Shown here: one piece after another, positions 1-64,000 of the stretch
How the letters are laid out: the number at the start of each line of letters is the position of its first letter
Position numbering within the stretch: position 1 is the first letter of the stretch
Assembly (NCBI GenBank): GCA_021780535.1
Contig: JAJXYN010000012.1
Coordinates: forward strand, 5,688-69,687
Length of the DNA: 64,000 nt
Direction: 5' to 3'
Source: a bacterium
GTDB lineage: Bacteria > Patescibacteriota > Patescibacteriia > JAGPKW01
The notes under the pieces: generated by a model
Told to the model about the DNA's origin: nothing
The model's input: the letters and a program-made list of their open reading frames with translations, nothing else
Database searches by the model: none
Made by a program: the position numbers and the translations under genes

Positions 1-8617: not shown

Positions 8618-10351
8618 TTAAAATATTTTTTTTGTTGTTTTTATATACCAATCTTGAATATTATTAAATCTTTCTGACGGTGTTGTTATTTCTTTGTCAT
8701 TTACTATGTGAGCATCTTTTGTTGTTATATAATTATAATTTGGATTGAAAAGAAATATCGCAGGCATGTCATCTTTTATTTTTTGTTGAACAAATTTGTA
8801 TAAATCTTGTATATCATCTTTATTTGTTGTTTTTCTAGCTTTTTCTATTGCTTGATCAACTTCTTTATTATTATATAATGATAAATTTAAACCAGGATTT
8901 TCTATTTGAGATGAGTGCCAGAAAGGGAATGGATCAGAAGATCCTCCAAGTATTTCTCCATAAAGTAATATTTCATAATTTCTAGGCTTTAAAACATCTT
9001 CTTTCACAGAGTCTTGATCTGTATATTGAATGTTTAATTTAATTCCTAATTTTTCCCACTGTTTTTTTATTTCTTCAGCAACTAATTGACTATCGGTATT
9101 TGATACTGCTGTCAATGTGAATTCTAATTTTTTATCTCCATTTGCCATTATCCCTGTTATTGGATCTCTTTTCCAGCCATTACTTTCTAATAAATCTACT
9201 GCACTTGAAGGATTGAAATCATAATCTTTAAAACTTGGATCATATCCTATCATGTTTTTGAAGAATATCGTTTCTACCTTTTCTGCATTACCACCAAAAA
9301 CATTATTTATTATTGCATCTTTATCTGTTCCTATTGTTAATGCTTTTCTTATATAAGTATCCTTTAATAAAGAATTTAATGATGAGTTAAAAAATAATGC
9401 TGTGTATTGTGGAAGATTAAAATTATTTATATTAATATTTTTTGTATTAAGAGATTTTATTTCATTTTGATTTAAAAAATTAATACCATTTACTTTTTTG
9501 TCTTTTATAGCATCTATCGCTTCTTGTGTATCCGCTAAAAATTTAAAAGTTACTTCACTTATATAAGGTTTCTTTTTGAAATAACCATTGTTACTTTCAA
9601 CTGTATATGATTGTATGAAACCTTCTTTACTTTTAGATAATGTTTTGAATTTGTATGGGCCAGTCCCTATTGGCTTTAAATTGTATTCACTAAGAGGGAA
9701 TTGAGTATAACTAATATCTTGCCATATATGTTTTGGTAATATTCCAAAAGTTAATGAATTTAAGAATGGTGAATATACATCTGCCAATGTAAATGAAAAA
9801 TCTAAATCATCTATTTTGGTTGCTTTTACATCTTTGAATGTTACAAATAATGGACTTTTATAATTTGGATCTTGTGCGGTTTTCATTGTAAAAATCACAT
9901 CATCTGATGTTAATTTCGTACCATCATGCCAATATATATTGTCTTTTAATTTGAAAGTGTATGTTTTTTGATCGTCTGATATTGTATATGAACTTACAAG
10001 TGATGGGGTTAATACTCTTTTATCATATTCAAATAATGAATTATATATCAATGTATTTATATCGGTATCTACGCTATTAGATAAAGACAATAAAGGGTTT
10101 AAATATTGTATTTGTCCTATTATCCCTTCTGTGTAACTTCCACCATATGCTGGGATAGAATCTATATGTTGATAACCTTTGATTAAAAAATAACCAGAAC
10201 ATATTATTATTAAAACTATGAAAATTCTTAAGAAAACTTTTTCTTTTAAATTTAAAAATAAGGATAAATATTTAAATTGTTTTAAACTTGGAATTTTATT
10301 TTTATTTTTTTGAGAAACTAGTTTGAGGTTAGTTTTATAGAATTTGTCCAT
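8618..10351 (-). CDS. ABC transporter substrate-binding protein, family 5 (OppA/DppA-like), N-terminally membrane-anchored
   Basis: 577 aa with an N-terminal hydrophobic anchor. Overall OppA-like composition and motifs of extracellular solute-binding family 5. Confidence 0.7.
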   Translation of the reverse strand: MDKFYKTNLKLVSQKNKNKIPSLKQFKYLSLFLNLKEKVFLRIFIVLIIICSGYFLIKGYQHIDSIPAYGGSYTEGIIGQIQYLNPLLSLSNSVDTDINTLIYNSLFEYDKRVLTPSLVSSYTISDDQKTYTFKLKDNIYWHDGTKLTSDDVIFTMKTAQDPNYKSPLFVTFKDVKATKIDDLDFSFTLADVYSPFLNSLTFGILPKHIWQDISYTQFPLSEYNLKPIGTGPYKFKTLSKSKEGFIQSYTVESNNGYFKKKPYISEVTFKFLADTQEAIDAIKDKKVNGINFLNQNEIKSLNTKNININNFNLPQYTALFFNSSLNSLLKDTYIRKALTIGTDKDAIINNVFGGNAEKVETIFFKNMIGYDPSFKDYDFNPSSAVDLLESNGWKRDPITGIMANGDKKLEFTLTAVSNTDSQLVAEEIKKQWEKLGIKLNIQYTDQDSVKEDVLKPRNYEILLYGEILGGSSDPFPFWHSSQIENPGLNLSLYNNKEVDQAIEKARKTTNKDDIQDLYKFVQQKIKDDMPAIFLFNPNYNYITTKDAHIVNDKEITTPSERFNNIQDWYIKTTKKIF

Positions 10352-10369
10352 AGAGGATAGTTAAAATAT

Positions 10370-10427
10370 CTAAATATAAAAATATTTAAAAGAAAAAACT
10401 TTTTGTATTTAGATATTTCTATATTTT
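10370..10427 (+). repeat. intergenic element family, copy 3 (partial): CTAAATATAAAAATATTTAAAAG...GATATTTCTATATTTTAT
   Basis: Same modules as 8482-8550 and 33803-33895. Confidence 0.4.
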
Positions 10428-10429
10428 AT

Positions 10430-10648
10430 TTATTTAACGAATATATTTGCAATTATAGAAAGAGAAAGTATTGTACCTAATACAATAGTAGTTATGTAAA
10501 GAACTTTTTCAGCTCCTCTTTTTGTGGTATAAAAATTGCTTGACCCACCAAAAAGATTAGAAAGGCTAGAATTTTTGCCTTGTAATAAAACAGAAACTAT
10601 TATTAATATTGAAGTAATGAATTGTACTATTCTAAGTATTTTTTCCAT
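10430..10648 (-). CDS. secG: preprotein translocase subunit SecG
   Basis: 72 aa with two TM helices flanking the conserved 'VLLQ..K..GL...FGG' loop. Confidence 0.75.
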   Translation of the reverse strand: MEKILRIVQFITSILIIVSVLLQGKNSSLSNLFGGSSNFYTTKRGAEKVLYITTIVLGTILSLSIIANIFVK

Positions 10649-10661
10649 ATTTTTATTAATT

Positions 10662-10737
10662 TGGTAGGCCCTGTGGGAATTGAACCCACGACCATCAGCT
10701 TAAAAGGCTGTTGCTCTACCAACTGAGCTAAGGACCT
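10662..10737 (-). tRNA. tRNA-Lys (anticodon UUU)
   Basis: Reverse complement reads AGGTCCT-TA-GCTCAGTTGGTAGAGC-A-ACAGC-CTTTTAA-GCTGA...GTGGGTTCAATTCCCAC-AGGGCCT-A-CCA. Confidence 0.85.
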
Positions 10738-10949
10738 GTTACATCAAAGTATTAGATAGTATACAGTATTTTTTGGAAAAGGTCAATGTTGAAGGAATAT
10801 AAGAATATGAGAAAGTACAATTAGTCTTTATTAGAGCTTAAGCTGATCGGAATGAATAAAAATGGATTGTGGATAAAAATTATATATTTCTTGACTAAAA
10901 AGTGATATAATATTGTTATTATTAGTTGTTTATTAGTTAAATTAATATT

Positions 10950-11378
10950 ATGGACGGTAAGATTTATGATTTATTAAAGAAAATTGATGATATTAAAATA
11001 GCAAAATTTGGCTTATCTAAAGAAAATAGAATTTTTTTAAAGAAGTTACTTATAAATCAGTATTATTTGGATGATTTTATAAGATCTTATGGTATTGATG
11101 GAGCTGTTAGTTTTTTAAATGGTATTTTTGAAGATTTAACTACTATAAGCAATACAATTAATAATTTAAAACAAAAATCTTTGGCAGAAAACGATGAAGA
11201 TATTAAGAAATCCATTGATGTTCTATTTAGTGACGAAACAAATGATTTAGAAAAAGAAAGAGAAGAAAAGATTGAATTGTTTTTAAAACAAGAGCTTGAG
11301 ATGCAAAAAACAAAAAAAGAACGAGAAGATGATATAAAAAAATATAATAATTTAACAAAAAAACTAAATAGTAATTAA
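10950..11378 (+). CDS. hypothetical protein (142 aa, charged/coiled-coil-like C-terminus)
   Basis: ORF with an upstream extended -10 (TGaTATAAT). No recognisable domain. Confidence 0.45.
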   Translation: MDGKIYDLLKKIDDIKIAKFGLSKENRIFLKKLLINQYYLDDFIRSYGIDGAVSFLNGIFEDLTTISNTINNLKQKSLAENDEDIKKSIDVLFSDETNDLEKEREEKIELFLKQELEMQKTKKEREDDIKKYNNLTKKLNSN

Positions 11379-11384
11379 TATTTT

Positions 11385-12023
11385 ATGGCTAAATTTGAAG
11401 GCTTAGAAATTCTTTCTGGGGAAGATAGACTTAAAAATACTGCGGATGTTAAGGCACTAGAAGAAAGGGTAAATAATTTGGGCGAAATAACCTTAGATAA
11501 ATTAGCAAGAAACAAAACACTTGATGTTGTTGTTGATAATTTAAATAATGCAATGAAAGATGTGTTTGCAAATGCCCCAACTGTTTTAAAAATGATAGAA
11601 AACATAAAAACTACGATACAAGATGCTTTAAATAGAATGGGGGATGTAAGTGATTATGAAATTAACACATTATCAACAAATTCGCTAGAAACTCCTTCAT
11701 CTATTCCGTCAAGTTTCAAAAATGTTGTTGAAATACATGATGTTTACATTGCTGTAAGAGGATTAATAGATGACAAAATATTTCAAGCAATTGCAGGTAA
11801 TAGTAAAACAAGAGAGTGGGAGGCTCAACATTCTAAAGATGAAAACATTCTAAATGATAGAAGATATGTTGAACTTATGACTCAAAATCTTGATAATTTA
11901 GCTATGTTTTTAAAGAAAAAAGATAAAAATCCAAAAGAAGAAATACTTACAACAATTATTAAAAATTCTTTAGAAAAAGAAGAAAAAACAAACGAATGGT
12001 ATGATAAGGTTGTTGGCATTTAA
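11385..12023 (+). CDS. hypothetical protein (212 aa)
   Basis: ORF 6 nt after the previous gene, so presumably one operon. No recognisable domain. Confidence 0.45.
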   Translation: MAKFEGLEILSGEDRLKNTADVKALEERVNNLGEITLDKLARNKTLDVVVDNLNNAMKDVFANAPTVLKMIENIKTTIQDALNRMGDVSDYEINTLSTNSLETPSSIPSSFKNVVEIHDVYIAVRGLIDDKIFQAIAGNSKTREWEAQHSKDENILNDRRYVELMTQNLDNLAMFLKKKDKNPKEEILTTIIKNSLEKEEKTNEWYDKVVGI

Positions 12024-12037
12024 TGATAAAAAATAAA

Positions 12038-12064
12038 AACCACCTCTTGGAATAGGTGGTTTTG
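12038..12064 (+). terminator. bidirectional terminator between convergent genes
   Basis: CCACCT-cttggaat-AGGTGG followed by TTTT. Confidence 0.6.
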
Positions 12065-12568
12065 TTATTCTGAGGCATATATTATATTTGCCTCCATAAT
12101 TCTTTTTAGTTCCTTTTCATTAAAAAGTTTCATTTCGTAATAACATTCAAGAATTCTTAGCTTCGCAAGTTTTATTTCAGGATCGTTTTCTTTATCTATT
12201 TTGAAAACTTTAACTTGTTTTTTGTATTTTTTTTGATAATAAGAAATAAGCTCATCGGTTTTTTTTATCATTTCTTCGCTACCCGCACGATATAGGGTAA
12301 AGCGAAGAACAGCTTCATGGAGCCAGAATAAAAACAAAGTTTCTATTACTTGATTTATTGGGCTGTTGGCTAAAAATTTTTCAAAATCATCATTCCCAGT
12401 TTTTTTGAAAAATTCAACGGTTAGTCCATCTTCTTCTAGTATCCATGATAGAGTATTTGTGCTGGTGTAAACTGATCTTATATTTGTTGAAACTCTTATA
12501 TTTAGGCCGTTCTGACGTATTTTCAAAAAATTTCTTTTTTGAAAATCAAACTTGATTATATTTCTCAT
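12065..12568 (-). CDS. hypothetical protein (167 aa)
   Basis: ORF only. Confidence 0.45.
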   Translation of the reverse strand: MRNIIKFDFQKRNFLKIRQNGLNIRVSTNIRSVYTSTNTLSWILEEDGLTVEFFKKTGNDDFEKFLANSPINQVIETLFLFWLHEAVLRFTLYRAGSEEMIKKTDELISYYQKKYKKQVKVFKIDKENDPEIKLAKLRILECYYEMKLFNEKELKRIMEANIIYASE

Positions 12569-12707
12569 TTATTTATCTCCTTTATTTTCTGTGTTGTTGT
12601 TCTTGTGTTATACCATAAAATATTATAAAAAGCAATATTATTTAGGGTTTTAAATATTATAATATATATGTTATAATTATTTCGTATTAAAAAGGTAAAT
12701 AAAAAAG

Positions 12708-13181
12708 GTGAACAAAATATTATTTTCCGTATTAACCATTTTTAGTTTGTTTTTTTATAGTCAAGCGTTTGCTTTAGAAGAAATATCTTTTCCTGATGCT
12801 ATTTATGTTTTTGTTGATGGCACATATATAAAAAAAGATATTTATGAGGCTAGTTTAAAAACTAAAACATTATTAGAAAATAAAAATAAAACAATAAATG
12901 GATATGCTACTTACTATGGTACTACTAGAAAATTCCAGGGTAAGAAAACTGCATCCGGAGAAAGATTTAATAGAAATCTTATGACTGCCGCTATGAACGG
13001 AATAAAGTTTGGTACTAAAGTAAAAGTTACAAATCTAACTAATAATAAATATATTATTGTTAAGATAAACGATAGAATGGGTAGTGTAAAAAATAAGATT
13101 GATTTATCTTCCGGTGCTTTTAAAAAAATTGCTAATTTGAGTACTGGCAGAATAAAAGTGAAAATAGAAATTTTAAAATGA
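12708..13181 (+). CDS. secreted RlpA-like double-psi beta-barrel (DPBB) protein, GTG start
   Basis: It has a signal peptide. The DPBB signature GYATYYG...KTASGERF...MTAAM...GTKVKVTNL...VKINDRM...IDLSSGAF matches RlpA/expansin-like proteins. Confidence 0.7.
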   Translation: MNKILFSVLTIFSLFFYSQAFALEEISFPDAIYVFVDGTYIKKDIYEASLKTKTLLENKNKTINGYATYYGTTRKFQGKKTASGERFNRNLMTAAMNGIKFGTKVKVTNLTNNKYIIVKINDRMGSVKNKIDLSSGAFKKIANLSTGRIKVKIEILK

Positions 13182-13249
13182 TTATATTTATTGATGAATA
13201 TGTTGAATTAAAAATTCTAAATTAATTTCTTAATTTATTAAATTATTTT

Positions 13250-13930
13250 ATGATTGAATTTAAAAATATTGGTAAAATTTATAATAACTCAGTTAATGTT
13301 TTAAAAGATATTAATTTGTCTATAGATAATGGTGAATATGTTTGTATCATTGGCAGAAGTGGTTCTGGAAAAACAACATTAGCTAAACTTATGACCGCCG
13401 AAGAAAAACCAACTTCTGGTGTTATTACTATTGATGATTGGGATATTACAAAAATAAAGAAAAAAGATATTCCGTCTTTGCGAAGACAGATTGCTGTTAT
13501 ATTCCAAGATTTTCGTCTTTTGCCAAAAAAAACAGCAAAAGAAAACATCTCTTTTGCATGTGAGATATCTGGAGATTTTGGTTCTAAAATGAATTCAAAA
13601 ATAGATCAATTATTACAAGTTGTTGGATTGGGTGATAAATCTAAAAATTATCCTTTTGAATTATCTGGTGGAGAACAACAAAGAGTTGCTATTGCTCGTG
13701 CGCTTGCTTTTAACCCAAGTATTTTAATAGCTGATGAACCCACTGGAAATCTTGATTCTATAAATACAGAAGGTATTTTAACACTTCTTCAAGATATAAA
13801 TAACATGGGAACTACAGTTATTTTAATTACGCATGATAAAGAAATTGTTAATTCTTTGAATAAGAGAATTATTACTATTGAAGATGGAAGGATAGCTAGT
13901 GATAGAGTTAATGGTAAATATTTAATTTAA
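13250..13930 (+). CDS. ftsE: cell-division ABC ATPase FtsE
   Basis: Walker A GRSGSGKTT, ABC signature LSGGEQQRVAIARAL, Walker B ILIADEPTGNLD. Confidence 0.9.
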   Translation: MIEFKNIGKIYNNSVNVLKDINLSIDNGEYVCIIGRSGSGKTTLAKLMTAEEKPTSGVITIDDWDITKIKKKDIPSLRRQIAVIFQDFRLLPKKTAKENISFACEISGDFGSKMNSKIDQLLQVVGLGDKSKNYPFELSGGEQQRVAIARALAFNPSILIADEPTGNLDSINTEGILTLLQDINNMGTTVILITHDKEIVNSLNKRIITIEDGRIASDRVNGKYLI

Positions 13931-13946
13931 GTTTGATTTTAAAATT

Positions 13947-14864
13947 ATGTTTTTTATTACTTTTGCTAGATTATTAAAATATTCAACACAAGGATTTTTT
14001 AGAAATTTTTGGTTATCTTTTGTGTGTATTACAACTATGGTTTTAGCTTTTGTTTTGATAGATGTTTTAGGTGGTATTGGTATAGCTTCTAATGATATTG
14101 TTAATTCTGTAAAAAATAAAATAGATGTTAGTATCTATATAAAAAATACTGCTACAGATGATCAGATTTTTGCTATTAAGACTGAAATAGCTGGACTTAG
14201 GGGAGTTAAGAGTGTTGTTTATACTTCAAAACAACAAGCTTTAGATGATTTTAAAAAAAGACATAACGATAATTCTTTGCTTATAAATTCCTTGAATGAA
14301 TTGGACACGAATCCTATTGGTGCAACTTTAATTGTTAAGGCTGATTCTACAAACGATTATTCATATATATTGGAATATGTTAGTCAGTTTCAATATAAAG
14401 ATTTAATAGAAGATACTAACTATACTGACAATAAGCTTATTATCAGTAAAATAAATACATTTAATGTTACTATTTCTAAAGGAATATTATTTGTCGGTTT
14501 ATTTTTTGGTTTTATATCCGCTATAACGGTTTTAAATACACTTAGAATTACTATTTATTCTAGAAGGAGAGAAATAGAAATAATGAGATTTTTGGGTGCT
14601 AGTTGGTCATTTATTAAGGTGCCATTTATTTTGGAAGCTATATTTTATTTAATAGCTGGCTGGATTTTATCAATAGGTTTGTATTATTCTATGTTGATAT
14701 TTCTTGCTCCATATTCTAATGTTTTCTTTTCTTTCTATCAAACAGATATAGTTAAATTAATAATGCCTAATTCTATAAATACTATAATAGTTGAATTAGT
14801 TATAGGACTTGCGATTACTGTTTTTTCAAGTATATTGAGTATTCGTAAATATGCAAAGGTTTAA
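13947..14864 (+). CDS. ftsX: cell-division permease-like protein FtsX
   Basis: 305 aa with FtsX-type topology (N-terminal TM, large extracytoplasmic loop, three C-terminal TM helices), immediately after ftsE. Confidence 0.8.
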   Translation: MFFITFARLLKYSTQGFFRNFWLSFVCITTMVLAFVLIDVLGGIGIASNDIVNSVKNKIDVSIYIKNTATDDQIFAIKTEIAGLRGVKSVVYTSKQQALDDFKKRHNDNSLLINSLNELDTNPIGATLIVKADSTNDYSYILEYVSQFQYKDLIEDTNYTDNKLIISKINTFNVTISKGILFVGLFFGFISAITVLNTLRITIYSRRREIEIMRFLGASWSFIKVPFILEAIFYLIAGWILSIGLYYSMLIFLAPYSNVFFSFYQTDIVKLIMPNSINTIIVELVIGLAITVFSSILSIRKYAKV

Positions 14865-14873
14865 ACATAAAAA

Positions 14874-15272
14874 ATGAAAAAAAGAACTTTTTATATTTTA
14901 ATGTTTATTTTTTGGCTAGGTGCTATATTTTTCTTTTCTTCTATCCCTGATTTGAAATCTAGTCTTCCTTCTATTTATGATTTTATATTTAGAAAAATTG
15001 CTCATTTTACAGAATATTTTGTTTTAGCATTCTTTGCTTTGAAAATTTTTACTTATGAAGAACTTAAAAATAAAAAATTTGATCATAATGTTTTATTTGT
15101 TTTCTTAATAATTTTTTTATATGCATCAAGCGATGAGTTTCATCAATTATTTGTTTCTGGAAGACATTTTGCTATTAGAGATATATTGATAGATTTTTCC
15201 GGAGCTGTTGGTTGCTATTTGTCTTTAAGATTTTTAGATAAAAATATTTTATGGTTTAAAAAGAATGGATAG
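14874..15272 (+). CDS. VanZ-family membrane protein
   Basis: RKIAHFTEYFVLAF...SDEFHQLFVSGRH...IRDILIDFSGA matches the VanZ-like family. Confidence 0.65.
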   Translation: MKKRTFYILMFIFWLGAIFFFSSIPDLKSSLPSIYDFIFRKIAHFTEYFVLAFFALKIFTYEELKNKKFDHNVLFVFLIIFLYASSDEFHQLFVSGRHFAIRDILIDFSGAVGCYLSLRFLDKNILWFKKNG

Positions 15273-15492
15273 TGCCATTCTTTTTGATTTATTGTATTTT
15301 TTTATTTCTTTATGATAATATTTCATTGTTTTTATAATTAAAAATAAAAATATGATAGGTTGAGTATAAATAATAAATAACAAATTTTAATTTTATCATT
15401 TAATTGTTTAAACACTGTACATAGACTGTCAAATCTTGGTAAAATAAATTAACAAAAATATAATTAAATTATAAATATTATTAATTAATTGT

Positions 15493-16578
15493 ATGGAAAA
15501 TAAAAAAGATAAAATTTTCTTTTCTGGAGGAGGAACCCTTGGTTCGGTTGTGCCATTATTAGGTTTGTATGAAGATTTAAATAATAAGTATGATAATTAT
15601 GAGTATTGTTGGGTTGGTACAAAAAATGGTCCAGAAAAAGATGTTGTTGTTAAATATAATAATATAAGATATTTTGGTATTAATTCAGGCAAATTTAGAA
15701 GATATTTTGACGTTAGGAATTTTTTTGATTTTTTCAATGTTTTTGTTGCATTTTTTCAATGTATTAGTTTAATTAAAAATCACAAACCTAAAATTATATT
15801 AACTGCTGGTGGTTTTGTTTGTGTGCCTCTTTGTCTTGCCGCAAGGATTTTAAAAGTTCCATTTTTCGTTCATCAACAGGATTATGAGATTGGTCTTGCT
15901 AACAAAATAATGGCAAGGTTTGCAAATGTTGTAACCGTTGTTTTAGATAAATCATTAAAAGATTATTCTTCTATTGTTGGAGTTAATAAAGTTATTAAAA
16001 CTGGTAATTTAGTAAAAAAATCTATTTTTGATTTTGATTATTCTTCTGCAAAAAATTTTTTTAATATTCATTCTGAAAAAAAAATTCTTTTAGTTACTGG
16101 TGGTGGTACTGGGGCCGAATTTATTAATAATTTAATATTAAATAATTTAGAAGTAATTCTTAAAAATTATGAAGTTATTCATCTAGTTGGGAAAGGGAAG
16201 GGACTTGATATTAAAGCTAAAGGTGAAATTGTTGGATATCATGTTTATGAATTTCTAACAACAGAAATGAAAATGGCATTAAATATTGCTGATGTGATAA
16301 TTTCTCGTGCTGGTTTTTCTATTCTTACAGAAATATGTGCATTAAAAAAACCATTAATATTAATACCATTGCCAGGACATCAAGATTTGAACGCGAAATT
16401 ATTTGAAAATAAAGCATTTGTATATTATCAAGAAAATTTTGATAATAATAAATTTTTGGAAGATTTGGAAAAATTATTTAGCAGTGATGAATTAAGAAAA
16501 ATTGTTGGAGATGAAGTTGGAACTGTAATTGAAATAGGAAATGATATATATATGAAATTAGTAGAAGAATATCTTTAG
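15493..16578 (+). CDS. murG: undecaprenyldiphospho-muramoylpentapeptide beta-N-acetylglucosaminyltransferase (GT28)
   Basis: Glycine-rich N-terminal loop FSGGGTLGSV and the C-terminal ISRAGFSILTE...LIPLP...HQDLNAKLF block typical of MurG. Confidence 0.8.
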   Translation: MENKKDKIFFSGGGTLGSVVPLLGLYEDLNNKYDNYEYCWVGTKNGPEKDVVVKYNNIRYFGINSGKFRRYFDVRNFFDFFNVFVAFFQCISLIKNHKPKIILTAGGFVCVPLCLAARILKVPFFVHQQDYEIGLANKIMARFANVVTVVLDKSLKDYSSIVGVNKVIKTGNLVKKSIFDFDYSSAKNFFNIHSEKKILLVTGGGTGAEFINNLILNNLEVILKNYEVIHLVGKGKGLDIKAKGEIVGYHVYEFLTTEMKMALNIADVIISRAGFSILTEICALKKPLILIPLPGHQDLNAKLFENKAFVYYQENFDNNKFLEDLEKLFSSDELRKIVGDEVGTVIEIGNDIYMKLVEEYL

Positions 16579-16689
16579 AATAAATGAGAAGGGATGAGAA
16601 TTAATGATGAAACTTTATTTCATTCCTTCTCATGCGTTGAAGGCGGTTCTTTTATACTTTTTAGGGTACAATTTCTTAACATTTTTTTT

Positions 16690-16762
16690 GCCGTCGTAGC
16701 TCAGTTGGTAGAGCGTCACATTGGTAATGTGGAGGTCGCAAGTTCAATCCTTGTCGTCGGCT
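16690..16762 (+). tRNA. tRNA-Thr (anticodon GGU); one U-U mismatch at 5:68 in the acceptor stem
   Basis: GCCGTCG-TA-GCTCAGTTGGTAGAGC-G-TCACA-TTGGTAA-TGTGG-AGGTC-GCAAG-TTCAATC-CTTGT-CGTCGGC-T. Confidence 0.8.
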
Positions 16763-16878
16763 CCGAACTTGAACAAATTTTTTGAACTATTTTTTTATTG
16801 TAGTTATCAACACTTTTGATAAATAGAAAATTATGATAAAATATTTGTAATTAATAAAAAAGGTTAACAATTTAATAT

Positions 16879-17679
16879 ATGTATAATAGAAACGAAGAAA
16901 AACAATCTTCTGCTGTTTTTTCGCCAGTAGATAAGGTTGTTGGTGTTCTTGTTTTGTCTGATGTTTTAATAACGGGTAGCTTTGGTCTTATAGCTCCGTT
17001 GTTTGCTATATTTATCAGTCAAGATATAGTAGGTGCTAGTTTAGAAGTTATAGCAATATTTACTGCTATTTATCTTTTAACAAAATCGTTATTTCAATTA
17101 GTTACTACCGAATTAATACAAAAAATAAAAGGTGAGAAAGATGAGTTTTATTTTGACTTTATTGGTGCTTTTGCTGCCTCAATGGTTTATCTAGTTTTCC
17201 CTTTGATTAATGCTGTGCCTGAGCTTTATGTTGCTGCTTTTATACTTGGTATATCCGCCGCTCTTACATATCCTTCTTGGTCAGCTTTATTCAATCACCA
17301 TATAAAAGATACAAAAGTTTGGGGTATGTATTATACAGTTTTAGATTGTGTTCTTGCTCTTACTGCTATAATTGGTGCGATGATTGCTACTGCATTAGGA
17401 TTTGACTATCTTTTCTTGATTATTGGTTCTTTGGGGGTTGTTGGTTCATTTATTCTTCTTATTATCAAAAAAGATGTATTTGGAACTGCAACAAAAAATA
17501 CTACAAAACGTCTTTCTAAAACTCTAAAAGGAGATATGATAGAAGAAAGAATATTATCTGTTGCAAGTAAAAAACCTATAAAGAAAACTACTAAAACTTC
17601 TTCTAGAGCTACAAGTAAAAAATCTACCAAAAAAATTCTTGTTAAAAAGGCAAAATCTACAAGACAAGCTAACGGTTAA
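16879..17679 (+). CDS. hypothetical integral membrane protein with a lysine-rich (histone-H1-like) C-terminal tail
   Basis: Roughly six predicted TM helices, then KKPIKKTTKTSSRATSKKSTKKILVKKAKS. Confidence 0.5.
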   Translation: MYNRNEEKQSSAVFSPVDKVVGVLVLSDVLITGSFGLIAPLFAIFISQDIVGASLEVIAIFTAIYLLTKSLFQLVTTELIQKIKGEKDEFYFDFIGAFAASMVYLVFPLINAVPELYVAAFILGISAALTYPSWSALFNHHIKDTKVWGMYYTVLDCVLALTAIIGAMIATALGFDYLFLIIGSLGVVGSFILLIIKKDVFGTATKNTTKRLSKTLKGDMIEERILSVASKKPIKKTTKTSSRATSKKSTKKILVKKAKSTRQANG

Positions 17680-17743
17680 TAATTAAAAGAAAGACTAAAC
17701 ATCTTTCTTTTTTTGTTTTATTTTGTTATTATTTATATGTTAT

Positions 17744-17818
17744 GCACTCATAGTTCAACGGATAGAACGCGAGATTGCGGATCTTGCGATAGAGGTTCGA
17801 TTCCTCTTGGGTGCACCA
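17744..17818 (+). tRNA. tRNA-Arg (anticodon read as GCG, G37)
   Basis: GCACTCA-TA-GTTC-AACGGATA-GAAC-G-CGAGA-TTGCGGA-TCTTG-CGAT-AGAGG-TTCGATT-CCTCT-TGGGTGC-A-CCA. A20 is present in the D loop. Confidence 0.75.
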
Positions 17819-18041
17819 ATTTTAATCTTTAATTTTAGATACCATGGATGATGATATGATGTATAAAATATATATGTTTCTAATTATATTTTTATATACC
17901 TTAGTTATAGTTAGCATAACGTTTTTACTGACTAAATATATCTTTTTGAAAGCTGTTTGTGCTGCTTAGTTTATAATTGCTATTTTCTATGTAAATTGAT
18001 AATATAATCTCTATTAATTTAAAATTGTAAAAAGTATTATT

Positions 18042-20804
18042 ATGTCTATATTAAAAAAGATTTTAGGAGATCCAAATAAAAAATTGATTGATAAAACACA
18101 ACCAATTATTGATAAAATTAATGAATTAGAGCAGAAATATTCAATAATGTCTGATGACGAACTTAAGAATCAAACAAACATATTTAAAGAAAAAATAAAC
18201 TCTTCTTCTGATAAAGATAAAACATTGGATGAAATATTGCCAGATGCTTTTGCTGTTGCTCGTGAAGCTGGTAAAAGAGCTCTTGGAATGAGGCATTTTG
18301 ATGTCCAATTAATAGCGGGATATTTTTTACATAAGGGGTATATAGCAGAAATGAGAACTGGTGAGGGAAAGACTTTAGTTGCTACATTGCCAGCTTATTT
18401 AAATGCTTTAACTGGTGATGGTGTTCATGTTGTTACTGTTAATGATTATCTTGCAAAAAGAGATTCTGAATGGATGGGGAAACTTTATACATTTTTAGGT
18501 GTTTCTACTTCTTTTGTTGGACATATGACAAGTTTAAAATTGGAATATGTTACTAACCCTGAAGATGGAAGTGTTAATTTAGAATTTGTGCCGATATCAA
18601 GACAAGGTGCTTATGCTTGTGATATAACTTATGGTACAAATAATGAATTTGGTTTTGATTATTTAAGAGACAATATGGTTGTTGATTTAAATGATAAAAC
18701 TCAAAGAAAATTGAATTATACAATAGTTGATGAAGTTGATAGTATTTTGATTGATGAAGCTAGAACTCCTCTTATTATTTCTTCTGAAGCTTCTGAATCT
18801 GCTGATATGTATTATTCTTTTGCAAATATAGTTTCTAAATTACAAGACAAAGTTGATTATTCTATAGATGAAAAATTAAAATCAGCAACATTAACTGAAG
18901 CTGGATTAAAAACAGTAGAATCTACTTTAGGAGTTTCTAATATTTATACAAATGATGGGATTGCTATGGTTCATCATTTAGAAGAGGCTTTAAAAGCTAA
19001 GGCTTTGTTTATTAAAGATAAAGATTATGTAGTTAAAGATGGAGAAATTATTATTGTTGATGAATTTACTGGAAGAATGATGCCAGGAAGAAGGTATAGT
19101 GAGGGCTTGCACCAAGCTATAGAGGCTAAAGAATCTGTTGAAATAAAAAAAGAAAGCATGACTCTTGCTACTATAACTTTGCAAAATTATTTTAGAATAT
19201 ATAAAAAATTATCTGGTATGACTGGTACAGCTGTTACAGAGGCTGAAGAATTTGGGAAAATTTATAAATTGGAAGTTGTTGTAATACCAACAAATAAACC
19301 AAATATTAGAAAAGATTTGAATGATAAGATATTTAAAAATGAACACGGTAAGTTTCTTGCTGTTGTTGAAGAAATAAAGAAAAAGTATGAAATTGGTCAA
19401 CCAGTTTTGGTTGGTACTGTTTCTATAGAAAAAAATGAAATATTAAGTAATATGCTCGATAAAGCTGGCATACCACATAATGTTCTTAATGCTAAAAATC
19501 ATGAAAGGGAAGCTGATATTATTGCTCAAGCTGGTAAATTTAAAGCCGTTACAATAGCTACTAATATGGCTGGTCGTGGTGTTGATATTGTGCTTGGTGG
19601 TAATCCTCAAAACCCAGAAGAATCAATTAAAGTAAAAGAACTTGGTGGTCTTTGTGTTTTTGGTACTGAAAGACATGAATCAAGAAGAATTGATAATCAA
19701 CTTAGAGGACGTGCTGGTCGTCAGGGTGATATGGGATCTACTCAGTTTTTCATTTCGTTAGAAGATGATTTGATGAGAATTTTTGGGTCTGAAAGAATAA
19801 AATTAATGATGGAGGGCATGGGTATTCCTGATGATATGCCTATTGAAAATGGAATGATTTCCAGATCTATAGAATCTGCTCAAAAAAGAGTGGAAGGTCA
19901 TAATTTTGATATCAGAAAACATCTTGTTGAATATGATGATGTTATTAATAATCATAGAAATATTGTTTATAAAAAAAGAGATGAAATATTAGAACATGCT
20001 GATAAATCTCGTGAAACAATTATTGGATTTATTGAAGAAGAAATATTTAAAATAGTTAATGTTCATACAGCAAATGAAGATTATAAAGTTTGGGATATTG
20101 AAGCTATGATTCAATCTATTAATTCTATGTTTGTTTCAAAGGTTGATTTAAAAAATGAAATTCAATTAATTTTAAATCAAGGAAATACAACATCTGAAAA
20201 TAAGAAGAATGAAATATCAAAAAAAATATTTCAATTAGCTGAAGAATCTTATGTTAGTTTAGAAAATGAAATTACTCCTGAATTTTTAAGGCAAATAGAA
20301 AAACAAATGTTATTAAAAATTATTGATAATCTTTGGATAGAACATTTGGATAATATTAATGATCTTAGAATGGGAGTTGGACTTCGTGGTTATGGTCAAA
20401 GAGATCCGCTTGTTGAATATAAGCGTGATGCTTTTCTTATGTTTACCTCTTTAATTAGTAATATAAGATCTCAGGCTGCTTACACTATGTTTAAGGTTAA
20501 AATGATTACTAATATTGAAAATCCTCAAGCTCAAAATCCAGCTGAAATAAATGACGTACAAGAAATAGGCCCTGAAGAAGTAGATCAATTTTCTGAAGTA
20601 AATGAATTATCTTCTGATAAAGTCTTAGCAGGTAAGGAAAAAATAGAAAATTTTTTGGGATTAAATAATGATGATGTGAGAAAAAAAATGGAAGCCGAAG
20701 TTTCTAAAAATGATTTTATTGAATATGGTGATTCTAAAACTGGTAGAAATGATTTATGTCCTTGTGGATCTGGACTTAAATATAAAAAGTGTCACGGTAA
20801 GTAA
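18042..20804 (+). CDS. secA: preprotein translocase ATPase SecA
   Basis: 920 aa with the N-terminal SecA motor (MRHFDVQLIAG...MRTGEGKTLVATL) and the C-terminal zinc-binding CPCGSGLKYKKCHG. Confidence 0.95.
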   Translation: MSILKKILGDPNKKLIDKTQPIIDKINELEQKYSIMSDDELKNQTNIFKEKINSSSDKDKTLDEILPDAFAVAREAGKRALGMRHFDVQLIAGYFLHKGYIAEMRTGEGKTLVATLPAYLNALTGDGVHVVTVNDYLAKRDSEWMGKLYTFLGVSTSFVGHMTSLKLEYVTNPEDGSVNLEFVPISRQGAYACDITYGTNNEFGFDYLRDNMVVDLNDKTQRKLNYTIVDEVDSILIDEARTPLIISSEASESADMYYSFANIVSKLQDKVDYSIDEKLKSATLTEAGLKTVESTLGVSNIYTNDGIAMVHHLEEALKAKALFIKDKDYVVKDGEIIIVDEFTGRMMPGRRYSEGLHQAIEAKESVEIKKESMTLATITLQNYFRIYKKLSGMTGTAVTEAEEFGKIYKLEVVVIPTNKPNIRKDLNDKIFKNEHGKFLAVVEEIKKKYEIGQPVLVGTVSIEKNEILSNMLDKAGIPHNVLNAKNHEREADIIAQAGKFKAVTIATNMAGRGVDIVLGGNPQNPEESIKVKELGGLCVFGTERHESRRIDNQLRGRAGRQGDMGSTQFFISLEDDLMRIFGSERIKLMMEGMGIPDDMPIENGMISRSIESAQKRVEGHNFDIRKHLVEYDDVINNHRNIVYKKRDEILEHADKSRETIIGFIEEEIFKIVNVHTANEDYKVWDIEAMIQSINSMFVSKVDLKNEIQLILNQGNTTSENKKNEISKKIFQLAEESYVSLENEITPEFLRQIEKQMLLKIIDNLWIEHLDNINDLRMGVGLRGYGQRDPLVEYKRDAFLMFTSLISNIRSQAAYTMFKVKMITNIENPQAQNPAEINDVQEIGPEEVDQFSEVNELSSDKVLAGKEKIENFLGLNNDDVRKKMEAEVSKNDFIEYGDSKTGRNDLCPCGSGLKYKKCHGK

Positions 20805-20814
20805 AATAAAAATT

Positions 20815-20848
20815 GGCAACGCTTTTTGTGGCGTTGCCTTTGTTTTTT
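20815..20848 (+). terminator. terminator after secA (bidirectional)
   Basis: GGCAACGC-tttttgtg-GCGTTGCC followed by TTTGTTTTTT. Confidence 0.65.
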
Positions 20849-20854
20849 GGAGTT

Positions 20855-21085
20855 TTACATATTTTGAATTATTTGTAATTCTTGCAAACATGCTTTTACC
20901 GTTGTGATGTCTGCATCTGGATTTGTTCCTAGTTTGGTTACAAATATTATTAAATGCTCGAGCCGATTCATTGTATTTTCATATTCTTGTTTGCTTATAA
21001 TAGAGATTTTTTGATCTTCTATTAAAGATATTAATCCATCAAAAAGCTCATTTATACATTCTAAAGACTCTTCCTTTTGCGTCAT
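20855..21085 (-). CDS. hypothetical small protein (76 aa)
   Basis: ORF only. Confidence 0.3.
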   Translation of the reverse strand: MTQKEESLECINELFDGLISLIEDQKISIISKQEYENTMNRLEHLIIFVTKLGTNPDADITTVKACLQELQIIQNM

Positions 21086-21270
21086 TTTGATTACTCCTTA
21101 TTATTTTTTATATATTAAAAATTGTAAAAAGTCAAGTTTATTTTATTGTTACTAAATGTTTTTTATATCGTTATATTATTAATAGGTGTATTAAAATAAG
21201 ATTTCAACATCTTATTTTTTTATTTGTTTGCGCTATAATTCAAATTATATATTATTAAAATCAAAATATT

Positions 21271-24200
21271 ATGAATAAGAAATTATTTTTTATTATTTCT
21301 GCTGGAATAATGTTTTTAGTAATTTCTTCCTTTTTGTTGTGGAATTTTGTATTAAAGAATAAATTTCTTGATAATAATGTTTTGGATCGTTATAAAAATG
21401 AATTCTCTCTATCTAATAACAATTTAAAATATGAACCATTTTTTTTAGTTCCAAGTAAAGTTTCAGAAGGTGGTTATATTTCTATTTCTGTTCCATCTGG
21501 CTTCACCGAAGAAGATGTAAAAAATAGTTTAAAATTTAATCCTGAAATAAAAGGTGATTTTGTTGATTTGAAAAATGATAAAAAAATAGGATTTAAGCCT
21601 AGTTCTGATTTAAAAATAGGGCAAGTTTTTGCTGCTTCTGTTACTTCTTCTTTAGGCTCTAATATGTCTGCTGATTTTGTTGTTGCCGAAAAACCAGAGA
21701 TATTAAATATTTTTCCAAATGAAGGAAGTGAGGTTGACCCGATGTCAAATATAACTATTATTTTTAATAGGCCAATAGTCCCATTGTCTATTGTTGATGT
21801 TATGGATAATGTTGATCTACCAATAACTATAACTCCAAAAACAGAAGGTAGATTTAAATGGATTAGTACCAATACTTTACAGTTTATACCTAATAACGGT
21901 CTTGTGTCTTCTAATAATTATAAGGTTCAAATTAATGATGGGTTTAATTCTACAGATGGTGTTAAAATAAAAGGTATAACAAGAACTTTTAAAACTAAAA
22001 TTTTAAGATATGATTCAATTGTTTCTAATAAATCTATTGTTGTTTATAATAATCCTTTTTCTATTAAATTTAATCAAAATTTTGATTTAGAAAAAACTAA
22101 AAAAGAAATTATATTAAAAGATTCAAATAATAATAATGTTGATTTTATTGCTGAATATGGATTAAATAATAAAGTTATAGATAAAACAGTATTAGTTGTT
22201 TATAAGAAACAAGATAAGTATGGAAGAAATAAATTTTGGGATTTTGAATCTAATTATTATTTAAAACTAAATAAAGCATATCCAGAAAATGGGGATATTA
22301 TTTTAGATAGTAGTTATGCTGTAAATATAGTAACAACTAAAGCTTATTCTCAAGTTTTTGCATTATCTGATAGAAGTAATTTGGTGCGAAATGATGTTTT
22401 TGATCCAAAAGGGAAATTAGCTATTAGTTTTTATGAAGATATTGATTTAGAAAAAACTATTTTTAATTCTGATAAAATTAAAAGTAAAGTTTATGCAAAA
22501 AAATGTAAAGATGAAGAATTAATAATGCCTAACTGTGATCAAGAGGATGATAAAAAAACTGTTTATTTAACATTTGATGATTCAAAAATAAAATTAGGTG
22601 AGAGTTTTAATATTAATTTGGAGAGCATTATTAATACTGCAGGTCTAAAAATTAATAATAACAATATCTCTATTTCTGTAAAAGCTTTTGATTCTTTAAA
22701 AATTCTTTCTACTTTTCCAAAAAACGGGAGTATTGGTTCTGATTTAAATACTTTTGTAATTTGTTCTAATAATCCATTAACACCACTACTTGTTGAAGAT
22801 GTTAAGAAACAATTTAAATCTAATATAGAATTTGAGCCTACTTATTTGCAAAATTCTTATTATGTTGATGCTGGTGCTGATAAAAATTATGTAAAATGTA
22901 ATATTGGAGAATATGAAACAAGATTATCTTATCTTGGCTTTGCTCCAAATTCAAATTATCAAATAGATTTTAATGTTTCTGATAATTTTGATCAGAATGC
23001 TAATTATTCTGTTAATTTCTCTACTACCAATGTAGATTATAAGACTTTAAATTTTTTTCATTATCAAGGGAAATATAATGTAACAACAAAAGATAAAACA
23101 AATTTAACTTTCGCTGGTTATAATATGGATTTTGTTGATATAAATGTGTGTAAGGTTACAGCGGAAGATATGCTTTATTATCTTACAAAAAATCCAAACT
23201 ATGCTGATAATAACTCTACTTTAAAATGTTTAAATTCCATAAATAAGCGTATAGATTTACCACGAAAATATTGGGTTAAAAATTATTTTAAAGTTGATTT
23301 AAAAGATTATTTTAATGAAGATTATGGTCATTATATTTTTAGCTTTACAAATCCTTTATATAAAGATTCTAGCGGGAAACAAGTCTATGAAAGAAGTTAT
23401 TTAACGGTTACGAATCTTGATGTTGTTGAGAAAAAAATCAATTCAGCCGAAGATTTAGAGCTTGGATCTGTGAATACAAGGGTTAATTATTTAAAAAATT
23501 TATATTTTGTAACTAAAATTTCTGATTTATCTAGTATTGCAAATGCTGATGTTGAAACTTATGTTACAGACAATTTAGCTAAAGATGGTAAAACGAAAGC
23601 TACAGATAAAGATATAAATTCTGGTAATTTTATTACTACCATTAGAAAAGTTTCAAGTAATAAAACTGGTAGTGATGGTGTTGCTAATGTTGAATCTGTA
23701 TATAAAGCAACTGGGGCTATTGTTAGAGTTGGAAATGATTCAGCTGTAATTACGAGTAATGAAAGTGGTTTGGGATATGCTAGTGATGCTTATAATTCAC
23801 AAGCTGTTTATCTTTATTCTGATAGACCTATCTATAAACCAGGGGATAGTGTTGGATTTAAAGGTATATATCGCATAGGTTATGATGGCGATTATCAAGT
23901 GTTTAAAGAGAAGAAAATCCCTGTAAAGATATATGATTCTAACAATAATGAGGTTTATAATAAAGAACTTGATGTTGATGATTTTGGATCTTTTTCTGGT
24001 TCATTTATTTTAAGTTCTAATGCTTCTGTTGGAACTTATAGAATAGAATCTAAAAATTATAATAGTTATAATTTTGATGTTCAAGAATATGTTCCAGCGG
24101 CTTTTAAAATTGATGCTAAAGTCAATAAAGATGAATTTATTGCTGGTGAAAACTTTAATATAGATTTAAATGCTAGTTATTATTTTGGAGCCCCACTTGA

Positions 24201-27200
24201 AAATGCAAAAGTTGATTATACTATTACGAGTACTGATTATTATTTTGATAAATATAAAGGAGATGGGTATTATAATTTTATAAATTCATCAGGTGATTAT
24301 TACAGAGATTATTTTGCTTATAGAGGTAGTACTGATCTTGTTAATGGTAAGGCTGTTATTAATGGGAAATTAGATTTTGAAAAATTTTTTAAAGAAGATA
24401 ATAGAGGTAGTAAAATATTTAATGTTTATATTAATATTACAAATTCTACTGGAAATTCTATAACAACTGTTAAATCTTTTATAGTTCATGCTGGTAAATA
24501 TTACATTGGCATAAATACTGATAAATATTTTCTTGGGAAAGGTGAAAATTTTAATTTAAAATTGAAAACCGTTGATACAAATGGAAATAAGGCTTCTCTT
24601 AATAATATTGATTTGAAAATTAATAAGGTTACTTGGATTTATAATAAAAGAAAAGAAGTTGATGGTTCTTATTATTATAACTGGGAAAGAAAGTATGATC
24701 TAATAAAGGAAATTACTGTTAATACAAATTCGTTAGGTGATTATTCTTCTAATTTTAATTTAAAAGATGAAGGAGAATATAATGCTGTTGCTACTTTTGA
24801 AGATGATAATGGTAACAATATTTCATCTTCTACTGATTTATATGTTTATGGTAGTGGAAGTGTTTCTATAAGACCTACAAATGATACAAGTTTAGACATG
24901 ACTGCTGAAAAAGTTGGTGATTTGAATGTCGGAGACAAAGCAAAAGTAATTATTAAATCCCCTTATAAAAATGCTAAAGCTTTTATATCTATTGAAAGGG
25001 GTAGGGTTTATTCTTATGAAATAGTTGATATTAATCAAAATATTTATGAATATTCTTTTGATTTAAAGAAAGAATATGCACCCAATGTTTACTTATCGGT
25101 TGTTTTAATTTCTTCTAAACCAGAATTAAAATATGGAAATTTAAGTTTTCAAGTTAATTCTAAAGATAAAGAATTAAATATTGATTTGAAAACAAATAAA
25201 GAAACGTATTTACCTGGTGAAAAAGTTTTTTGTGATATTAATGTCAATGATAGTAATGGAAAACCTGTTTCTACTGAATTATCTATGGCTGTTGTTGATA
25301 TGAGTGTTCTTGCGTTAAAGGGTAACCCTAAAAAAGATCCTGTTTCATATTTTTATAATTATTTTCCATTAAATGTGGCCACATCTTCTAATTTGAAAAA
25401 CATACTTAATGAAATTGATGTTGCTAATTCTACAAAAGGTGGGTCAGGAGCAGAGCCTGGAGATTTATCTAAAAAGAAAAGAGGAGAATTTAGAGATACT
25501 GCATTTTGGGGGTCTATTATAAATACGGATGCTAATGGGTTTGCTCATGTGGAATTTACATTGCCAGATAATCTTACAACTTGGCAAATAGAAACAGTTG
25601 GAGTTACAAAAGATACAAAATTAGGTGTTAATTACAAAGAATTCGTGTCAAAAAAAGAATTAATGTTAACACCTTTAAAACCTAGATTTGTTGTTATTGG
25701 TGATGAATTTCTTGTTGGTGCTAAACTATTTAATCAAACAGGGAACGATCAAATTGTAGATATTGCTTTTGATAGCGGTTATTTAGAATTTAAAGATCAG
25801 AAAAAAAATTTAAAAATAGAAATAAAAAATGGGGAAAGTAAAAATATTTATTTTAAAGTTTATGCCCCATTAACACTTAATATTGTCAATACTAATTTTT
25901 CAGTATCTGCTAAAAATTCTAAATATGAAGATTCTTTTGTTGATAGTATAAATATAAAAACTAATGATGTTTTTGAGACTACTGCTACTTCTTCATATTC
26001 TAAAAATAATGTAAAAGAATATATTTATTTGCCAGAAAATATTTCAAAAACAAAAGGAGAACTTACCGTTAATGCTAGTAATACATTATTTCCTTATATT
26101 AAATCAGCTGTAAAATATATATCAGAAACAAATGATAATTCAACAGAAGGGGTTATTTCTAAAATTATGACCGTATTAAGTTTGAAGAAATTAAATAATT
26201 TAAAACTTACAGATAATATTGATCAGATAAAATATAATAATATTTCTTACGGTATTGATGAAGTTATTCCTGTTTTGCTTTCTGATTTGTATAAAAATTA
26301 CAGAAAATATGATGGTTTTGTTTATTATGCTGATTCTTATTATGTTGATTATTATTTAAATCTTTATGCTTTTAATACATTGACTAGTCTTAAAGATAGT
26401 GGAATTACAATTTCTGATGATATTTATAAAGATTTACAATCAACTATATTGAATAAAATAAATAATAATAGCGATTTGTATTCTGATAAAAATACTATAA
26501 TTGCTACTACTTATTCATTATCAAATTCTTTAAAATATAATGTTATTAATATAGATAGTTTAACATCTATTATCAATGGGTATTTGAAAAATAATAAATT
26601 TTTAGAATTAGATTCTTCAAATTTTTCATTGATTTATTTGATTGATATTATTAATAATAATAAATTAGATAACAATAATATTGATAAAATTTATAATATT
26701 TTGGAAAATAGAATTCAATTTGATTCTCGTGGGGCTTTCTTGCAGCCAGTTAATCCTATTTTAAGATTATATGAAAATTCTGTTTCTGATACAGCTTTAT
26801 TTGTTGATGAATTTTCTAGTTTGAAAAAAGATTTTGTTTCTTATGATAAATTACTTATGTGGCTTAATTCATCAAAAAACAACGATGGATATTGGAATAA
26901 TGAGGTTAATACAAAGATGGTTATGAATGCTTTTATTTCTTATATGGAGTTTACTTCTTCTATTTCTTCTTCATTAAATACCACTACTAATCAAATAGAT
27001 ATTTTAGTTAATGATAAAAAAATCAATGGAAATGTTGTACCAATATCTAATTTAAAAACGGATTTACTCAATTCTGTTTCTATAAATAAAAGTGATAAAA
27101 ATACTGGTTTGTATTATGATATTGCACTTAAATATTATGTTCCAGCAAACCAGATTAGTAAAACAGATGAAGGATTTGTTATTGATAGGGGATTTTATAG

Positions 27201-27648
27201 ATTAAGTGATAAAAAATTTGAAAATAAGGTAAGTGATGCAAGGGTTGGGGAAGTTTTAAATGGAAGAATTGAAGTTGTTGTTCCGAAAGATAGAAATTAT
27301 GTGAATATTGATTCTTATATTCCTGCTGGGTTTGAACTTGTAAATTTTTCTTTTACTACTGAAAATCAAAATAATTATATTGATAATAAAAATAATCAAT
27401 ATAATCAATGGCAAAATTATTATATAGCTCCAGATGAACAAGATTTATATCCTGATTATCAAGAAATTAGAGATAATGAATTGTTTTTATTCAAGCAAAC
27501 ACTAACTCCTGGAATTTATAAATTTGATTATTATGTGAGGGCTTTAATTCCTGGTAAATATAGTTTTTTACCATCTTATATCTATGAAAAATATACTCCA
27601 GAAAATTTTGGAAGAACCGATGGATCTGAATTTGTTATAAATCAATAA
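21271..27648 (+). CDS. alpha-2-macroglobulin-family large extracellular protein (2,125 aa), N-terminally membrane-anchored, apparently thioester-less
   Basis: N-terminal TM/signal. It has MG-domain-type DRPIYKPGDSVGFKG and LPDNLTTWQIETVG (A2M 'PDSITTW'-like) motifs. No CxEQ thioester motif was found. Confidence 0.7.
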   Translation: MNKKLFFIISAGIMFLVISSFLLWNFVLKNKFLDNNVLDRYKNEFSLSNNNLKYEPFFLVPSKVSEGGYISISVPSGFTEEDVKNSLKFNPEIKGDFVDLKNDKKIGFKPSSDLKIGQVFAASVTSSLGSNMSADFVVAEKPEILNIFPNEGSEVDPMSNITIIFNRPIVPLSIVDVMDNVDLPITITPKTEGRFKWISTNTLQFIPNNGLVSSNNYKVQINDGFNSTDGVKIKGITRTFKTKILRYDSIVSNKSIVVYNNPFSIKFNQNFDLEKTKKEIILKDSNNNNVDFIAEYGLNNKVIDKTVLVVYKKQDKYGRNKFWDFESNYYLKLNKAYPENGDIILDSSYAVNIVTTKAYSQVFALSDRSNLVRNDVFDPKGKLAISFYEDIDLEKTIFNSDKIKSKVYAKKCKDEELIMPNCDQEDDKKTVYLTFDDSKIKLGESFNINLESIINTAGLKINNNNISISVKAFDSLKILSTFPKNGSIGSDLNTFVICSNNPLTPLLVEDVKKQFKSNIEFEPTYLQNSYYVDAGADKNYVKCNIGEYETRLSYLGFAPNSNYQIDFNVSDNFDQNANYSVNFSTTNVDYKTLNFFHYQGKYNVTTKDKTNLTFAGYNMDFVDINVCKVTAEDMLYYLTKNPNYADNNSTLKCLNSINKRIDLPRKYWVKNYFKVDLKDYFNEDYGHYIFSFTNPLYKDSSGKQVYERSYLTVTNLDVVEKKINSAEDLELGSVNTRVNYLKNLYFVTKISDLSSIANADVETYVTDNLAKDGKTKATDKDINSGNFITTIRKVSSNKTGSDGVANVESVYKATGAIVRVGNDSAVITSNESGLGYASDAYNSQAVYLYSDRPIYKPGDSVGFKGIYRIGYDGDYQVFKEKKIPVKIYDSNNNEVYNKELDVDDFGSFSGSFILSSNASVGTYRIESKNYNSYNFDVQEYVPAAFKIDAKVNKDEFIAGENFNIDLNASYYFGAPLENAKVDYTITSTDYYFDKYKGDGYYNFINSSGDYYRDYFAYRGSTDLVNGKAVINGKLDFEKFFKEDNRGSKIFNVYINITNSTGNSITTVKSFIVHAGKYYIGINTDKYFLGKGENFNLKLKTVDTNGNKASLNNIDLKINKVTWIYNKRKEVDGSYYYNWERKYDLIKEITVNTNSLGDYSSNFNLKDEGEYNAVATFEDDNGNNISSSTDLYVYGSGSVSIRPTNDTSLDMTAEKVGDLNVGDKAKVIIKSPYKNAKAFISIERGRVYSYEIVDINQNIYEYSFDLKKEYAPNVYLSVVLISSKPELKYGNLSFQVNSKDKELNIDLKTNKETYLPGEKVFCDINVNDSNGKPVSTELSMAVVDMSVLALKGNPKKDPVSYFYNYFPLNVATSSNLKNILNEIDVANSTKGGSGAEPGDLSKKKRGEFRDTAFWGSIINTDANGFAHVEFTLPDNLTTWQIETVGVTKDTKLGVNYKEFVSKKELMLTPLKPRFVVIGDEFLVGAKLFNQTGNDQIVDIAFDSGYLEFKDQKKNLKIEIKNGESKNIYFKVYAPLTLNIVNTNFSVSAKNSKYEDSFVDSINIKTNDVFETTATSSYSKNNVKEYIYLPENISKTKGELTVNASNTLFPYIKSAVKYISETNDNSTEGVISKIMTVLSLKKLNNLKLTDNIDQIKYNNISYGIDEVIPVLLSDLYKNYRKYDGFVYYADSYYVDYYLNLYAFNTLTSLKDSGITISDDIYKDLQSTILNKINNNSDLYSDKNTIIATTYSLSNSLKYNVINIDSLTSIINGYLKNNKFLELDSSNFSLIYLIDIINNNKLDNNNIDKIYNILENRIQFDSRGAFLQPVNPILRLYENSVSDTALFVDEFSSLKKDFVSYDKLLMWLNSSKNNDGYWNNEVNTKMVMNAFISYMEFTSSISSSLNTTTNQIDILVNDKKINGNVVPISNLKTDLLNSVSINKSDKNTGLYYDIALKYYVPANQISKTDEGFVIDRGFYRLSDKKFENKVSDARVGEVLNGRIEVVVPKDRNYVNIDSYIPAGFELVNFSFTTENQNNYIDNKNNQYNQWQNYYIAPDEQDLYPDYQEIRDNELFLFKQTLTPGIYKFDYYVRALIPGKYSFLPSYIYEKYTPENFGRTDGSEFVINQ

Positions 27649-27653
27649 AAAGA

Positions 27654-27677
27654 AGCGGCCGAAAAGCCGCTTTTTGA
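27654..27677 (+). terminator. terminator after the A2M-like gene
   Basis: GCGGC-cgaaaa-GCCGC followed by TTTTT. Confidence 0.55.
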
Positions 27678-27692
27678 TTGTGCCCAACAAGA

Positions 27693-27995
27693 TTAGTAAA
27701 TTATTTGTTCTATTTCTTCTGAATATTTTGGATTTATTGCTATCATGCCGTCAACTAGAAAGGCTATTTGTTTTGATATTTTTTGTTCTCTTAATATAAT
27801 GTCATCTTGTTCGTTGTCTTTATATAATTCTTTGTTTTTATCTAATAAATTTTTTATTTTTATTGATATAAATAGATTTTCTCCTATGCAATTCAGTCCT
27901 ATTTTTCTCATCCATTGGATTAAATTTGTATATTGTATTAATAATTTATAAAATGTTTTTTTTGCTTCGTCTTCACAATAATTATTCGTACCCAC
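27693..27995 (-). CDS. hypothetical protein (100 aa)
   Basis: ORF only; sits between the A2M-like gene and the PBP gene. Confidence 0.35.
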   Translation of the reverse strand: MGTNNYCEDEAKKTFYKLLIQYTNLIQWMRKIGLNCIGENLFISIKIKNLLDKNKELYKDNEQDDIILREQKISKQIAFLVDGMIAINPKYSEEIEQIIY

Positions 27996-28067
27996 TTTGA
28001 TCCTCCCAGGATTAATTTAAATATAAATTGTAATAACAAAATTAAAAAAAGTCAAAATATATATTTT

Positions 28068-30128
28068 TTAATTTATATAAATATTTATATTTTCTTCTTT
28101 GTTATTGTCGTTTTTATTTATAGCTTTTATATTGTATGTTCCTTTTTTTTCTGGTTTGAATATATATTCTTTTGATGTGTTTACATATTTATTATTTATA
28201 TACCAATCTACAATATTTTCTGATTGTAATGGAATTTGTGTTGTTGTTTCTAATTGGAATTCGTCAGCGTTGTGTGGTTTTGATATTATTGAATTATCTT
28301 GTAATAAATTTTTATATTTATTATAGTTGTCGTTAATTAATCCATATTCTGTATTATTACCATCTTGATATTCTTTAATGTTGTTAAATTCAAATTTATT
28401 GTTTTTATTATAATCTGAATTTATAAGTAAGTTCATTGCTTCGTGCCATATTCTTCCTGCGCCTGTTTGTCCAGAAACTTCGTCCATTGCTGTATTATTA
28501 CTATTTCCCACCCATACTGCTACTAGAAAATCTTTTGTATATCCTATTGTATAACTATCATGAAATTCTCTTGATGTACCTGTTTTTACAGCATAATCAG
28601 CTCCATCTAAATTGAGGTCACTTGATGATCCGAATTGATCCACGCCGGTTTTTCTATCACTTAATATTTTATTTATTAATTCTATATATTTTTCTTCTGA
28701 TATTTTTTTGTTTTGATCAAAATTTGTTGAACTTAGATTTATTGAATTATTTTGAAATAATTTTAATGGTAATAAATTTCCATTTTGACTAAATATTGAA
28801 AAATAATAAGATAATGTCATTAAATCCATTTCAAAACCACCTAGAGCAATTCCTAGTTCGTAATTTGATATATTTTGAGTTGGTTTGAATTCTAAATCTT
28901 TTGTTAGTAAATTATAAAAGTTGTCTATTCCATAATATTCTAAAACTTTTACAGTTGGCACGTTAAGACTATTTGATAGGGAATAATGTAAATTTACTAA
29001 ACCCCTATATTGATAATCATAATTTTTTGGATAAAACGCAAAATTATCATTTATTAGATATTTATACTCTTTATCTTCAACTGTTGTGTATGGTCTTAAA
29101 TTTTTTTCAAAACCTTTTACATATATAAATGGTTTTATGGTTGATCCTATTGGTCTTGATTGTGTTGCCATGTTTATTTGAGACCCATTCTCTGTATTTG
29201 TTGGGTCTGGAGATCCAACTATTGATAAAACTTCATTTTCTGGGTATTTTAAAACCATTATTGCACCATTTGTTGCTTTTTTTGTTGATAAATTTTCTAA
29301 ATTTCTTTTTAAAATTTCTCTTAATTTATCTGTTAATGCGGAATCTATTGTAGTTGTTGTTGTGGTTTGCCAAGGCAAACCATTATAAGACGCATTATCC
29401 ATTAGATTGCTTATTTCAAAATAATTATTATTATTTATATATTTTTTGAAATTTGATTTTAATTTTAATACTTCTTTTGAATTGCTATTTTGTGCAAATG
29501 GATTAAAGCTTGCTGGATTTGGCATTGTTTCAAGTAGGGAATTTATTTGATCTTTATTTAATAATTCTGGTGTAGTATTGAAATAATAAGTACTGGCTAA
29601 TTTTATCCCTTCTACTTTATTTCCGAAATATATACTATTTTCATACATTTGTAATATTTGTGTTTTAGGAAGATATGCTTCAAGGCTGAATGTATAAAAT
29701 AATTCTTTTATTTTATTATTAAGCGTTCTCTTGTTTTCTTGTGATAATAATATTTTTGCTAATTGTTGGGTTATTGTACTAGATGCTGTTTTCTTGTGAA
29801 TTATAAAATAATCAAAAAATGCTCTGATTGTTGATTTTATGTTTATTCCTGGATGAAAATAAAATGTTTTATCTTCTTTTTTTATTAAAGCTTTTGTGAA
29901 TTCTTTTGGTAAAAAGTTTATGTTTTCGGAATAATCTCCACGATTATTTTCTTTTATTTTTAAAATTATATTATTTCTGTCTTTTATGATTTCTGATTGA
30001 TTGTTTAGGTAGCTTTTTATTAATAAATTTTTTGCATTAGCTAGTTTTATGGAAATAAATATGGCAAATATTAGCATTAATATTGATAGACATGAAATTA
30101 TTATAATTTTCGTTGTTTTTTTGTTCAT
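28068..30128 (-). CDS. class A penicillin-binding protein (bifunctional GT51 transglycosylase/transpeptidase)
   Basis: N-terminal TM anchor. It has the GT51 motif STITQQLAK and the transpeptidase motifs STIKPF (SxxK), SNS (SxN) and KTGTS (KTG). Confidence 0.85.
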   Translation of the reverse strand: MNKKTTKIIIISCLSILMLIFAIFISIKLANAKNLLIKSYLNNQSEIIKDRNNIILKIKENNRGDYSENINFLPKEFTKALIKKEDKTFYFHPGINIKSTIRAFFDYFIIHKKTASSTITQQLAKILLSQENKRTLNNKIKELFYTFSLEAYLPKTQILQMYENSIYFGNKVEGIKLASTYYFNTTPELLNKDQINSLLETMPNPASFNPFAQNSNSKEVLKLKSNFKKYINNNNYFEISNLMDNASYNGLPWQTTTTTTIDSALTDKLREILKRNLENLSTKKATNGAIMVLKYPENEVLSIVGSPDPTNTENGSQINMATQSRPIGSTIKPFIYVKGFEKNLRPYTTVEDKEYKYLINDNFAFYPKNYDYQYRGLVNLHYSLSNSLNVPTVKVLEYYGIDNFYNLLTKDLEFKPTQNISNYELGIALGGFEMDLMTLSYYFSIFSQNGNLLPLKLFQNNSINLSSTNFDQNKKISEEKYIELINKILSDRKTGVDQFGSSSDLNLDGADYAVKTGTSREFHDSYTIGYTKDFLVAVWVGNSNNTAMDEVSGQTGAGRIWHEAMNLLINSDYNKNNKFEFNNIKEYQDGNNTEYGLINDNYNKYKNLLQDNSIISKPHNADEFQLETTTQIPLQSENIVDWYINNKYVNTSKEYIFKPEKKGTYNIKAINKNDNNKEENINIYIN

Positions 30129-30399
30129 GTAGAAATAATTATTATAATCGTTATATTAATTTAATTTTTCGTGAGTAAAATATCTTAATTTTCTATATTA
30201 AAAATTTCAAAAATTCTATTCTGAACCTTAAACTGCTCAAGGCTGTTTTGAAATTTAAACTACGAATTTTTTTTAATTTTTAACATGAAAATTTAAATAA
30301 ATTTTACAGACTCTAAATTAAATTAATAATAAATTATTATTACTATTATAGATGAATATATAATATTTGTGTTTTCTTTACAATTGGGAATAATTCTTT

Positions 30400-30428
30400 T
30401 TGACAATTAAGATTTATTTTGCTATAAT
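30400..30428 (+). promoter_or_regulatory. consensus sigma70 promoter upstream of rplU (TTGACA-17-TATAAT)
   Basis: TTGACA at 30400-30405, 17-nt spacer, TATAAT at 30423-30428, about 75 nt before the rplU ATG. Confidence 0.55.
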
Positions 30429-30502
30429 TCTCATATTATAAAGTAAAACATCTCTTTTCCTGTGGTGAATTACTATAAGTTAATAAAGAATAATATAAAA
30501 AC

Positions 30503-30820
30503 ATGATAGCTATTATTAAAACTGGCGGTAAACAATATAAAGTTTCTGAAGGTTCTAAAGTGAAAATTGAAAAACTAGAAGTTAATGTTGGAGATAAATA
30601 TACTTTTGATTCTGTTTTACTTACTTCAAAAGAAGATGGATCTGATTTAAAGATTGGAAATCCTACTGTTTCTGGTGCTAAGGTAGAAGCTACTATTTTG
30701 AAACAAGATAGACATGAAAAAGTTAGAACTATTAAGTTTAAAAGTAAAACTCATTTTAATAAAGAAAAAAATCATAGACAAGCCTTCACTGAAGTTATTG
30801 TTGATAAAATTGTTGCATAA
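30503..30820 (+). CDS. rplU: 50S ribosomal protein L21
   Basis: MIAIIKTGGKQYKVSEG... is the canonical L21 N-terminus. Size is 105 aa. Confidence 0.9.
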   Translation: MIAIIKTGGKQYKVSEGSKVKIEKLEVNVGDKYTFDSVLLTSKEDGSDLKIGNPTVSGAKVEATILKQDRHEKVRTIKFKSKTHFNKEKNHRQAFTEVIVDKIVA

Positions 30821-30923
30821 TATAAAAATAATTCGAGAAATCGAATTATTTTTTATATTACTATTTACTATTTTGCTTGATGGTTGTATATTATATGTTG
30901 CAATATAGGGAGGTGCAATTATT

Positions 30924-31259
30924 ATGATTATTGATTGTAGTCTTGATCCACGCCTAATAAACTATAAAGATGGTTTTTTGGGTATTTTTGGAAAATTTGA
31001 ATTTGAATTGGTCATGGTGAGATTTGTTGAATATTTGATAGAAATTGATAAAAATTTCTTATCAAGTTTCAATAAATATGAGCTTGAAGCTTGTGGTTTT
31101 TTTGAAAGTTTTGATGATTTTTCTGGTAGTTTCCCCAAAGATATTAGAATTATTATGGATTATTTTATTAAAGCCAAATATTTTGAATTAAAAAAAGATA
31201 ATAGGTATATTGCTACTGGCAAGCTTGTTGCTAAGCTGCTACCACTTGTTAAAAAGTAA
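30924..31259 (+). CDS. hypothetical protein (111 aa) in the position usually occupied by rpmA (L27)
   Basis: Strong SD GGGAGGTG about 10 nt upstream; the protein is not L27-like. Confidence 0.45.
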   Translation: MIIDCSLDPRLINYKDGFLGIFGKFEFELVMVRFVEYLIEIDKNFLSSFNKYELEACGFFESFDDFSGSFPKDIRIIMDYFIKAKYFELKKDNRYIATGKLVAKLLPLVKK

Positions 31260-31276
31260 AAAATCTTTTTAACAGT

Positions 31277-31305
31277 GGACGAGATTCTACATCTCGTCTT
31301 TTTTA
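31277..31305 (+). terminator. bidirectional terminator
   Basis: GGACGAGAT-tctac-ATCTCGTC followed by TTTTTT. Confidence 0.6.
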
Positions 31306-31330
31306 TTTTTTAATTTATAAAAAAGAATGG

Positions 31331-31927
31331 CTATAACTCCATTCTTCCTGATATAGAATCGCCTAATGTTATTTGATCTGCATATTCTATTTCTGATCCA
31401 ATTGGCAAACCTCTGGCAAATCTTGTCATTTTTATGTTTAAAGGTTTTAGTAGTTTTGATATGTATATAATTGTTGATTCTCCTTCTATTTTTGGATCTA
31501 TTCCAAATATAACTTCTCTTATTTTATCTTTGTTTTTTGATATTCTTTCTATAAGTTCTTGAATTTTAATTTTGTCGGGAGTTATTCCATTTAATGTATC
31601 TATTAATCCGTGAAGCACATGATATTTTCCCTTGAATTTATTTGTTTTTTCTATGTTTGATATATCTTTTATTTGTGAGACAACACATATAATGCTTGAA
31701 TCTCTATTTTTATTTAAACATATATCGCAATAATCGTTTTCTGATATATTAAAACATGCTTTACATAATTTTATATCTTTTATTTCTATTATGGCTGTAC
31801 TTATTTTTTTTAATTCTTCTTCTGTTCTGTTTAATAAATCAAAAGATATCTTCTCTGCGGTTTTTTGTCCGATAGTAGGGAAGGTATGGATTATATCTAT
31901 TAAATTTTGAAGTTTTTCTGGAAACAC
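31331..31927 (-). CDS. recR: recombination protein RecR
   Basis: HhH N-terminus (FPTIGQKTAEKISFDLL), C4 zinc finger (CKACFNISENDYCDIC) and Toprim domain. Confidence 0.9.
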   Translation of the reverse strand: MFPEKLQNLIDIIHTFPTIGQKTAEKISFDLLNRTEEELKKISTAIIEIKDIKLCKACFNISENDYCDICLNKNRDSSIICVVSQIKDISNIEKTNKFKGKYHVLHGLIDTLNGITPDKIKIQELIERISKNKDKIREVIFGIDPKIEGESTIIYISKLLKPLNIKMTRFARGLPIGSEIEYADQITLGDSISGRMEL

Positions 31928-31940
31928 TGTTGTAGTATAA

Positions 31941-32237
31941 TTAATTTAAGCCTGGTATGTTAAGTCCTCCCATTGATTGCATTTTTTTTGCCATTACCAT
32001 TTGTACTTTTTTTATGGCTTCGTTTATTGAATCTCTTGTTGCGTTTTCTAATTTTTCTTTGTTTGTTAAAAGATTTTGATCCATTATTTCAACTTTTTTT
32101 ATTTCTTGATTTCCGTTTATTGTTATTTTTATTCCTGATTTTTCTACATCTATAACTTCTAATTCTAATTCTTTTTGCAATTTTTTGGCCTGATCTTTTA
32201 GATCGGTTACTTGTTTTAATTGTGAGAATAGTGACAT
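31941..32237 (-). CDS. ybaB: nucleoid-associated protein YbaB/EbfC
   Basis: 98 aa, ending ...MQSMGGLNIPGL as typical of the family; directly upstream of recR. Confidence 0.85.
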   Translation of the reverse strand: MSLFSQLKQVTDLKDQAKKLQKELELEVIDVEKSGIKITINGNQEIKKVEIMDQNLLTNKEKLENATRDSINEAIKKVQMVMAKKMQSMGGLNIPGLN

Positions 32238-32361
32238 ATGTTTAGAAAATAATTTATTAATGTTCTAGTACAAAATTTACTAGTTGGTGGGTATTATAAC
32301 ATTTAAATTTAAAACTGAAAAACTGAAAAATTTAAAACAATTTTAAATTTCAGTTTTTAAA

Positions 32362-33030
32362 TTATATTATTTCTTCCAGTGATATTGGTGTTATGTGATT
32401 TGATGATAAATTGAGTATTTGTGGTTCTATGGTTTCTTTTGTTGGAGTAGATATTTTATTTGTTAAGATGGTAGAAGTTTCTGTCGCACTTAAGTTAGTA
32501 GCAGGTTTTGTTATGTTTTCTATTGCTACCCATGTGCTATTTTTATTTGTTGGCACTATTACAACTACTTCATCTCCAATTTCTCCTTTGTAATAGGTTA
32601 CTGAAGCTTTTTGTACTCTATAAACTGTTCCTTCTGCTAATACTGCAAATCCTTTGTTTATTTCATCTTTTATTAATGTTCCTATTAATCTTGTTCTATC
32701 TATTTGTTCTATTTGTTTATATACAAAAGTACCATCTTTTTTGATAGTTAATTTCATTTTATCTCCTTCTACTATTTTTGATTTTGATATGTAATTTGCT
32801 GGGATACTGTATTGTTTGGAATCTGGCCCTATCATAATTTCTCCGTTGAATACACCTTCTATTATTTTACTATCCTCTTCAAAATATTCTGAAGTATCAA
32901 TGTTTTTGAATTTGTTTAATATTTCATTAGATTTTTCTGGCTCTATATTAATTAAGTTTATTGTTTCTTCTACTTGTTTTTTTATTAGCAAAAGATTTTC
33001 TAAAATTTGTGATAAATTTTCTTGGTTCAT
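32362..33030 (-). CDS. hypothetical protein (222 aa)
   Basis: ORF only. A perfect AT-rich palindromic hairpin (AAAACTGAAAAATTTAAAA/TTTTAAATTTCAGTTTTT) lies just 3' of it on the minus strand. Confidence 0.45.
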   Translation of the reverse strand: MNQENLSQILENLLLIKKQVEETINLINIEPEKSNEILNKFKNIDTSEYFEEDSKIIEGVFNGEIMIGPDSKQYSIPANYISKSKIVEGDKMKLTIKKDGTFVYKQIEQIDRTRLIGTLIKDEINKGFAVLAEGTVYRVQKASVTYYKGEIGDEVVVIVPTNKNSTWVAIENITKPATNLSATETSTILTNKISTPTKETIEPQILNLSSNHITPISLEEII

Positions 33031-33232
33031 TTTTGTTTTTATTATCTTAATTAGATGATTGAATAATTAGAGTTATAGATTATTGGAGAAGGTAAAAATT
33101 TATATTTTCTAATTATCTACTCCTCAAATCATTTAATTATCTAGTTAACTTGATATTATCTCTAAAAATGGTTTTAGGCAATATAATTTGTATAAAATAA
33201 AAGTCCGCCTTCGTCAAGACTAAGGCGGATGA

Positions 33233-33306
33233 TGGCAGGAGTAGTAGGAATCGAACCCACACCAAAGGTTTTGGAGACCTTTGTTCTACCATTAAACTAT
33301 ACTCCT
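33233..33306 (-). tRNA. tRNA-Trp (anticodon CCA)
   Basis: Reverse complement reads AGGAGTA-TA-GTTT-AATGGTA-GAAC-A-AAGGT-CTCCAAA-ACCTT...GTGGG-TTCGATT-CCTAC-TACTCCT-G-CCA. A hairpin terminator (TCCGCCTT/AAGGCGGA) follows on the minus strand. Confidence 0.85.
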
Positions 33307-33395
33307 AGGTTGAAAATTAAAAACTTATAGAGAAATTATATATTAAATGTTGTGTTTAGTAAAGAATAGAAGAAGGTATTAACGATAATAGATTG

Positions 33396-33436
33396 TTTGT
33401 CATTTTATTGACAAAATGTCAAAAATATGATAACAT
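33396..33436 (+). promoter_or_regulatory. promoter (TTGACA-17-TGaTAACAT, extended -10) overlapped by TGTCA/TGACA palindromes (candidate operator)
   Basis: TTTGTCA-ttttat-TGACAAA and TGACA-aaa-TGTCA palindromes at 33396-33421. -35 TTGACA at 33408-33413 and -10 TAACAT at 33431-33436 with TG at -15. Confidence 0.4.
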
Positions 33437-33505
33437 ATAAACATGAGAAGATGGGAGTAGAGTAATCGAAACCAAAATCAAAACTTCTCATTTTTAGGAG
33501 GAATT

Positions 33506-33643
33506 ATGGCAGTGAAGAATGTTGGCGGAAAATTGTGGCTCGTCAGCTTCCCGAATGGCTCCACGATAAACGTGGAGGCCGAAACGGCAAGCCAGGCCAT
33601 TCGTGCGGCCTGCCGAGAAAGGGCCGAAGAGAACCAGCGCTGA
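33506..33643 (+). other. G+C-rich micro-gene (45 codons, MAVKNVGGKLWLVSFPNGSTINVEAETASQAIRAACRERAEENQR) and/or structured ncRNA
   Basis: AGGAGG lies 4 nt upstream of the ATG. Third codon positions are almost all G/C in an otherwise AT-rich genome. Four perfect hairpins lie at 33559-33577, 33578-33588, 33593-33612 and 33629-33651, followed by a terminator. Confidence 0.35.
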
Positions 33644-33654
33644 TGGTTCTCAAT

Positions 33655-33705
33655 TCCAGCCGCTCTAACCTTGAATGGGAGGGGAGAGCGACTGGAATTT
33701 TTTTA
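33655..33705 (+). terminator. terminator closing the G+C-rich island
   Basis: TTCCAGCCGCTCT...AGAGCGACTGGAA hairpin followed by TTTTTTTATTT. Confidence 0.6.
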
Positions 33706-33802
33706 TTTCTTTAACTTTAAAGGTTTTTTGATATTTTTAACACATTAATAACATGTTATGTGTTTTTTTATTTTAAATAGTTGTGTAGAATGGGATTTAA
33801 CA

Positions 33803-33895
33803 AAAGTTGAAATATAAAAATATTAAAATATGCAAAAGTTTTTAAATGTTTCTATATTTTACTTTTAAATGTTTCTATATTTTACTTTTTAATAT
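33803..33895 (+). repeat. intergenic element family, copy 2: GTTGAAATATAAAAATATTAAAA..., then a 24-nt unit TAAATGTTTCTATATTTTACTTTT x2
   Basis: 22/23 identical to 8482-8504; TTTCTATATTTT block repeated. Lies directly upstream of dnaB. Confidence 0.5.
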
Positions 33896-33900
33896 TTTTT

Positions 33901-35277
33901 ATGGCTGATAAATCTTTTCTTCCACCACAGAATTTGGATGCTGAAAAAAGTTTGCTTGGGGCTTTGCTTGTTGATAAAGATGCTATTGTTGAAGTTGCTG
34001 ATGTGCTTGATGCTAATGATTTTTATTCATCTTCTCATGGTCTTATTTATGATGCTATTAACACTCTTTATGAAAAGAGACAGCCTACTGATATTGTTAA
34101 TGTTATTAATATTTTAGACGAGAGAAAACAGCTTGATATGGTTGGTGGTAGATCTGCTATTATTGATTTGGCCGAAAAAAATGTAACTTCTGCTCATTCT
34201 GTTTCTTATGCAAAAATTATTTCAAAAAAAGCTACACTAAGAAGGCTTATTACGAAATCTGCCGAGATTAATGAACTTGCATATCATGAAGATATGGAGA
34301 TTGAAGAAATATTGGATACTGCTGAAAGGGAAATTTTTGGTGTTGCAAAAGATTTGAAAACGGATTCTTTTACTCCGCTTAGAAATGTTTTAAATGAATC
34401 TTTTGAGAGAATTGACTCTTTAAGTCAAAATAAAGGGCAGCTAAGAGGATTGACGAGCGGTTTTAATGATTTAGACCATACTCTTTCTGGTTTTCAAAAA
34501 TCTGATCTTATTATTCTTGCTGCTCGTCCTTCTGTTGGTAAGACTTCTTTTGCTATGGATATTGTTCGTAATGCTGCTATACAAGGTAAGGCTAAAGTTG
34601 CTCTTTTTTCTCTTGAAATGAGTAAAGAGCAATTGACTGATAAACTTATCTCTGCTGAATCTGGTGTTGATCTTTGGAAACTTAGAACTGGTAATCTTTC
34701 TGATCAATCTCATGATAATGATTTTGAAAAAATAGGTCATGCTATTAATTCTTTATCGGATGCTAATATTTATATTGATGATTCTGGTACTTTGACTGTT
34801 ATGCAAATTAGAACTAAATGTAGAAGACTTAAATCTGAACAGGGATTAGATATGATTGTTATTGATTATTTGCAACTTATTGCTGATGGTGGTTCTGATA
34901 ATAGAAATAATGAAATTTCTTTAATATCTAGATCTTTGAAACAACTTGCAAAAGAACTTGATATTCCTGTCATTGCCTTGTCTCAGTTATCGCGTGCTGT
35001 TGAGATGTCAAAACCAGCTATTCCAAAACTTTCTCATTTGAGAGAGTCTGGATCTATTGAGCAAGATGCTGATATTGTTATGTTTATTTATAGAAAAGCT
35101 GCTGATAAAAATTATAGACCGGAAGAAATTATGCCTGATGAAAAAAATGTTGCAGAAATTCATATTGCTAAACATAGAAATGGTGCCTGTGGAGTTATTG
35201 GATTATATTTTAATGGTCAAACTACTTCATTTAAGAATTTGGCTACTAATTTTAATGCATCAACTGTGGAAATCTAA
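33901..35277 (+). CDS. dnaB: replicative DNA helicase DnaB
   Basis: The N-terminal LPPQNLDAEKSLLGALL, Walker A GARPSVGKTSFA, and LIVIDYLQL/RSLKQLAKEL motifs. Confidence 0.95.
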   Translation: MADKSFLPPQNLDAEKSLLGALLVDKDAIVEVADVLDANDFYSSSHGLIYDAINTLYEKRQPTDIVNVINILDERKQLDMVGGRSAIIDLAEKNVTSAHSVSYAKIISKKATLRRLITKSAEINELAYHEDMEIEEILDTAEREIFGVAKDLKTDSFTPLRNVLNESFERIDSLSQNKGQLRGLTSGFNDLDHTLSGFQKSDLIILAARPSVGKTSFAMDIVRNAAIQGKAKVALFSLEMSKEQLTDKLISAESGVDLWKLRTGNLSDQSHDNDFEKIGHAINSLSDANIYIDDSGTLTVMQIRTKCRRLKSEQGLDMIVIDYLQLIADGGSDNRNNEISLISRSLKQLAKELDIPVIALSQLSRAVEMSKPAIPKLSHLRESGSIEQDADIVMFIYRKAADKNYRPEEIMPDEKNVAEIHIAKHRNGACGVIGLYFNGQTTSFKNLATNFNASTVEI

Positions 35278-35296
35278 AAGTTATAATTATTGATAA

Positions 35297-35392
35297 AAAA
35301 ACTAATAATAATGTTTTCTTTTCATGGTGTTTCGCCCAATTAAGATATCACATGAGCTTCACAAATGAACGAAAACATTATTATTAGTTTTT
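35297..35392 (+). repeat. hairpin element family, copy A: 22-bp perfect inverted repeat enclosing a conserved roughly 53-nt core
   Basis: AAAAACTAATAATAATGTTTTC / GAAAACATTATTATTAGTTTTT flank the core TTTTCATGGTGTTTCGCCCAATTAAGATATCACATGAGCTTCACAAATGAAC. TGcTATAAT follows immediately at 35394-35402. Confidence 0.6.
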
Positions 35393-35436
35393 ATGCTATA
35401 ATTTAATATAAAGTAATCAAGTTAATTGCTATTATT

Positions 35437-36903
35437 ATGTCTACATTATATCGTAAATATCGTCCTAAATTGTGGTCTGAGGTTTTTGGCCAAGAAAATA
35501 TAAAAAACACTTTAAAGAATGAAATTTTGAACAATAAACTTGCTCATGCTTATATTTTTGCTGGTTCTAGGGGTATTGGTAAAACTACAACTGCTAGGCT
35601 TTTTGCTAAAACTTTGAATTGTAAAAATAGAAAACCTAATGATATTGAACCTTGTTGTGCTTGTGATTCTTGTTTGGCTATTGATGGTGGAAGTAGTATG
35701 GAACTTATTGAAATTGATGCTGCTTCTAATACTGGTGTTGATGATGTTAGAGAACTTAGAAAACTTACAAGAATTCCTGCTTCTGTTGGTTCTTATAAAA
35801 TTTTTATTATAGATGAAGTTCATATGTTGTCTAAGCAAGCTTTTAATGCTTTATTAAAGACATTAGAAGAACCTCCTGAAAGAGTTATTTTTATTCTTGC
35901 TACTACAGAAATTAATAAAATATTAGATACTATTCTTTCTAGGTGTCAGATTTTTAAATTCAAAAAGGCTACTAATGAAGAAATTATTGCTGATTTAAAA
36001 TTGATTTGTGAGAAAGAAGGAATAGATGTTTCAAATGATGTTCTTTTACATGTTGCTGAAAAATCTACTGGTGGTTTTAGAGATGCTGAGAGTTTGCTTG
36101 GTCAGATATTATCTTCTTTAAATCAAAAAACTATAAACAAAGAAGATATAACTTATATAGTAAATAAAACGGATCAGGATTTTATTTTAAATTTTGTTGC
36201 AAGTATTTCTTCTAGGGATATAAAATCTTGTTTTAATATAATTTCTGAAGTTATAGAAACACAATCAAATTTTGATGATTATGTTTTAGATCTTATAGAA
36301 ATATTTAGAAAAATTTTGATTTACAAATACAACCCTGATTGTATGGAAAATTGGAAGAATTTAAATAGCGATATAAAAAATTCTATAGAGAAAACATCAA
36401 AAGAACTCGATTTTAGTAGATTATCTATAGTTATTAAAAAATTAATTCAAGTTAAATTAGATATAAAAAATTGTGATATTATCCAATTACCATTAGAAAT
36501 TGCTGTTGTGGAAATGTGTGAGGAGAAAATGGATGGGCATTCTGATGTAATGCCTGTAGGAAATAATAAATCCAACAATGTTTTAATGGATGTTAAAAAA
36601 TCAGCCTCTGCTGAAGCTACGACAGACAAGGATGTTTCTGTTTTGGATATTTTAAATGACGATGAACCTAAACCAGATATTATAGAAGTTGTTAAAAAAA
36701 ATGGTTTATTGAATCATGTTGATCCTTTAAAGAGAGATAGAATGATGAAAAAATTTGGATTGAATAAAAATGCTGTGACGCAAAATATTACATCTACACA
36801 AGAAAGTGGTAACGTTTTAGTGGATGTTAAAAAAAATGAACCAGAACAAGATGTCTCAGTTTTTGATATATTAAAAGATGAATTTGCCGAAAATTTAGAA
36901 TAA
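35437..36903 (+). CDS. dnaX: DNA polymerase III subunit gamma/tau
   Basis: YRPKLWSEVFGQE..., Walker A AGSRGIGKTT, zinc module CCACDSC, and DEVHML. Size is 488 aa. Confidence 0.9.
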   Translation: MSTLYRKYRPKLWSEVFGQENIKNTLKNEILNNKLAHAYIFAGSRGIGKTTTARLFAKTLNCKNRKPNDIEPCCACDSCLAIDGGSSMELIEIDAASNTGVDDVRELRKLTRIPASVGSYKIFIIDEVHMLSKQAFNALLKTLEEPPERVIFILATTEINKILDTILSRCQIFKFKKATNEEIIADLKLICEKEGIDVSNDVLLHVAEKSTGGFRDAESLLGQILSSLNQKTINKEDITYIVNKTDQDFILNFVASISSRDIKSCFNIISEVIETQSNFDDYVLDLIEIFRKILIYKYNPDCMENWKNLNSDIKNSIEKTSKELDFSRLSIVIKKLIQVKLDIKNCDIIQLPLEIAVVEMCEEKMDGHSDVMPVGNNKSNNVLMDVKKSASAEATTDKDVSVLDILNDDEPKPDIIEVVKKNGLLNHVDPLKRDRMMKKFGLNKNAVTQNITSTQESGNVLVDVKKNEPEQDVSVFDILKDEFAENLE

Positions 36904-36914
36904 ATTAAAATAAA

Positions 36915-36950
36915 AAATGTAGATGTTTATTATCTACATTTTTTATTTTT
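36915..36950 (+). terminator. bidirectional terminator between dnaX and trmD
   Basis: ATGTAGAT-gtttatt-ATCTACAT followed by TTTTTATTTTTTT. Confidence 0.6.
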
Positions 36951-37608
36951 TTGTCTTATTCTTTTCTTGCCAATCTTTTATTAGTTTATGATTGCCAGAT
37001 TTTAATATTTCTGGAATTTTTAATTCTATCGTTTTTCCATTTTTTTTAAATTTAAATATTTCTGGTTTTGTGTATTGTGGATATTCTGTGTCATTATTGT
37101 CATAAAAAGAATCTTGTTTGAAACTTTCTTCATTTCCAAGTACGCCTGGCAATAGTCTTGTTATTGAATCTACGAGTATCATTGCTGGAATATTACCGTT
37201 TGTTAATACATAATCTCCAATTGATATTTTTTTATCTATAAATTCATCTATTCTTGAATCTATTCCTTCATAATGTCCATTTATCATGACTATTTGGTCT
37301 AGTTTTGAAAATTCTTTTGCTAGTTTTTGATTGTATTTTTCTCCGGTTGGTGTGAATAGAATTATTTTGCTATTTTTTGAGAGTTTTATTTTTTTGAGAG
37401 TTTTATATATGGGCTCTATTTTCATAAGCATCCCTGGTCCACCACCATAAGGAGTGTCGTCAACGGTTCTGTGGCTATCTGTTGTGTTGTCTCTAATGTT
37501 GTGGATCTTTATTTTTATAATTTTTTCTTTTTGAGCGCGTTTAATGATGCTTTCATTAAAATATGAATCAAATATGTTTGGAAAAATTGTTAATATATCA
37601 AATTTCAT
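36943..37608 (-). CDS. trmD: tRNA (guanine37-N1)-methyltransferase
   Basis: MKFDILTIFP... and the DDTPYGGGPGM signature. Confidence 0.9.
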   Translation of the reverse strand: MKFDILTIFPNIFDSYFNESIIKRAQKEKIIKIKIHNIRDNTTDSHRTVDDTPYGGGPGMLMKIEPIYKTLKKIKLSKNSKIILFTPTGEKYNQKLAKEFSKLDQIVMINGHYEGIDSRIDEFIDKKISIGDYVLTNGNIPAMILVDSITRLLPGVLGNEESFKQDSFYDNNDTEYPQYTKPEIFKFKKNGKTIELKIPEILKSGNHKLIKDWQEKNKTKK

Positions 37609-37845
37609 TTTATTGTCTAATATTTATATTGTTAATTATATAGGTTAAACTATTAATTTGCCAAATTTTTATAATATGATCATATTTAGCTAATTTTATT
37701 ATTGTTTATAAACTATTAAATTATGTGGTTACAAAATATTGTAAAATCCATATCTCTTTTATTTTTGATTTATTTAAACTATAATGGAACGTACGAGTGT
37801 TTCTAGTGGAATACTAATAGAAATAATTATTTAAATTATAAAAAT

Positions 37846-38463
37846 ATGATAGTTGTTGATGTTGAAACTACTGGTACGAATCCTTATAAACATTGTATAG
37901 TTAGTATTGGGGCTGTTGAATTTGAAAATCCTTCTAATACTTTTTATAGAGAATGTCAGATTTTCGAAGGAGCTGAAATTGATCTTACTGCTATGAGGGT
38001 GAATGGTTTTTCTATGGATGAAATAAGAGACCCGAATAAAAAAACTTTAGAACAAGTGATGAAAGAATTTTTGAATTGGTGTTCAAGTTTTTATAACAAG
38101 ACTATCATTGCTCATAATGCTGGATTTGATTTTGGTTTTTTGGAGCAATCTTGTAAACGATATAATATTTATTGGCAATTTGGTTTTAGATCTATTGATA
38201 TTCATACAACTTGTTATTTAGATATGATGGCTAAGAATATAGAGATACCAATGATGTATGGTACTAGTGGAATTAGTCTAAATAAAGTTCTTGAATATTG
38301 TGGTCTTCCAAGAGAACCAGAACCACATAATGCTTTAAATGGTGCTAAATATGAGACTGAGTCTATGCATAGACTTTTAGAAGGGAAGAGTGTTTATCCT
38401 GAGTTTACTTCTTTTAAGATACCGAATTATCTTATGAAAACTAAACAAGCTACTTTGTTTTAA
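37846..38463 (+). CDS. DEDDh 3'-5' exonuclease (DnaQ/epsilon-like)
   Basis: Exo I VVDVETTG, Exo II AHNAGFDFGFL, and Exo III H-x4-D in HNALNGAKYE. Confidence 0.75.
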   Translation: MIVVDVETTGTNPYKHCIVSIGAVEFENPSNTFYRECQIFEGAEIDLTAMRVNGFSMDEIRDPNKKTLEQVMKEFLNWCSSFYNKTIIAHNAGFDFGFLEQSCKRYNIYWQFGFRSIDIHTTCYLDMMAKNIEIPMMYGTSGISLNKVLEYCGLPREPEPHNALNGAKYETESMHRLLEGKSVYPEFTSFKIPNYLMKTKQATLF

Positions 38464-38515
38464 GATAAAACAAAAAATACTGATTTAACTCAGTATTTTT
38501 TAGTTCTAAATAATA

Positions 38516-38848
38516 TTAGATTGTGAAGTTTTCGATTCCTTCTGTTGAAGGAGCTTTTTCTTCGTAAGCGTCTCTATCTTCATATCTTGGTCTTGAACCT
38601 TCTGGTTCAACAATTTTTAGATTAACTCTAGCATTGTTTTTTGCACCAACAATTTTTAACAAAGTTCTGATAGCTCTAGCTGTTTGGCCTTTTCTACCAA
38701 TAATTTGTCCCATGTCTTCTGGGTTTAAATTTAATGTAATTAACACACCCATTTCATCAATTGTTCTTTCCAACTTTATATCATCTGGGAATTGTACTAT
38801 TGACTTAACGATGAAATCAACAAATTCTAAATCTTTTTGATCTGACAT
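38516..38848 (-). CDS. KH-domain RNA-binding protein (KhpA/YlqC-like)
   Basis: The KH core IGRKGQTARAIRTLLK; located between rpsP and trmD as in many bacteria. Confidence 0.75.
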   Translation of the reverse strand: MSDQKDLEFVDFIVKSIVQFPDDIKLERTIDEMGVLITLNLNPEDMGQIIGRKGQTARAIRTLLKIVGAKNNARVNLKIVEPEGSRPRYEDRDAYEEKAPSTEGIENFTI

Positions 38849-39020
38849 ATTTTTATTCCTTATCGTTCTTATAATATTTTATTAAGAACTTTTATTAAAA
38901 TTAGTTAAATAAATAATAGATTAGTGTATAGCTGAAAGCGATTATTTTTGGTTTTGGCCGACCTTTTAAAAAAATCACTTTTAGCTTCCACTAATCTATT
39001 TGTAGTTGTCTATATTTAAG

Positions 39021-39422
39021 TTAAGCTTGAGGATTTTCTGTAGATTCTGTAGCTGGTTTTGCAGCTTCTTCGGCTTCTTTTGCTTCTTTTGCTTTTTTAG
39101 CTTCAGCTTCAGCCTTTTTCTTTGTTTCTTCTTTTGCTTTTTTTACTTTTGTAGGAATGTAGAAAGTTTTAACTTTTTTTCCTTCTATAACTCCATTTTT
39201 AACTAGGATGTTATTTACTGTTTCTGATGTCCCAGCTCCTTTTGATATCCAAAATTGAATTCTTTCTTTATTTAATTCAACTTTTTTATCTTTACTTGCA
39301 GGATGATAATGACCTAAGTATTCTAAAACTGATGAGTTTGTAGCCTTAGATTTCTCTGAAATAATCAATCTGTATGAAGGTTGACTTTTCTTACCAATTC
39401 TTTGTAGTCTGATTGTTAACAT
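39021..39422 (-). CDS. rpsP: 30S ribosomal protein S16 with a Lys/Ala/Glu-rich C-terminal extension
   Basis: MLTIRLQRIGKKSQPSYRLII... is the canonical S16 N-terminus. Confidence 0.9.
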   Translation of the reverse strand: MLTIRLQRIGKKSQPSYRLIISEKSKATNSSVLEYLGHYHPASKDKKVELNKERIQFWISKGAGTSETVNNILVKNGVIEGKKVKTFYIPTKVKKAKEETKKKAEAEAKKAKEAKEAEEAAKPATESTENPQA

Positions 39423-39750
39423 GAATATCAGTTAATTAATAATTTAAATATTAATTAACATTGTACTATGTTTTTGAGCCGAAGTCAATAATAAAAAACC
39501 AAAACTGAAAAAATCAAGAACCAAAACAAAACGAAAATATTTCTAGTTTTAAAATTTGGTTTTTAAAATTTGAATTTGTTTTGGTTTTTGGTTTTTTCAG
39601 TTTTTAATTTAAAATATTATTCATCTAACATAAGGTAAATTTCATGTCTAGTCTTTACATCTTTTATCTCCTATGGTATATTTTTTATATCGAACCAAGA
39701 ATATTGGTTTTTTATTATTACAAGATATTTAAAAGAAAGGTAAAAAAATT

Positions 39751-40221
39751 ATGCAAGGAATACAGAAACATTATGTATCTCAAGAAGGATATGATGAAAT
39801 TAAAAAAGATTTAGAATATAGAAAAATTGATTTAAGGAAAGAGATTTCTGACAGGATTAAAATTGCTAAAGATTTTGGTGATTTATCTGAAAATGCTGCC
39901 TATACTGAAGCAAGAGAAGCTCAAAATGATAATGAAGCAAAAATAAGAGAATTGGAAGATATTATTCTCACCGTTGAAGTTGTTAAAGCTGATAAAGGAA
40001 TAAATAAAATACAAATAGGTTCTAAATTTGTAGTTGAACTAAACGGAAAAGAAAATACTTATTATTTAGTTGGATCAACTGAAGCTGACCCTGCTACATT
40101 TAAAATTTCTAATGAATCTCCACTTGGTATGGTATTTTTAGGGAAAAAGGCTGGAGATGAAGCTGAGTTTAAGGGACCATCTGGGACTATTATGAAATTT
40201 AAAATCAAAAAAATTCTTTAA
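39751..40221 (+). CDS. greA: transcription elongation factor GreA
   Basis: The N-terminal coiled-coil LSENAAYTEAREAQ and the C-terminal FKBP-like domain. Size is 156 aa. Confidence 0.9.
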   Translation: MQGIQKHYVSQEGYDEIKKDLEYRKIDLRKEISDRIKIAKDFGDLSENAAYTEAREAQNDNEAKIRELEDIILTVEVVKADKGINKIQIGSKFVVELNGKENTYYLVGSTEADPATFKISNESPLGMVFLGKKAGDEAEFKGPSGTIMKFKIKKIL

Positions 40222-40291
40222 AATTTCTTATGTGCTAGTAATTATGCTAAAAATCTTGGGGTTTCCTGAGATTTTTTATTTCTGTTAATAA

Positions 40292-40318
40292 TTAGCACTT
40301 GACACTTTAGAGTGCTAA
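40292..40318 (+). promoter_or_regulatory. CIRCE operator (HrcA binding site)
   Basis: TTAGCACTT-gacacttta-GAGTGCTAA matches the CIRCE consensus TTAGCACTC-N9-GAGTGCTAA with one mismatch, 33 nt upstream of hrcA. Confidence 0.9.
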
Positions 40319-40350
40319 TAGTAAAATAATATTTAGGTAAGTATTTATTT

Positions 40351-41034
40351 ATGAAAAATTTAACAAATAGACAACGGGAATTATTAAAAATAATTATAGA
40401 AAATTATATAGATACAAGTATTCCGGTTGGTTCTAAACAAATAACAGAAAGATTAGATCTTAGTTCAGCTACTATACGTAACGAGATGGCTGAACTTGAA
40501 TCTTTTGGGTATTTAATTCAACCGCATATTTCTGCTGGTAGAATCCCCACAGAAGAAGCTTATGTGTTTTATGTTAATAATTTTTTACTAAACACTAAAA
40601 TATCTTCTTCAGATGAGGTTTTGTTGGCTGAAGTGCAAGATGAAAATCCAAGAGAGTACTATAAAAAAATAGCTAAAAAATTAGCTGAAATGTTAAATTT
40701 AGCTATAATAATATCTTTTTCTAAAAATGATATTTATTTTACTGGTATTTCTGGTCTTTTTACACAAACTGAATTTAAAAAAGATTTTGTTTGTCTGTCT
40801 GATTTTACGTCTTTACTTGATCATTTAGATGAAAAACATTCTTTTATTTTTGATCATCTAAAAAACGATATAAATATTAATATAGGTTTAGATAACCCTT
40901 TTTCTGAATTTTGCGGGTCTGTAATAATAAAATTTAATAATGGATATATTATGTCTGTTATTGGACCAATTAGAATGAATTATGCAAGAGTGTTAAATTG
41001 TTTAAATTATATTAAAAACAATTTTAAAATTTAA
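40351..41034 (+). CDS. hrcA: heat-inducible transcription repressor HrcA (short form)
   Basis: The N-terminal winged HTH (TNRQRELLKIIIENYIDTSIPVGSKQI...LSSATIRNEMAELE); CIRCE upstream and grpE downstream. Confidence 0.85.
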   Translation: MKNLTNRQRELLKIIIENYIDTSIPVGSKQITERLDLSSATIRNEMAELESFGYLIQPHISAGRIPTEEAYVFYVNNFLLNTKISSSDEVLLAEVQDENPREYYKKIAKKLAEMLNLAIIISFSKNDIYFTGISGLFTQTEFKKDFVCLSDFTSLLDHLDEKHSFIFDHLKNDININIGLDNPFSEFCGSVIIKFNNGYIMSVIGPIRMNYARVLNCLNYIKNNFKI

Positions 41035-41054
41035 GAATTTAAGAATTTAAAAAT

Positions 41055-41573
41055 ATGAATGAAGAAGAAAAAGTTGAAGATCCGCTTTCGCAAGAAATTA
41101 TAGCGGAAGAAGAAAATAAAAAAAAAGAAGAAGCAATAAAGGAAGTTAATATAGATTATAAAGATATGGCATTAAGAGCTCTTGCAGACCTTGATAATTA
41201 TAAAAAAAGAAGTGAAGACGATAAACAAGAATTTAGAAAAATGGCTAATTTCAATGTAATATCTGAATTTTTGGATATTTACAATAATTTAAAACAGGCG
41301 GAAAGTTTTATTCCAGAAAATCAAAAGGAACTTGGTTGGGTAAAAGGAGTTATTATGATAACAACCCAGTTTAAAGAAAGATTTGGCCAATTTGGTTTGG
41401 AAGAATTTAATGTTTTAGGTGAAGTTTTTGATCATAATACCATGGAAGCTATATCTACTGATCAGGATAAATCAAAAAAGGAAGATATTGTTCTGAGGGA
41501 GATAAGTCCAGGTTTTAAAATGGGTGATAGAATAGTGCAACATGCGAGAGTAGTTGTGAATAAAATAAAATAA
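41055..41573 (+). CDS. grpE: nucleotide exchange factor GrpE
   Basis: DYKDMALRALADLDNYKKR... and the C-terminal beta-domain. Confidence 0.85.
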   Translation: MNEEEKVEDPLSQEIIAEEENKKKEEAIKEVNIDYKDMALRALADLDNYKKRSEDDKQEFRKMANFNVISEFLDIYNNLKQAESFIPENQKELGWVKGVIMITTQFKERFGQFGLEEFNVLGEVFDHNTMEAISTDQDKSKKEDIVLREISPGFKMGDRIVQHARVVVNKIK

Positions 41574-41650
41574 ATTTAAAAATTTGAAATATTTAATTAA
41601 TCTAATAAATACGTGAATTGATTTAATTTACGTATAAAGGAACTATTATT

Positions 41651-42079
41651 ATGTCTATTATAAAATATAATCCTTTTAATGAAGTAGAGAATCTTTGGGA
41701 TAATTTTTTTAATGATGATAAATTTATTCCTATGGCTTCAAGATCTATTCCTATGATGCCACCTATGGATGTTTACGATGACAAAGATAATGTTTATGTT
41801 GATGTTGCTTTGTCTGGTGTTGATCCAAAAGATGTAAATATAGAAATAGAAAATGGATTACTTTGTGTAAGTGGTAATGTTGAAAAGAAAACTGAAATTG
41901 ATGAGAAAAATTATTATAAAAAAGAAATAAGAAGAAGTGCTTTTTCTAGAAAAATTGCATTACCAAGTGAAGTTGATAGTGAAAAGGCTCAAGCTACTTA
42001 TACTAATGGAGTTTTAAAAATATCTGTTCCGAAGAAAAATGAAGCGAAGTCTAAAAAAATTGAAGTAAAAATAAAATAA
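41651..42079 (+). CDS. Hsp20/alpha-crystallin small heat-shock protein
   Basis: The alpha-crystallin domain, ending ...ATYTNGVLKISVPKK. Confidence 0.85.
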   Translation: MSIIKYNPFNEVENLWDNFFNDDKFIPMASRSIPMMPPMDVYDDKDNVYVDVALSGVDPKDVNIEIENGLLCVSGNVEKKTEIDEKNYYKKEIRRSAFSRKIALPSEVDSEKAQATYTNGVLKISVPKKNEAKSKKIEVKIK

Positions 42080-42131
42080 AATAAAATATTATTTAAATTT
42101 AAATTAAAAATTAATTAAACATAAAAAATAT

Positions 42132-44051
42132 ATGGGAAAGATTCTTGGTATCGATTTAGGTACAACAAATTCATGTATGGCTATAATAGAGGGTGGTAAA
42201 TATACTATTTTGGAAAATAAAGAAGGTGCTAGAACTACTCCTTCTGTTGTTGCTGAAACAAAAACAGGAGAAAGAATAGTTGGGCAAGTTGCAAAAAGAC
42301 AATCGGTGACTAATCCTAAAAATACTCTTTATTCTGTAAAAAGACTTATTGGTAGAAAATATTCAGATGCATCAGTGACTCGTGATAAAGCATTGCTCCC
42401 TTATGAAATAAAACAAGGACCAAATGATTCTATAAAAGTTGTTATGAATGGTAAGGAATATGCTTCAGAAGAAATATCTGCTATGGTTTTGAGAAAATTA
42501 AAAGAAGATGCAGAAGCTAAACTTGGTGAAAAAATAACAGAAGCTGTTATCACTGTTCCTGCTTATTTTGATGATTCACAAAGACAAGCCACAAAAAATG
42601 CTGGTCAAATTGCTGGTCTTGAAGTTAAGAGAATTATTAATGAACCTACAGCTGCAGCTTTGGCATATGGTTTTAATAAGAATAAAAATGAGAAAATTTT
42701 AATTTATGATTTTGGTGGTGGTACTTTTGATGTTTCTGTTCTTGAAGTTGATGAAGTTGATGGAGAATTATCAGTAGAAGTTAAAGCTACTAATGGAGAT
42801 ACACATCTTGGTGGCGATGATCTTGATAATGCTATTATAAATTATTTAATAGCTGAATTTAAAAAAGAAAAAGGCGTTGATTTATCAAATGATCAAATGG
42901 CTGTTCAAAGATTAAAAGAAGCTGCTGAAAAATCTAAAATTGAGCTTTCTTCTTCTCTTGAATCTCAAATTTCATTACCATTTATTACAAATACATCTGC
43001 TGGTCCAGAACATATGGAAATGAGACTTACAAGAGCTAAACTTGAAGAGATAGCTTCTCCTTTTATTGAAAGGACAAAAGCTCCTGTTGAAAATGCTTTA
43101 AGAGATTCTGGTGTTTCTAAATCTGATATTGCTCAAATTGTTCTTGTTGGAGGACAAACTAGAATGCCTGCTATGATTAAATTCGTAGAAGATTATTTTG
43201 GCAAAAAAGCTAATGCTACTGTTAACCCTGATGAGGTGGTTGCTGCTGGTGCCGCTGTACAAGCTGGAGTTTTACAAGGTGATGTTAAAGATGTTTTGCT
43301 TCTTGATGTTACTCCATTAACTCTTGGAATTGAGACTATGGGTGGGATAAGAACTCCATTAATAGCAAGAAATACAACTATACCAACTTCTAAATCTCAA
43401 GTGTTTTCTACGGCTGTTGATAATCAACCATCTGTTGAAATTCATGTTTTGCAAGGTGAGAGAGAAATGGCTGCTGACAATAAAACACTTGGTAGATTTA
43501 CTTTAGATGGTATTATGTCTGCTCCAAGAGGAGTTCCTCAAATTGAGGTAACTTTTGATCTTGATGCAAACGGTATTTTAAATGTAAAAGCTAAAGATAA
43601 GGCTACAAATAAAGAACAACATATTACAATTACAGCTTCTACAACTCTTTCAAAGGAAGAAGTTGAAAAAATGGCTCATGAAGCAGAATTACATGCTGAA
43701 GAAGATAAAAAGAAAAAAGAGATTATTGAAATTAGAAACGAAGGAGAATCATTGATTTATCAAACAGAAAAAATGATGAAAGAAAATGATGCTAAATTTA
43801 CAGCTGATGATAAAACAAATCTTGAAGGAAGGATTAAAAACCTTAAAGATATCTTGGCCAAAACGGATGCAACTCATGATGAGATTAAAAAAGAGGTAAG
43901 TGCATTATCTGAAGAAGCCCAAAAGATTGGTACAAAAATGTATCAAAATCAACAACAAGCTCAACCTCAAGGTAATCCTGAAGCTTCACAAGAAGCTCCA
44001 AAAGCTGAAGAACAAGAAACCGTTAACGGAGAGTTTGAAGAAAAGAAGTAG
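42132..44051 (+). CDS. dnaK: molecular chaperone DnaK (Hsp70)
   Basis: [20 protein letters not shown] and [10 protein letters not shown] motifs. Size is 639 aa. Confidence 0.95.
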
Positions 44052-44167
44052 TTTTTAATTTAATTTTTTAAATTTATAAATAGTCTTTCAATAGACAGGA
44101 ATAATAATTTAGTTATTCCTGTTTGTTTGGTAGAATATTCATTATATAATTAATTGTTTCTAATATT

Positions 44168-45265
44168 ATGAAAGATTTACTTGGTGGTATTCCTGATTAT
44201 GTTAGTTCTCCTATGGAAAAAAAAATAAATTTTGAATTGTTTAGAGATTTACTTTCAGATAAATTTGGTTATGAAAATAATGTTATTTCTAATATTATTT
44301 TTAATATTAACCACAGTAATGAAAAAATAAAAAAAGAAGCTGAAAATAAAATAAGAAATTTAGACCAAAAAGATTTACCTGAAGTTGCTATTGTGAGTGC
44401 TAAAAAATTTTTTGATAGACTTTCTGTAGTTCAAAAATTTGGAGATAATAAAAATGATCCATTCTATATAACTTTAGAACAAATTGATTCTATTACTGAG
44501 TTAAATAATAATTCTAGAGCTATTTTATTGCAATGTTTAAATATCATTTTAAAAAGACAGCTAAAAAATAATTTTTCTAATTTAAATAAATTTATTGATG
44601 ATGATTTTAGGATTATTGTTGATTATGAAAAATTTGGGGAAGATGGTGTTAAAATAAAGCAAAAAACACAAGAACTTCATGAACAATTTAAAAATGATAA
44701 AAAAAATATAACAAACCCAGAATTATTTGAAATATTTAAAACTTGTGTTTTGAATGAATTTTTAGGAGAGAATAAATATTTAACTTCAAGAAGTTCTTTA
44801 TCTGACGATTATATATCTGGTGTTGATAATGTTATATTTAACACTGATACAAATAAAGTTATGTTTGCTTTTGATGAACTTGTGCAATATGGTGTTGATA
44901 GATTAGATGAAAAAGACGAAATTATAGAAAAAAGAAATAGGTTTGGTGGAGCTTTCCCTATGTTTATCCCAAAAAAAATTAATATAGATGGTGTTGATTA
45001 TATTGATATTGAATATAATAAAATAAAAGAAAAATATCCAATATTTTGTTTATATATTGATAAAGAAGAATTGTTAACTGGAATAAAATTAATAATAAAA
45101 AAATATTTATTAGATCAACAGGGAGATGATTACTCTTCTCAATTGAAAACCTTAAAAAATGCTTTTATGTTGAAGTTTAGGGAAGAAATTAAAAAACAAC
45201 AAAAATATATTGCTGATAAAAATAAATTGGCTGATATTAATGAATTTATAGAATTATTAAATTAA
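44168..45265 (+). CDS. hypothetical protein (365 aa) inserted between dnaK and dnaJ
   Basis: ORF only; no recognisable domain. Confidence 0.5.
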   Translation: MKDLLGGIPDYVSSPMEKKINFELFRDLLSDKFGYENNVISNIIFNINHSNEKIKKEAENKIRNLDQKDLPEVAIVSAKKFFDRLSVVQKFGDNKNDPFYITLEQIDSITELNNNSRAILLQCLNIILKRQLKNNFSNLNKFIDDDFRIIVDYEKFGEDGVKIKQKTQELHEQFKNDKKNITNPELFEIFKTCVLNEFLGENKYLTSRSSLSDDYISGVDNVIFNTDTNKVMFAFDELVQYGVDRLDEKDEIIEKRNRFGGAFPMFIPKKINIDGVDYIDIEYNKIKEKYPIFCLYIDKEELLTGIKLIIKKYLLDQQGDDYSSQLKTLKNAFMLKFREEIKKQQKYIADKNKLADINEFIELLN

Positions 45266-45273
45266 ATTAATTT

Positions 45274-46368
45274 ATGAGTAAAGATTATTATAAAATTTTG
45301 GGTGTTGAAAAATCAGCAACTGATGAAGATATTAAAAAAGCTTTTAGAAAATTAGCACATCAACATCATCCAGATAAAAGTGGTGGTGATGATTCTAAAT
45401 TTAAAGAAATAAATGAAGCTTATCAAACTCTTTCTGATAAAAATAAACGCGCTCAATACGATCAGTTTGGGTCTGGCTTTGAAAATATGGGTGGTTTTGG
45501 AGGTGGTCAAAGTGGGCAAGGTTTCGGAGGTTTTAGTGGTTTTAATGGACAGGGTGGTTTTTCTCAAGATTTTGATTTGGGAGATATATTTGGTGAATTT
45601 TTTGGCGGAGGATCTAGAAGATCATCTTCATCTTCTAAAACTAGATCAAAAAAGGGTACTGATATAGAAATTTCTTTAGATGTTGATTTTATGGAAGCTG
45701 TTTTTGGTACAACAAAAGAGATTTCTTTAAAAAGAATAGAAAAATGTAAACATTGTGGTGGGGCCGGTAATGAGCCTGGAACTAAGATTAATACTTGTAG
45801 TACTTGTTCTGGAAGAGGTACTGTTGATAGGATTGTTACAAGTTTTTTTGGTCAAATGAGGACTCAAATTACTTGTGAAAGTTGTGGAGGTAGTGGAAAA
45901 ATGTTTGAAAAGAAATGTACTCATTGTGATGGAGATGGAATTGTTACTTCTTCTAGTGATGTAAAGGTAAATGTTCCATCTGGCATAGATAATAATCAAA
46001 CATTAAGACTTTCTGATGAAGGAAATGTTGGCCAAAATGGTGGTGGTAATGGTGATCTTTATATAAATATTAGAGTAAAATCTCACAAATTATTTAAAAG
46101 AGAAGGGTATGATATTTTAACTAACATAGAAGTTTCTTTTCCTGAAGCTGCTCTTGGTTGTAAGAAAGATATTGAAACAATAAATGGTAAGTTTTCTTTA
46201 AAAATTCCATCTGGAATTCAATCCGGAACTATTATAAAACTTGATGATCAAGGTGTTAAAAAATTAGAAAGTAATAGTCATGGTGATCATTTGGTTACTG
46301 TTAAAGTTGTAACACCAAAACATTTGTCTGTTAAAGAGAAAAAAGTTTATGAAGATTTATTAAAATAA
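45274..46368 (+). CDS. dnaJ: molecular chaperone DnaJ
   Basis: J domain (YYKILGV...HHPDK), G/F-rich linker and four CxxCxGxG zinc-finger repeats. Confidence 0.9.
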   Translation: MSKDYYKILGVEKSATDEDIKKAFRKLAHQHHPDKSGGDDSKFKEINEAYQTLSDKNKRAQYDQFGSGFENMGGFGGGQSGQGFGGFSGFNGQGGFSQDFDLGDIFGEFFGGGSRRSSSSSKTRSKKGTDIEISLDVDFMEAVFGTTKEISLKRIEKCKHCGGAGNEPGTKINTCSTCSGRGTVDRIVTSFFGQMRTQITCESCGGSGKMFEKKCTHCDGDGIVTSSSDVKVNVPSGIDNNQTLRLSDEGNVGQNGGGNGDLYINIRVKSHKLFKREGYDILTNIEVSFPEAALGCKKDIETINGKFSLKIPSGIQSGTIIKLDDQGVKKLESNSHGDHLVTVKVVTPKHLSVKEKKVYEDLLK

Positions 46369-46381
46369 TTTATAAATAAAA

Positions 46382-46410
46382 AATCTCAGATTAATTTCTG
46401 AGATTTTTTA
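46382..46410 (+). terminator. bidirectional terminator between dnaJ and rplT
   Basis: AATCTCAGA-ttaatt-TCTGAGATT followed by TTTTT. Confidence 0.65.
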
Positions 46411-46761
46411 TCATGCCATCATTTTTTCTGCAACTTTTGCAAATATGACATGATTTTCTTTTGATAATTGAGATAATACTTTTCTATCTAAAAGAGAACC
46501 AGATTTTCTTACTTTATTCATGAATTTAGAATAGCTATAATCAGGGTTTACTATTTTTAATCCATTGTTGATAAGTATATTCCAAAGAGCTTTATTAGTT
46601 CTTTTCTTTTCTTTTCTTCCTTTGAAAGATTGAACTCCAGCGTGTAATATAGCTGTTTTAGCATAAGAAATAAGGTTTTTTCTTCCATATTGGAATCCTT
46701 TTACTCTTGCTAATATATTCTTTCTTCTTTTTAAATGATGCATTCCTCTTTTAACTCTCAT
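46411..46761 (-). CDS. rplT: 50S ribosomal protein L20
   Basis: MRVKRGMHHLKRRKNILARVKGFQYGRKNL... is the L20 consensus. Confidence 0.9.
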   Translation of the reverse strand: MRVKRGMHHLKRRKNILARVKGFQYGRKNLISYAKTAILHAGVQSFKGRKEKKRTNKALWNILINNGLKIVNPDYSYSKFMNKVRKSGSLLDRKVLSQLSKENHVIFAKVAEKMMA

Positions 46762-46817
46762 TGCTTTAAAATGTTATTTATTATTTATGAAAACCTATTT
46801 TGGTTAAATCTTGTATT

Positions 46818-47024
46818 TTATTTTTTGATATTTAAATATACTTTTAATGTTTTTGTTGAATCTACATCTTCATTAAAAGATGTATCTCTTCTTTTGTTTC
46901 TACTTTCTTTACCTGTATTTCTACCATTAAAATGACTTTGTCCAGGTTTTCTGCTTTTTACTTTTCCTGTTGGGGTAAGTGTAAATCTTTTAGATAGTTT
47001 TTTGTTTGACTTTAATTTAGGCAT
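46818..47024 (-). CDS. rpmI: 50S ribosomal protein L35
   Basis: MPKLKSNKKLSKRF... is L35-like; sits between infC and rplT. Confidence 0.85.
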   Translation of the reverse strand: MPKLKSNKKLSKRFTLTPTGKVKSRKPGQSHFNGRNTGKESRNKRRDTSFNEDVDSTKTLKVYLNIKK

Positions 47025-47028
47025 AATA

Positions 47029-47556
47029 TTATTTTTTATATGATATTGTACAACTTAGTTTATTGTTTTTAAACTTTAACGGGTCCTCTATTATAACATT
47101 ATTTTGGTCTTTGTCTATATTAAGACTTGTTATAAATCCGTTAATGACATCTTTTGCTATATTTTGATATTGTAATTCTCTTCCTCTTAATTGCATCTCT
47201 ATTCTGATTTTGTAACCTTTAGAAAAGAATTTTAATGATTGATTAGCTTTTGTTTCTAGATCATGTTTACCAATATTTGGTGAAAGCTTAATTCCTTTTA
47301 TAACAACTTTACTTGTAGCTTTTTGTTGAGCTTTTACTTTTTGTTGTTCTTTGTATCTAAATTGATTAAAATTTAGAATTTTGCAAACAGGTGGGTTAGC
47401 AAGAGGTGAAACTTCTACTAAGTCAAGTTCAACAGCCTCAGCTTTTAATATAGCTTCTCTTGTGGGCATTTCTCCTATATTTACCCCAGTTTCGTCTATT
47501 ACGATTACTTTTTGTGCCCTAATTTCTTCATTAATTCTATATCTTTTTGTGCTCAC
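47029..47556 (-). CDS. infC: translation initiation factor IF-3
   Basis: RINEEIRAQKVIVIDETG...LDLVEVSPLANPPVCKILNF... matches IF-3 N- and C-domains. Confidence 0.9.
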   Translation of the reverse strand: MSTKRYRINEEIRAQKVIVIDETGVNIGEMPTREAILKAEAVELDLVEVSPLANPPVCKILNFNQFRYKEQQKVKAQQKATSKVVIKGIKLSPNIGKHDLETKANQSLKFFSKGYKIRIEMQLRGRELQYQNIAKDVINGFITSLNIDKDQNNVIIEDPLKFKNNKLSCTISYKK

Positions 47557-47632
47557 TTTTTAATATTAGTATTTAGTAAACTAAATTTATAAAACCCACT
47601 CGGGAAAGAAATGTGTTTTGTTTTGTTTAGTT

Positions 47633-47980
47633 TGGTGGAGATGATGGGAGTTGCACCCATGTCTTAAATTCGCTTATAAAAGATGCAATTAGTTTGTTTT
47701 TCTTTTAGAGACAAACTAGTAGAAAACCTCTATTGTTCTAAGTTTTTATTTTAGAACGGTTTGTTTTGATTTCTTTATAATAAATTATAAAGATACGAAA
47801 TGCGAAAAAATATTGTCAGTAAAAACCTAGTTGGTACTAAGCGTTAACTGTTGCTAATTCTCTAACAGGAGCAAATAAATTTGCTACGAAAGAAGTAGCG
47901 TTTGAATATAAGTTTTTTGCGTTTGAATTTGTCTTTTCTTTTATAAGTATGTTTGAATCTAATCGAAGCTAAACATCCCC
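47633..47980 (-). ncRNA. ssrA: tmRNA (ssrA), standard one-piece
   Basis: - 5' end: GGGGATGTTTAGCTTCGATTAGA... carries the conserved GCTTCGA D-analogue.
- 3' end: ...ATGGG-TGCAACT-CCCAT-CATCTCC-A-CCA, a tRNA-Ala-like T arm plus 7-bp acceptor (GGGGATG/CATCTCC, one G-U) and encoded CCA.
- Context: lies immediately downstream of smpB; a hairpin terminator (CCCGAGTGGG+TTTT) follows. Confidence 0.8.
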
Positions 47981-48116
47981 ATACAAAACATAATCCAAAA
48001 ATGGATTAATCGCTAGTATTATACAGGATTTTTTTAATTTATGCAAGGGGAAAAGAAGGAAGAAATTTTAAAACAATATATATTTGCATTTTGTTGTTTC
48101 AGTTTTAAAATTAAGT

Positions 48117-48575
48117 TTAGTATTCTCCTAATTTCACTGCTCTTTGAGCTCTTCTTTTTTCTTCTTTTTTCTTCATATCGTCCCTTTTGTCATAGAGTTT
48201 TTTACCTCTTGCGAGAGCTATTTCTACTTTTATTTTTCTTCCATTTAAATATACTTTTAATGGGATTATTGTTAGCCCTTTGTCTCTAACTTTTCCTATT
48301 AATTTATTTATTTCTTTTTTGTTTAATAGTAATTTTCTGGATTGTTCTGGATCATAAAATTGTTGGACATTACTTGCTGGTTTATATTTTGAAATATGAG
48401 AATTTAATAGATACACTTCTTCATTTCCCATTATTTTTACGTATGAAGATTTTAATGATATTCCGTGAGTTTTTATTGATTTGACTTCTGGACCAGTTAA
48501 TACAATACCAGCCTCGTATTTATCGAGTATTTCATAATTGAAATTTGCAGCTGAATTTTCGCAGTAAATTAGCAT
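48117..48575 (-). CDS. smpB: SsrA-binding protein SmpB
   Basis: 152 aa, with GIVLTGPEVKSIK... and a basic C-terminal tail. Confidence 0.9.
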   Translation of the reverse strand: MLIYCENSAANFNYEILDKYEAGIVLTGPEVKSIKTHGISLKSSYVKIMGNEEVYLLNSHISKYKPASNVQQFYDPEQSRKLLLNKKEINKLIGKVRDKGLTIIPLKVYLNGRKIKVEIALARGKKLYDKRDDMKKKEEKRRAQRAVKLGEY

Positions 48576-48936
48576 AATTGTCTTATTATTACTGTTAATT
48601 ATATAGGTTAAAACGTTTATAGTAAAGATACTTTAGTTTTTGGTTTAAGCTTTTGACTTTGATTTGAAATATAAAAGAAATTATTTGGTTGTTAGGATTT
48701 AATTTGTGGATATCTTTTTATATATTGATTTTGTGCTATGTTGCATGTTTTGTATAAAATGTTATAATATTGTTATATAGCATTTATTCTACTGCTTATT
48801 AGTGAAGAAAGTTAGAAGAATCCTCCTCCTTTTTTTCTGATGAGTATTCTTAAATTAAGATGAAATCGTTTACGATTAACACTCTTAAGTTAATAAGCGG
48901 TGGTATGGATGTTATATTTTATTTAAAAATAAAAAC

Positions 48937-49686
48937 ATGAGAAACGATACATCTTGGGGTAATTCTGCTGATTGGTATGATAATCTTCTTAATACTGATA
49001 GTGATAGCTACCAGGCTAAAGTTATTTTACCTAATATTTTAAGACTTCTTGATCTTAAAAAAGATGATTTTATTTTAGATTTGGCTTGTGGCTCTGGCTT
49101 TTTTTCTCGTGAATTTTATAAATTATCTAGAAATATTACGGGTGTTGATATTTCTAAAGAACTTATTAATATTGCAAAAACTAGTAATGTAGATATTAAT
49201 TTTTATGTATCTTCTGCTGATGATCTAAAATTTACTAAAGATAATTCTATTGATAAAGCTGTTTGCATACTTGCTATTCAAAATATAGAAAACGTAAAGG
49301 GTGTTTTATCTGAAATTTATAGAGTTTTAAAAAAAGATGGGAAAATGTTTTTTGTATTGAATCATCCTGCTTTTAGAATCCCAAAGAATAGCTCCTGGAT
49401 AGAAGATAAAACTGTTCGTGCTAGAAGAATTGATGAATATATGTCTGAATCTAAAATTAAAATTGAAATGCATCCAGGTGAAAAAAATTCTCCATTTACC
49501 ATTACTTTTCACAGACCACTTCAAGTTTATTTTAAGTTGTTTGATAAGGCTGGATTTGTTGTTAAAAGACTTGAAGAATGGAATTCTCATAAGGTTAGCC
49601 AAAACGGACCAAGAAAAGATGCTGAAGATAAAGCTAGAAAAGAATTCCCTATGTTTATGATGATTGAGATAATAAAAGGTAACTAG
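48937..49686 (+). CDS. class I SAM-dependent methyltransferase
   Basis: Motif I LDLACGSGFFS, then an acidic post-I residue and Methyltransf_11-like spacing. Confidence 0.8.
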   Translation: MRNDTSWGNSADWYDNLLNTDSDSYQAKVILPNILRLLDLKKDDFILDLACGSGFFSREFYKLSRNITGVDISKELINIAKTSNVDINFYVSSADDLKFTKDNSIDKAVCILAIQNIENVKGVLSEIYRVLKKDGKMFFVLNHPAFRIPKNSSWIEDKTVRARRIDEYMSESKIKIEMHPGEKNSPFTITFHRPLQVYFKLFDKAGFVVKRLEEWNSHKVSQNGPRKDAEDKARKEFPMFMMIEIIKGN

Positions 49687-49726
49687 TTGACTTTTTTTAT
49701 ATTTTGTGTTAATATTTTTTGTACAC

Positions 49727-49799
49727 TAGGTGTTAGCCAAGCGGTTATGGCGCCTGCTTTGGGAGCAGGAGATCGTGGGTTCAATTCCCATACACCTAA
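49727..49799 (+). tRNA. tRNA-Pro (anticodon UGG, G37); U1-A72 first pair
   Basis: TAGGTGT-TA-GCCA-AGCGGTTA-TGGC-G-CCTGC-TTTGGGA-GCAGG-AGATC-GTGGG-TTCAATT-CCCAT-ACACCTA-A. Confidence 0.8.
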
Positions 49800-49801
49800 T
49801 A

Positions 49802-49830
49802 GGCTTCGAAACTATTTCGAAGCTTTTTTA
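49802..49830 (+). terminator. terminator after tRNA-Pro
   Basis: GCTTCGAAA-ctat-TTCGAAGC followed by TTTTTT. Confidence 0.65.
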
Positions 49831-49933
49831 TTTTGTAAAAAAAGATTGTAAATATATGATAATAGTGTAAAATGAATTGTATGTTTTGTTAATTTTATCA
49901 ATTTTTTGTGAATTTATTTAATGCATTAAATTT

Positions 49934-50012
49934 AACTATAATATTTTTTTTCATGGTGTTCCGTTTAATTAAGATATTAAAGGAACTTACAAATGAATAA
50001 AAATATTATAGT
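49934..50012 (+). repeat. hairpin element family, copy B: 15-bp perfect inverted repeat with a different sequence from copies A/C, same core
   Basis: AACTATAATATTTTT / AAAAATATTATAGTT flank the core TTTCATGGTGTTCCGTTTAATTAAGATATTAAAGGAACTTACAAATGAAT. Confidence 0.6.
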
Positions 50013-50050
50013 TAAATTTTAAAATATAAAACGTTATTAAAATTTAAAAA

Positions 50051-51826
50051 ATGAATAAATATAAAATAAAATTAATTGAATTATTAAAAACCGTGAATAT
50101 TAACGGTGTTAGTCTTTCCGATATTCCAAACAGTTGGCTAAATCAAAAAATAGAATCAAAAATAGATTTTCTAAATAGAGATGAAAAGTCTTATAATTTT
50201 GTTTATGGATTAGTTGAGGCTCCGAAGGATTTGAAAAATGGAGATTTTTCTTTTCCTTGTTTCTTTTTTGCTATGAAAGGGGTTGATTTGGTAAAAAATC
50301 CAAACGAAGCTGCTAATATAATTTATTCTCAAATTTTAAATAATAATATTTTTGATGTTTCAGTTGCTGGTCCTTTTTTGAATTTTAAAATTAAGGAATC
50401 TATTTTAATTGATGAATTTTCTAATTATAAAGAAAATTTAGATTTATTAAAAAATATTGGAAATAATAAAAAGATATTAATTGAATATTCGTCTCCAAAT
50501 ACTAATAAATCTCAACATCTTGGTCATTTAAGAAATAATCTTTTGGGTGTTTCTTTATCTAATATTTTTAGAGATTGCGGTTTTAATGTTGTTACTAGTT
50601 GTATTTTTAATGATAAAGGAACGGCAATGGCTAAGACTATTTGGGGGTATATGAAATTTGGGAATAACTCTGAGCCGAATGATATAAAATCTGATAAATT
50701 TGTTTCTGAATTTTATGTAAAAGCAAGTCAATATGAAAAAGAACATCCAGAAGTTACTGAAGAAATTAATGAAATAAATAGAAAGTGGGAGAATGGAGAT
50801 GTAAAAGTTGTGGCTATGTGGAAAAAGCTTGTTGATTGGGTTTATGAGGGCTATAAAGAAACTTATGAAAAATTAGGTTGTACTTTTGATTATAAATATT
50901 ATGAAAGTGATATTTACAAAAAAGGCAAAGAAATATCTCAAGAAGCATTTAAAAATGGAATTTTGAAGGAAGGTGATAGTGGGGCTATTGTAACAAATTT
51001 AGAAAAATATGATTTGCCGGATACTATTGTTATTAAATCTGATGGTACTAGCCTTTATATTACTCAAGATATTTATTTAGCAAAATTGAGAAATGAAGAA
51101 ATTTGTCCAGATAAAACTATTTATATAGTTGCAAATGAACAAAATCTTCATTTTAAACAATTGTTTGCATTACTTGACCAATTACATATTGGTAAACGTG
51201 AAAATTATTTTCATTTGAATTATGGATATGTGACTTTGCCTACCGGTAGAATGAAGAGTAGAGAAGGAACTGTTGTTGATGCTGATGATTTGATTGATAG
51301 TGTTGTAAAGGAAGCGCAATTAATTGCGCCTGGACAAAAAAATGTTGCGGAAGAAATAGGTCTTGGTGCTGTTAAATTCCAATTTTTAAAAGTGGATGCT
51401 TTTTCTGATTTTGTTTTTGATCCTATTAAATCTATTGAATTAACAGGAGATACGAGTGTTTATATTCAATATGCTTATGCAAGAATTAACTCAATATTTA
51501 ATAAATTAAATATTGATAGTTTAAAATTTAATAATTTAAAATTTAAAAATATAAAATTAGAGAATGAAGAAATTAATCTTATGAGGGAGATTTTAACTTT
51601 TAATGATTCTATGGAAAAAGTTATTGAAACCTATTCTCCATCTTTTCTTTGTAAAAAATTGTTAGATATTGCAAATGCTTATAATTCTTTTTATCAAAAA
51701 TGTAGAATTTTGGATTTAGAAAATGATGATTTAAAGAATTTTAGACTTGAATTGAGTAGAATAACGTCTGTTTATATTAAATATGGATTAAATTTATTAG
51801 GTATTAATATTGTTGATAAAATGTAA
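50051..51826 (+). CDS. argS: arginyl-tRNA synthetase
   Basis: HIGH motif SSPNTNKSQHLGHLRN and the class I anticodon-binding C-terminus. Size is 591 aa. Confidence 0.9.
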   Translation: MNKYKIKLIELLKTVNINGVSLSDIPNSWLNQKIESKIDFLNRDEKSYNFVYGLVEAPKDLKNGDFSFPCFFFAMKGVDLVKNPNEAANIIYSQILNNNIFDVSVAGPFLNFKIKESILIDEFSNYKENLDLLKNIGNNKKILIEYSSPNTNKSQHLGHLRNNLLGVSLSNIFRDCGFNVVTSCIFNDKGTAMAKTIWGYMKFGNNSEPNDIKSDKFVSEFYVKASQYEKEHPEVTEEINEINRKWENGDVKVVAMWKKLVDWVYEGYKETYEKLGCTFDYKYYESDIYKKGKEISQEAFKNGILKEGDSGAIVTNLEKYDLPDTIVIKSDGTSLYITQDIYLAKLRNEEICPDKTIYIVANEQNLHFKQLFALLDQLHIGKRENYFHLNYGYVTLPTGRMKSREGTVVDADDLIDSVVKEAQLIAPGQKNVAEEIGLGAVKFQFLKVDAFSDFVFDPIKSIELTGDTSVYIQYAYARINSIFNKLNIDSLKFNNLKFKNIKLENEEINLMREILTFNDSMEKVIETYSPSFLCKKLLDIANAYNSFYQKCRILDLENDDLKNFRLELSRITSVYIKYGLNLLGINIVDKM

Positions 51827-51832
51827 TTTCAT

Positions 51833-52762
51833 ATGCTTAAAGAATTTGAATTATTAAAAAAAATATCAACTAGTTCTTCTTGCCCACATGCTTTTTTATT
51901 TGTGGGACCGACTGATGTTGGAAAATTTGAAACAGCAATTAACTTTGCTAAATTTTTAAATTGTGAGAATAGAGAAGTAGAGAATTGGAGAAAAATAGGA
52001 TTAGAAAAGTGCGATTGTGAACAATGCATTGCTATAGACAAAGGAATTCATCCAGATTTTTATATTATTGAAAAACAAGAAGATAAAAAAGAAATTGTTG
52101 ATTCTCAAATTATAAATAAAGATAAAAAAGAAGGTATTATTTATAAAATTAATAATAATCCTATATTTGGAAAATATAATATTGTTATTATAAAAAATGC
52201 AGAATTAATGAATAAGACGGTATCTAACACTATATTAAAAAATTTAGAAGAGCCAAAAAATAATACTATTTTTATTTTAACAACGACAAATAAAAAAAAT
52301 ATTTTAGAAACCATAGTTTCAAGATGTATGATTGTAGAATTTTCTTTGTTAAACAAAAAAGAAGCTTATGAATTAATTGAAAATAAAAATAATAAAGAAT
52401 TGATATTAGATTTATCATCATTAAAATATAAAAAAATAAAAGAACTTAATAATATTGATGTTTTTAATAAATATGTTGTAGATATAAAAGATTTTTCAAA
52501 AATTTTAAAAGCTAAAGATTTTGAAAAAATAGCATATATTAATAGAATATTAGAAAATAAAGAAAATTTAAATTATTTTATATATATTTGGGAATTGTTT
52601 TTTGATTTTTATTTATTAAAGAAAAATATAGATTTAATAGGTGATGTTAAACTTTTAAACATAGGAGAAAATATGAAAAAGTTGTATAATATTAAGAATG
52701 CAGTAATGGGGAATTATATTTTAAAATTGGGGTTGATTAATTTTTTGTTGGAAATGAATTAA
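51833..52762 (+). CDS. holB: DNA polymerase III delta' subunit-like clamp-loader protein
   Basis: The AAA+ N-terminus (HAFLFVGPTDVGK) and a zinc module CDCEQC. Confidence 0.7.
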   Translation: MLKEFELLKKISTSSSCPHAFLFVGPTDVGKFETAINFAKFLNCENREVENWRKIGLEKCDCEQCIAIDKGIHPDFYIIEKQEDKKEIVDSQIINKDKKEGIIYKINNNPIFGKYNIVIIKNAELMNKTVSNTILKNLEEPKNNTIFILTTTNKKNILETIVSRCMIVEFSLLNKKEAYELIENKNNKELILDLSSLKYKKIKELNNIDVFNKYVVDIKDFSKILKAKDFEKIAYINRILENKENLNYFIYIWELFFDFYLLKKNIDLIGDVKLLNIGENMKKLYNIKNAVMGNYILKLGLINFLLEMN

Positions 52763-52816
52763 ATTTAAAAATTAAAAATTTTTAAATTAGAATATTTAAT
52801 TTTAATTTTTTGTTAA

Positions 52817-54001
52817 ATGAAATTTAGTAAATTTATATTTATATTCCTATTATTACCATTGTTTTTATCTGGTTGTACTCTTGATCAAACGACTAAAGTT
52901 GAAGAAGTTAGAACATATCCTTCTGGTATATTTAAAACTATTAATAATGGTCAGGTTTGGGATTCAAAATCTTTTGTTGAAAAAACTCAAAATAGAATAG
53001 TTAGTATATCTGATTCTTTGGTATATGATATTGGATTTTCTCCAATAAATAGTGACATGGTTGTTGCTACTAGAAATAATGGTATTTATTACACTAAAAC
53101 AAAAGGCGAACAATGGAGCCCACTTTTTAACATTGGTAAAGATGTAATGGCATATTCTTTTGATTCTACGAGTCCATCATCTTATTATGTTGGTTATCAA
53201 AATAAACTTTATAAAACTGATGATTATGGTGCAAATTGGAGGATTGTATATACCGATCCTGATTCAACTATTGTATCTGTTAGAGCTGATTATTTAAAAC
53301 CAACAAATATTTATATTTTTTTTGCTGACGGAAGAATATTAAAAACTGAAGACGGTTCTAGTTTTATGGTTATTTACAATTTTGCAAATATTCCACAAGA
53401 TCCAGCTAAAGTAAAACATAATTACAGCGTTGATAAAGCTAACCCATTGGGAATAAGAAGTGTTTATTTTTTTAAAAAAAGTACAGATAGTTTTTATGTT
53501 GTAACAAATGGTGGAGATTTATATTTTACTAATAATGGTGGAATTGGATTTACTTTGATAGATTTAATAAATAATAAAATATCCGGAACTGTTAGATTTA
53601 TAACTTTCTATCCTGGAGCAATTTCTAGTTTTATTTTAGTAACAGATGATGGTATTTATAAAACTTTTGATGGTGGTGCTAATTTTGAACCTATAAATAT
53701 ACTTACAAGTAGGAACAAAAATGTTACAGCCTTGGTTATTAGTCCAAAAAATGATAATATTTTTTATTATGCATTAGGAAACTTAATTTATAGAACTTCT
53801 AATGGTGGATTGACTTGGAATACCATGCCAAGTCCAGTAACTAGAACTATTTCTACATTAAAGATAGATCCAGAGAATCCTAATACTATATACTTAGGGT
53901 CTGATATTGATTTGAGAATGGTTGAAAATGCAAATAATCAAAATCTTTTTTGTGATCTTTTTGGCATATTGTTTCCTCAATTTTGTAAAACAACAAATTA
54001 A
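52817..54001 (+). CDS. lipoprotein with BNR/Asp-box (sialidase-type) repeats, beta-propeller-like
   Basis: Lipobox LFLSGC and repeated S/T-x-D/N-G-G-x-T/N-W/F motifs (TDDYGANW, TNNGGIGF, TFDGGANF, TSNGGLTW). Confidence 0.55.
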   Translation: MKFSKFIFIFLLLPLFLSGCTLDQTTKVEEVRTYPSGIFKTINNGQVWDSKSFVEKTQNRIVSISDSLVYDIGFSPINSDMVVATRNNGIYYTKTKGEQWSPLFNIGKDVMAYSFDSTSPSSYYVGYQNKLYKTDDYGANWRIVYTDPDSTIVSVRADYLKPTNIYIFFADGRILKTEDGSSFMVIYNFANIPQDPAKVKHNYSVDKANPLGIRSVYFFKKSTDSFYVVTNGGDLYFTNNGGIGFTLIDLINNKISGTVRFITFYPGAISSFILVTDDGIYKTFDGGANFEPINILTSRNKNVTALVISPKNDNIFYYALGNLIYRTSNGGLTWNTMPSPVTRTISTLKIDPENPNTIYLGSDIDLRMVENANNQNLFCDLFGILFPQFCKTTN

Positions 54002-54003
54002 TT

Positions 54004-54936
54004 ATGTTAGAAAATTTAATTTTATCTGGTATTTTTCTTTTGAATAATAATATTGTTAATGATTTTGTGGAAAAAAATATTAATAATAACTCTTATTTTC
54101 ATAATAAAAACATAATAGAGTTTAAGCAAGATGATCAAAATAAAAAAGATTATTTTTCTTCTACTAAAATAAATAAAAACAGTCTTGGAATGAGTGTTGA
54201 TTTAAAGTCTGGCATTATGTTTGATTATGATACTGGAGAAATTCTTTGGGCTAAAAATGAAAATGAACAAAGATCTATAGCGAGTCTTACTAAAATAATG
54301 ACCGTTTTAGTTTTTTTAGAGAATGATTATGATACTTCTAAATATTTGAAAATAGAAAAAAGTGATATTGATTTAGAAATGGAAGGGGCTGCAAAACTTG
54401 GCCTTAGAGTTGGAGATGAAATTAATGTTGAAGATTTGCTTATAGCATCGCTTGTTGGATCAAAGAATGATGCTGTTAATGCTCTTGTTAGATCTACTGG
54501 TCTTAGTGATGAAGAATATGTTAATAAAATGAATGAAAAAGCGAAATTTCTTGGTTTACAAGATACTCATTTTGATAATGTAAATGGCTTGTCTTCTTAT
54601 AATAAATCTACAGCAAAAGATTTGGCTAAACTTTTTTATTACGCTTTTTCTAATAAAGATATAAAAAAGATATCAACAATGACAAAATATACTTTTACTA
54701 GTAAATCTGGTAATGTTTACAATGTTAAAAGCACTGATAAATTATTAAGCACTGATTTATTTAGTATTTTGGCTGGTAAGACTGGATATTTAGATGATGC
54801 TCAATATTGTTTCGCTGTGTTGACTAAAAATAAAAATAAAAGAATTTTAGGTATTTTTCTTGGAAATGAAACAGATGAACAGAGATTCTATAATGCAAAA
54901 GTATTGAATTGGTGGGCATATAACAACTTTAAATAA
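54004..54936 (+). CDS. D-alanyl-D-alanine carboxypeptidase (S11, PBP5-like)
   Basis: SxxK (SIASLTKIM), SxN (GSKNDAV) and KTG (AGKTGYLD) motifs. Confidence 0.75.
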   Translation: MLENLILSGIFLLNNNIVNDFVEKNINNNSYFHNKNIIEFKQDDQNKKDYFSSTKINKNSLGMSVDLKSGIMFDYDTGEILWAKNENEQRSIASLTKIMTVLVFLENDYDTSKYLKIEKSDIDLEMEGAAKLGLRVGDEINVEDLLIASLVGSKNDAVNALVRSTGLSDEEYVNKMNEKAKFLGLQDTHFDNVNGLSSYNKSTAKDLAKLFYYAFSNKDIKKISTMTKYTFTSKSGNVYNVKSTDKLLSTDLFSILAGKTGYLDDAQYCFAVLTKNKNKRILGIFLGNETDEQRFYNAKVLNWWAYNNFK

Positions 54937-54985
54937 TCTAATAAATCTAATATTATATTAGATTTATAAAGTATAATAACTAATT

Positions 54986-56410
54986 ATGTCTGGGAGAGTT
55001 ATTGCTAAAAATTCTATATTTCTTTTAATATCTTCCGTTTTTCAAAAACTGGTAGCTTTTGTTTATTTTGTTATTTTAACACATAATCTTCCTGCTGATT
55101 CTGTTGGTAAATATTCTTTTGCGTTTAGTTTTGCTCTTATTTTTGCTGTGTTCATGGATTTTGGAACTAATGCTCTTTTGATAAGAGAAACTTCTCGTAA
55201 TGAAAGTTCTATGAATAAATATACAAACAATATATTTTTCTTAGAATTATTGCTTGGTGTTATTTTCATATCTTTATCTATTTTTGCGGTTAATCTTTTA
55301 GGTTATCCTAAAGTTACTATACAACTTGTTACTATTGCTATATTTAGTGTTTTTGTTGATAATTTAACCACCACTTTTTATGCAGTATTAAGAGGTAAAC
55401 AACAAATATGGTTTGAAAGTATTGGATATGCTATATATCAATTAATAGTTTTAACACTTGGATTTTTTATTGTTAAAAATGGATTCCCTTTATATTTTTT
55501 AATGGTTCCACCACTTGTAGCTTCAATTATTAATTTTATATATGCCTTTATAATTCTTTATAAAAAAACAGATTTTAGATTTAAATTTGATTTTGATTCA
55601 GTTTTTATTAAGTCAATTGTTATGCTTGCTTTGCCTTTTGCGTTGACTGGAATATTTACAAAACTATATAGTTCACTTGATAGTTTGTTTCTTTCTTGGT
55701 TTAGTACTGATGAAAATATAGCCTATTATCAAGCTGCTTTTAAAATTGTTTTTGCTTTGCAATTTATTCCCATAGCAATTGGTTCTGCAACTTATCCAGC
55801 ATTTTCTAAATATTTTAAAGAAAATAAAGAAAGATTAATAAATACGTTTGAAAAATCTTTTGTTATTTTGTCTTCAATAGCGATTCCATTATCTTTTGGT
55901 GTTTTTGCTGTTTCAAAAGATTTTATTGATTTTATATATCCATCATATACGTCATCTATACTTGTTCTCCAAATTTTTTCTGCTTCTTTCTTTTTTATGT
56001 TTTTAAATTCACCGGTTGGATTAGCTCTTTCTGCTTGCGATAGGCAAGGGATAAATACTAGAAATTCTTTTATATCAATGATGACTAATCTAGTATTAAA
56101 TCTTATTCTTATACCAAAATTTGGTATATCTGGGGCTGCCACAGCTTCTGTTATTAGTTTTGTTGTTCTATTTTCAATGAATTTTAAAGAGGCTAGAAAT
56201 GTTGTTGGTTTTAAAGTGTCTTATTTATTGAAAAATGTATTAAAAGTTTTAGTTGCTTCTTTGATTATGTTTTTTGTTGTTATATTTTTTAAACAATATA
56301 TTAATTTTATTTTTGTAATACCTATTGGCATAATGGTTTATGGTGGTTTGGTATTTTTATTTAAAATTGTAAGTTTGAAAGATATTAAAAAATTGATAAA
56401 AAAAGAATAA
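54986..56410 (+). CDS. polysaccharide/oligosaccharide flippase (Wzx/MOP superfamily)
   Basis: 474 aa with about 12-14 TM helices; location in the glycan cluster. Confidence 0.65.
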   Translation: MSGRVIAKNSIFLLISSVFQKLVAFVYFVILTHNLPADSVGKYSFAFSFALIFAVFMDFGTNALLIRETSRNESSMNKYTNNIFFLELLLGVIFISLSIFAVNLLGYPKVTIQLVTIAIFSVFVDNLTTTFYAVLRGKQQIWFESIGYAIYQLIVLTLGFFIVKNGFPLYFLMVPPLVASIINFIYAFIILYKKTDFRFKFDFDSVFIKSIVMLALPFALTGIFTKLYSSLDSLFLSWFSTDENIAYYQAAFKIVFALQFIPIAIGSATYPAFSKYFKENKERLINTFEKSFVILSSIAIPLSFGVFAVSKDFIDFIYPSYTSSILVLQIFSASFFFMFLNSPVGLALSACDRQGINTRNSFISMMTNLVLNLILIPKFGISGAATASVISFVVLFSMNFKEARNVVGFKVSYLLKNVLKVLVASLIMFFVVIFFKQYINFIFVIPIGIMVYGGLVFLFKIVSLKDIKKLIKKE

Positions 56411-56418
56411 ATATAATA

Positions 56419-57339
56419 ATGTTAATTGATAAAAATATGAAAATATCAATAATTATTCCAACTTATAACAGAGCTTCTTATATTGATAAGGCTATTTGGA
56501 GTATAAAAGATCAAACTAATTTTGATTTTTCAAATCTTGAAATTGTTATTGTAAATGATGGATCTACTGATAATACTGATGAAATTATTAATAAATGGAA
56601 AAACGTTTTTGATATTAATTACATAAAACAAAAAAATACAGGTGTTTGTATAAGTAGAAATGTTGCTATTAAAAATTCAAAATATGATACTGTTTTATTT
56701 TTTGATGATGATGCTATTATGGATAAAAATTGTTTGATAAATGTTTCTATTGTTATGGAAAATGAAAAAGCCATTGTTGGAAAAGTTTTGCCAAAAACTG
56801 ATAATATATGGAAATATTTTTCTGGACATTATAATCAAGGTGATAATGTTTGTGAATCAAATTCTTTTCTTGAAACTATAGCTGCATTTAAAAAAGAAGT
56901 TTTTGATAATGTTGGGTATTTGAATGAAAATATAGATTATGGGTCTGAAGGGGAAGAATATTTTGGTAGATTGAAAAATACATCATACAAATTAATGTAT
57001 TATCCTAATGTTATTATTTATCATGATTATAGTACTGATATATTAAAATTTATAAAAAAACAATATAAATTTGGAGAAAAAATGCTTTATGTTAAAAATA
57101 TTAGATTAAATTCTGTTATAGATGTTGTTAAAAATTATAGAAGTATAAAAAGAGGAAAAATGGTTTCAAACGCCGATGTTTTTAAATCAAATTCTTTATT
57201 TACTAATATTACTTTTTTTGAAAAAATATTTTTTATAATTATTTCTAAAATAGGTGTTGCATCACATTTAGTAGGTACTATTGTTGGATTTTATAAATAT
57301 AGTATGTCCACTTTAATGAATAAAAATATTAAAAAATAA
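56419..57339 (+). CDS. family 2 glycosyltransferase
   Basis: ISIIIPTYNRASYIDKAIWSIKDQ...VIVNDGSTDNT and a DxD-type FFDDDA motif. Confidence 0.8.
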   Translation: MLIDKNMKISIIIPTYNRASYIDKAIWSIKDQTNFDFSNLEIVIVNDGSTDNTDEIINKWKNVFDINYIKQKNTGVCISRNVAIKNSKYDTVLFFDDDAIMDKNCLINVSIVMENEKAIVGKVLPKTDNIWKYFSGHYNQGDNVCESNSFLETIAAFKKEVFDNVGYLNENIDYGSEGEEYFGRLKNTSYKLMYYPNVIIYHDYSTDILKFIKKQYKFGEKMLYVKNIRLNSVIDVVKNYRSIKRGKMVSNADVFKSNSLFTNITFFEKIFFIIISKIGVASHLVGTIVGFYKYSMSTLMNKNIKK

Positions 57340-57347
57340 AAACTTAA

Positions 57348-58238
57348 ATGATTGATTTATCTATTGTTATTGTTAATTATAATGTTAAAGATTTGGTTGT
57401 AAAAAATTTACAGTCTATTTTTACTTTTACAAAAAATATTTCTTATAAAATTTATTTAGTGGATAATGGTTCTTCTGATGGAAGTGTTGAATATCTTAAT
57501 GATGTTTTTAAAAATGAGATAGAATCTGATTTATTAAAAATATATGATACAAAAAATAATAATGGATTTGCTAAGGGTAATAATATTCCGCTTGCAGATA
57601 TTGATAGCAAATATATTTTATATATAAATCCTGATATGGAGATAAGTGAAAATGTTTTTTATAAACAAATAGATTTTATGAAAAATAATCCACTGGTAAA
57701 TTTTTCTACTTGTATGTTAAAATATCCAGATGGTGAAATCCAACACAATATAAAAGGGTTACCAACTTTTTTGATTAATCTTATTATATTACTTAAATTA
57801 CATCATTTTTTAAAATTTGATTTTCTAAAGAAATATTTTTTGTCTGATTTTAATTATTCTAAAACACAAAAAGTTGAACAAATAATGGGAGCTTTTGTTT
57901 TTGCCAAAAAAGAAATTGTTGATATTGTTGGGGTTTGGAGTGAAGATTATTGGCTTTGGTGGGAGGATGTTGATTTGTGTAAAAGAATTAAAAATTTAAA
58001 TTTTGAAATATTATACAATCCGAGTACTTTTGTAATTCATTACGAAGGGAAAAGCTTTTTTCAATTAGCTAGCATTGAAAGACAAAAGAGGTTTAATAAT
58101 GGTATGCTTATTTATTCAAAAAAATATTTTACTTATTATGAATATTTAATTTTGAAAATTTTTTCTTATTTTAGTTTGTTTTTAGCTTGGGTTACTATGA
58201 TTTTTAAGATTAAGCCTAGAGGGCAGGGGAAAATATAA
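57348..58238 (+). CDS. family 2 glycosyltransferase
   Basis: LSIVIVNYNVKDLV...YLVDNGSSDGS GT2 fold motifs. Confidence 0.8.
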   Translation: MIDLSIVIVNYNVKDLVVKNLQSIFTFTKNISYKIYLVDNGSSDGSVEYLNDVFKNEIESDLLKIYDTKNNNGFAKGNNIPLADIDSKYILYINPDMEISENVFYKQIDFMKNNPLVNFSTCMLKYPDGEIQHNIKGLPTFLINLIILLKLHHFLKFDFLKKYFLSDFNYSKTQKVEQIMGAFVFAKKEIVDIVGVWSEDYWLWWEDVDLCKRIKNLNFEILYNPSTFVIHYEGKSFFQLASIERQKRFNNGMLIYSKKYFTYYEYLILKIFSYFSLFLAWVTMIFKIKPRGQGKI

Positions 58239-58258
58239 TCTTGTTTTAATATATAAAT

Positions 58259-58344
58259 CTAATTAATAATGTTTTCTTTTCATAGTGTTCCGCTCGGTTA
58301 ATTTTTAAATGAGCTCACAAATGAATGAAAACATTATTAATTAG
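58259..58344 (+). repeat. hairpin element family, copy C: 18-bp perfect inverted repeat, same core
   Basis: CTAATTAATAATGTTTTC / GAAAACATTATTAATTAG flank the core TTTTCATAGTGTTCCGCTCGGTTAATTTTTAAATGAGCTCACAAATGAAT. Confidence 0.6.
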
Positions 58345-58370
58345 ATAATTAGATTTATTTTTAAAATTAT

Positions 58371-59726
58371 TTGCTAATTATTTATTTTATGTTTTTAATC
58401 TTGTTGTTTTTATTATGTAGTGGTGGATTTTTTTGGATGTATTTTTTTTATAAAAAAAATAAATTTTCTTTTGATAATTTATTTTTTGGTTTGTGGTTTT
58501 TATTTGTTGCTGTTGCTCAATTGAGATTAAGTCCTCTTGAGTCTGTTTTTGGTCCTAGTTTTTGGATTGCTATTGGTATTTTTTCTTTGTTTTTTTATTT
58601 GGTTTATAATTTGGTGAGAATAAAATTAAATAAAAAAATACCAGAAAATGAACATAAAATAGATATAGATGAAAATTTTTTTCTTATAGTATTAAGTATT
58701 ATGTTTGTTGTTAGTATTATTGCTAATTTGTATATATTTTTTAAATTTGGCACTATGCCTATATTTGCTACCGCTCCTGATAGAATGAGATTTGTGATTA
58801 ATAAAGAAACTTTTGGACTTATACAATATGCAGCCTTTTTACCTAGAATTTTTATACCATTTTCTTTTATATTTTTGTTTAAAAAGGGTGAAATTATTAA
58901 ATTATGGAAGAAAATTTTTGTTATATTGATGATATTTTTTGGTTTTTTGATTTTACTTATGTATGCTTCTCGTGTTGTTATATTGTTTCCGATAATAATT
59001 TCGTTTTTTTCTTATTTGGTTTTGAAAATAAAAGATATTAAATTAAAGCAAATTGTTATTTCTTCTTTTATTGTCGTTTTTTCTGTTTTGTTTTTGTCTG
59101 TTGTTATCCCTGTTTTTAGACAATATATAACATATAAAGATTATTATGGTAAGGTTTATAATGCAAAAACTGGAGAATTTGATTTAGAATCTGCGCCATT
59201 TAATTATATTTTGGATATATCAAAAATAAATATTCCAAAAAAGTTTAATTTATTAGTTCCTTTATATATTGTGCCTAGTTTTAATTTGCAAACCTTTTAT
59301 CACGCTACTAATTATTTTGGTGGATCTCATGATTTTTATTATGGAAAATATTTGGCATCTATTTCGGATTCTTTTGTTAAGAGATTTGGTGTTAAGTTTT
59401 TTGATATAAATATTAAATGGGGAGATATATTTTTGCCTTGGTGGAATACTGGTACTTTTTTATTTGATTTTTGGGCGGATTTTGGATATTTTGGTATGAT
59501 ATTTGCTGCTATTATTTTTGGATCTATTTTCGCTTCTATTTATGTTTTTGCAACTAAAAAAAATAATCTTATATTTACTTTGCTTTTTGCTTATTTCAAT
59601 TTTTTTATAGTGATGAGTATTTATACAAATTATATTAGAAGGGAAGAACTTTATGTTGATATAGCTTTAATGTTTGCACTACATTTTACATTTTATTTTT
59701 ATGGAAAGAAGAAAACAAAGAAATAA
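58371..59726 (+). CDS. polytopic membrane protein, O-antigen/oligosaccharide repeat-unit polymerase (Wzy)-like
   Basis: 451 aa, more than 10 TM helices, location after the flippase and GT2 genes. Confidence 0.5.
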   Translation: MLIIYFMFLILLFLLCSGGFFWMYFFYKKNKFSFDNLFFGLWFLFVAVAQLRLSPLESVFGPSFWIAIGIFSLFFYLVYNLVRIKLNKKIPENEHKIDIDENFFLIVLSIMFVVSIIANLYIFFKFGTMPIFATAPDRMRFVINKETFGLIQYAAFLPRIFIPFSFIFLFKKGEIIKLWKKIFVILMIFFGFLILLMYASRVVILFPIIISFFSYLVLKIKDIKLKQIVISSFIVVFSVLFLSVVIPVFRQYITYKDYYGKVYNAKTGEFDLESAPFNYILDISKINIPKKFNLLVPLYIVPSFNLQTFYHATNYFGGSHDFYYGKYLASISDSFVKRFGVKFFDINIKWGDIFLPWWNTGTFLFDFWADFGYFGMIFAAIIFGSIFASIYVFATKKNNLIFTLLFAYFNFFIVMSIYTNYIRREELYVDIALMFALHFTFYFYGKKKTKK

Positions 59727-59769
59727 TTAAAATAAAAAATAGGAAGCCACATACATAGCTTCCTGTTTT

Positions 59770-60426
59770 TTATTTACCAAAATTTCTTTGCTGATCATCA
59801 AAAAAATTCATTGCTTCTTCTAAGTCTTGTTTGTTGAAGTCTGGCCAGAATTTGTTTGTAAAATATATTTCTGAATAACTTGATTGCCATAATAAGAAAT
59901 TTGATAATCTTTTATTACCGCCAGTTCTTATTATAAGGTCTGGTTCTAAATTTGAATCTAAGTTTTTTGAAATATTTTCTTCTGTTATTTTTTCATTTTT
60001 TTCTTGTAATTTTTTTACCGACCTTACTATTTCATTTCTTCCACCATATGCTATGCATATTTGTAATAATATTTTATTACAATCTTTTGTATATTCTTCT
60101 AAATCTAAAAGAGCTTTTTTTGAGTCATCTCTTATTTTTGATATTTCTCCTAATATTTTTAATCTAATATTTTCTTTTATAAACTTATTTTTATTTTTAA
60201 TCGCAAAATTTGTCATTAAATCAAAAATATTTTTTAATTCATCTTTTTCTCTTTGTAAATTTTCTGTTGATAGAGCATATAGAGTTAATGTTTTTAATCC
60301 AAGTTCTGATGCCCAAAGTATTATGTTTTCTACATTTTCTATACCTTTTTTATGTCCTAATAATTTTTGAAGATTATTTTCTTTTGCCCAACGTCTATTG
60401 CCATCCATTATTATTGCTATATGCAT
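59770..60426 (-). CDS. uppS: undecaprenyl-diphosphate synthase (cis-isoprenyl transferase)
   Basis: HIAIIMDGNRRWA signature and RTGG...LSNFLLWQ motifs. Confidence 0.9.
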   Translation of the reverse strand: MHIAIIMDGNRRWAKENNLQKLLGHKKGIENVENIILWASELGLKTLTLYALSTENLQREKDELKNIFDLMTNFAIKNKNKFIKENIRLKILGEISKIRDDSKKALLDLEEYTKDCNKILLQICIAYGGRNEIVRSVKKLQEKNEKITEENISKNLDSNLEPDLIIRTGGNKRLSNFLLWQSSYSEIYFTNKFWPDFNKQDLEEAMNFFDDQQRNFGK

Positions 60427-60561
60427 AATAAAATATTAATTATTAACTTTATTATATTCTATTAGAAAATTTATCTTATTGCAAAAGTTCCATAAAAATT
60501 ATAATATATTTGAACAACTTGATTTTGTCTGATTTTATACCTAACACCAGGAGGTGTATTT

Positions 60562-62388
60562 ATGCGTTTTGAAAAAAGTTTTTTTGCTGAGATTTTTAAT
60601 TCCATTAGGTTTAGAATAGTTTTATTAAACTTGCTTATTGGTTTTTTTGTTGCTATTAGTGTTGGATTTGCTCTTTACTTAAAAACAAATCTATCACTAT
60701 CAGAATCATCTGTTGATGACTTAAAAATAAATGCAAATGTAGCTTTCGATTATTTTAATAAAACATATTTAGGTGCTTGGCATATTGCAGATAATAAACT
60801 TTATAAAGGAGATGTTGAAATTAATTCTGATTTTAATGATTCTTTGGATTTTATCGTTTCAAAAAACGCCTTCAATGGTTATGTGACAGCTGTTTTTTTA
60901 AATGATACTTGTGCATCAACTACCATTTCAGATGAAAATGGTAAGAAAACTATTGGCATTAAAGTTGATCAGGATACGGTTACTAATGTTATCAAAAATG
61001 GTCAAAATTATTATACAATAATAAAACTTTTTAATGATAATTGTTATGCGGCTTATTTACCAATAAAAGATGAAAACAATAACAATATTGGTATGTTCTT
61101 TTTTGGTGAACCAGAAAAAGGGACTAGTGATTTGATTTTGTCTATTGTGCTACTTGTTGTTATAGTTTTACTTTTTGTTTTTGTTATTTCTTTTATTCTT
61201 AGTTTTATAATTGCCTCTAGAATTGTTAAACCAATTAACGAGGTTAATAAGGTTCTTTCTTTAATAGTAAAGGGAGACGGGGATTTGAGTATTAAAATAA
61301 ATTCAAACTATAAAGGTGAGGTTGGTGAGCTTTCTAATAATTTCAATTCTTTTATTGGTAGGCTTGGTGATATTATATTAAAAATCAGAGGAGTTTCTTC
61401 TGATTCTAAAACTTTTGGTGATGAGTTATCTGCTAGCTCTTATGAATCTTCTGCAGCTTTAAGAGAGATGTCTGCTAGTATTAAATCTATAGATGTTTCT
61501 TCTAGAAAGCTAGAAAATACTATTAATGAAGAAGTTAATATGCCAATTCTTGGTATTAATAATCACATGAAGAGTGTTTCTGACCAAAATGCTTCACAAT
61601 TAGTTGCTATTAACCAAACGCTAGCTTCTGTATCCCAGATGATCTCTAAGTTATCTGGTCTAGTTACTCTTAATAATGAAAAAATGTTTTTTATAGAAGA
61701 TATGGTTAAAGCAGCTGAGATGGGTAAAACCGAAATGGTATCATTGGTAAAAGCTAATAGTGATATTTCTGCTGATATTGTGAAAATAAACGAGGCTAAT
61801 GGACTTATTGAAAAAATATCATCTCAGATAAGTTTACTTGCTATGAATGCTGCTATTGAGGCTTCTCATGCTGGTAATGCTGGTAAGGGATTTGCTGTTG
61901 TTGCTAAGGAAATGACAAATTTAGCAGTATCTTCACAAGATGGTGTTAAAAAGATTAGTGATCTTACAAAACAAATTCTTGCTAGTGTGAAAGTTGGAAA
62001 TGATAAAACATTGAAGGCTAATTCCGTTATTGGAGAACTTTTGAAGGGTATATCGGAAATAGTTACCTTAATGAAGTATTTTCATGAGAGTCTTAACCAA
62101 ATTTCTTCTGGAATTGATCAAGTGAATAAAGTAACGGAAAATGTTGTTTCTATTTCTAAAATAGTTGCTGACTCAATTGTTGAAATAGAGGGTAAAATTG
62201 CTACTGTTACTAATGGTTCTGATAGAGTAGTATCTCTTTCAAGGGAGGTGTCTCAAGGTATATCGGAGATATCTATCGGAATTAATGAAAACAATGAAGC
62301 TGTTCTACAAATTGCTGATGCTAGTCGAAAGAATGCTGATAATATAGATATTTTGGATAGGGAACTATCTGTTTTTAAAACGATTTAG
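60562..62388 (+). CDS. methyl-accepting chemotaxis protein (periplasmic sensor + TM + HAMP + MCP signalling domain)
   Basis: SD CAGGAGGTG. Two TM helices. The signalling-domain core LLAMNAAIEASHAGNAGKGFAVVAKEMTNLA is highly conserved. Confidence 0.85.
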   Translation: MRFEKSFFAEIFNSIRFRIVLLNLLIGFFVAISVGFALYLKTNLSLSESSVDDLKINANVAFDYFNKTYLGAWHIADNKLYKGDVEINSDFNDSLDFIVSKNAFNGYVTAVFLNDTCASTTISDENGKKTIGIKVDQDTVTNVIKNGQNYYTIIKLFNDNCYAAYLPIKDENNNNIGMFFFGEPEKGTSDLILSIVLLVVIVLLFVFVISFILSFIIASRIVKPINEVNKVLSLIVKGDGDLSIKINSNYKGEVGELSNNFNSFIGRLGDIILKIRGVSSDSKTFGDELSASSYESSAALREMSASIKSIDVSSRKLENTINEEVNMPILGINNHMKSVSDQNASQLVAINQTLASVSQMISKLSGLVTLNNEKMFFIEDMVKAAEMGKTEMVSLVKANSDISADIVKINEANGLIEKISSQISLLAMNAAIEASHAGNAGKGFAVVAKEMTNLAVSSQDGVKKISDLTKQILASVKVGNDKTLKANSVIGELLKGISEIVTLMKYFHESLNQISSGIDQVNKVTENVVSISKIVADSIVEIEGKIATVTNGSDRVVSLSREVSQGISEISIGINENNEAVLQIADASRKNADNIDILDRELSVFKTI

Positions 62389-62620
62389 ATTTTTACCGCT
62401 CACTTTGTGAGTGGTATTATTTTTGGTAAAACAAAAGCAGAAAATATGTTTCAATTTTCTGCTTTTATAACCCTCTAAAATAAGAGGAGCCAATGTCGCG
62501 TTGGCTTTTATAATATATCAATAATAATAATTGTTGTGAAGATTATAATCATGTGCGAAATCTTTACAAAATAATATTTTGATAGTATAATGTTTATCGT
62601 TATTGGAGCACAATAATTAT

Positions 62621-62695
62621 TGGGGAATCGCCAAGTGGTAAGGCTCCGGCCTTTGGAGCCGGCATGCGTAGGTCCGAATCCTACTTCCCCAGCCA
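62621..62695 (+). tRNA. tRNA-Gln (anticodon UUG); U1-A72 first pair, 3-bp D stem
   Basis: TGGGGAA-TC-GCC-AAGTGGTAA-GGC-T-CCGGC-CTTTGGA-GCCGG-CATGC-GTAGG-TCCGAAT-CCTAC-TTCCCCA-G-CCA. Confidence 0.8.
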
Positions 62696-62825
62696 TCCTT
62701 CGCATAGCTACGGCTGGCGATGCCAATTTGAGAGATAGACCGTGATGGGTCTATTTTTTGTTGCAAATAGAATGTTTTTGGAAATAAAAAATAACTCTAG
62801 TTTTTTTGTTAGAGTTATTTTTTAT

Positions 62826-64000
62826 TTATTTTTCGATATAAATCACTTCATTTTCTATTTTTATATCGAATTTTTTCGCTAAATCTTTATGTTCTAATAA
62901 TTTTGAAGAAAATTTATTTGTATGTGCTTTTATTTCTATTCTTTCTTGATTTGATTCTTTCAATATTTTTTTAACTTGTTCAACTATATTTTTCATAAAA
63001 GATACTACTAAACTCCCAGCTTTATCTCTATATTCTTCTTCTACTGCTAAATCATGAATATATATACATTTTTCTTGTGTTTTTGTGTTAATTGCTGGAT
63101 AAGCCAAAGCATATCCTCTTAAAATTCCTTTTTTATCAAAATAACCAACATTCAAATTATCTATATTATTTTTTATAAAAGAATAATGACTTCCTATTAA
63201 TAAATTTTGCATTGCAACACCGCCTTCTTTTTCATGACTCTGGTGTATTTCATCTTCAAGGTACATACAAGGAATAGAATCTAAATAATCTATAGAAAAA
63301 ACGCCATTTTGTCTTATCTGTTTTTGCTTTTCTTTAGAATTATCAATAACATCTATTCTATGAGATTTTCCATTATGATTATCTATATAAGAAAGTAACG
63401 TTGATGGAATAAAATTATTGTCTGCATCATCTTTACTGCCAAGCCAACTATCTATACTAGAGTCATTCAAAGATGTTTTACCAACTATAAAATAATCTTG
63501 ATTTATATGAAGGTTTTGTTTTGTAAGTTCTTTGAACGCTTCTATATATATTTCTCCAAGATGAGAATCTTTTAGAACTATTTTATCTCTAAAGTTTTTA
63601 TTTCCTTCAATATTATCAAAACAAATAATAGGTTTTGTATTTGCGTAAAATCTTTCAAGAAAATCTTTACCTAGTTTTTCTGATAAATTTCCATTTTTTA
63701 CGCCTTCTTTTATTTTATTTAATATTTCTTTATCTTTTACATCATAATCTATAGTAACGAGAGATTGAAATATAACATTTCTTCTTGTTTTGCCAATATC
63801 TTGTTCTTCAAATGATACAGAAAATTGAAAACAACTTGGATTAAAATTATATAAGGTTCTTTTACCATCAGAAAACGAATCGCAAGATCCGGTATCATTA
63901 CCAACTGTAGCTCTTCTATAGTCATCAAATCTTAAAAACTTACCAACTATATTTAAATTACTTCCTATATTTGAAAAATCTTGTAATCTATCAATTTCTT
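62826..64000 (-). CDS. hypothetical protein, 5'-partial (continues past the window end); GNAT-like C-terminal region
   Basis: The track ORF 62826-63470 starts at an internal TTG. The same frame stays open with no stop from 63471 to 64000. The C-terminus has ...CIYIHDLAVEEEYRDKAG.... Confidence 0.5.
   Translation of the reverse strand, partial: EIDRLQDFSNIGSNLNIVGKFLRFDDYRRATVGNDTGSCDSFSDGKRTLYNFNPSCFQFSVSFEEQDIGKTRRNVIFQSLVTIDYDVKDKEILNKIKEGVKNGNLSEKLGKDFLERFYANTKPIICFDNIEGNKNFRDKIVLKDSHLGEIYIEAFKELTKQNLHINQDYFIVGKTSLNDSSIDSWLGSKDDADNNFIPSTLLSYIDNHNGKSHRIDVIDNSKEKQKQIRQNGVFSIDYLDSIPCMYLEDEIHQSHEKEGGVAMQNLLIGSHYSFIKNNIDNLNVGYFDKKGILRGYALAYPAINTKTQEKCIYIHDLAVEEEYRDKAGSLVVSFMKNIVEQVKKILKESNQERIEIKAHTNKFSSKLLEHKDLAKKFDIKIENEVIYIEK

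What the first reader, a model, noticed from the sequence alone, without database searches (positions are those of the whole stretch)
33396..33705. G+C-rich island upstream of dnaB: promoter + palindromic operator + SD + 45-codon ORF densely packed with perfect hairpins
Between tRNA-Trp and dnaB sits a roughly 200-nt stretch of about 55-60 % G+C in a roughly 27 % G+C genome.

Signals seen:
- A TTGACA-17-TGaTAACAT promoter overlapped by TTTGTCA-N6-TGACAAA / TGACA-N3-TGTCA palindromes.
- A leader hairpin ATGAGAAG...CTTCTCAT+TTTTT.
- An AGGAGG SD, then an ATG-initiated 45-codon ORF (MAVKNVGGKLWLVSFPNGSTINVEAETASQAIRAACRERAEENQR) whose third positions are almost all G/C.
- Within 100 nt, four perfect stem-loops: CTCCACG/CGTGGAG, GCCG-AAA-CGGC (GNRA-type), CAGGCC/GGCCTG and GAGAACCA/TGGTTCTC (the last spanning the stop codon).
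- A 13-bp terminator hairpin to close it.

Such a GC island with consecutive perfect helices is the classic signature of a structured RNA in an AT-rich genome. The intact SD/ORF with foreign codon usage alternatively suggests a recently acquired micro-protein gene, or a dual-function RNA. I could not match it to tRNA, tmRNA, RNase P, SRP, 5S or a known riboswitch.
Basis: partly seen in the sequence, partly recalled or inferred. Interest (0 to 1): 0.75.

Follow-up and report, generated by a model that had tools for sequence, protein, structure and literature searches.

The report
Swappable micro-gene cassette upstream of dnaB
The G+C-rich island is a self-contained tiny gene (own promoter with a probable repressor site, ribosome-binding site, a 45-codon protein with no known relative, own terminator), and it sits in a slot before dnaB where closely related ultra-small bacteria each carry a different tiny gene.

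Summary
Window 33466-33732 is the most G+C-rich stretch of the window (0.62 against 0.27 overall).

No Rfam family matches it. The genome is a Patescibacteria MAG. Six relatives (DnaB 91-95% identical) keep the same regulatory shell upstream of dnaB:
- a TTGAC-N5-GTCAA palindrome on the -35, with an extended -10;
- a 5' stem-loop, a strong SD, and a terminator whose stem covaries.

The G+C-rich core between the 5' stem-loop and the terminator (SD and ORF) is different in each relative. There are at least four unrelated small ORFs of 45-76 aa. One of these families shows synonymous changes and an in-frame indel, which marks it as protein-coding.

The window's peptide has no homologue among about 15 billion proteins. 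AlphaFold nevertheless folds it from the single sequence with pLDDT 95 (three strands and a helix); the overlapping frame scores 59.

Cassette ORFs are also more structured as RNA than host genes (p = 3e-5).

Best reading: an autonomous accessory micro-protein gene, built like a phage moron, in a hypervariable chromosomal slot. Its function is unknown. A dual-function RNA is not excluded.

The parts
33408..33436 (+). Sigma-70-type promoter: -35 TTGACA (33408-13), 17-nt spacer, extended -10 TGATAACAT (33428-36). Predicted transcription start about 33442-33444.
   Evidence: 10/12 match, TG present. The same geometry is kept in five relatives' cassettes.
33408..33422 (.). Palindrome TTGAC-N5-GTCAA overlapping the -35: a putative operator for a repressor encoded elsewhere.
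   Evidence: 0.01 expected by chance. The right arm GTCAA is not a sigma-factor contact, yet it is kept in 6 of 7 cassettes while the 5-nt spacer varies. Protein binding is inferred, not shown.
33442..33492 (+). 5'-terminal stem-loop of the transcript: CATGAGAAG ... CTTCTCAT, followed by U5. It contains a possible leaderless mini-ORF, ATG AGA AGA TGG GAG TAG (33443-33460).
   Evidence: I15. Conserved in L084, L087, L088a and L089b, mostly by sequence, with one G-U change. A stabilising role is inferred.
33496..33501 (+). Shine-Dalgarno AGGAGG, 4 nt before the ATG.
   Evidence: All eight cassettes carry a purine/G-rich Shine-Dalgarno-like run a few nt before their ATG; five have GGGAGG or AGGAGG at 4-5 nt. 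Only 9 of 49 host genes carry an SD-like motif.
33506..33643 (+). 45-codon ORF MAVKNVGGKLWLVSFPNGSTINVEAETASQAIRAACRERAEENQR: an orphan micro-protein predicted to fold as three strands and a helix.
   Evidence: AlphaFold single sequence gives pLDDT 95.2 and pTM 0.72, against 58.7 and 0.17 for the overlapping 59-aa frame. No homologue found.
33490..33655 (+). The lineage-specific (swapped) G+C-rich core. Homology with relatives stops after the 5' stem-loop and resumes at the terminator.
   Evidence: The sister lineage L084 carries a different 58-aa ORF here.
33559..33577 (+). Perfect hairpin CTCCACG-ATAAA-CGTGGAG inside the ORF.
33578..33588 (+). Small hairpin GCCG-AAA-CGGC (4 bp, triloop; not GNRA).
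33593..33612 (+). Perfect hairpin CAGGCC-ATTCGTGC-GGCCTG inside the ORF.
33629..33651 (+). Perfect hairpin GAGAACCA-GCGCTGA-TGGTTCTC with the stop codon TGA in its loop.
   Evidence: Cassette L089b likewise has a perfect 8-bp hairpin with its stop codon in the loop.
33652..33704 (+). Intrinsic terminator: a long hairpin (AATTCCAGCCGCTCT ... AGAGCGACTGGAATT, one C-A mismatch, inner CCTT/GAGG pairs) followed by T7.
   Evidence: I6. 7 of 12 consensus pairs show compensatory changes across 8 sequences, including the empty slot of L003.
33734..33791 (+). Conserved dnaB-proximal region: TTAACA..TAATAACAT motif and TGTGTAGAAT (an extended -10-like element, 33782-33791). Probably dnaB's own promoter.
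   Evidence: Conserved in L084, L087, L089 and L090. Promoter function is inferred.
33233..33306 (-). tRNA-Trp(CCA), the 5' neighbour of the cassette.
33901..35277 (+). dnaB (replicative helicase), the invariable 3' neighbour of the cassette.

Best explanation
The island is an autonomous accessory micro-gene cassette.

**What it is made of**
- A strong sigma-70 promoter. Its -35 is overlapped by a conserved TTGAC-N5-GTCAA palindrome, probably the operator of a repressor encoded elsewhere.
- A transcript of about 260 nt that starts with a stem-loop.
- A strong Shine-Dalgarno site and a 45-codon ORF for a small protein predicted to fold as three strands and a helix.
- A conserved intrinsic terminator just before dnaB's own promoter.

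**How it varies**
- The promoter, 5' stem-loop and terminator form a regulatory shell that is inherited vertically in a genus-level clade of Patescibacteria.
- The core (SD and ORF, window about 33490-33655) is replaced from lineage to lineage by unrelated, G+C-enriched, hairpin-rich small ORFs.
- The window's ORF is therefore one occupant of a hypervariable expression slot. In build it resembles a phage moron, but it sits in the chromosome.

**Shown**
- The anatomy.
- Conservation of the shell and covariation in the terminator.
- Non-homology of the cores.
- Protein-level constraint in one sister family.
- A confident fold prediction for this frame only.

**Inferred**
- Transcription, translation and repression.
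- Cassette exchange by recombination in the conserved flanks, or by horizontal transfer from a G+C-richer pool.
- A role in conflict with phage or host. This rests only on the hypervariability and orphan status.
For: **Shell conserved, core not**
- Relatives with DnaB 91-95% identical (dnaB DNA 85-91%) all carry a G+C-rich island in the same place.
- The flanks align at 74-83% DNA identity. The core does not align at all.

**Operator and promoter**
- Geometry is identical in five cassettes, and the palindrome arms are kept in six of seven.

**Terminator**
- 7 of 12 pairs carry compensatory changes.

**Translation signals**
- Every cassette has a purine/G-rich SD-like run a few nt before an ATG, and five have GGGAGG or AGGAGG at 4-5 nt. 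Only 9 of 49 host genes have any SD-like motif.

**Protein-level constraint in a sister family**
- Family A (L084, L087, L088b) keeps the motifs ILIK.GS and APNAGY.R..AN..NW through synonymous changes.
- A 93%-identical variant of L084 differs by 3 synonymous changes, 3 non-synonymous changes and one in-frame codon indel.

**The 45-aa frame folds**
- AlphaFold single sequence: pLDDT 95.2, pTM 0.72, with strands 2-7, 10-14 and 20-24 and a helix at 28-43.
- The overlapping 59-aa frame gives 58.7 and 0.17.

**Composition is foreign in every cassette**
- ORF G+C is 0.41-0.58 and GC3 is 0.34-0.69. Host GC3 is 0.14.

**The ORF was swapped within the shell**
- The sister lineage L084 (95% bootstrap on dnaB) holds a different ORF in the same shell.
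Against: - There is no expression data. No variant of this particular ORF exists in any collection; the only other copies are 100% identical. Selection on this ORF therefore cannot be measured.
- Gene callers never called the ORF, and it has no homologue among about 15 billion proteins.
- ORFs are cheap in G+C-rich DNA. The island also has open frames of 59, 40 and 36 codons.
- Three perfect hairpins in 150 nt (P about 0.002) and low folding z-scores in all eight cassettes (mean -3.3 against -0.6 for host coding sequence, p = 3e-5) point to a constraint on the RNA or DNA structure that a plain protein gene does not need.
- A high AlphaFold confidence on a 45-residue peptide does not prove that the peptide is made.
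- No repressor has been identified.
Confidence: 0.62

Rival explanations
1. Structured non-coding or dual-function RNA. The G+C-rich, hairpin-dense transcript is itself the active molecule: an sRNA, a decoy, or a protein-binding RNA. The ORF is incidental, or is translated as a second function.
For: - The 266-nt unit folds with z = -3.8.
- Three perfect hairpins, P about 0.002.
- All eight cassette ORFs fold better than their shuffles. Their mean z is -3.3 against -0.6 for host coding windows (Mann-Whitney p = 3e-5).
- Two cassettes place the stop codon in a hairpin loop.
Against: - No Rfam match at E <= 10.
- The cores share neither sequence nor length between relatives.
- Within the ORF the folding energy is not better than that of synonymous recodings (z about -1.3).
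- The conserved SD spacing, the protein-level conservation in family A and the AlphaFold result all point to translation.
- The z-scores may be inflated by uneven composition within the segments.
Confidence: 0.17
2. Inert remnant of horizontal transfer. A scrap of G+C-rich foreign DNA landed behind a pre-existing promoter and in front of a pre-existing terminator, and it has no function.
For: - The sequence is an orphan in every database searched.
- Its composition has not drifted towards that of the host.
- A close relative, L003, lives without any cassette.
Against: - The insert supplies an SD at the cassette-typical spacing, an ATG, and an open frame that ends just before the terminator. 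Every other occupant of the slot does the same.
- The frame gives a compact, confident fold.
- Identical copies occur in separate assemblies.
Confidence: 0.1
3. Cis-regulatory leader of dnaB. Translation of the small ORF and read-through of the terminator would tune dnaB expression, as in attenuation.
For: - The cassette is always on the same strand as dnaB and immediately upstream of it. This holds even where the 5' neighbour has changed or tRNA-Trp is inverted.
- A terminator lies between the ORF and dnaB.
Against: - A separately conserved element, TGTGTAGAAT, resembling an extended -10, lies between the terminator and dnaB.
- L003 keeps the terminator and dnaB without any ORF.
- ORF identity is not conserved, so no specific codon or peptide could be sensed.
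- Two loci carry two complete cassettes in tandem.
Confidence: 0.06

Closest known systems
Phage morons (autonomous promoter-ORF-terminator units, first defined in HK97 and HK022)
   Same: It is extra DNA between genes that are adjacent in a relative. It has its own promoter and terminator, and its G+C content differs from its surroundings (definition taken from PMC3594210). It is a small ORF of unknown function that varies between close relatives.
   Different: - It sits between housekeeping genes (tRNA-Trp/recR/ybaB and dnaB/dnaX) of a Patescibacteria chromosome, not in a phage or prophage.
- The promoter, operator and terminator shell is conserved, and only the ORF is exchanged.
- Two loci carry tandem copies of the whole unit.
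Anti-CRISPR and other anti-defence loci with aca-type repressor control
   Same: Small, orphan ORFs that vary greatly between strains, driven by a strong promoter overlapped by an inverted repeat. This comparison rests on my own knowledge and is not a test.
   Different: No aca-like HTH gene follows the ORF. There is no mobile-element context. PADLOC and PHROG give no hit.
Dual-function sRNAs (SgrS/SgrT, RNAIII/hld, SR1/SR1P)
   Same: A transcript of about 260 nt with a 5' hairpin, dense stem-loops, a small ORF and an intrinsic terminator.
   Different: There is no conserved RNA sequence or structure across relatives. No target or seed region can be named. No Rfam family matches.
Integron gene cassettes
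   Same: Variable small ORFs, each followed by an imperfect palindrome, sometimes in tandem.
   Different: - Each unit carries its own promoter.
- The palindrome is followed by a T-tract, like a terminator.
- No GTTRRRY core site is visible in the terminator sequences as read.
- No integrase is adjacent.
Small three-strand-plus-helix folds: dsRBD core, HicB N-terminal domain (UPF0150), UPF0339/YegP, Elf1
   Different: There is no sequence similarity: Pfam, NCBIfam and PDB phmmer are all empty. Foldseek finds nothing below E = 0.3. The peptide lacks the first helix of a dsRBD. No HicA partner is present.

Membership tests
Any Rfam family (tmRNA, SRP, 6S, RNase P, riboswitches, ribozymes, known sRNAs) | A covariance-model match at or near the family's gathering score. 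| tested here: not met
   cmscan of 33100-34000 at E <= 10 returned only tRNA-Trp and two chance hits outside the island. The whole window at gathering threshold returned only seven tRNAs.
Phage moron | Extra DNA relative to a related genome in which the flanking genes are adjacent. | tested here: met
   L003 has tRNA-Trp, 227 nt, then dnaB, with only the terminator present. The window has 594 nt in that interval. The direction of change (gain or loss) is not settled.
Phage moron | Own promoter and own terminator. | tested here: met
   A consensus promoter that is conserved in relatives, and a terminator hairpin with covariation. Activity was not measured.
Phage moron | Base composition that differs from the surrounding genome. 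| tested here: met
   ORF G+C is 0.58 against 0.27 for the window. GC3 is 0.69 against 0.14 for host genes.
Phage moron | Resides in a phage or prophage genome. | tested here: not met
   The neighbours are recR, ybaB, tRNA-Trp, dnaB, dnaX and trmD in every relative. Searches of the phage collection and viral contigs found no true cassette.
Integron gene cassette | A promoterless ORF followed by an attC site with R''/R' core sites, next to an intI integrase. | tested here: not met
   Each cassette has its own promoter. The palindrome ends in a T-tract and shows no GTTRRRY core when the sequence is read directly. No integrase is among the called neighbours.
tRNA-targeted integrative element | A direct repeat of the tRNA 3' end at the far border of the insert. 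| tested here: not met
   tRNA-Trp and the intergenic region share no word of 8 nt or more other than AAACCTT(T), in the window or in L087.
Type I toxin-antitoxin | A small hydrophobic membrane peptide with an overlapping antisense RNA. | tested here: not met
   The peptide is soluble-looking with net charge about 0 (6 basic, 6 acidic residues) and has no hydrophobic helix. No antisense promoter sits in a suitable place.
HicB-N / UPF0150, dsRBD, UPF0339 (YegP) | A sequence-profile match to the family. | tested here: not met
Dual-function sRNA | A base-pairing regulatory activity in addition to a translated ORF. | not testable with these tools
   This needs transcript, target and translation data. 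Only the structural bias is shown here.

The most novel reading that the evidence does not exclude
A chromosomal expression socket. A vertically inherited shell, made of a repressor-controlled promoter, a 5' hairpin and a terminator, stays tied to the replicative helicase gene. It repeatedly captures and exchanges G+C-rich, hairpin-rich orphan micro-genes in a clade of ultra-small symbiotic bacteria. The micro-proteins, or their structured mRNAs, would be fast-turnover weapons or shields in conflict with phages or hosts, or modulators of DnaB. The common G+C enrichment would reflect selection for very stable mRNAs in an AT-rich cell rather than a foreign origin.
Probability: 0.25. Interest if true: 0.75.

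Novelty: new variant of a known kind. Interest (0 to 1): 0.5.

Why it matters
- Patescibacteria have tiny, streamlined genomes, so a slot that keeps turning over orphan micro-genes next to an essential replication gene is unexpected.
- The locus offers a compact natural system for studying how small genes are gained, swapped and expressed.
- The micro-proteins are invisible to standard annotation. The window's ORF was never called.
- The conserved palindrome gives a handle for finding the regulator.
- The shared G+C and structure bias across unrelated ORFs raises a testable question. Is mRNA architecture, rather than donor ancestry, what sets composition in such cassettes?

Tried and rejected
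**Known RNA families**
- Rfam at a permissive threshold found nothing.
- I checked by eye for hammerhead-like (CUGAUGG, GGCCGAAAC) and SRP-like motifs. The required helices do not form, and Rfam's models do not match.

**Homologues of the 45-aa peptide: none**
- Searched without result: Pfam, PHROG (one weak hit, E = 0.047), NCBIfam, PADLOC and PDB.
- The word-indexed search of 5.8 billion protein clusters also found nothing.
- Full HMMER against 1.84 billion representatives returned three hits (E between 6e-5 and 7e-4). All are giant or repeat proteins whose score is summed over many repeats. I judge them spurious.
- Also empty: the exact look-up, tblastn against phages and plasmids, and codon-degenerate and peptide-pattern scans of viral contigs.

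**DNA similarity**
- blastn of the island against phages and plasmids returned only chance 35-nt hits.

**Replication origin**
- GC skew does not switch here, and most genes on both sides are on the plus strand.

**Integration at tRNA-Trp**
- No att-like repeat was found.

**A conserved G+C island upstream of dnaB across Patescibacteria**
- It is absent in relatives with DnaB at 47-58% identity and in L091-L094, whose DnaB is 72-80% identical.

**Metagenome scan**
- The scan with the promoter-plus-ATGAGA pattern retrieved only one true cassette, the L083 contig. The other hits are unrelated leaderless genes with the same promoter geometry.

**Fold searches**
- Foldseek against PDB and BFVD found nothing significant.
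- The AFDB library was not available.

Full report
**1. The observation**

The window averages 26.7% G+C. A 120-nt sliding window peaks at 61.7% inside 33466-33732, the highest value in the 64 kb. The island lies between tRNA-Trp(CCA) (33233-33306, minus strand) and dnaB (33901-35277, plus strand).

- TTGACA-17-TGATAACAT promoter (33408-33436; 10/12 with an extended -10).
- TTGACAAAATGTCAA palindrome on the -35 (33408-33422; 0.01 expected by chance).
- 5' hairpin CATGAGAAG...CTTCTCAT followed by T5.
- AGGAGG, 4 nt, ATG, and a 45-codon ORF at 33506-33643.
- Three perfect hairpins of 6-8 bp in or at the end of the ORF, plus a 4-bp triloop hairpin.
- A long terminator hairpin followed by T7 (33652-33704).

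Three perfect hairpins in 150 nt is unusual (P = 0.002-0.003 against dinucleotide shuffles). The 266-nt unit folds with z = -3.8.

Two details need correcting. Third codon positions are 69% G/C, not nearly all, although host GC3 is only 14%. GCCG-AAA-CGGC is not a GNRA loop.

Within the ORF, the folding energy is not better than that of synonymous recodings (z about -1.3).

**2. Not a known RNA, and the peptide has no known relative**

Rfam 15 gives nothing on the island even at E <= 10. The peptide has no hit in Pfam, NCBIfam, PADLOC or PDB, and only a weak PHROG hit (E = 0.047).

It has no word-sharing relative among 5.8 billion clusters and is not itself in the 15-billion-protein collection. 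Gene callers skipped it.

A full HMMER pass over 1.84 billion representatives gave three hits with E between 6e-5 and 7e-4. All are large or repeat proteins whose score sums many 20-residue repeats. I treat them as spurious.

DNA and tblastn searches of phage and plasmid collections and of viral contigs are empty.

**3. Source and relatives**

The window is from a Patescibacteria MAG (GCA_027355865.1). A 100%-identical copy is in an ENA assembly.

The nearest GTDB species representative is L003 (DnaB 89% identical). It has the same tRNA-Trp(-) to dnaB arrangement, but only 227 nt between the genes instead of 594. It has no G+C peak, though it retains a hairpin plus T-tract that is homologous to the window's terminator.

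Searching DnaB in the large protein collection uncovered closer lineages at 91-95% identity. I fetched their contigs. Every one has a G+C-rich island in the same place.

**4. The key result: conserved shell, swapped core**

BLAST and alignment show that the promoter and 5' hairpin (window about 33406-33489) are conserved with these relatives at 74-83% DNA identity. So are the terminator and the dnaB-proximal region (from about 33656). dnaB itself is 85-91% identical. The core (SD and ORF, about 33490-33655) does not align at all.

The conserved features are:
- The palindrome arms TTGAC/GTCAA are kept in six of seven cassettes while the 5-nt spacer varies. The -35/-10 geometry is identical in five. 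The right arm is not a sigma-factor contact, so its conservation points to a bound protein, probably a repressor encoded elsewhere.
- The terminator stem has compensatory changes at 7 of 12 pairs.

Between these flanks each lineage has its own SD-led small ORF:
- L084: 58 aa.
- L087: 53 aa.
- L088: 56 aa and 71 aa, as two complete cassettes.
- L089: 74 aa and 57 aa, as two complete cassettes.
- L090: 76 aa.
- The window: 45 aa.

All-against-all comparison gives two families and three singletons. Family A contains L084, L087 and L088b. Family B contains L089a and L090. The singletons include the window's ORF.

On a dnaB tree the window is sister to L084 (95% bootstrap), which carries a family A ORF. 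The core has therefore been exchanged between sister lineages. L090 is basal and L003 is nested, so the empty slot is more likely a loss, but support for this is weak.

More distant relatives (DnaB 72-80% identical) lack the shell. So do those at 47-58%.

**5. Protein or RNA?**

*For protein*
- Every cassette has a purine/G-rich SD-like run a few nt before an ATG. Five have GGGAGG or AGGAGG at 4-5 nt. The genome otherwise uses SD-like motifs in only 9 of 49 genes.
- Family A keeps the motifs ILIK.GS and APNAGY.R..AN..NW through many third-position changes.
- A 93%-identical variant of L084 (L105) differs by three synonymous changes, three non-synonymous changes and one in-frame codon indel.
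- Family A exists only in this clade: four proteins among 5.8 billion clusters.
- For the window's own ORF, AlphaFold2 without an alignment gives mean pLDDT 95.2 and pTM 0.72. The predicted fold has three strands and a helix.
- The overlapping 59-codon frame of the same DNA gives 58.7 and 0.17.

*For an RNA-level constraint*
- All eight cassette ORFs fold better than their shuffles (z from -1.3 to -5.5, mean -3.3).
- Forty host coding windows average -0.6 (Mann-Whitney p = 3e-5).
- Two cassettes put the stop codon in the loop of a perfect 8-bp hairpin.
- Uneven composition within the segments may inflate these z-scores.

I conclude that the ORF is most likely translated. The mRNA may in addition be selected for structure, for example for stability in an AT-rich cell. 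A dual-function RNA cannot be excluded.

**6. Mechanism proposed**

*Shown*
- The anatomy.
- Conservation of the shell and covariation in the terminator.
- Replacement of the core.

*Inferred*
- The promoter fires at about 33443 unless a trans-encoded dimeric repressor occupies the palindrome.
- The 5' stem-loop and the G+C-rich hairpins stabilise the message.
- The strong SD drives synthesis of the micro-protein.
- The terminator insulates dnaB, which has its own conserved TGTGTAGAAT element.
- New cores arrive by recombination within the conserved flanks or by horizontal transfer.

Because the ORFs differ while the operator is constant, the variable protein is unlikely to be its own repressor.

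The hypervariability and the orphan status suggest a role in conflict with phages or hosts. The unbroken linkage to dnaB, despite rearrangements on the 5' side, also allows a helicase-directed role. Both ideas are speculative.

The rearrangements on the 5' side are as follows:
- tRNA-Trp is inverted and abuts the cassette promoter in L087 and L105.
- A Bax1-I gene replaces it in L083, L084 and L088.

**7. Comparison with known systems**

By build, the unit meets three of the four defining features of a phage moron as given in PMC3594210. It is extra DNA relative to a relative, it has its own promoter and terminator, and its G+C content is deviant. It fails the fourth, because it is not in a phage.

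It is not an integron cassette. It has its own promoter, no attC core and no integrase. It is not a tRNA-integrated element, since there is no att repeat. It is not a type I toxin, and it does not match any Rfam family.

I file it as a new variant of a known kind: a chromosomal, shell-conserved cassette slot built like a moron.

**8. Verdict**

The finding is real and more interesting than a lone island, because it is one allele of a hypervariable micro-gene slot. Its function remains unknown, and there are no expression data. Interest 0.5.

Noticed in passing
window 1005-1163 (+): A tRNA gene with an insertion of about 86 nt in the anticodon-loop region (the loop region spans 93 nt instead of 7). 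The anticodon stem is CGTC/GACG, the loop begins TTGTAA, and GTA would be Tyr. ARAGORN and the gathering-threshold Rfam run missed it. A permissive cmscan gives tRNA at 47.9 bits (cut-off 29). The insertion is too short for a group I intron.
   Followed up: partly
L087 1952-2024 and L105, compared with window 33233-33306: tRNA-Trp sits in opposite orientations next to the cassette in close relatives. It is on the plus strand with its 3' end abutting the cassette promoter in L087 and L105. It is on the minus strand in the window, L089, L090 and L003. In L083, L084 and L088 a Bax1-I gene is the 5' neighbour instead. The 5' border of the slot is a rearrangement hot spot.
   Followed up: partly
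window 33443-33460; L084, L088, L089 equivalents: The predicted transcript starts with AUG, six nt after the -10. This would give a leaderless mini-ORF: MRRWE* in the window and MRR* in L084. Unrelated metagenome and viral contigs with the same promoter geometry (L096, L098, L101-L104) have real leaderless genes starting ATGAGA at that position.
   Followed up: no
L084 about 2058-2090, L089 about 2003-2035, L088 about 1236-1250: A second leader element, GTGTAT.CTGGACGTC.ACAC (a hairpin containing the palindrome GACGTC), is shared by three cassettes that carry unrelated ORFs. It is absent from the window's cassette.
   Followed up: no
window 33840-33885: A perfect 23-nt tandem repeat, TTTTAAATGTTTCTATATTTTAC x2, lies just upstream of the dnaB start. 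It is absent from L084.
   Followed up: no
L092 2290-2365; L091 1957-1966: More distant relatives have other features upstream of dnaB. L092 has three tandem 22-nt repeats (GGCGTGTCTGTACATTTTT.AAT). L091 has a perfect DnaA box, TTATCCACA.
   Followed up: no
window 62696-62765: A G+C-rich tail of about 45 nt follows tRNA-Gln directly, then the terminator TAGACC-GTGAT-GGGTCTA with T6. It forms part of the second-highest G+C peak of the window.
   Followed up: no
L088 1-22: The Logan contig begins with Illumina adapter sequence, CTACACGACGCTCTTCCGATCT. That contig end is an artefact.
   Followed up: no
L100 about 3900-3995 (-): An unrelated Patescibacteria-like contig (39% G+C) has the same promoter and palindrome geometry, followed by a similar 5' hairpin, AUGAGAAUGGG...CCCAUCCUCAU. 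The promoter-plus-hairpin module may be wider than this clade.
   Followed up: no

What the first reader, a model, noticed from the sequence alone, without database searches (positions are those of the whole stretch)
35297..35392. Three-copy family of ~80-95-nt hairpin elements with co-varying closing stems (copy A, between dnaB and dnaX)
Copies lie at 35297-35392, 49934-50012 and 58259-58344. Each is a perfect inverted repeat of 15-22 bp that encloses a conserved roughly 50-nt core, TTTTCAT(G/A)GTGTT(T/C)CG...TTAA...(G)A(G/A)CT(T/C)ACAAATGAA. The core itself begins and ends with complementary TTTTCAT/ATGAA. All copies are plus-strand, start 19-108 nt after the preceding gene or terminator, and end 26-45 nt before the next plus-strand gene (dnaX, argS, Wzy-like).

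Copies A and C share the stem AATAATGTTTTC/GAAAACATTATT. Copy B has a completely different but still perfectly complementary stem (AACTATAATATTTTT/AAAAATATTATAGTT). Changes in one arm are compensated in the other, which argues for selection on the hairpin itself (RNA structure or DNA cruciform) rather than for a decaying MITE.

Copies A and B also carry a start-to-stop micro-ORF in the core with similar peptides: MVFRPIKISHELHK (35324-35368) and MVFRLIKILKELTNE (49953-50000). Three of the roughly nine codon differences are synonymous. Copy C has ATA instead of ATG. In copy A a TGnTATAAT -10 box follows immediately (35394-35402), so the element may sit on top of the -35 region of the downstream promoter.
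Basis: seen in the sequence. Interest (0 to 1): 0.8.

Follow-up and report, generated by a model that had tools for sequence, protein, structure and literature searches.

The report
Small hairpin-forming mobile repeat family
The three look-alike ~100-base hairpins are real and belong to a small family of repeated palindromic DNA elements that were inserted between genes only in this uncultivated bacterium's lineage, most likely a miniature mobile element whose hairpin shape is kept intact, not a gene-specific regulatory switch or a tiny protein gene.

Summary
Copies A, B and C exist at the stated places, share a ~50-nt asymmetric core and have mismatch-free stems of 20-22 bp. A fourth, decayed copy (D) lies about 8.6 kb left of the window. 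Stem covariation is real: 8 pairs changed on both sides, none on one side, 0/500 shuffles. Copy B's stem is a diverged homologue of the A/C stem, not an unrelated sequence.

All four slots are empty at the orthologous sites of related species that keep gene order. No copy was found in about 110 kb of non-redundant relatives' DNA, in the two large public collection scans, or in Rfam. So these are lineage-specific insertions next to unrelated genes.

My best reading is a non-autonomous, MITE/REPIN-like palindromic mobile repeat whose hairpin, as ssDNA or RNA, is required for propagation or is homogenised arm-to-arm. Weak points are:
- Only 4 copies are known.
- A possible 9-bp target duplication appears at A and C only.
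- No transposase is present in 92 kb.
- The termini are the least conserved part.

The micro-ORF is rejected. The "sits on the -35" idea fits copy A only.

Novelty: a new member or variant of a known kind. Interest is moderate.

The parts
35293..35394 (+). Copy A, whole palindromic element (ATAAAAAAAC...GTTTTTAT), between dnaB and dnaX
   Evidence: Sequence. CM R1 scores 107 bits. Hairpin energy -29.6 kcal/mol, z -6.5. The slot is empty in relative L032, which has a 41-nt spacer.
35297..35318 (+). Copy A left arm, AAAAACTAATAATAATGTTTTC. It pairs without a mismatch with 35371-35392.
   Evidence: I6
35319..35370 (+). Copy A asymmetric core. It contains TTTTCATGGTGTT ... CACAAATGAA with an inner 5-bp stem (TTCAT/ATGAA) and a 3-bp stem (GTG/CAC), and conserved 2x1 and 1x2 internal loops.
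35371..35392 (+). Copy A right arm, GAAAACATTATTATTAGTTTTT
35280..35288 (+). Left copy of a possible 9-bp target duplication, GTTATAATT. It lies 2 nt after the dnaB stop, like the single TGTTATAAT box of relative L032.
   Evidence: The statistics are weak; support comes from collinearity with L032 on both sides.
35395..35403 (+). Right copy of the possible duplication, GCTATAATT. It overlaps the extended -10 box TGCTATAAT (35394-35402) of dnaX, which is conserved together with the downstream AAGTAAT motif in L032, L034 and L167.
49928..50019 (+). Copy B, whole element, 31 nt upstream of argS and downstream of tRNA-Pro and its terminator
   Evidence: Sequence. R1 scores 88 bits. Hairpin energy -30.6 kcal/mol, z -8.6. 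Identical in a strain variant, L168. Absent upstream of argS in L163 and L160.
49928..49948 (+). Copy B left arm, AAATTTAACTATAATATTTTT. It pairs without a mismatch with 49999-50019.
   Evidence: I5
49949..49998 (+). Copy B core, with an apical stem GTTCC.TTTAAT/ATTAAAGGAAC
49999..50019 (+). Copy B right arm, AAAAATATTATAGTTAAATTT
58253..58358 (+). Copy C, whole element (ATAAATCTAATT...AATTAGATTTAT), between a family-2 glycosyltransferase gene and the O-antigen-polymerase-like gene (ATG at 58389)
   Evidence: Sequence. R1 scores 103.5 bits. Hairpin energy -32.7 kcal/mol, z -9.0. The slot is only 21 nt long in L163. Identical in L029 and L030; Logan contig L031 begins inside its left arm.
58257..58276 (+). 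Copy C left arm, ATCTAATTAATAATGTTTTC. It pairs without a mismatch with 58327-58346.
   Evidence: I4
58277..58326 (+). Copy C core (ATA replaces the ATG of the proposed micro-ORF)
58327..58346 (+). Copy C right arm, GAAAACATTATTAATTAGAT
58347..58354 (+). Second copy of the 8-nt tandem duplication AATTAGAT (the first is 58339-58346). It forms a bulge in the extended stem.
   Evidence: Read directly from the sequence
58244..58252 (+). Left copy of a possible 9-bp target duplication, TTTTAATAT
   Evidence: L163 has one TTTTAAAT at the empty site. Not significant on a free scan.
58359..58367 (+). Right copy of the possible 9-bp target duplication, TTTTAAAAT

Best explanation
**What it is.** The copies belong to a lineage-specific family of ~95-106-bp palindromic, non-coding mobile repeats. 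They are MITE-like in anatomy and REPIN- or bcr1-like in the way the hairpin is conserved.

**Anatomy.** Each unit has ~20-25-bp inverted-repeat arms (consensus ATAAAW.YTAAT.ATAATRTTTTY). The arms enclose an asymmetric ~50-nt core that continues the hairpin through TTCAT/ATGAA and GTG/CAC, with fixed internal loops.

**Shown.**
- There are four dispersed copies in about 92 kb.
- All four sit in intergenic DNA next to unrelated genes.
- All four are absent from the orthologous slots of related species.
- Three have mismatch-free stems although the copies differ from one another by 22-30%.
- One copy has decayed.

**Inferred.**
- New copies come from a diversified pool of source elements.
- Only units that can still form the hairpin, as single-stranded DNA or as RNA, are copied. 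Selection at the level of the element, rather than a service to the host, would then produce the arm-to-arm covariation. Alternatively, arm-to-arm correction by intramolecular template switching produces it.
- The conserved core and its asymmetric bulges are the likely sequence-specific recognition part. The basal stem is recognised as structure.
- Once inserted, copies are usually co-transcribed with the downstream gene (certainly D, probably B and C) and can decay (D).
- Any effect on expression is a side effect.
For: - **Family and structure.**
- **Covariation.** Eight pairs changed on both sides, none on one side, 0/500 shuffles, and the slid registers collapse. RNAalifold gives independent support.
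- **Arms belong to the element.** The arms are homologous over their full length in all four copies, so they are not target sequence.
- **Empty orthologous slots in syntenic relatives.**
  - A: L032 has a 41-nt spacer.
  - B: L163.
  - C: L163 has a 21-nt spacer.
  - D: L169, where the promoter and 5' UTR are about 90% identical up to the start codon.
- **No copies elsewhere.** None in the relatives' loci, about 110 kb without counting duplicate contigs, by CM or nhmmer. Only chance-like hits in the GTDB representative genomes and JGI metagenomes for the two-part core pattern. No Rfam family, even at E <= 10.
- **Decay.** Copy D has 4-5 uncompensated transitions and poor + strand folding.
- **Possible target duplication.** A 9-bp direct repeat flanks a 106-bp unit at both A and C, and each relative's empty site holds a single similar sequence.
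- **Repeat behaviour in assemblies.** One short-read contig starts inside copy C.
- **Precedent for mobile intergenic repeats with compensatory hairpin changes.** REPINs (PMC3116915) and bcr1 (review PMC3184786). Bacterial MITEs are typically under 200 bp, fold into long hairpins and often lie 5' of genes (PMC3184786).
Against: - Only four copies are known, because the rest of the genome could not be reached.
- The target duplication is seen at 2 of 4 copies, each with one mismatch. It is not significant on a free scan of AT-rich flanks (P about 0.28 per copy; 0.016 if required to abut the ends).
- TA..TA flanks occur at all four copies but cannot be told apart from an extension of the inverted repeat.
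- No transposase or HUH/Y1 gene lies in the 92 kb examined.
- The termini are the least conserved part (52-60% identity) and the inner stem and core flanks the most conserved (84-90%). This is the opposite of what sequence-specific end recognition by a classical transposase predicts.
- All four copies have the same orientation as the downstream gene and lie 30-44 nt from its start codon. A random inserter would not obviously do this (n = 4, p about 0.1).
- In relatives the same slots hold a different palindromic family. This could mean the hairpin position itself is selected.
Confidence: 0.6

Rival explanations
1. The element is a host-selected cis-acting RNA hairpin in 5' UTRs and intercistronic spacers, for example an mRNA stabiliser, an RNase III processing site or an attenuator. 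It has spread to several genes, and the covariation reflects selection on the transcript's structure.
For: - The covariation has no single-sided intermediates.
- All four copies are co-oriented with the downstream gene and lie 30-44 nt from its start codon.
- D is certainly inside a 5' UTR, downstream of a conserved promoter with 11/12 matches.
- C is intercistronic in a conserved gene cluster.
- Relatives have other hairpin elements in the same slots.
Against: - The downstream genes are functionally unrelated.
- The element is absent from the orthologous leaders of relatives, which have short spacers of 21-41 nt, so it is not needed for those genes.
- D is the one copy proven to lie in a 5' UTR, and it has lost + strand folding (-11.2 kcal/mol, z -0.6).
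- Wobble versus A.C asymmetry does not single out one strand: A and D favour the minus strand, B and C the plus strand.
- No Rfam match.
- There is no terminator-like U-tract or GC-rich stem.
Confidence: 0.17
2. The element is a DNA-level palindrome kept perfect without any selection. The arms are homogenised by intramolecular template switching (quasipalindrome correction) or by hairpin-directed repair during replication. In that case the covariation says nothing about function or mobility requirements.
For: - The stems are perfect while copies are only 70-78% identical.
- Compensated indels occur as well as substitutions: CTAAT-AAT in A against CTAATTAAT in C, mirrored in the other arm.
- Both strands fold about equally well in A, B and C.
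- Quasipalindrome correction is an established mutational process. This rests on my own knowledge, not on a test here.
Against: - It does not explain the origin or dispersal of the copies, so it can only complement a mobile-element model.
- It does not explain why the core's internal loops stay asymmetric in all copies instead of being 'corrected'.
- D has kept 4-5 arm mismatches.
Confidence: 0.12
3. The element carries a small protein gene or leader peptide: the 14-15-codon micro-ORF MVFRPIKISHELHK / MVFRLIKILKELTNE in the core.
For: A and B have start-to-stop ORFs in the same register, and their first four residues are identical.
Against: - C has ATA instead of ATG and a stop after 8 codons.
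- D carries a 2-nt indel relative to A and B, so the frames diverge after residue 7 (MVSCPINFRGAHK).
- Indels among the copies are not multiples of three.
- The peptide similarity is fully explained by DNA conservation of the core.
Confidence: 0.02
4. The elements are integron attC-like or REP/RAYT recombination sites in the strict sense.
For: - The element is a hairpin with conserved structure, variable stem sequence and fixed extra-helical positions.
- B happens to match the attC R''/R' consensus: ATTTAAC ... GTTAAAT.
- Orientation is 4/4 on the leading strand.
Against: - A, C and D do not match RYYYAAC/GTTRRRY.
- The neighbouring genes are core housekeeping genes in conserved synteny, not cassettes.
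- No integrase lies nearby. The serine recombinase about 16 kb to the right belongs to an island next to tRNA-Gln.
- There is no GTAG/CGTC tag, and the ends are the least conserved part.
Confidence: 0.05

Closest known systems
Bacterial MITEs (Correia/CREE of Neisseria, RUP of S. pneumoniae, ERIC of enterobacteria)
   Same: - Size of about 100 bp, with no coding capacity.
- Terminal inverted repeats of 20-26 bp, and the whole unit folds into one long hairpin.
- Dispersed in intergenic DNA, often just 5' of genes or inside operons.
- Present or absent at orthologous sites.
- TA at both ends is compatible with the sequence.

The general features are taken from PMC3184786.
   Different: - No cognate insertion sequence or transposase was found.
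- The target duplication is unproven.
- The termini are the least conserved part, and the arms co-vary instead of matching one fixed transposase-binding sequence.
- The copies are unusually divergent (70-78% identity), yet their stems are intact.
REPINs (REP doublets forming hairpins) mobilised by RAYT transposases
   Same: - A ~70-110-nt hairpin is the replicative unit.
- Compensatory changes across the hairpin are common (PMC3116915).
- Location is extragenic.
- Selection acts at the level of the element.
   Different: - In REPINs the two ends (REP 16-mers) are invariant and the spacer co-varies. Here the centre is conserved and the outer stem co-varies.
- There is no GTAG/CGTC tag.
- The presence of a RAYT gene could not be checked.
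- Copy number is unknown.
bcr1 repeats of the Bacillus cereus group
   Same: They are mobile, transcribed intergenic repeats with compensatory base changes that preserve an RNA structure. Some copies have lost stability (review PMC3184786).
   Different: - bcr1 is about 155 bp, with a two-stem cruciform-like fold and clear 5-bp direct repeats.
- There is no sequence similarity.
- Transcription of the present elements is inferred only from promoter positions.
Integron attC sites
   Same: Recognition would be by folded structure, with variable stem sequence and conserved asymmetric unpaired bases.
   Different: - The defining R''/R' boxes are absent in 3 of 4 copies.
- There is no integrase.
- The flanking genes are syntenic housekeeping genes.

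Membership tests
MITE (non-autonomous DNA transposon) | Small size (under about 300 bp) and no coding capacity | tested here: met
   Units are 92-106 bp. The micro-ORF is not conserved.
MITE (non-autonomous DNA transposon) | Terminal inverted repeats | tested here: met
   Arms of 20-25 bp are homologous in all four copies.
MITE (non-autonomous DNA transposon) | Target-site duplication flanking each copy | tested here: inconclusive
   - 9-bp direct repeats with one mismatch occur at A and C, and none at B or D.
- The free-scan null gives P about 0.28 per copy, and the abutting null 0.016.
- TA..TA occurs at all four copies but is confounded with the inverted repeat.
MITE (non-autonomous DNA transposon) | Multiple dispersed copies, with presence/absence at orthologous sites | tested here: met
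   Four copies lie in about 92 kb, and all four slots are empty in syntenic relatives. Within-species polymorphism was not seen: B and C are identical in other samples.
MITE (non-autonomous DNA transposon) | A cognate autonomous element or transposase with the same ends | not testable with these tools
   None lies in the 92 kb reachable. The rest of the genome could not be fetched.
REPIN / REP-RAYT system | Two inverted REP units with highly conserved ends, commonly tagged GTAG or CGTC | tested here: not met
   There is no GTAG/CGTC tag. The outermost 10 nt of each arm are the least conserved segment, at 52-60% identity.
REPIN / REP-RAYT system | Hairpin with compensatory changes | tested here: met
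REPIN / REP-RAYT system | A RAYT (Y1/HUH) gene in the same genome | not testable with these tools
   None lies in 92 kb.
Integron attC site | R'' RYYYAAC and R' GTTRRRY boxes at the base of the hairpin | tested here: not met
   Only B fits (ATTTAAC / GTTAAAT). A, C and D do not.
Integron attC site | An adjacent integron integrase and a cassette array | tested here: not met
   The neighbours are syntenic core genes.
Described structured RNA family (Rfam 15, including small ribozymes and riboswitches) | A match to a curated covariance model | tested here: not met
   Only tRNAs reach the gathering score. Nothing lies on the elements even at E <= 10.
Intrinsic terminator | A G+C-rich short stem followed by a U-tract | tested here: not met
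   No terminator-like site falls on any copy. The stems are A+U-rich and 20-22 bp long.
Small protein or leader-peptide gene | A reading frame conserved among the copies | tested here: not met
   C lacks the start codon and has an early stop. D is frameshifted.

The most novel reading that the evidence does not exclude
The family is a hairpin-shaped mobile element of a kind not yet described. It would be recognised through its conserved apical core and fixed bulges, while the basal stem is read only as structure. It would be mobilised as single-stranded DNA or through an RNA intermediate by an as yet unidentified enzyme of this Patescibacteria-like lineage, and it would insert preferentially just upstream of genes on the leading strand. 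A related reading is that the host has adopted such hairpins as interchangeable modules at fixed promoter-proximal slots, which would explain why another palindromic family fills the same slots in sister species.
Probability: 0.2. Interest if true: 0.65.

Novelty: new member of a known kind. Interest (0 to 1): 0.4.

Why it matters
Small palindromic repeats have hardly been described in candidate-phyla-radiation-type bacteria, whose genomes are small and usually considered poor in mobile DNA. A full-text search found no paper that deals with MITEs in Patescibacteria.

This family shows intact 20-22-bp stems despite 22-30% divergence between copies. That makes it a clean case for asking whether hairpin conservation in bacterial repeats reflects element-level selection, mutational arm-to-arm correction or host function.

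Practically, such repeats break short-read assemblies of these MAGs. One contig begins inside copy C, and a relative's contig ends inside a family-2 element. They can also be mistaken for riboswitch-like leaders. If the structure-recognition reading is right, a new mobilising enzyme should exist in this lineage.

Tried and rejected
1. **Homologues in public collections.** I searched GTDB representative genomes and JGI metagenomes with the pattern TTCATNGTGTTNCGN{15,45}ACAAATGAA.
   - All hits lack flanking inverted repeats and come from unrelated, often GC-rich, organisms.
   - A cluster of 53-nt matches in moss-associated metagenomes is one conserved, probably eukaryotic locus with no arms.
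   - These hits are chance.
2. **Viral contigs.** I scanned them with the 5' core. There were 120+ hits, and none of the 80 loci tested was recognised by the covariance model.
3. **Rfam.** I searched at gathering and permissive thresholds and found no family, including no small ribozymes.
4. **tRNA origin.** nhmmer gave a weak hit of the core to the 3' half of tRNA-Lys (E = 0.24). The alignment does not preserve the T-arm, so I rejected it.
5. **Outer stem copied from the target.** I considered that the outer stem might be an inverted duplication of target sequence, or that the elements might insert into pre-existing hairpins. I rejected this because the arms are homologous across all four copies over their full length.
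6. **A ~21-nt flanking duplication at D.** It is not significant (null P = 0.57).
7. **An outward -35 box in the right arm.** No consistent hexamer lies at a fixed distance from the -10-like boxes that follow the copies. This was checked by eye.
8. **Plasmid and phage collections.** blastn found only short matches with E >= 0.3.
9. **Walking further along the contig.** A concatenated two-protein query did not return the identical proteins.
10. **Transposase search.** I scanned the unannotated ORFs of the region against Pfam and found none.
Full report
**1. The observation**

The core 16-mer TTTTCATRGTGTTYCG occurs three times without a mismatch, always on the + strand. All other matches need three mismatches and are at chance level.
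- Each copy folds into a single long hairpin that is far more stable than shuffled sequence (z = -6.5, -8.6 and -9.0). This holds as RNA or as DNA and on either strand.
- The perfect arms are:
  - A: 22 bp (35297-35318 / 35371-35392)
  - B: 21 bp (49928-49948 / 49999-50019)
  - C: 20 bp (58257-58276 / 58327-58346)
- Inside the arms the hairpin continues through TTCAT/ATGAA and GTG/CAC, with the same small asymmetric internal loops in every copy. It ends in a variable apical stem-loop.
- The same sequences appear in independent assemblies from several samples, so they are not assembly artefacts.

**2. Source organism**

- The window lies on a 178-kb ENA contig (ERZ27236853 k141_1379583). The same organism is also assembled as MAG GCA_027355865.1.
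- It has 26% G+C.
- Its DnaX has its nearest named relatives among Patescibacteria MAGs, at under 50% identity. Unnamed relatives at 63-79% identity exist in metagenomes.
- GC skew is positive across the whole window, so the + strand is probably the leading strand.

**3. A fourth copy and the shape of the family**

- A covariance model built from A, B and C finds nothing else in the window.
- It does find a fourth copy, D, in the left flank: L037 634-722, + strand, 68 bits. D lies about 30 nt upstream of a pseudouridine-synthase gene.
- The copies are only 70-78% identical.
- Aligned in register, the arms are homologous over their whole length (consensus ATAAAW.YTAAT.ATAATRTTTTY). B's stem is therefore a diverged version of the A/C stem, differing at about 5-6 of 18 positions, and D bridges the two.
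- On the four-copy alignment:
  - 95.3% of cells are paired.
  - Eight pairs changed on both sides and none on one side only.
  - All measures exceed 500/500 shuffles and every slid register.
  - RNAalifold finds the same helix on its own.
  - A one-base indel between A and C is also mirrored in the other arm.
- The five unpaired cells all belong to D. Four of them are A.C on the + strand, which would read as G.U on the - strand; the fifth is an A.A cell where the real fold has a bulge.
- D therefore folds poorly as + strand RNA (-11.2 kcal/mol, z -0.6) but still folds as - strand RNA (-23.7 kcal/mol, z -4.4).
- With so few events this asymmetry (about 1/16) is only a hint. Small wobbles in B and C point the other way.

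**4. Are they conserved leaders or insertions?**

I fetched the orthologous regions of three related species through DnaX, ArgS and RluD homologues. Gene order is conserved.

| Slot | Window genome | Relatives |
|---|---|---|
| A (dnaB-dnaX) | 159 nt | 41 nt in L032. The stop codon is followed directly by TGTTATAAT and the conserved AAGTAAT...ATG leader. |
| B (upstream of argS) | contains copy B | 97 nt in L163, without the element. |
| C (glycosyltransferase to polymerase-like gene) | 150 nt | 21 nt in L163. |
| D (upstream of the pseudouridine-synthase gene) | see below | Empty in L169. |

- For slot D, the promoter (TAGACA-17-TGTTATAAT) and leader of L169 are about 90% identical to the window genome up to a few bases before the start codon. 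The window genome then carries about 139 extra bases that contain D.
- Neither the covariance model nor an nhmmer profile finds any copy in the relatives' loci, about 110 kb of non-redundant DNA.
- The two-part core pattern gave only chance-like hits in GTDB representative genomes and JGI metagenomes.
- The four copies are therefore lineage-specific insertions next to functionally unrelated genes. They are not ancestral regulatory leaders.

**5. Insertion signature**

- At A and C a 9-bp direct repeat with one mismatch flanks a 106-bp unit in both cases:
  - A: GTTATAATT / GCTATAATT
  - C: TTTTAATAT / TTTTAAAAT
- At A both repeats are collinear with the single TGTTATAAT box of L032. The left repeat sits next to the dnaB stop codon. 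The right repeat sits at the conserved distance from AAGTAAT.
- This looks like a target duplication. However, in such AT-rich DNA a free scan finds an equally good repeat at 28% of random places, or 1.6% if the repeat must abut the ends.
- B and D show none, and a longer duplication at D is not significant.
- All four copies are also bracketed by TA..TA. Because TA is its own complement, this cannot be separated from the inverted repeat.
- I therefore call the target duplication inconclusive.
- No transposase, HUH or integrase gene that could act on the elements lies in the 92 kb examined.

**6. Position relative to transcription**

- D lies about 35 nt downstream of the predicted start of a strong, conserved promoter, so it is inside the 5' UTR.
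- C lies between genes that are almost contiguous in relatives, so it is probably co-transcribed.
- B follows the tRNA-Pro terminator and promoter-like hexamers.
- A lies immediately upstream of the conserved extended -10 box of dnaX, and no terminator separates it from dnaB.
- 'Sitting on the -35' therefore describes A only.
- No terminator-like feature coincides with any copy.
- The proposed micro-ORF fails on C (no ATG, early stop) and on D (frameshift).

**7. Interpretation**

- The anatomy is that of a bacterial MITE (general features from PMC3184786):
  - a small, non-coding unit with long inverted-repeat arms that folds into one hairpin;
  - dispersed intergenic copies;
  - empty orthologous sites;
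  - one decaying copy.
- Three features are unusual:
  - The arms co-vary perfectly.
  - The copies differ by a quarter of their bases.
  - The termini are the least conserved part (52-60% identity), against 84-90% for the inner stem and core flanks.
- Mobile repeats whose hairpin is preserved by compensatory changes are known: REPINs (PMC3116915) and bcr1 (PMC3184786). In REPINs, however, the ends are invariant and the middle co-varies.
- The reading I commit to, at about 0.6:
  - This is a non-autonomous mobile repeat whose ability to form the hairpin, as ssDNA or RNA, is required for being copied.
  - Recently inserted copies (A, B, C) therefore always have intact stems, even though they descend from a diversified pool.
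  - Old copies (D) decay.
- Arm-to-arm correction by template switching may contribute, and it is the main neutral alternative.
- A host-selected RNA hairpin remains possible. Supporting points are the orientation (4/4), the constant distance to start codons and the fact that another palindromic family occupies the same slots in relatives. It is weakened by the unrelated genes, the empty orthologous leaders and the loss of + strand folding in the one copy that is certainly in a 5' UTR.

**8. Novelty and verdict**

- There is no Rfam family, no similar DNA in plasmid or phage collections and no paper on such elements in Patescibacteria.
- It is a new member, arguably a new variant, of the known kind 'palindromic intergenic mobile repeats'.
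Its functional leanings (cis-regulatory RNA, micro-ORF, promoter overlay) are not supported.
- Interest is moderate. The decisive work is a whole-genome census, which I could not run because the collection scans and contig look-ups were exhausted.

Noticed in passing
window 39481-39625 and 32293-32362; L034 9836-9965; L167 1-44; L160 3461-3525: There is a second, unrelated family of AT-rich palindromic intergenic elements, with motifs CTGAAAAA/TTTTTCAG, CAAAAC/GTTTTG and TTTAAATTTGAATTT. It is shared between this genome and its relatives. In relatives it occupies the very slots that hold copies A and B here: directly upstream of the dnaX -10 box in L034 and L167, and upstream of argS in L160. 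The L167 contig ends inside it.
   Followed up: partly
L037 634-722 (about 8.6 kb left of window position 1): The fourth copy (D) folds only as minus-strand RNA. All the base-substitution mismatches in its stems are A.C on the + strand. It lies in the 5' UTR behind a conserved promoter, TAGACA-17-TGTTATAAT (L037 561-589).
   Followed up: yes
L160 11462-11539: A relative carries another AT-rich palindrome with TTTCTTAA tandem repeats in the glycosyltransferase-to-polymerase spacer, which is the slot of copy C.
   Followed up: no
window 62621-62695 and L028 12265-21827 (to the right of the window): tRNA-Gln is followed by what looks like an integrated island. It carries a 1347-aa ORF without Pfam domains, a large serine recombinase split into two ORFs, a TaqI-like restriction enzyme and a LexA/S24-methyltransferase fusion.
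   Followed up: no
window 58371-58389: The mechanical ORF for the O-antigen-polymerase-like gene starts at TTG 58371. Homologues in L160 and L163 align from the ATG at 58389 (MFLI..LFLLCSGG).
   Followed up: partly
window 50051-51826: Apart from close relatives, the best named homologues of the arginyl-tRNA synthetase (about 43% identity) are mostly from DPANN archaea (Woesearchaeota, Nanoarchaeota), with one Patescibacteria entry at 42%. This suggests possible inter-domain transfer.
   Followed up: no
window 21271-27648, 60562-62388: The window encodes a 2125-aa alpha-2-macroglobulin-like protein and a Cache-domain methyl-accepting chemotaxis protein. Relatives have 7TMR-DISM GGDEF proteins. 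This is unusual content for a genome whose replication proteins look Patescibacteria-like.
   Followed up: no
window 10647-10694 (- strand): There is a weak nhmmer similarity (E = 0.24) between the element core and the 3' half of tRNA-Lys. I judged it to be chance.
   Followed up: yes

What the first reader, a model, noticed from the sequence alone, without database searches (positions are those of the whole stretch)
49934..50012. Hairpin element family, copy B (upstream of argS): the copy carrying the compensatory stem changes
Same conserved core as copies A and C, but both arms of the closing inverted repeat differ from A/C at several positions while remaining 15/15 complementary to each other. 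This is the key evidence for structural selection. It sits directly after the tRNA-Pro terminator and 38 nt before argS. It contains the 15-codon micro-ORF MVFRLIKILKELTNE.
Basis: seen in the sequence. Interest (0 to 1): 0.6.

Follow-up and report, generated by a model that had tools for sequence, protein, structure and literature searches.

The report
Species-specific palindromic hairpin repeat, copy B
Copy B is one of at least four copies of a ~92-base hairpin-forming repeat that was inserted next to housekeeping genes in one uncultivated Patescibacteria-like bacterium; it most resembles the small mobile palindromic repeats (MITE or REPIN type) known from other bacteria, so it is real but fairly ordinary.

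Summary
Copy B (49928-50019) has a perfect 21-bp outer stem, a 5-bp TTCAT/ATGAA stem and the same core as copy A (35297-35392) and copy C (58257-58346). I found a fourth, degraded copy D 8.1 kb upstream of the window. Across the four copies, 8 stem pairs changed on both sides (0 of 500 shuffles reach this).

Rfam has no match. The micro-ORF is not conserved. CM searches found no copy in about 250 kb from at least four related genomes. The orthologous dnaB-dnaX, rluA-leader and glycosyltransferase spacers there are short and empty. Conserved TGnTATAAT promoters show that A lies just upstream of the dnaX -10 and D lies inside a 5' UTR, so there is no common regulatory position.

Best reading (about 0.55): a lineage-specific, non-autonomous palindromic repeat of MITE/REPIN type. 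Its hairpin is kept by propagation or by arm-to-arm template switching, and it is co-transcribed with neighbouring genes as a long RNA hairpin. This is a new family of a known kind.

Not settled: the mobilising enzyme, target-site duplications, the total copy number, and whether the constraint acts on DNA or RNA. A locally selected structured RNA remains a live rival.

The parts
49928..50019 (+). Copy B, the whole element (92 nt)
   Evidence: CM hit at 82-84 bits. Fold -32.1 kcal/mol, z -9.7.
49928..49948 (+). Copy B, 5' arm of the outer stem (AAATTTAACTATAATATTTTT)
   Evidence: 21/21 complementary to 49999-50019.
49999..50019 (+). Copy B, 3' arm of the outer stem (AAAAATATTATAGTTAAATTT)
49950..49963 (+). 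Copy B, conserved 5' core: TTCAT (pairs with ATGAA at 49993-49997), G, GTG, TTCCG
   Evidence: Invariant or nearly invariant in all four copies.
49964..49987 (+). Copy B, variable apex (part of a local GTTCC/GGAAC hairpin)
   Evidence: Only 62-71% identity between copies, and the pairing register differs between copies.
49988..49998 (+). Copy B, conserved 3' core: TAC AA ATGAA T
   Evidence: The G-T pair at GTG/TAC is the only plus-strand wobble pair in a stem.
49953..50000 (+). Micro-ORF MVFRLIKILKELTNE*, judged not to be a gene
   Evidence: Translations of all four copies show the start codon and reading frame are not conserved.
35297..35392 (+). Copy A, between the dnaB stop (35277) and the dnaX extended -10 promoter
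   Evidence: CM hit at 100-107 bits. Perfect 22-bp stem.
35394..35402 (+). TGCTATAAT, the extended -10 of dnaX, which abuts copy A
   Evidence: Conserved together with the leader in relatives L041 and L043, which lack the element.
58257..58346 (+). Copy C, between a GT2 glycosyltransferase gene (ends 58238) and an O-antigen-polymerase-like gene
   Evidence: CM hit at 95-107 bits. Perfect 20-bp stem. Identical in three other assemblies of the same species.
49727..49825 (+). tRNA-Pro(UGG) and its intrinsic terminator (upstream context of copy B)
50051..51826 (+). argS (downstream context of copy B)
   Evidence: Pfam domains tRNA-synt_1d, DALR_1 and Arg_tRNA_synt_N. The start codon aligns with the orthologue.

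Best explanation
Copy B belongs to a lineage-specific family of short (about 90-100 bp), non-coding palindromic repeats of the MITE/REPIN kind.

Anatomy. A variable 20-22-bp AT-rich outer stem encloses two conserved inverted blocks, ...TAATRTTTTC-TT-TTCAT and ATGAA-Y-GAAAAYATTA..., and a spacer of about 40 nt whose base is conserved and whose tip is variable.

Origin and spread (inferred). The family spread in this species after it split from its sequenced relatives. It landed in AT-rich spacers close to gene starts. The enzyme that moves it acts in trans and has not been identified.

Why the arms co-vary (inferred). The hairpin itself is the constrained feature. The arms stay complementary for one or both of two reasons: only hairpin-competent copies propagate, or the arms are copied from one another by intrastrand template switching. 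Copies that stop being maintained decay, as D has.

Effect where it sits (inferred). The element is carried on neighbouring transcripts: the dnaB 3' region for A, an intercistronic spacer for C, the 5' UTR for D and probably for B. There it would fold into an interrupted duplex of about 28 bp. Such a duplex is a plausible RNase III substrate or terminator-like block. Any effect on argS would then be a by-product.

Shown: the copies, the hairpins, the covariation, absence from relatives, and the positions relative to conserved promoters.
Inferred: mobility, the mechanism that maintains the arms, transcription, and processing.
For: Copy number and restriction to one species:
- Four copies lie in about 81 kb of the source genome. 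All are intergenic and all are on the same strand.
- No copy was found in about 250 kb (with overlaps) from at least four related genomes whose orthologues are 63-88% identical in protein sequence.
- The source density would predict several copies in that much sequence.

Orthologous sites are short and empty:
- The dnaB-dnaX spacer is 41 nt in L041, against 159 nt in the source.
- The distance from the rluA-like -10 to the ATG is 27-29 nt in L034, L038 and L045, against about 175 nt in the source.
- The GT2/polymerase spacer is 17-79 nt in relatives.

No common regulatory position or functional theme:
- A lies immediately upstream of a conserved TGnTATAAT, and D lies downstream of one.
- The neighbouring genes (dnaX, argS, a wzy-like gene, an rluA-like gene) share no function.

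Arm behaviour:
- The arms co-vary strongly and include a mirrored indel.
- Copy D has decayed, with 5 stem mismatches.

Fit to the known kinds:
- Under 500 bp, inverted repeats within the 4-30 bp range, AT-rich intergenic sites and stable predicted stem-loops match the published description of prokaryotic MITEs (PMC10969869).
- Compensatory changes across a hairpin made of two inverted conserved blocks match REPINs (PMC3116915).
- There is no Rfam family at any threshold.
Against: - No target-site duplication stands out. The best flanking direct repeats are what shuffled flanks give.
- No transposase, RAYT or IS with matching ends occurs in the 81 kb available. The rest of the genome could not be read.
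- The distal ends of the stem are the least conserved part (40-75% identity), while the inner stem and core are 80-100% identical. This is the reverse of a typical transposase-bound terminal repeat.
- Copies are only 70-79% identical overall, yet A, B and C keep perfect stems. That could equally mean selection at each locus.
- All four copies share one orientation, the same as the flanking genes. That is what a functional RNA would show.
- No filled/empty polymorphism exists among the 99.9-100% identical assemblies of the species.
Confidence: 0.55

Rival explanations
1. A cis-acting structured RNA that is selected at each locus. On the plus strand it sits in the leader, spacer or trailer of mRNAs. 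A long closing helix presents a conserved internal-loop motif (UUCAU-G-GUG / YAC-AA-AUGAA). A protein or RNase III recognises this to set mRNA processing, stability or termination.
For: - Strong covariation in the closing helix, with a conserved internal loop and core.
- All four copies are co-oriented with the genes on both sides and end 31-46 nt before a start codon.
- D lies inside a 5' UTR that is defined by a conserved promoter.
- A, B and C keep perfect stems despite about 25% overall divergence.
Against: - It is absent from the orthologous sites of every relative examined, although the promoters and leaders there are conserved.
- Its position relative to promoters is inconsistent: A is upstream of the -10, D is downstream, and C is inside an operon.
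- The regulated genes would be unrelated in function.
- D, the copy most certainly transcribed, has lost plus-strand pairing (-11.2 kcal/mol, z -0.5).
- There is no Rfam relative.
- The mirrored indel is awkward to explain by stepwise compensatory mutation.
Confidence: 0.2
2. An RNA made from the minus strand, either a small antisense RNA or a minus-strand terminator. The hairpin would then be selected on the strand opposite to the neighbouring genes.
For: - In copy D, four of five stem mismatches are A.C on the plus strand, which makes them G.U on the minus strand. D folds at -23.7 kcal/mol (z -4.2) on the minus strand, against -11.2 on the plus strand.
- Copy A also folds better on the minus strand (-36.7 against -29.6) through G.U pairs in the apex.
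- The apparent path G-C (A and C), then A.C (D), then A-T (B) at one pair is a wobble path only on the minus strand.
Against: - Four of four by chance has a probability of 1/16, and it rests on one copy.
- B and C each have a plus-strand-only G.U pair.
- The consensus scan found no minus-strand promoter positioned to transcribe A or C. The one minus-strand site it lists near B (50087-50058, inside argS) is at the chance level for this AT-rich region.
- The CM scores are much higher on the plus strand only because the model was built from plus-strand sequence, so they do not bear on the question.
Confidence: 0.07
3. A family of duplicated intrinsic, possibly bidirectional, terminators or insulators between genes.
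For: - Long AT-rich hairpins flanked by A-runs and T-runs are this genome's usual terminators (36907-36949, 46376-46411, 62782-62827).
- Copy A is flanked by AAAAAAA on one side and TTTTT on the other and follows the dnaB stop codon.
Against: - B and D each lie downstream of a canonical terminator, and D lies after a promoter.
- The terminator scan does not call any copy.
- A conserved 50-nt interior is not a terminator feature.
- C has no adjacent T-run.
Confidence: 0.1
4. A small gene for a 15-residue peptide (or a leader peptide) embedded in the hairpin.
For: ATG-initiated ORFs of 13-15 codons are present in A, B and D.
Against: - C has ATA in place of ATG and a frameshift that gives a stop after 8 codons.
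- The peptide sequences diverge after MVF/MVS, and no ribosome-binding site precedes the ATG.
- The minus-strand MKRKHY(Y)* ORF is likewise absent from B (note, read from the sequence).
Confidence: 0.02

Closest known systems
Prokaryotic MITEs of the Correia (NEMIS) / ERIC type
   Same: - Short, non-coding and AT-rich, with inverted repeats of about 20-26 bp.
- Multiple copies in intergenic spacers right next to gene starts and promoters.
- Co-transcribed with neighbouring genes, where they fold into long RNA hairpins. For Correia elements these hairpins are cut by RNase III (PMC10969869).
   Different: - No TA or other target-site duplication could be shown.
- No parent IS is known.
- The outermost repeat positions are the most variable part, not the most conserved.
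- Only four copies have been seen so far.
- There is no sequence similarity to any record in the phage or plasmid collections.
REPINs (REP doublets forming hairpins, mobilised by RAYT transposases)
   Same: - Two conserved inverted blocks separated by a spacer of tens of nucleotides, forming one long hairpin of about 100 nt.
- Compensatory changes across the hairpin (PMC3116915).
- Uniform orientation within one replichore would fit single-strand mobilisation. GC skew is positive across nearly the whole window.
   Different: - No RAYT gene lies within the 81 kb seen.
- There is no GTAG-type REP signature.
- The conserved blocks are internal and are extended by a variable distal stem.
- The family is far smaller, as far as can be seen.
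- REPINs have been described mainly in Proteobacteria, not in Patescibacteria.
Rickettsia palindromic elements and similar repeats of AT-rich reduced genomes
   Same: A lineage-restricted palindromic repeat of about 100 bp in a small, AT-rich genome.
   Different: From my own knowledge, RPEs often insert in frame into coding genes. All copies here are intergenic.
Integron attC sites
   Same: A hairpin whose structure is conserved more than its sequence, with a bulge, an internal loop and a variable tip, and strand-specific orientation. Copy B even carries ATTTAAC...GTTAAAT, which matches the RYYYAAC/GTTRRRY boxes.
   Different: Those boxes are absent from A, C and D. There is no cassette array or integrase, and the flanking genes are housekeeping genes 8-15 kb apart.

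Membership tests
MITE (as described in PMC10969869) | Length under 500 bp with no coding capacity | tested here: met
   90-96 bp. The micro-ORFs are not conserved.
MITE (as described in PMC10969869) | Terminal inverted repeats of about 4-30 bp | tested here: met
   Perfect arms of 20-22 bp in A, B and C. The distal ends are poorly conserved between copies.
MITE (as described in PMC10969869) | Flanking direct repeats (target-site duplication) | tested here: inconclusive
   The best flanking repeats are 8-9 nt with one mismatch, which 137-290 of 300 shuffles also reach. GYTATAATT lies on both sides of copy A, but it is not adjacent to the element on the left.
MITE (as described in PMC10969869) | Several copies in AT-rich intergenic DNA, with transcripts predicted to form stable stem-loops | tested here: met
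   Four copies in 81 kb, all intergenic. z-scores of -7 to -10 for A, B and C.
MITE (as described in PMC10969869) | A related IS or transposase able to mobilise it in trans | not testable with these tools
   There is none in the window or its flanks. The remaining contigs of GCA_027355865.1 could not be fetched.
MITE (as described in PMC10969869) | Evidence of mobility (filled versus empty sites) | tested here: inconclusive
   Three orthologous sites are empty in related species. There is no polymorphism among assemblies of the same species.
REPIN / REP (PMC3116915) | [quoted passage not shown] | tested here: met
   The inverted conserved blocks ...TAATRTTTTCTTTTCAT and ATGAAYGAAAAYATTA... lie about 40 nt apart, and 8 pairs co-vary. 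The conserved blocks are internal rather than terminal.
REPIN / REP (PMC3116915) | An associated RAYT (Y1 transposase) gene in the genome | not testable with these tools
   No such gene occurs in the 81 kb seen.
Any Rfam 15 RNA family | Score at or above the family's gathering threshold | tested here: not met
   Only tRNAs pass in the window. At E up to 10, only generic hairpin and miRNA models at 6-20 bits against thresholds of 42-245.
Intrinsic terminator | G+C-rich stem, short loop and an adjacent T-run at the end of a transcription unit | tested here: not met
   The scan calls no copy. B and D lie downstream of canonical terminators.
Integron attC | R''/R' boxes (RYYYAAC...GTTRRRY) in every site, within a cassette array next to an integrase | tested here: not met
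   The boxes occur only in B. The neighbours are housekeeping genes.

The most novel reading that the evidence does not exclude
The family is a previously undescribed structured RNA (or single-stranded DNA) motif of Patescibacteria. A covarying 20-bp helix presents a conserved asymmetric internal loop (UUCAU-G-GUG / YAC-AA-AUGAA). A host protein or nuclease binds this loop to control expression of adjacent essential genes such as argS and dnaX, and the motif is maintained by selection at each locus.
Probability: 0.15. Interest if true: 0.55.

Novelty: new member of a known kind. Interest (0 to 1): 0.3.

Why it matters
Patescibacteria have very small, streamlined genomes and few described repeats. 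A propagating palindromic repeat there would show that such selfish or semi-domesticated hairpin elements persist even in these genomes. It would also give a marker for strain typing.

The family is also a compact example where textbook 'compensatory' covariation need not mean a functional RNA. That matters for anyone mining metagenomes for new structured RNAs. For argS and dnaX themselves the consequence is probably modest: an extra long hairpin beside their promoters or within their leaders.

Tried and rejected
1. Exact-pattern scans for the core:
- TCATRGTGTTYCG-N10-40-ACAAATGAA against 185,579 species genomes.
- A slightly looser form against JGI metagenomes and viral contigs.
- These gave only 7, 12 and 0 hits. 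None has flanking inverted repeats, and all are in unrelated GC-richer organisms, so they are chance matches.
- Caveat: the pattern was built from three copies and would have missed copy D. Absence from those collections is therefore weak evidence.

2. blastn of copy A against the phage and plasmid collections found nothing meaningful.

3. Rfam at permissive thresholds on A, B and C gave only sub-threshold generic hairpins.

4. Coding readings were rejected: the plus-strand MVFR... ORF and the minus-strand MKRKHY(Y)* ORF.

5. attC, T-box, CIRCE/LexA operator and DNA-uptake-sequence readings were considered from the sequence and dropped. The required motifs are missing from most copies. The half-repeat is not over-represented on its own.

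6. The search for a solo terminal repeat or an IS with matching ends in 81 kb found none.

7. The target-site duplication test gave nothing above chance.

8. Walking further along the source genome failed. The exact rluA-like protein was not among the proteins returned by the search, so only about 17 kb beyond the window could be added.

9. Aligning the argS upstream spacer to the relative L022 did not define an insertion point. The spacers are too diverged and carry a different tRNA.

10. A comparable hairpin in the long dnaB-dnaX spacer of L043 was looked for and not found.

Full report
**What is at the coordinates**

Window 49928-50019 reads AAATTTAACTATAATATTTTT-T-TTCAT-G-GTG-TTCCG...GGAACT-TAC-AA-ATGAA-T-AAAAATATTATAGTTAAATTT.
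- The outer arms are 21/21 complementary, and the inverted repeat extends to 27 nt at 96%.
- As RNA it folds at -32.1 kcal/mol, against -9.0 +/- 2.4 for shuffles (z -9.7).
- The minus strand and DNA parameters give nearly the same result.
- It lies about 100 nt after the tRNA-Pro(UGG) terminator and 31 nt before the argS ATG. That start codon is confirmed by alignment to an orthologue.

**The family**

- Repeat finding and pattern searches recover copy A (35297-35392) and copy C (58257-58346), both on the plus strand.
- A covariance model built from A, B and C finds nothing else in the window, even with filters off.
- It does find a fourth copy D in sequence I fetched 8.1 kb upstream of the window start (L031 632-724).
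- The source is a metagenome-assembled genome (GCA_027355865.1, also in ENA and Logan assemblies) with about 26% G+C.
- Its nearest named homologues are from Patescibacteria/Parcubacteria.
- Three further assemblies of the same species are 99.9-100% identical and carry identical copies.

**Anatomy**

The distal outer stem is the most variable part, at 40-75% identity between copies. The proximal outer stem, the 2x1 bulge, the TTCAT/ATGAA helix, the G/AA internal loop and the GTG/YAC helix are 80-100% identical. The apex is variable (62-71%) and pairs in different registers in different copies. The element can therefore be read in two ways: as a covarying closing helix around a conserved core, or as two conserved inverted blocks separated by a spacer and extended by a variable stem.

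**Is the compensation real?**

Yes.
- On A/B/C, RNAalifold gives 38 pairs, 9 with both sides changed and none broken in the outer stem.
- On all four copies, 95.5% of cells pair and 8 pairs changed on both sides. 0 of 500 shuffles reach this, and sliding the partner by 1-3 columns gives 0-1 such pairs.
- Two qualifications apply.
  - First, events are fewer than pairs. A and C differ mainly by one mirrored single-base indel.
  - Second, copy D breaks the pattern with five stem mismatches. Four of them are A.C on the plus strand, that is, G.U on the minus strand. D folds poorly on the plus strand (-11.2 kcal/mol, z -0.5) but acceptably on the minus strand (-23.7, z -4.2).

**What it is not**

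- No Rfam family matches at gathering or permissive thresholds.
- The micro-ORF is not conserved. A reads MVFRPIKISHELHK*, B reads MVFRLIKILKELTNE*, C has ATA and a stop after 8 codons, and D reads MVSCPINFRGAHK*.
- It is not one of this genome's ordinary terminators. Those are short-loop hairpins flanked by A-runs and T-runs between convergent genes. B and D each follow such a canonical terminator.
- The attC-like boxes in B are absent from the other copies.

**Comparative evidence**

I fetched syntenic loci from relatives through ArgS (63-71% identity), an RluA-like protein (86-88%) and DnaX (76-79%). Neither covariance model finds a family member in any of them. This covers about 250 kb including overlaps, from at least four genomes. 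The source density of four copies per 81 kb would predict several.

| Site | Relatives | Source |
|---|---|---|
| A | L041: the dnaB stop runs straight into TGTTATAAT, then 29 nt to the dnaX ATG. L043 keeps the same -10 and leader. | The same ATGCTATAAT plus leader follows immediately after copy A, so A sits between the dnaB stop and the dnaX -10. |
| D | L034, L038 and L045: a conserved TGTTA(T/C)AAT lies 27-29 nt before the rluA-like ATG. | About 175 nt from that promoter to the ATG, with D inside, so D is in a 5' UTR. |
| C | The operon spacer is 17-79 nt. | 150 nt, with C inside. |

The argS spacer of the relatives is too diverged to place B. Overall, the element is an insertion relative to its kin. 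It has no fixed position relative to promoters, and its neighbours have unrelated functions.

**Interpretation**

These properties are those of the small palindromic mobile repeats of bacteria.
- The published description of prokaryotic MITEs is: under 500 bp, inverted repeats of 4-30 bp, AT-rich intergenic targets often right upstream of genes, and transcripts with stable stem-loops that can be cut by RNase III. All of this fits (PMC10969869).
- REPINs add the precedent of two inverted conserved blocks forming one long hairpin in which compensatory changes are common (PMC3116915).
- Replication template switching can copy one arm of an inverted repeat onto the other. This produces multi-base and indel 'compensation' in one step (PMC8794818), which fits the mirrored indel.
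- I therefore favour (about 0.55) a lineage-specific non-autonomous palindromic repeat. Its hairpin is needed for, or maintained by, its own propagation. It is co-transcribed passively with its neighbours.

**What keeps the rivals alive**

- I could not show target-site duplications or a mobilising enzyme.
- The stem ends are the least conserved part.
- Copies are only 70-79% identical, yet three of them keep perfect stems.
- All four are co-oriented with transcription. GC skew is positive across nearly the whole region, so they are also co-oriented with replication, and the two explanations cannot be separated here.
- A locally selected plus-strand RNA (about 0.2), a terminator/insulator family (about 0.1) and a minus-strand RNA suggested by D's wobble pattern (about 0.07) cannot be excluded with four copies.

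**Limits**

- Only 81 kb of the source genome was readable.
'Not found elsewhere' therefore rests mainly on the model searches of related loci.
- Promoter assignments rest on conservation of TGnTATAAT boxes, not on transcript data.

Noticed in passing
window 8481-8551, 10364-10428, 33802-33890 (+): A second, unrelated intergenic repeat. The box AAAAGTTGAAATATAAAAATATT is followed by 1-3 tandem copies of (A)TGTTTCTATATTTTAC. The third site is directly upstream of the dnaB start codon. TTTCTATATTT occurs 8 times against 0.67 expected. It could be a promoter/operator or an iteron-like site.
   Followed up: partly
window 35394-35402; L031 581-589; L041 9960-9968; L043 9957-9965: Extended -10 promoters (TGnTATAAT) and the leaders that follow them are conserved upstream of dnaX and of the rluA-like gene across relatives of 76-88% protein identity. 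No recognisable -35 is present.
   Followed up: partly
window 62621-64000, continuing in L028 12265-21827: Directly after tRNA-Gln (62621-62695) and a terminator hairpin (62782-62827) comes a probable integrated mobile element. It carries a 1347-aa ORF, a large serine recombinase (Resolvase, Recombinase and Zn_ribbon_recom domains), a TaqI-like restriction enzyme and a LexA/S24-N6_N4 methylase fusion.
   Followed up: no
window 36907-36949, 46376-46411, 62782-62827: Perfect AT-rich hairpins of 15-18 bp with 6-10-nt loops, flanked by A-runs and T-runs. They lie at gene ends, 36907 and 46376 between convergent genes and 62782 between tRNA-Gln and a minus-strand ORF. These appear to be the genome's usual bidirectional terminators. 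They are distinct from the element family.
   Followed up: partly
window 50051-51826: Outside its own small clade, this ArgS is closest (42-44% identity) to proteins labelled Woesearchaeota/Nanoarchaeota as well as Patescibacteria. This hints at an archaeal-type or horizontally shared argS.
   Followed up: no
window 21271-27648: A 2125-residue alpha-2-macroglobulin-like protein with MG2, A2M, bait-region and bMG10 domains. This is a large investment for a small, streamlined genome.
   Followed up: no
L022 11469-11533: At the position orthologous to copy C, a relative carries a different short repeat: AATTAAGAAATTAA with tandem TTCTTAATTTC units. The spacer may therefore be a recurrent site of repeat turnover.
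   Followed up: no
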